DNA from: Caecitellus pseudoparvulus | Taxonomy: Eukaryota; Protista; Bigyra: Bicosoecida | Direction: 5' to 3' | DNA: 15,257 nucleotides | Assembly (NCBI GenBank): GCA_965644315.1 | Contig: CBFFRQ010000174.1 | Coordinates: 1 to 15,257 of the forward strand | Shown: in pieces, positions 1 through 15,257 of the stretch | Layout of the letters: each line of letters opens with the position of its first letter | Numbering within the stretch: the stretch's first letter is position 1 | Position numbers and translations under genes: made by a program | The notes under the pieces: model-generated | What the model was told of the DNA's origin: nothing | Databases searched by the model: none | Seen by the model: the letters and a program-made list of their open reading frames with translations, nothing else

Positions 1-12
1 GGGGACATGGAT

Positions 13-18
13 AAAAAA
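13..18 (-). terminator. RNA polymerase III oligo-T terminator of the tRNA-Ile gene
   Basis: AAAAAA on + is TTTTTT on -, 3 nt downstream of the tRNA discriminator base. Confidence 0.85.
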
Positions 19-21
19 CAG

Positions 22-94
22 TGGTCAATCGGGGTCTCGATCCCCGGACCAATCGCTTATTAGACGAACGCTCTACCGACTGAGCTAACCGACC
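22..94 (-). tRNA. tRNA-Ile-AAT: tRNA-Ile, anticodon AAT (eukaryotic type, A34 normally edited to inosine), no intron, no encoded CCA
   Basis: Reverse complement reads GGTCGGT TA GCTC AGTCGGTA GAGC G TTCGT CT-AAT-AA GCGAT TGGTC CGGGG ATCGAGA CCCCG ATTGACC A. This is a 73-nt cloverleaf with acceptor stem GGTCGGT/ATTGACC, D stem GCTC/GAGC, T stem CGGGG/CCCCG, discriminator A73, A-box TAGCTCAGTCGG and B-box GATCGAGAC (fits GWTCRANNC). Confidence 0.95.
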
Positions 95-120
95 GTGTCA
101 TAAGTGAGGGCCTAAATTGC

Positions 121-128
121 TTATATTA
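121..128 (-). promoter_or_regulatory. TATA-like element upstream of the tRNA gene
   Basis: Minus strand reads TAATATAA, with the TATAA core about 27-31 nt upstream of the mature tRNA 5' end. This is where TATA-like elements occur in plant and S. pombe tRNA genes. The motif is short and could be chance. Confidence 0.4.
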
Positions 129-1212
129 ACTTAGTCTTTGCTTGTACCCAGATGACTCACAGACACGTTGCTCACCGTCCGTGCTTTGTGTGATTGTGTG
201 CGGCGGCCAAGCAGTTCCGCACAGAAAGCAGCTTCGTAGAGAAACTTCAGATGACGCTATCCTTGGGAGGCTTGTAATGAATGAACTGATGTCCCCAAAT
301 GGACGGATGGCTCCGATTCTGACGAGAGAGCAACTTGTCAAGACGATAAGTCAGCGATGCAGTCTGAACCGTGAAAGTGGACTATTGGCCTCGAATCAAT
401 CCACAAAAGGGCGCCCTGCACATGATTGCTTGCGGGTGTGGCTACGGAGGAGAAATGGAAGTAAGACGAGGCAGCAGACATCACTGTGCCAAGAAAAGAG
501 AGCTGCACGGGCAAGCGCGCCAAAGGGCTTATGGGCCAGCATAGTTTCTGCTGTATTGTTTCTGATTGCTCGTAAGCGGTGCCAAGAATTGGGGAAAGGA
601 TGGTGCAGAGCAGGCTCGAACCACTCTCGCACCGTCTGTGCAAAAGCAGATCAAGAGAGTTTTGTTGATTCGTTGGCTGTCTCGACGGGAGGGTTGGCCA
701 TAAAAGGAGAGAGTTTCACATGTGAAACGCTGCTGCTGCTGAAGAGCCCTTGGTTCGCATAGGCGAGCCATGACAGCGAAAAAGTGTTGCCTGTGTTGAA
801 GTCAACTGAATTCACTCTCGTCGTATGTTTTCCTGCCTCAGTTCTTCCGGGAGGCGGACTTTCCTGCTGTTTTCCTCTTCTGCCCTCGTCACCTTGCTCA
901 AAACGATAGTGCTACAACAAGCGGACCCGCTCAAAATCCGTGGCATCTCGCACCCCCTGCAAACGCGACAGTCTTTCTCCCCCTGTGCCGACATAAACTG
1001 GCTCAAGTGCGCACACTGCCTGTGCTGCACGCTGGTTCCGGCGCTCACCAACAGCCGAAGCAGTCAAGGGAACGCAGCACGCGAGGACACAGGCTCATAA
1101 AGCATTGAAGCGAATTGAGCCTGACGGCAAAGTACTAGCTCCTTATTGTTAACTTTTGCGGTGGCTGGGACCTCTCTTGTCTCAAGGGGGCATCAACAGA
1201 ACCGGACATTGA

Positions 1213-1688
1213 ATGCCGAGGAGAATGATGAAACGCCACAGTCACTGCTCAGAGTTCCCGAGCACCCCTACCCACACACTCCAGAGAAGAAGGGCCCATA
1301 CTCCCAAGACATTAGTTTCTGAGCTGCTTGCGCTTGCTGTGCTGGCACTGGCGCTTGCCTCGTGCGAGGCCTCAGGGAGTTGCGAGTCTGGCTTCGTGAA
1401 AGTGTGGTTGGCAACGTACGGAAAGCACCTGTGCTTTCGTCTTACGCCAATCACCACATGGGCTGGAGCAGTTGCTAAATGCCAAGAATATGGTGCCAAA
1501 CTAGCAATCTGGGAGAGTGAACAAGGTGCGCAAGTCTTTCAAGCTTTGATGGTCACGCAAGCTTTCAAACAAGCGCATACACAACGATCTGTCGCAGACA
1601 TGTTTGACACAATGGCCCGCATGCCATACCAGCATTACTATTGGACTGGATTCATGTTCAATGGCCATGCAGCAATACCTTTTGGGTG
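1213..1688 (+). CDS. Exon 1: signal peptide and N-terminal half of C-type lectin-like domain 1
   Basis: Hydrophobic LLALAVLALALA followed by CESGF..LCFRL...TWAGAVAKCQEYGAKLA...YYWTGF, a typical CTLD N-half. Ends at donor TG|GTACGT. Confidence 0.85.
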
Positions 1689-4600
1689 GTACGTGTGCTT
1701 TGGTTCGTAGCCTTGTGGAACTGTAGAACAACCCAAGCTGGCCCTGATTCCTCGACAGGCAAGTACCGAGCTATTCTGAGATGCCAATGACGATGCGCGG
1801 TTGTCCAGGGAATACCTACTGGATGAAATGCCACTCTGCCTCGGCTATCAACAACGCTATATTCTTTGGATCTCAGTGCATAGTTTTCTCAAGGATCGTC
1901 CACGGGGGTTGGTTTGGCACGAATCGGCTAACAAACCACGGCTGCGGCAATGCGCACCACGGGCTCTGCATGAAGCCGCTCCCAGTCCCCTCAAGGACCC
2001 GTAAGGCGCTAGCCTCTCGCTTCTATCTTGAAGTCCGCTGAACTCCTCGTCGCTGATTGCGCAGCTACTCGAACTCCAACACCGACTCGGACCCCATCTC
2101 CCTCCCGCACCCCATCTCCCTCCCGCACCCCGTCTCCCTCCCGGACACCATCCCCTTCTCGTACACCAACTCCGACCGTCACACCCCGGCCCTTCACCCA
2201 GCCAGCCCAAGATGCCCATGGCGCCGCCCACTGTCCGCCTGGATTCAAGGCACAATCCCCCTACTCTGGCGCATGCTTCTACATCGGGCACAAGATCGAG
2301 TTCAAGTCCAAGGACGAGTCGGCCCGGGAGTGCGCCCAGCACTACCCTGGCTCCACCCTCTTTGCACCCAACTCGTACGCTGAGCTGCAGTGGTTCCAGA
2401 CGCAGTTCCTGCAGCCCCGCATGCCAGCTCCCTACAACCAGTGGCACTTCTGGCTCAACGCAGAGGTGGACGTGACCCAGGGCAACAAGCAGGTTTGGGT
2501 CTCTGGCTCTGCGACTGGCGATGTGGACGACATGCTAGATGCAGGGAGCGGCAAGTGGACGTATGGGCCGCTTCCAGGCCGCCCTTGCCTCCGCACGGAG
2601 CCATCATCCGACCTGCACTCTGCCTACTGCAACACGGGGGGCACTGCGACAGCCTGTGCCTATCGCCCCATCGGTTGCCCCGCTCGTTGGACTCCTCACG
2701 GCACAACGCTGACGTGCTGGATTCACCTGGATGTCTTGCCACCCGCCAAGTCCCTGGATTCTTGGGCATCCCTGCGTTCCCAGTGCCAGGGCGATGGCGG
2801 GGAGCTGGCCCACCCCACAGCCGATTGGAAGGGCGGCACGGTGGGCTGGCCGTGGCTGGAGCATGTGGTGCTGCAGGACTTCAAGCCAGGGGCGCCTCGA
2901 GCTGGACAAAGTGTAGCTGTTGGGGCTGCGTACAACGTGCAAAGCACTCGGTGGGAGTGGCTAGATGATGCTGGGACGCCTGTGCCAGCTGTACTTTGGG
3001 CGCCTTCACACCCAGACCTCGACATTGGTAGCTGCGCCAAGTATCAGAACGGCAAGTTGTACTCGGTGGACTGCACAGAGAAGGGACTGTTCGCAGATGG
3101 CGGCTTCGCATGTGTCGCTCCGCCGCCGCACTGCCCAGACGGCGACACAGTCAGCCCCATCACAGGGCAGTGCATCAAGGTGATCACAACCACGGTCGCC
3201 AACCATGCAGACATTGATGCCGCTTGTGCAGCTGCTGTGCCACCTGGCAGCACACGCCAAGCAGCCCCTGCTCGTGTATGGAGCGATCTGGAGAGCAGGT
3301 GGTGGAACGCCCATGTGGACCACGTTCTGGGGCTGGGTGGCCCTGTGTGGACGGGTGGATACATCAACAGTGGCACGTTGCACTGGAGAGATGGAGCAGG
3401 TGCCGTGGCGGCCTTCTCCGTGGGTGTGTCTAACTCCAACTCCCTCGGCTTGGGAGACATCTCAGGCAGCGGGGACGGCTGCATCGGGACATCAGACCAC
3501 ACTTCTAACTCCCTGTCAAGGCTCTCGTGCAGCACGCCAGCTTTCACCGCCTGTGAGATGCTGGGCACCTGTCCACCCGGCTGGTACCGCTCCCCCATCA
3601 CAGGCACGTGCTTGCAGCTTGTGGCGGGGCCATCTTCCCTCTCCGCTTCTCGCTCAGCTTGCAAGGCTGTGCATCCCCGTGCCCAGCTGTGGAGTGCCCA
3701 CGACCCAGTGGAGCTGACCCTGGCACACCACGTCTTTGGCGTCAGCGGTATCGGAAGCGGCGCATGGGTGGGAGTGCGTGCCAACCTGCGCAGCGGGGAG
3801 TTCGAGTGGGAAGACGGCGCAGATGCAGCTGGACTGTGGGCGAACACGGGCGCCCTTGCAAGCGACGGAGGGCGGTATGGCGAGGGCAGCTTGTGGGCTG
3901 TGGACTCCACCACTGGCGTGCCGCTTGCCGGCTTTGGTGGCGGGCGGTACGCTTACATGGACGCAGCTGGGCTGTTCCTGCGCACCACGTCCAACGCGAA
4001 CACTGGACGGGCATTCATCTGCGAGTACATCCCGCCCTGTGATCTGCAAACGGCACAGACGGTCGGCACAAACCCAACCCTGCACAACTTCCACGCCCCT
4101 TCCAGCACCTGTGTCTTCACAGTGCCGGCTGGAGTGCACTTCATCCTCATCAAGGCACGAGGTGCTGGAGGTGGATCGCACCTCATCCACACCCAGCCAG
4201 GCGGAGCAGGTGCATACGCCTCTGGCTACATTGCTGTCAAAGGCGGGGATGAGTTCATCGTGGAAGTGGGTGGGCACCGCATGGGATGGAACCACGCCAA
4301 CGAGGCTGTTCTCGCGGTGGAGACCTCCAGCGCGTTCACGTACACCAACCTGCAGGGATCTGGCCTGGGTGGACAGCGCTCTGGCGTCCTGGATGGCCGT
4401 AGGCTGCGCTCTGACGTAGCTGTTTCATACACGTCTGAGCTGCTCGTGGCAGGTGGAGGTGGAGGTGGTGGAACAGGCAAGGGAGGAGCAGGCGGTGCTC
4501 ACGATGGAGGGGACGGAGAGGCAGGCCTGCAGTCCAAGTCGGGGTCGCACTTCTTGGTGGCGTACGGAGGACAGGGAGGCACGCTGGCCACGTCGAACCT

Positions 4601-7600
4601 CGCAGGTTCCCTGCAAGACGCTGGCTTCGGCGCAGGCGGCATTTATCGCGGCACTGACCAGCGCACAGCAGACAAGTGCCCGTGGGGCGTGGGCGGTGGG
4701 CGGAATCGAGCTGGTGTACCAGGCTGCACAGAGTTCCGTGTGCGCACCAGCGGAGGGCAGGGCGGCGGCGGGCACATGGGCGGAGGAGCTGGGTCAGCTG
4801 GCGGAGAAGGGGGCTTCCGCGCGGAAGGTCTTGCGAGCGTTGTGGGAGGTGGAGGAGGCGGCACGAGCTTCGCCTCTGACGCCCAAGTCCAATTTGCACA
4901 GCTGCTTGGCGGGTGGGAAGACATTCCCGCCTTCCCCACCGAAGTGCATCGCAGCGCCACAGGCGGCAGAGCCAAGCTGCTGCGGGGGCACGTCATGATC
5001 CAGACTATCTCCCAGCAAGCGCTCCAGTGCCCTTTTGGGGCCCGCTATCGCATCGCCCAGCCAGGCGTACACACCGTCACCTCGCCTGTGGGCGCCCTGG
5101 CGGCAGATGTGCGGCTGTACGGAGCAGGTGGCTCGCCTGGAGCGCTGGATGTGGGGTTGCCTTCCCCTACATCGCCTGGCACCTGCCTGGGTGGACCAGG
5201 TGGCTTCTTCTACGGCCGCATGGAGACTCTTCCAGCGACCAAGCTGGCGTTTGAAGTCGGCAAACCTGGAGCGCTGTTCGCCAGCTCCACAACGCTGAGC
5301 GGTGTGAACCTGGGGTATGGCGTGTCGCCGAACCCGCTGGGAGATCCGTCGTTCTCAGCTAATGGCACAAAGGGTCACACGATCGGCTTCCCCATTGCTC
5401 CTGGAGGCGCAAGTCGCATCAATCGAGCTGGAGGCGGCCGCACGGCGCTGTGGGATCCCACGCGAAGAGATGAGATTGCAGTCGTCGGTGGAGGTGGAGG
5501 CGGCGCATACGGCACTGCAGAGTGCTCTGCAGGTGGATCAGGAGGCGGCATTCTCGGCGGCACTGCGCCTTCCATTGGCTCAGGCGCTACAGCTGTGACG
5601 GGCGGCGAAGGTGCTTGGGGCGGCGGGCCAGGCATCGGCGGAGTTGCCACGACGCCCACAACTGGCAATCTGGGCCAAGGCGAGGATGGTGACCGCATTG
5701 CAGGCGGAGCGTATAATGGCACAGACTGCAATGGTGCCACATGTGCCTCCTACGTCCCCAGTGGTGGGGACGGCTTCTATGGCGGCGGCACTGGCGCTGC
5801 CCGCACCTCCACGGCAATGACAGGTGGAGGAGGTGGCGCGGGTTTCTACCTGACTGACTGGATGCTGACCGAGGACGGACACCCAACGCCTGTGCTGGAA
5901 CAAATGGGGCAGACTGTGTCCACGCCCCAGCCTGACACGTACGCTGGCGCGCCTGGCATCGCAGGCGCAGTGGACGTCAGCTTCCGCTGCACTCGGTGTG
6001 TGGAGGAGGACAGCTGCTCCATCCTGGACTTCTACGGCGAGCGCCAGTGCTACCCATACCTGTCTGACAAGCCGCGGGAGTTCCCAGAAGATGTGCACTC
6101 CTCGTGCTACTGGTGCGACCCCGCAGGCCCGGGCGCCTTCATGATGTGGAGCCAGAAGGGCGTCGGCACTGCCTGCAATGACGACCTCGCCTGCACCTTC
6201 CGGGACAACTGCACTTCCAACGGTCTATGCCAGGGCCAGCTGTACAAGACCTGCCTCATGGAGGAGTGGACCGACGACCCAGCGCAAGATTGCGAGGTGT
6301 GCGACGGCCTGGGAGGCTGCAACTTGGCGCCAGGCTACACCGGGGGCGTGAAGTCGCTGCCGGGTGGAGGGAAGACGTGTGCTTGCGACATCGGCGGCAC
6401 GCTGTACGCTCACGGGGAGGTGAACCCCGCTCAGCCCGAGTGCCAGTACTGCGACGTGATTAAGGACCCAGCTGGCTGGAGCAACCGCCCCAATGACCTC
6501 GCATGTGATGACACTGATGCCTGCAGCTACGATGATCAGTGTGTGTCTGGCATTTGCACGGGCACGCCGTACACGTGTGACGCCCAGGACTGCCACGTAT
6601 CGTACACTTGCAATGGGGACGGCGGCTGTGACGAGGTGCGGTTTCAGCCCGAGGATGACCACCACTGCAACCAAGGGCGCGTGTCCGAGTGCCGCCTGGC
6701 CCCCACTTGCGACGGAACCCGTGCGACGTGCCCAGGGTACTCGGCTGCACAGCCGTTGCAGTTCCCCTACGTGGCCTTCGGCGCAGTGTCCTCCTTGTAC
6801 ACGACCCATGACCCACAGAAGACGTACTCTGCGCTGTCCACTCAGCTACGAGGCGCGTCAACAGTGCATGCCGGCATGGCGGTGAAAATCGCAGACTTCG
6901 ACGTGCGCTGTGACAGCTTGACGGCTCGACTGGGCCTGCAGCGCATCTCCACCGCGTCAGACATTGCCAGCTGCAGCGGCTTCTACACTGACGGAGATGC
7001 CACTGGCACTATGCTGCAGTGCCCAGGCGGGTATGTGTTGGTCCTCGGCGCAAACGGCACGTTTCCTTCCTGCATCAAGTACGTGAGCAGTCCAGCGTCT
7101 TGGGCAGCGGCTCAAGCTTCGTGTGCCGCAGAGGGGGGCTGGTTGGCCAGCACAGCGCTGCACGATGACGTCAAGCGGGAGACGGTTAGTTCGCGCTGCT
7201 TCGCTGCTGACATGGCGTGTTGGCTTGGCATGAGCGTGCAAGCGCCGAGCACGTGGAGCGCTACCCAGCTGACGCCGCTGAGCCCTGGCGACACGGCAAG
7301 CATGCTGCCGCTTCTAAATGCTGCTGACTTGACCAGTGCCGCACCAGGGACTTCCCTCGGCCTGGCCTCAGGCGTAAAGGGCTTTGACACGGCGAGTCTG
7401 AACGTCGGCGTACGAGTGCAGCCAGTTGGGAACGCGCTGCCGTTCCTGTGTGAAACTGGCGTGCGCAACTGCCCTCCTGGCTTCCACCTGATGCCTGGAG
7501 CAGACGGTGTGCCCAAGTGCCTGGGAACAACTGCCTCACCTGTCAGCCTGTCTGGTGCCCGTGCAGGGTGTGAGAGCGTGGGCGGACTGCCGTTCGCTGG

Positions 7601-10600
7601 TATTGGACTGAGCACTCTGGAGACGGCAGCCGCATCCCGTGCATGTGGAGAGGCAGGGGCACAGTGCTGGCTGGGGCTGCAACGGCAGGTGTCTGAACCT
7701 ACAGGGGCTTCTTCGTGGCTGGCTGACACTGGCGGACATGCTCTGCATCAGTTCCCGATCGGCCCACTTGCTCCGCTGGATACCCCGGCTGGAGCTTGGT
7801 TGGTGCGATGGCGAGACGCCACTGCTGCCTCCAACGCAGCCAACTCAGCCAGCACAGCAGGCATGACGCTGCACGCAGCCGATGGCGTAGTGGACTTCCA
7901 GTCGTCTGTCAGCGCAAGCTTCCCGGCCATGTGTGAGGCGCCTGTCTTCGGGTGCCCAGCTGGGCACATCTTGGTGACTCTCAGCGCAGGTGAGATGGCC
8001 TGTGCCTTCACCAGCGCTGCCACGACCGAAGGCGACGTCGCCGACGTGCAGTGTGCGCTCGGCGGAGGCGTCGCGCTCCCCGTGCCATCTCAGGCTGTGC
8101 TGCATGCCCTCGCGGCGCTGTGCCCAACTGACATCTCACCCTGCTGGACAGGGCTGTCAGATCGCGTGGAGCGGCGCACGTGGGTGAGCAAGTTCAGCCC
8201 GCACCAGCTCGGCACTGCCGCCCAAGCAGCTTCACGCTGGCCGTGGACAGCAGACCCGAACGCGGTGCCGGATCTGGACTGTGCTGCCATGCAGGCCAGC
8301 GCCACGGCTGCGCCTCGCCTGACTGCTATGGACTGCTCCACACCTCGACGGGCTGTGTGCACCCGTCCGCCACAGCAATGCCCTCCAGGGCACTACGTCA
8401 GCGTGTCGTGGGCTCTGGACACCACCCTCGCCGCGGCAGGTGTGCGCATGCCGACGTACTCCTGTGTCCACGCCGTCACGGCAGCCAGTGCTGCGCTGCA
8501 AGACACGCTGCCAGCTCGAGCCAACCCTCGCAGTGTGTGGGTGACGCAGCTGGCGCCGCTGGTCGTGCAGAGGGCGCGCACTGAAGCTGCCAAGCGGGCC
8601 CCAACGCTGGGCTTCGAGCGCCTGGGCCAGCCCAATCCGCTCATCATGCAGATGCCTCGGTCTCTGGCACTGACGCAGGGTGTGCAGTACAAGTGGGTGC
8701 TGGACACACGCACAGTGGAAGGTAACGCTGCAGCGGTGTGCTCCCAGCCCTTCACGGTGGATGTGACGCCCCCTGTGCTGCTTCCTGACGCCCCCACCGC
8801 GAGCCCTCGAGGCGGTGTGCGCGAGGTGGACATCGCAACGTACCAGTTCAACATCCAGGACGACACAGCAGACATCGACTACACCGGCGTGAACGTGCCG
8901 TCCTGGCAGTGGAACGGCTTCCAGGACGCCGAAAGCACGGAAGGCGGCCTCCTTGCGTACCAGTTCTGCCGCACAGTCGCCACGCCAGACGCCAGCACGT
9001 GCAACCCTTTGGACACAGGCGTGCCGCTGGGGCAGTGGCGGGACGTGGAGCCGTTTGGCGTGCACAGCCTGCCGCAAGACACCATGACCCACGGCCAGCA
9101 GTACTTCGTGCACATGAAGGCCACAAACAAAGCGGGGCTGTTCCGCGTCTCGAGCTCAGATGGCGTCATCTTCGACGCCACGCCGCCCACGCTGCAGAAG
9201 CCTCGCGACGGGCCACAAGCTGGCTCGCTGACACCCGCTGACATCGGAGGAGACGGCGCCACGAACGACCTGGACTTCACCTCCAGCACGACCACCTTCA
9301 CTGTGCACTGGCCAGAGTTCACAGAAGACGTGTCTCCGCTGGTGAAGTACGAAGTTGGGCTTGGCTCGGTGCTGGGGCGGCCAGTGGACAACATCGCAGC
9401 CACCATGAACGTGGGTCTGGCGCGGGAACACACGTTCACGGTGCCCGTCGCTGTCCGCAGTGGTACATATGTGTACGCTTCTGTGACAGCCACGAATGCG
9501 GCTGGGCTGAAAACGACTGGGCTGTCTGATGGCATCCTTGTGGACACAGCCTTGCCGGATGTGTCCCTCTCTGTTCTGGCAGCGCCAGGGTCGGCTTGGG
9601 CTGGCTATGGCATTCCCGCCTTGCTGGGCAAGCCAGACAGCTTCAACGCCACCCAGCACGCTGTGCAGTCCGTGGCGAGTACGACATCCATGCGAGTCGC
9701 TATCACTTTCGCCGACACGGATGCGGGCTTCTCCGCCTGCCGAGTGGCTGCTGGAACTGAGGAGTCCCCCACTGCTCACTCGCCCTTCACTGTGGCACAG
9801 TCAGAGGTGAGCAGGTTCAGCCTGCATGGCCTGCTAGTGCTGCGCCAAACGTTCACGTTGACCTTCGCCTCGCCACTCCCCGATGCCACTAAGGTGCACA
9901 TGCGTGCCAGATGCCTGGACCGCGCAGGGAACACGGGTCTGTCTGAGTCCGTGCCGCTTGACATCGAGACCAGCCGCCCATCAGCTGCTGCCGCGTACGT
10001 GAACGACGTGGACGCCACGCGCGACCTGGATGCTGACCAAGACGGGCATGTTCAGCCCATTCTGGAGGCTGTCTGGGGCGGCTTCGACGCAGACCAGGCC
10101 TCCATAGTGTCATACCTGTGGGGCATCTCCAGCTCAGCGCCTGGGCCAGGTCCAGACCTGTCGGCCCATCCACTCGATGTGCTGCCGCTGACGTACGTGA
10201 GCTCCAACACGACTGCCAAGACGAACCCCGCTGCTATCGTGCTAGCCCATGGCACGACGTACTACGTCGTGGTCCGTGCCGTGGCCTCCAATGGCCTGTT
10301 TGTGGATGTCGCCTCAGACGGCGTGGTGTTTGACGGCACTGCTCCGGAGCCTGCTCCAGGTGGGGCTGTTCGAGACGCCGTGCCTGGCGTGACGGGTGAA
10401 GCCGCCTTCACTGCCTCAGCGAGCGAGATGCGCGGGACCTGGGATGCCTTTGTGGAAGATGTGGGGGCGGTGGCCAAGTACCAGTATGCGGTGCGTTGGT
10501 GCGACAACGGCGACGTGGGCAGCCGCGACGTGCGGGACTGGACCGATGTGCCAGGGGCGACAGTGACCACCTTGCACGCGACTGGCCTAGGCCTCACCAG

Positions 10601-13600
10601 CGGCCTTCGCTACTGCTTGCAGATCCGGGCCGTGAACAACGTCGGCAACCCATCTGCCCTGCTAGAGTCGGATGGTGTGATGGTAGACACGAGCCCGCCT
10701 GTGGCAGGACCAGTGTGGAACACCCTCACTACGTTCGTGGATGCGCCGTACCAAAGCCACAAGGACAACGTCAGCGCCAGCTGGCAGTGGACGGCGGCGC
10801 CGGCCTTCAGCGCGTGGGTGGATGAGGAGTCAGGGCTGACTTCCTTTGCCTGCTGTGTTGGGACCAGTGCAGACACTTGTGACGTGGCGCCATTCAGCAG
10901 CGTCGGCCTCGCGACCTCCTGCACTGTCCCTGCTGCGCTTGTGAACGCGGAGAAGTACTACGTCAGGGTGCGCATGACGAACGGCGCGGGGCTGAGCTCT
11001 GTGGCCCCTGCGGCAGGCGTGGTAGTGGACAGCACCGGCGCAGTGCAGGTGGATGGACGAGGCGTGCTTGTGGAGCCGGAGCCTTCCCCTGTGCTGGCCA
11101 CGTACACCAGCTCGGACAAGCACTTGGAAGTTGAGTGGAGTGTACTGTCAAACACCCTGGCGCCACCTGGGGAAACCTGGACCAGCACGGGGGACACTGA
11201 GAACGGCACAGCTGTGCCGCACTTCACCTTCCAGTGGGCCCTGGGCACTGCTGCGGGCGTTGGAGATGTGAAGGCGCTGACTGATGTGGGCACAGCCACA
11301 CATGCTAGTGTGTATGGCCTGACCCTCACGCCTGGGATGCAGTACACTGCGACCGTGGTTGCTCGGGCTGGCACAGCCACTCGTGTGCACTACGCCCACT
11401 TCACGCCTGACGTGACGGCATCTGCCCCCTCCAACGTTTCCATCTCCCACGCCATCAACTTGGCTGCTTCAGGGTTGCCTGAAGTCTTGTACGTGGCGTC
11501 ACTGAACACCATGGCCGCGACGTGGGGCGCCTTTGAAGATGCTGAATCAGACGCAGCCTTGACAACCTACACAGCTGCGCTTGGAACGCGGCCGTACGGC
11601 CAGCAAGTGCGCGTGTTTGAAGACCTGCAGCACTCGCGCAATGTGACCTTCTCAGATTTGGAACTGGTGCAAGGGCAGGAGTACCACCTCTCCCTTGTGG
11701 GGCTGAACGCAGCCGGACACGCCAGCACGACGGTGTCCAGGATCGTCATCCCTGATGTCACACCGCCTCTCCCAGGCAGTGTCTGGGACGGCGAGAGCAG
11801 TGACTTGACATTCACCAGCACCAGTACTGCATATGCCTGCTCCTGGAGCGGCTTCCGAGATGACGTGTCCCCCATCGCGCACTACTCCATCGTGCTGAAG
11901 CTGGGCTCCAGCGAGGGCGCAGCTGCCGCTGGGCCAGCGCACGTCCCAGTCTCCAGCCCCACCACACACACCTTCACCTTCCCCCCAGGCAGTGAATTGC
12001 TCAATCAGCAGCGCTACACGTGCTCTGTGACGGCTGTGAACGCTGCGGGGCTGAGAACCACGGTGCACTCGAACGGCGCCGCCGTCATCACGAGCGGTCC
12101 CACAGGCGGCACGGTGTGGGACTCACCACATCCAGGAGTGGACGATGCGTTCACGCCTGACTGCTCCCTTGTGCAGGCGTCATGGGGTGACTTCTTTGAC
12201 GCAGCAGGCGTGAGCAAGTACGAGTGGTGTGCGGGGGACGCCCCTGGGCAGTGTGACATCGTGCCTCGCAGCTCGGTCGGGCGCCGCACCTTCGCACAGG
12301 CTCGCAAGTTGACACTGCAGCCAGGCCAGGCTGTATTCGCCACAGTGTGGGCCACAAACGCGGCTGGCCTCGTGACGGAGGTGTCGTCTGACGGCATCGT
12401 CTGTGACGACAGCGAGCCTGACGTGGCTCATGACATCCGCCTGCAGAGTGCGCTGCTCGGCATCGTCCCTGTGAGCTCTGACCGCACAACGTGCGGATGT
12501 GTTCAGGAGCATGCTGTGTTTGTCCCCGACTTCACCGCAGGTGGAGGCATGTGTGTGTGCGAGACAGGGTACGAGCTGAACGCCGTGACGGGTGCTTGCG
12601 AGCCGTGTGCTGGTGCTTGCAGTGCTGGCCCAAGCGTGCCGCCTCCGCCCACTGCGCCTGGGACATGTGCTCCAGGCACCTTCAGCCACAGCGGCAGCTG
12701 CACGCCTTGTCCTGCAGGCACCTTCAAGGCCGGCACAGGGGACTCCCTCAGTCTCTGTTTGCCCTGCTCTGTGCCTGGGCGAGGCGTCAGTCCAGCCCTG
12801 GCACTGAACGTGACGGCTGCTTCCGACAGCCAAGCGGCCCTTGCGACCATGCTGCACGCCATGGGCTCCAGTCTTGGCGGGCAGCAGGTGCTGCGGGCAG
12901 ACGGCTCCGCGGTGGTCTTGGCCCCTGGCGCAGACGTGAGCAGCATTCCCCTCCTTGTGCCTGGGCTCGGAGCCCTGCAGCACGGCCAGCGTGGCTACTC
13001 TGGAGTTGCACTGGGCAACTCCGCTGGTCGCGTGTCCAGCATTGCCATGATTGCTCCTGCTGTGGATGCCACTCCACCCAAGGTGCAGGCGGTGTGGGAC
13101 GTGGCAGGGCTGGCGCCAGGTCCCCTTGCACAGCGTGTGTCTGCCACGGCAGATGCGCAGCTCGTGGCTGGTGGCACCGCGACCATGGCTTGGCTGCGTG
13201 CACGAGACGCCGAGAGCGACATCGTGCAAGTGCAGTGTGGCTGGGGCAGCACGCCTGGTGCAGCTGACATTGTGCCTCTCTCTGATGCGAATGTTGAGGG
13301 GGGCGTTAGCGCGGGGAACTGCTCGGCGGCACTGCCCAGCGGCACGTCTGGGTGGGTGTACGGCTTGCTGCGACTGGTGAGCAGTGCGGGGCTGGTGACA
13401 GACACGGCAACAAGCGGCTTCGTCATCGCAGGTGCTGGGCCGGCCCACATTGCTGTTCGCACGGGAGCCCAGTGTGCCGCTCGACTGGGCGGTGTGGCTG
13501 GCTTGCCCAGCGAAGCCTGGAGCGGTGGAACCCAGGCAGTGTGGGGCTGCTGGCTGGTGTACGACGCTGAGGCCGCGACGGCGTCCACTGCTCTGAGCCA

Positions 13601-15257
13601 CTCTGTGGGCTTGTGGGACGTGCAGGCATCGCAGTGGCTGGCGCCGCTGCGCAGTGTGGGCTCTGCCACGAGTGCCCAGTGGAGCTTGGCCTGTTCAGGC
13701 GACGAGCTATGCCTCAGCAAACCGCTTGCGCCAGGTACAAGATACGAAGTTGTGGTCCACAGCGCCAATGCGGCTGGCAGTATGTCGGAAGGCCGCAGCG
13801 GCGTCGTGCAGGTGGCAGCGGATGAAGCTGGGGTTGCCGTGGAGGTTGTGGATGCTGCACAGCAGAGCATGCGCTTCAGCGCTGATGTGACGCACGTGCG
13901 ATTCACTTGGACTGTCACCTCCAGCTCGCCTCTGCAGTCAGCATTTGCCACGCTGGGCCACATTGCAGGCGCCACGTCACAGGCACTTGGTGAAGGCATT
14001 GCCCTGGACGCAGCAACTTGGAACACCTCCAACCCCAGTCCAGGCGTGTACGTGACTCGTGGCACTGCTGCATTTGCAGGCCTGGAGCTACAACACGGCA
14101 TGGCGGTAGTGGTGAGCGTGCAGGCGCAGACTGAGGATGGCCGCCGTGCCGTGGGCGCTTCCCTGCCCGTGTTCATGGATGCGCCGTGGTCTCCGCCAGC
14201 CTGGTCCGGCGCTGTGGCGATGCTGGATGGGGCCTGGTTCGGCACGGCTTCGCTGCATGCGGGCTCGGCTGCCGAGGCTGTGGCACTTGCTGGAGCTGCA
14301 GTGGGCGGGATGGACCGGGTTGTTGCTGCCGCACTGTCGCCTGACCTGGCCAGCAAAGACTCGAACGCGTCGTGTGGAGCACAGCTGCAGAGCCACCTCG
14401 TGGTTGGGGATTCAAGCGCAGGCGTGTCCTTGCGCCTGCCAGTGCCCACGGATGACATCAGTGACATCACCGCGCACGAGGTTGCGCTCATCCACGGTCC
14501 GTTGTTGGATGGCTCGTGTGACGGTGGGAGCTTCTCCTCCCCGCAATGGCACGCTGCTGGCGAGGCTGACTTCGTGCAGCTCAGCGCGGATGCCACCTTC
14601 TTGACGCTGCCTGCCTCAGCCTTGGATGGGCGCGTGGCTGTGTTGCTCATGCGAGCAGTGAACGGCGCCGGGCAGCAGTCAGTGTACACATCGCCACTGC
14701 TCGTCTTGGACGGCGATGATGCACGTGTGCGTGACCAATCCCCACAGCCTGACGCGCCGTCCATCCCAGTGCCGGTTGTCAGTGCCACCTGGGCACCCCC
14801 AGTGCAGCGCTGGGTGCAGAGTGGCTCACGGGATATTGCCTTCCGCCTGCCACTGGTTTCGGCTGTGTCTGTGCCGCTGCAAGGCATGGCGTGGACGCTG
14901 CTCGCTGTGTCACCTGCGGGAGACGAAGTGGTGGCGCAAGGGTCCGTGGCATCGCACGAACTGCTACAAGTGGCTTCCGCCTCGGAAGGACTGCTGCAGA
15001 GCGTGCCTCTGGATGCCGCTTTGGCAGCTGCACAAGGCTTCCGAGTTCAAGTCGTGGTGAGCAAGGCGGGAGGCGGGCTCCTGCAGCTGTCCTCCCCCAC
15101 TGTGCGCCTCGTGCGCTCACACCCACTGCCTGGCACACTGGCCCTGCTCCCAGATGCGGAAGCATGTGGCACCACTACTGCTGCCTCCGTGTCAGCTGCC
15201 GCACTGCAGGAAGCTCTGCCGTGGACCCGCACCTTCCGCGTGTCTTCGCTCGCCGCG
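1213..15257 (+). CDS. Giant secreted/cell-surface multidomain protein (8 C-type lectin-like, 2 ALK/LTK-type Gly-rich, Cys-rich, ~17 FN3-like repeats); join(1213..1688,1759..2000,2065..>15257), >=4637 aa, 3'-partial
   Basis: Splicing out two canonical introns joins the 165-aa ORF (1213), the 1781 ORF frame and a frame (codons starting at multiples of 3) that is open from after TAG 2010-2012 to the window end. The junctions read ...AIPFG-W-QVPSYSEMPMT... and ...PVPSRT-P-TRTPTPT..., and they complete a lectin domain. Recognisable extracellular domains run throughout. The ORF track lists no ORF in this frame after 1100, consistent with no stop. The start could also be ATG 1225 or 1228. Confidence 0.9.
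1324..1371 (+). other. Signal-peptide h/c region (LLALAVLALALASCEA|S) after a long basic n-region
   Basis: 12 consecutive hydrophobic residues, then a small-x-small (C-E-A) cleavage motif just before the first lectin cysteine. Confidence 0.75.
1689..1758 (+). other. Spliceosomal intron 1 (70 nt, phase 2)
   Basis: Donor GTACGT, branch-like CTGAT at 1744-1748, acceptor GACAG. Contains an in-frame TAG (1708-1710). Removal restores the frame and a Trp codon. Confidence 0.85.
1759..2000 (+). CDS. Exon 2: C-terminal half of C-type lectin-like domain 1
   Basis: Encodes ...SQCIVF...RLTNHGCGNAHHGLCMKP, supplying the C...C-x7-C pattern that ends a CTLD. Confidence 0.85.
2001..2064 (+). other. Spliceosomal intron 2 (64 nt, phase 1)
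   Basis: Donor GTAAGG, branch-like CTGAT at 2053-2057, acceptor CGCAG. Stops occur in all three frames (TAA 2002, TAG 2010, TGA 2039). Removal joins PSRT to PTRTPTP seamlessly. Confidence 0.85.
2065..15257 (+). CDS. Exon 3: >13.1 kb uninterrupted coding exon (~4,398 codons), runs off the window
   Basis: No stop found on hand translation of the frame starting at ACT 2067 through GCG 15255-15257. The protein domains are continuous. Small in-frame, stop-free introns cannot be fully excluded. Confidence 0.92.
2073..2180 (+). repeat. 18-nt coding tandem repeat encoding a mucin-like (TP[S/T]P[S/T]R)n linker
   Basis: ACCCCATCTCCCTCCCGC occurs twice exactly (2091-2126), followed by two synonymous variants (2127-2162), giving TPSPSR x4. 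Flanked by TPTPTR (2073) and TPTPTV (2163). Confidence 0.9.
2232..4028 (+). other. Four tandem C-type lectin-like domains (2232-2663, 2676-3116, 3132-3557, 3570-4028)
   Basis: Each starts CPx(G/R)x (CPPGF, CPARW, CPDGD, CPPGW). Each has a WIGL-like motif (FWLNA, VAVGA, VWTGG, AWVGV), a WxDG-like motif (WVSG, WEWLDD, HWRDG, FEWEDG) and a terminal (A/I)C (ACAY, FACV, TACE, FICE). Confidence 0.85.
4080..5984 (+). other. Two tandem glycine-rich domains of the ALK/LTK GRD / Gly_rich type (~4080-5003 and ~5043-5984)
   Basis: Copy 1: FTVPAGVHFILIKARGAGGG..GGAGAYASG..VKGGDEFIVEVG..GGQRS..LLVAGGGGGGG..GGGGHMGGG..GGGGGGTSF..GHVMI. Copy 2: VTSPVGALAADVRLYGAGG..GGPGGFFYG..LAFEVG..GGGRT..IAVVGGGGGG..GGDGFYGGG..GGGGGAGF..GAVDV. 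The motif order is that of the polyglycine-II bundle domain. Confidence 0.8.
5988..6734 (+). other. Cysteine-rich block with Dictyostelium CTDC-like repeats and a disintegrin-like C-terminal loop
   Basis: CNDDLACTFRDNCTSNGLCQG (6174), CDDTDACSYDDQCVSGICTGTPYTC (6504), CDIGGTLYAHGEVNPAQPECQYCD, and CNQGRVSECRLAPTCDGTRATCP (6666-6734). Confidence 0.7.
7020..8363 (+). other. Three tandem C-type lectin-like domains (7020-7454, 7470-7937, 7953-8363)
   Basis: CPGGY..SWAAAQASCAAEGGWLAS..CWLGM..PFLCE; CPPGF..ARAGCESVGG..CWLGL..PAMCE; CPAGH..CWTGLSD..DCAAM..MDC..AVC. Confidence 0.85.
8664..15257 (+). repeat. Array of ~110-170 aa fibronectin type III-like beta-sandwich repeats (one half repeat, 16 complete, and the start of another)
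   Basis: Recurring consensus GxVxD...W.xF.D.ES.I..Y...GT..G..D[VI]...L..G..YY..V.A.N.AGL....SDG..[VF]D.TPP. Repeat ends at about 8774, 9188, 9557, 9980, 10346, 10700, 11042, 11423, 11768, 12101, 12419, 13079, 13442, 13829, 14195, 14723, 15125. Visible only at the protein level. Confidence 0.8.
12492..12767 (+). other. Ephrin-receptor-like / GCC2-GCC3 (TNFR-like) Cys-rich module
   Basis: CVCETGYELNAVTGACEPC followed by CAPGTFSHSGSCTPCPAGTFKAGTGDSLSLCLPC, matching the C.PG.F..CxxCPxGTF/YK..G...C..C pattern. Confidence 0.75.

Follow-up and report, generated by a model that had tools for sequence, protein, structure and literature searches.

What is encoded by a contig that is almost filled by one reading frame running off its end, and what might so large a product do for a protist? 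The window analysed here is that entire contig, 15,257 bases long, in which the original prediction had recognised one spliced frame that was absent from the ORF track. On the forward strand, frame 3 lacks a stop from position 2013 to the last base, a run of 4,415 codons for which the probability of containing no stop, computed from base composition, is about 1e-51; GC3 in this frame is 0.70 versus a GC2 of 0.58. It was omitted from the ORF list only because it runs past the contig end. The gene consists of three exons and stays free of stops past that end:

1213-1688, forward strand: exon 1, starting with ATG at 1213 and ending at a GTACGT donor; signal-peptide-like N-terminus and N-terminal half of the head C-type lectin-like domain (CTLD)
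1689-1758, forward strand: intron 1, 70 nt, GTACGT...AG, with the acceptor AG at 1757-1758
1759-2000, forward strand: exon 2, ending at a GTAAGG donor; C-terminal half of the head CTLD
2001-2064, forward strand: intron 2, 64 nt, GTAAGG...CAG, with the acceptor CAG at 2062-2064
2065-15257, forward strand: exon 3, open to the contig end

Exon phases are compatible across both introns, and the splice sites of both are preserved in a paralogue (C44), in which the interior of intron 1 shows 50% identity and a 1-nt indel, compared with 77-80% identity in the exons. Intron 2 is missing from two other copies (C37 and C146), in which head and body lie in one uninterrupted ORF. Joined, the three exons, which were handled separately in the searches, encode 4,637 residues; judging from complete copies the window holds the 5' 90% of the gene, and the whole protein is predicted to have about 5,100 residues. 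Pfam searches of the upstream ORFs and of the gaps between units gave no match. These observations confirm that the gene is real, and they carry a warning for annotation: 15-kb genes of this kind break assemblies and escape ORF tracks.

Downstream of the head CTLD, which is split by intron 1 between exons 1 and 2, exon 3 encodes a long series of extracellular modules:

2070-2201, forward strand: S/T/P linker with (TPSPSR)n, where similarity to paralogues begins
2232-4022, forward strand: four tandem CTLDs (units 2-5), from profile matches
3984-4940 and 4938-5951, forward strand: two tandem glycine-rich domains of ALK/LTK type (GRD1 and GRD2), from Pfam PF12810 and a fold model
5934-6986, forward strand: Cys-rich block, about 350 residues long, in which one unit is duplicated internally
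6954-8426, forward strand: three tandem CTLDs (units 6-8), from profile matches
8622-12419, forward strand: FN3-like array A, ten units recognised
12399-12836, forward strand: Eph-receptor/TNFR-like Cys-rich module within the stalk, from Pfam
12813-15257, forward strand: FN3-like array B, five units recognised plus degenerate units, ending with the contig

The CTLDs are supported by a Lectin_C (PF00059) match to exon 3 at 4.9e-16 and 59.8 bits summed (cut-off 22.6), with two single units at 23.0 and 23.1 bits and three others at 15-17 bits. An alignment of seven units leaves three Cys, one Pro and one Trp invariant, and the profile built from it matches DEC-205, PLA2R, LOX-1, NKR-P1 and DC-SIGN at 1e-12 to 1e-3 (top structures 7jpu/7jpt at 9.8e-13, also 9wyt and 7qsr). 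The same profile aligns residues 48-120 of exon 1 to its positions 4-73; it gives no score to the C-terminal half of the head CTLD in exon 2, which was read by eye from its Cys/Trp pattern and is 72% identical in amino acids to the C44 copy, with the frame maintained. The predicted order of one head CTLD, then four, then three thus stands, the second half of the head by eye only. What found no support is the proposal of glycan recognition: the sugar-site motifs EPN, QPD, EPD, QPN and WND occur in none of the eight CTLDs, and glycan binding is therefore unsupported.

For the glycine-rich domains, the ALK_LTK_GRD family (PF12810) scores 22.0 and 15.8 bits in the window, below its cut-off of 24.5 (1.9e-4 on exon 3). 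It scores 35.9-51 bits on the GRDs of paralogues, which are 25-46% identical to those of the window, and 82.5 bits on P0005, a protein from another sample. A structure model of GRD2, itself of low confidence (pLDDT 52, pTM 0.55), matches 12 ALK/LTK GRD entries at Z 10.1-10.9 over 187-211 residues with an rmsd of about 4.2 A; the next matches are phage fibre and tail-tip proteins, at Z 5.7-6.8. Pfam in the paralogues and the fold model thus bear out the two predicted Gly-rich domains and add their ALK/LTK type. A GRD sequence profile run against PDB sequences returned no ALK/LTK chain and nothing else relevant, and the look-alike clusters with recorded taxa in a feature search are bacterial or viral; the kinship is therefore with the wider PF12810 family and not with the animal ALK/LTK receptors. 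The result is a pair of ALK/LTK-type GRDs within the lectin array of a eukaryote only distantly related to animals.

The Cys-rich block was also predicted correctly, and among distant paralogues it is the best conserved region. Its structure model is confident over about 220 residues, and no PDB relative was found by sequence, by Foldseek or by a wide VIA-align search (best Z 2.5). Pfam at E<=1 gave no match to 5934-6986, including Dicty_CTDC and MopE-type repeats; the only links to such repeats are indirect, namely that proteins matched by the sub-repeat of the block carry PF11617 and PF00526, and an atlas fold neighbour at TM 0.42/0.53. Among solved structures this 350-residue module has no relative, and it turns up again in many unnamed giant proteins.

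In the stalk, fn3 (PF00041) matches exon 3 at 3.4e-11 and 43.6 bits summed (cut-off 25; best single unit 22.5), and a 14-unit stalk profile matches FN3 domains of titin (1.8e-11), contactins, Dscam and fibronectin. The FN3 identity of the repeats is supported. A purpose-built HMM finds 15 FN3-like units, against a predicted number of about 17; array A contains a gap of about 170 residues (exon 3 residues 2497-2668). Between the arrays, Ephrin_rec_like (PF07699) scores 23.0 bits at 7e-5, against a cut-off of 23.1, and TNFR_c6 (PF00020) 19.5 bits at 1.3e-3, against a cut-off of 29.4, within 12399-12836. The predicted layout of an N-terminal binding region atop a long FN3 stalk is upheld.

Is this protein a receptor, as had been suggested? 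By eye, its N-terminus reads as a signal peptide, with an unusually long N-region of 32 residues rich in basic residues, a hydrophobic core of 12-17 residues (residues ~34-50) and an A-x-A-like site. This stretch is the sole strongly hydrophobic 19-mer of the protein (KD 2.14), and signal-peptide-like N-termini occur on every head type among the copies. Complete copies extend about 492 residues beyond the part held by the window, and no TM segment was found in the window part, in the complete near-identical copies or in a 51% identical paralogue. Seven complete C-termini and the C86 paralogue share the ending ...VLCVAL, after which come a stop and UTR-like sequence; the C-terminus of the window protein itself is taken from paralogues at 92-93.5% nucleotide identity and not from its own copy. 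A GPI anchor was rejected for want of a C-terminal hydrophobic tail, and a CaaX reading of the ...CVAL end was rejected on the grounds that prenylation is cytosolic and the protein secretory. The missing TM segment and the ...CVAL end of the complete copies argue for a secreted protein over a classical receptor, and the receptor reading is unsupported, given also that neither these copies nor the 51% paralogue has a GPI-like tail. The description as a giant extracellular mosaic protein is sustained by the signal-peptide-like N-terminus and the profile and fold matches of the domains.

One membrane-bound reading makes the protein a type II membrane receptor, its N-terminal hydrophobic segment staying uncleaved as a signal anchor and the 32 basic residues before it forming a cytoplasmic tail. 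Many animal CTLD receptors have such an anchor, and the long Arg/Lys-rich N-region and the N-terminal position of the only hydrophobic segment would agree with it. We consider it very unlikely: the hydrophobic run continues unbroken for only about 12-13 residues before the A-x-A-like site, the signal peptide of the C86 paralogue is short and classical, and the orientation would put the variable head beside the membrane.

The original prediction treated the gene alone; what is new is that it belongs to a multigene family whose heads are swapped. The genome of this protist holds near-identical copies, six full and two truncated by contig ends, among at least eight close and at least six distant paralogues. 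In each full copy the frame stays open, free of stops, over 4,897-5,544 aa, and the bodies of close copies are 93-98% identical in protein sequence. Six copies align without gaps over the first 1,956 codons, where pS is 0.17-0.27, pN 0-0.03 and dN/dS 0.03-0.17; dN/dS in the stalk is 0.2-0.35. Beyond their 5' thirds the copies are known only from search tables and from a set of 3' loci. The copies are unlikely to represent a single locus duplicated by the assembly, because pS is about 0.2 and the heads differ. Distant paralogues are collinear at 51% and 33% identity, and so are P0005, P0006 and P0008, from other samples, at 29-30% over 1,700-3,200 residues; by this conservation in distant paralogues and in 29% homologues elsewhere, the architecture is old. 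These data also bear on whether the frame is non-functional or an assembly artefact. The contig is short and ends within the gene, and truncated or stop-bearing family fragments do exist in the genome, but a stop-free run of such low chance probability, dN/dS of 0.03-0.35 over many copies and a domain order kept at 29% identity in other organisms make this extremely improbable.

Nucleotide similarity between the window and three copies (C146, C37 and C2) begins abruptly at window positions 2112-2142, inside the linker. In four copies the head is 66%, 43%, 35% and 34% identical to that of the window, against 97-98% over the following 1,500 residues. Upstream of the linker the copies carry three unrelated CTLD types and, in one copy (C140), a seven-blade RCC1-like propeller (PF25390 at 296 bits). 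These comparisons show that the N-terminal head has been swapped between copies at the linker. Heads of the same type evolve fast (window versus C44: dN 0.18-0.24, dN/dS 0.4-0.5), and the C37 and C146 heads differ in a single clustered loop. Head exchange is the best argument for a role in recognition.

The same evidence weighs on two other roles. The protein could be a structural part of the cell coat, an adhesive holdfast or the flagellar hairs (mastigonemes), its body packing and its heads decorating the surface. It is secreted and anchorless, with a conserved Cys-containing tail that could cross-link; purifying selection on the body is very strong; and the host belongs, on the evidence of its HSP90, to the stramenopiles, whose defining feature is tubular flagellar hairs. 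Against this, the replacement of a CTLD by an RCC1 head and the fast evolution of heads point to varied binding, and the single mastigoneme structure in the fold search of the Cys-rich block is a chance-level row (E 1.7); known mastigoneme proteins are EGF-like and Cys-rich. On balance we regard a structural role as unlikely. Self/non-self, mating or kin recognition, through homotypic or heterotypic contacts between head variants, would draw on the same pattern of many copies in which a constant stalk bears a hypervariable domain at its far end; self/non-self recognition was among the options of the original prediction. Yet the head types are paralogues in one genome and not alleles, and no membrane anchor for signalling was seen, so that this role seems to us distinctly improbable.

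We instead favour, as probable, a secreted multigene family of proteins of about 5,100 residues with a constant body and exchangeable heads, acting as a recognition or adhesion repertoire. The constant body comprises, in this order, four CTLDs, two GRDs, a Cys-rich rod, three CTLDs, about 20 FN3 units broken by the Eph/TNFR-like module and a conserved Cys-containing C-terminal tail. The head, attached through the (TPSPSR)n linker, would set ligand specificity, the lectin/GRD body would contribute multivalent binding, and the FN3 array would form a stalk of tens of nanometres; we would conjecture that attachment to the cell coat or matrix is through the conserved C-terminal module. Such a family could serve as a small repertoire for particles (for example bacterial prey), substrates or other cells, and we infer that prey capture may be among its roles. 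A bolder and rather doubtful extension is a cassette-style repertoire in a bacterivorous protist, in which recombination at the TPSPSR linker would arm a constant scaffold of 5,000 residues, non-animal ALK-type glycine-rich ligand-binding domains among its parts, with alternative heads (CTLD types, RCC1 propeller), one for each class of prey or surface; if true, it would be innate "pattern recognition" built in a way that is not known from eukaryotic microbes. The molecular basis on which heterotrophic flagellates choose prey and surfaces is largely unknown, and this family supplies expressible candidates, small, fast-evolving heads on a conserved scaffold whose binding to bacteria, glycans or cells is open to assay. 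With a shared body and differing tips, the family offers a testable candidate answer to the question of how a unicellular organism discriminates between particles or partners.

How does this compare with known systems? The view that the architecture matches no characterised protein held up: homologue searches found it in no named or characterised protein, literature searches for the architecture gave nothing relevant, and a whole-length homologue search gave one weak match, P0001, over the Cys-rich block only. Uncharacterised proteins from metagenomic or very fragmented assemblies share its layout: P0005 (ENA ERZ27316688) and P0006 (NCBI GCA_024449685.1) have two GRDs and the Cys-rich block as in the window, with a significant match to Lectin_C in P0005 besides, and P0008 (Logan) is collinear with the window protein. 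Among named proteins, the mannose-receptor family (DEC-205/LY75, PLA2R, FcRY) shares tandem CTLDs in one extracellular chain and gives the best sequence-profile matches of the window CTLDs; most CTLDs of that family also lack sugar-binding motifs. The animal proteins have ricin-type and FNII domains ahead of the CTLDs and, after them, a single TM helix with an endocytic tail, whereas Pfam and hydrophobicity revealed no ricin-type domain, FNII domain or TM helix in the window protein, which has instead GRDs, a Cys-rich rod, about 20 FN3 units and about three times the length. With ALK/LTK it shares the Pfam family (PF12810) and the GRD fold, but it shows no kinase match, TM segment, MAM or LDLa, and its two GRDs stand in tandem within a lectin array. 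In design, without homology found, the family resembles the CdiA/Rhs polymorphic proteins and the variant adhesins of protists and fungi, which share its logic of a long constant body that changes abruptly, at a set junction, to unrelated tip modules, with many copies and orphan fragments per genome. CdiA/Rhs proteins are bacterial and have toxins as tips, whereas the family described here is eukaryotic and carries at its N-terminus a tip made of binding folds, CTLD or RCC1.

The window is a complete contig (C174) of a 30.6 Mb assembly in 215 contigs, and its forward strand carries a single stop-free frame running from 2013 to the final base. A run of this length (4,415 codons) has a chance probability of about 1e-51, computed from base composition, and GC content across its codon positions is periodic in the manner of coding sequence (GC1 0.65, GC2 0.58, GC3 0.70). 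It is missing from the ORF track because the track leaves out ORFs that run off the end of the source. Upstream lies a 165-codon ORF whose ATG at 1213 serves as the start codon of exon 1 (1213-1688), which is joined to exon 2 (1759-2000) and exon 3 (2065-15257) across two introns:

Intron 1, + strand: donor GTACGT after 1688, acceptor AG at 1757-1758, in-phase exon junction
Intron 2, + strand: donor GTAAGG after 2000, acceptor CAG at 2062-2064, in-phase exon junction

The three exons encode 4,637 residues, bearing out the original prediction of one spliced reading frame of more than 4,600 residues absent from the ORF track. Both donors and both acceptors are conserved in the paralogue on contig C44, and the exons of the two genes are 77-80% identical versus 50% for the interior of intron 1, which also contains a 1-nt indel. 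This comparison backs the predicted splice model. A short dispersed repeat lies 5' of the gene (window 13-101; 89 nt, 96% identical to C40:2262-2350 of the same assembly, G000).

The window gene is not unique but a member of a multigene family. A PF12810 search of G000 revealed five further giant open frames of 4,982-5,367 aa. The window protein is collinear with the products of C86 and C33 (51% identity over 4,386 residues) and of C27 and C34 (33% identity), while C66 carries a further distant member. The C34 paralogue has an ankyrin-repeat ORF as its neighbour, 0.7-2 kb further downstream (L008), with a repeat length of about 38 aa. Much closer copies occur in full on C146, C37, C44, C2 and C140, with open frames of 4,897-5,544 aa and zero stops, and two more (C122 and C45) are cut off by contig ends. 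In the close copies, protein identity to the window declines along exon 3, from 97-98% in its first 1,500 residues through 96-97% in the following 1,500 to 93-96% in the final 1,397. Six copies align without gaps over 1,956 codons (pS 0.17-0.27, pN 0-0.03, dN/dS 0.03-0.17), and over the last 500 window codons and beyond the copies differ with a dS of 0.15-0.29 and a dN/dS of 0.2-0.35. Given this synonymous divergence, the close copies are not assembly duplicates; C2 and C45 are the sole near-identical pair.

The family also includes truncated 3' fragments, several of them with an in-frame TGA or TAG, which suggest birth-and-death turnover or orphan cassettes:

G000:C121:2345-4059 and 8198-9908, 3' family fragments
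G000:C74:64213-65934, 3' family fragment
G000:C13:9575-9778, 3' family fragment
G000:C55:298305-299251, 3' family fragment
G000:C33:3-1276, 3' family fragment at the contig start
G000:C86:3-877, 3' family fragment at the contig start
G000:C111:29816-32950, 3' family fragment

Separately, the C33 copy (G000:C33:5387-6870) is 99.5% identical to C86; some 190 codons short of its end the frame is lost, and the rest reads in another frame. An allele, an assembly error or a very recent duplication followed by a frameshift could each account for this.

The N-terminal heads of these proteins are far more variable than the body that follows. Queried with exon 1, the best identities are 66% (C44), 43% (C2), 35% (C146) and 34% (C37), and at the nucleotide level C146, C37 and C2 resemble the window only from 2112-2142 onward, within the (TPSPSR)n linker; C44 resembles it all along, upstream region included. 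In CTLD-headed copies a signal-peptide-like segment comes first and then a CTLD whose type differs between copies, and intron 2 is missing from C37 and C146. The C140 copy instead has the following head:

G000:C140:14779-22200, minus strand (L041): paralogue whose first ~1,550 nt encode a signal peptide and a seven-blade RCC1-like beta-propeller (PF25390, 296 bits; RCC1_2 in seven stretches), fused in frame and intron-free to the same linker and body

Since divergence could not turn a CTLD into a propeller, we conclude that recombination at the linker, or close to it, has exchanged one head for another. Even heads of one type evolve fast: window and C44 heads differ with a dN of 0.18-0.24 and a dS of about 0.48 (dN/dS 0.4-0.5), and differences between C37 and C146 are mainly confined to one 12-residue loop. 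GC content is 0.52-0.55 in the window head exons (1213-2000), as in upstream intergenic DNA, and 0.53-0.58 in other heads, versus 0.64 in the body (2065-15257), a difference that may stem from GC-biased gene conversion acting on the body or from a separate origin of the heads.

In Pfam, exon 3 matches Lectin_C (4.9e-16), fn3 (3.4e-11) and ALK_LTK_GRD (1.9e-4). Single units score weakly, with two CTLDs just over the cut-off, three sub-threshold, GRD1 at 15.8 bits, and an Ephrin_rec_like score at 12399-12836 of 23.0 bits (cut-off 23.1). A profile from seven CTLD units retrieved DEC-205, FcRY, PLA2R, LOX-1, NKR-P1 and DC-SIGN (from 9.8e-13 downwards), and one from 14 stalk units retrieved FN3 domains of titin, contactins, Dscam and fibronectin (from 1.8e-11 downwards); a purpose-built iterated HMM marked 15 FN3-like units in the stalk. 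The CTLD profile aligns to exon 1 with its N-terminal half, and exon 2 has the C-terminal CTLD Cys/Trp pattern, judged by eye only. The EPN/QPD and WND sugar-site motifs are absent from all eight CTLDs, leaving the proposed glycan binding unsupported.

A poor model of GRD2 built from nine paralogous sequences (pLDDT 52, pTM 0.55) has ALK/LTK entries in all of its top 21 Foldseek rows. By VIA-align it matches ALK/LTK glycine-rich domains (Z 10.1-10.9, 187-211 residues aligned); next come a cyanophage fibre at Z 6.8 and a mycobacteriophage tail tip at Z 5.7. The GRD sequence profile has no ALK chain among its matches, and in a feature search look-alike clusters with recorded taxa were bacterial or viral. 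Thus, the GRDs appear related to the wider PF12810 family rather than to animal ALK/LTK receptors.

The Cys-rich block (5934-6986) has no Pfam match, contains an internal duplication and is modelled confidently (pLDDT >90 over residues 20-240). No solved structural relative was found (Foldseek best E 0.4; wide VIA-align best Z 2.5), the nearest predicted fold being a Myxococcota cluster (TM 0.42/0.53) in which 24% of members carry Dicty_CTDC. Its profile matched 1,898 proteins among 1.8 billion representatives, and many top-scoring matches align in several stretches: the 85-residue sub-repeat occurs in 44 stretches in P0002, a Polyangiales MAG protein and the sole multi-stretch match with a recorded source, and another such match, P0009, carries MopE-type and Dicty_CTDC motifs. 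Giants of 2,400-6,900 aa, none named, contain the whole block once. Among these, P0005 and P0006 align collinearly with the protein of the window (29% identity over 2,400-3,200 residues) and have two GRDs each, P0005 with a significant Lectin_C match as well; P0008 shares the Cys-rich block and stalk. The gene call directly upstream of P0006 (L032; GCA_024449685.1 contig JAANST011383231.1, 1-2505) has a faint Lectin_C match and probably represents the N-terminal lectin portion that P0006 lacks, split off from the same giant gene by gene calling.

Seven close copies overlap the final 1.5 kb of the window at 92-93.5% nucleotide identity and extend about 492 residues further, through additional FN3-like units and a Cys-containing tail ending in ...VLCVAL, to a stop and UTR-like sequence, so the full window protein should measure about 5,100 residues. 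The 3' UTRs of the copies (L017-L025) are of at least three types. Over the last ~175 codons, covering the C-terminal FN3-like unit and Cys tail, C86 is as similar to the close copies as these are among themselves (dS about 0.2 versus 1.2-1.5 upstream); this module is either homogenised across subfamilies or exceptionally constrained. Scored in 19-residue segments, neither exon 3 nor the close-copy C-termini reached TM-like hydrophobicity (maximum 1.75), nor was a GPI-like tail found, and the suggestion of a receptor is accordingly unsupported. The N-terminal signal region reaches 2.14 against that maximum; a receptor with a type II anchor is an unlikely rival to a secreted-type protein. The 5,248-aa C56 paralogue (G000:C56:402558-418301; L011, L016), whose resemblance is limited to the CTLD-GRD region (28-29% identity), terminates in several predicted TM helices and is thus a membrane-anchored relative of the secreted family.

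Together these data show that the giant family is real, of secreted type and under strong constraint, its multi-lectin/GRD/FN3 body staying constant while the N-terminal heads are replaceable. Its most likely role is to recognise particles, prey or surfaces or to adhere to them, with a structural component of a coat or hair and a self-recognition molecule as rivals. For recognition or adhesion, the head would set specificity and the body would supply avidity and a stalk. An FN3 unit measures roughly 3.5 nm, and ~20 such units would span tens of nanometres; the C-terminal module, if homogenised, may serve attachment or assembly. Among named proteins, the HSP90 encoded in G000 is most similar to its counterparts in oomycetes and diatoms (73-75%), and it has a 99% match in a metagenome assembly of marine type; this places the host among the stramenopiles. 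By way of context, starved cells of Cafeteria burkhardae, a bacterivorous stramenopile, show raised expression of genes that carry extracellular adhesion domains (lectin, EGF, laminin) (PMC7852580). We found undescribed the full architecture of the window protein, tandem ALK-type GRDs within a lectin array in a stramenopile, and cassette-like head exchange over at least eight 15-kb paralogues; taken one by one the modules are known, as is the general class of giant mosaic adhesin-like proteins.
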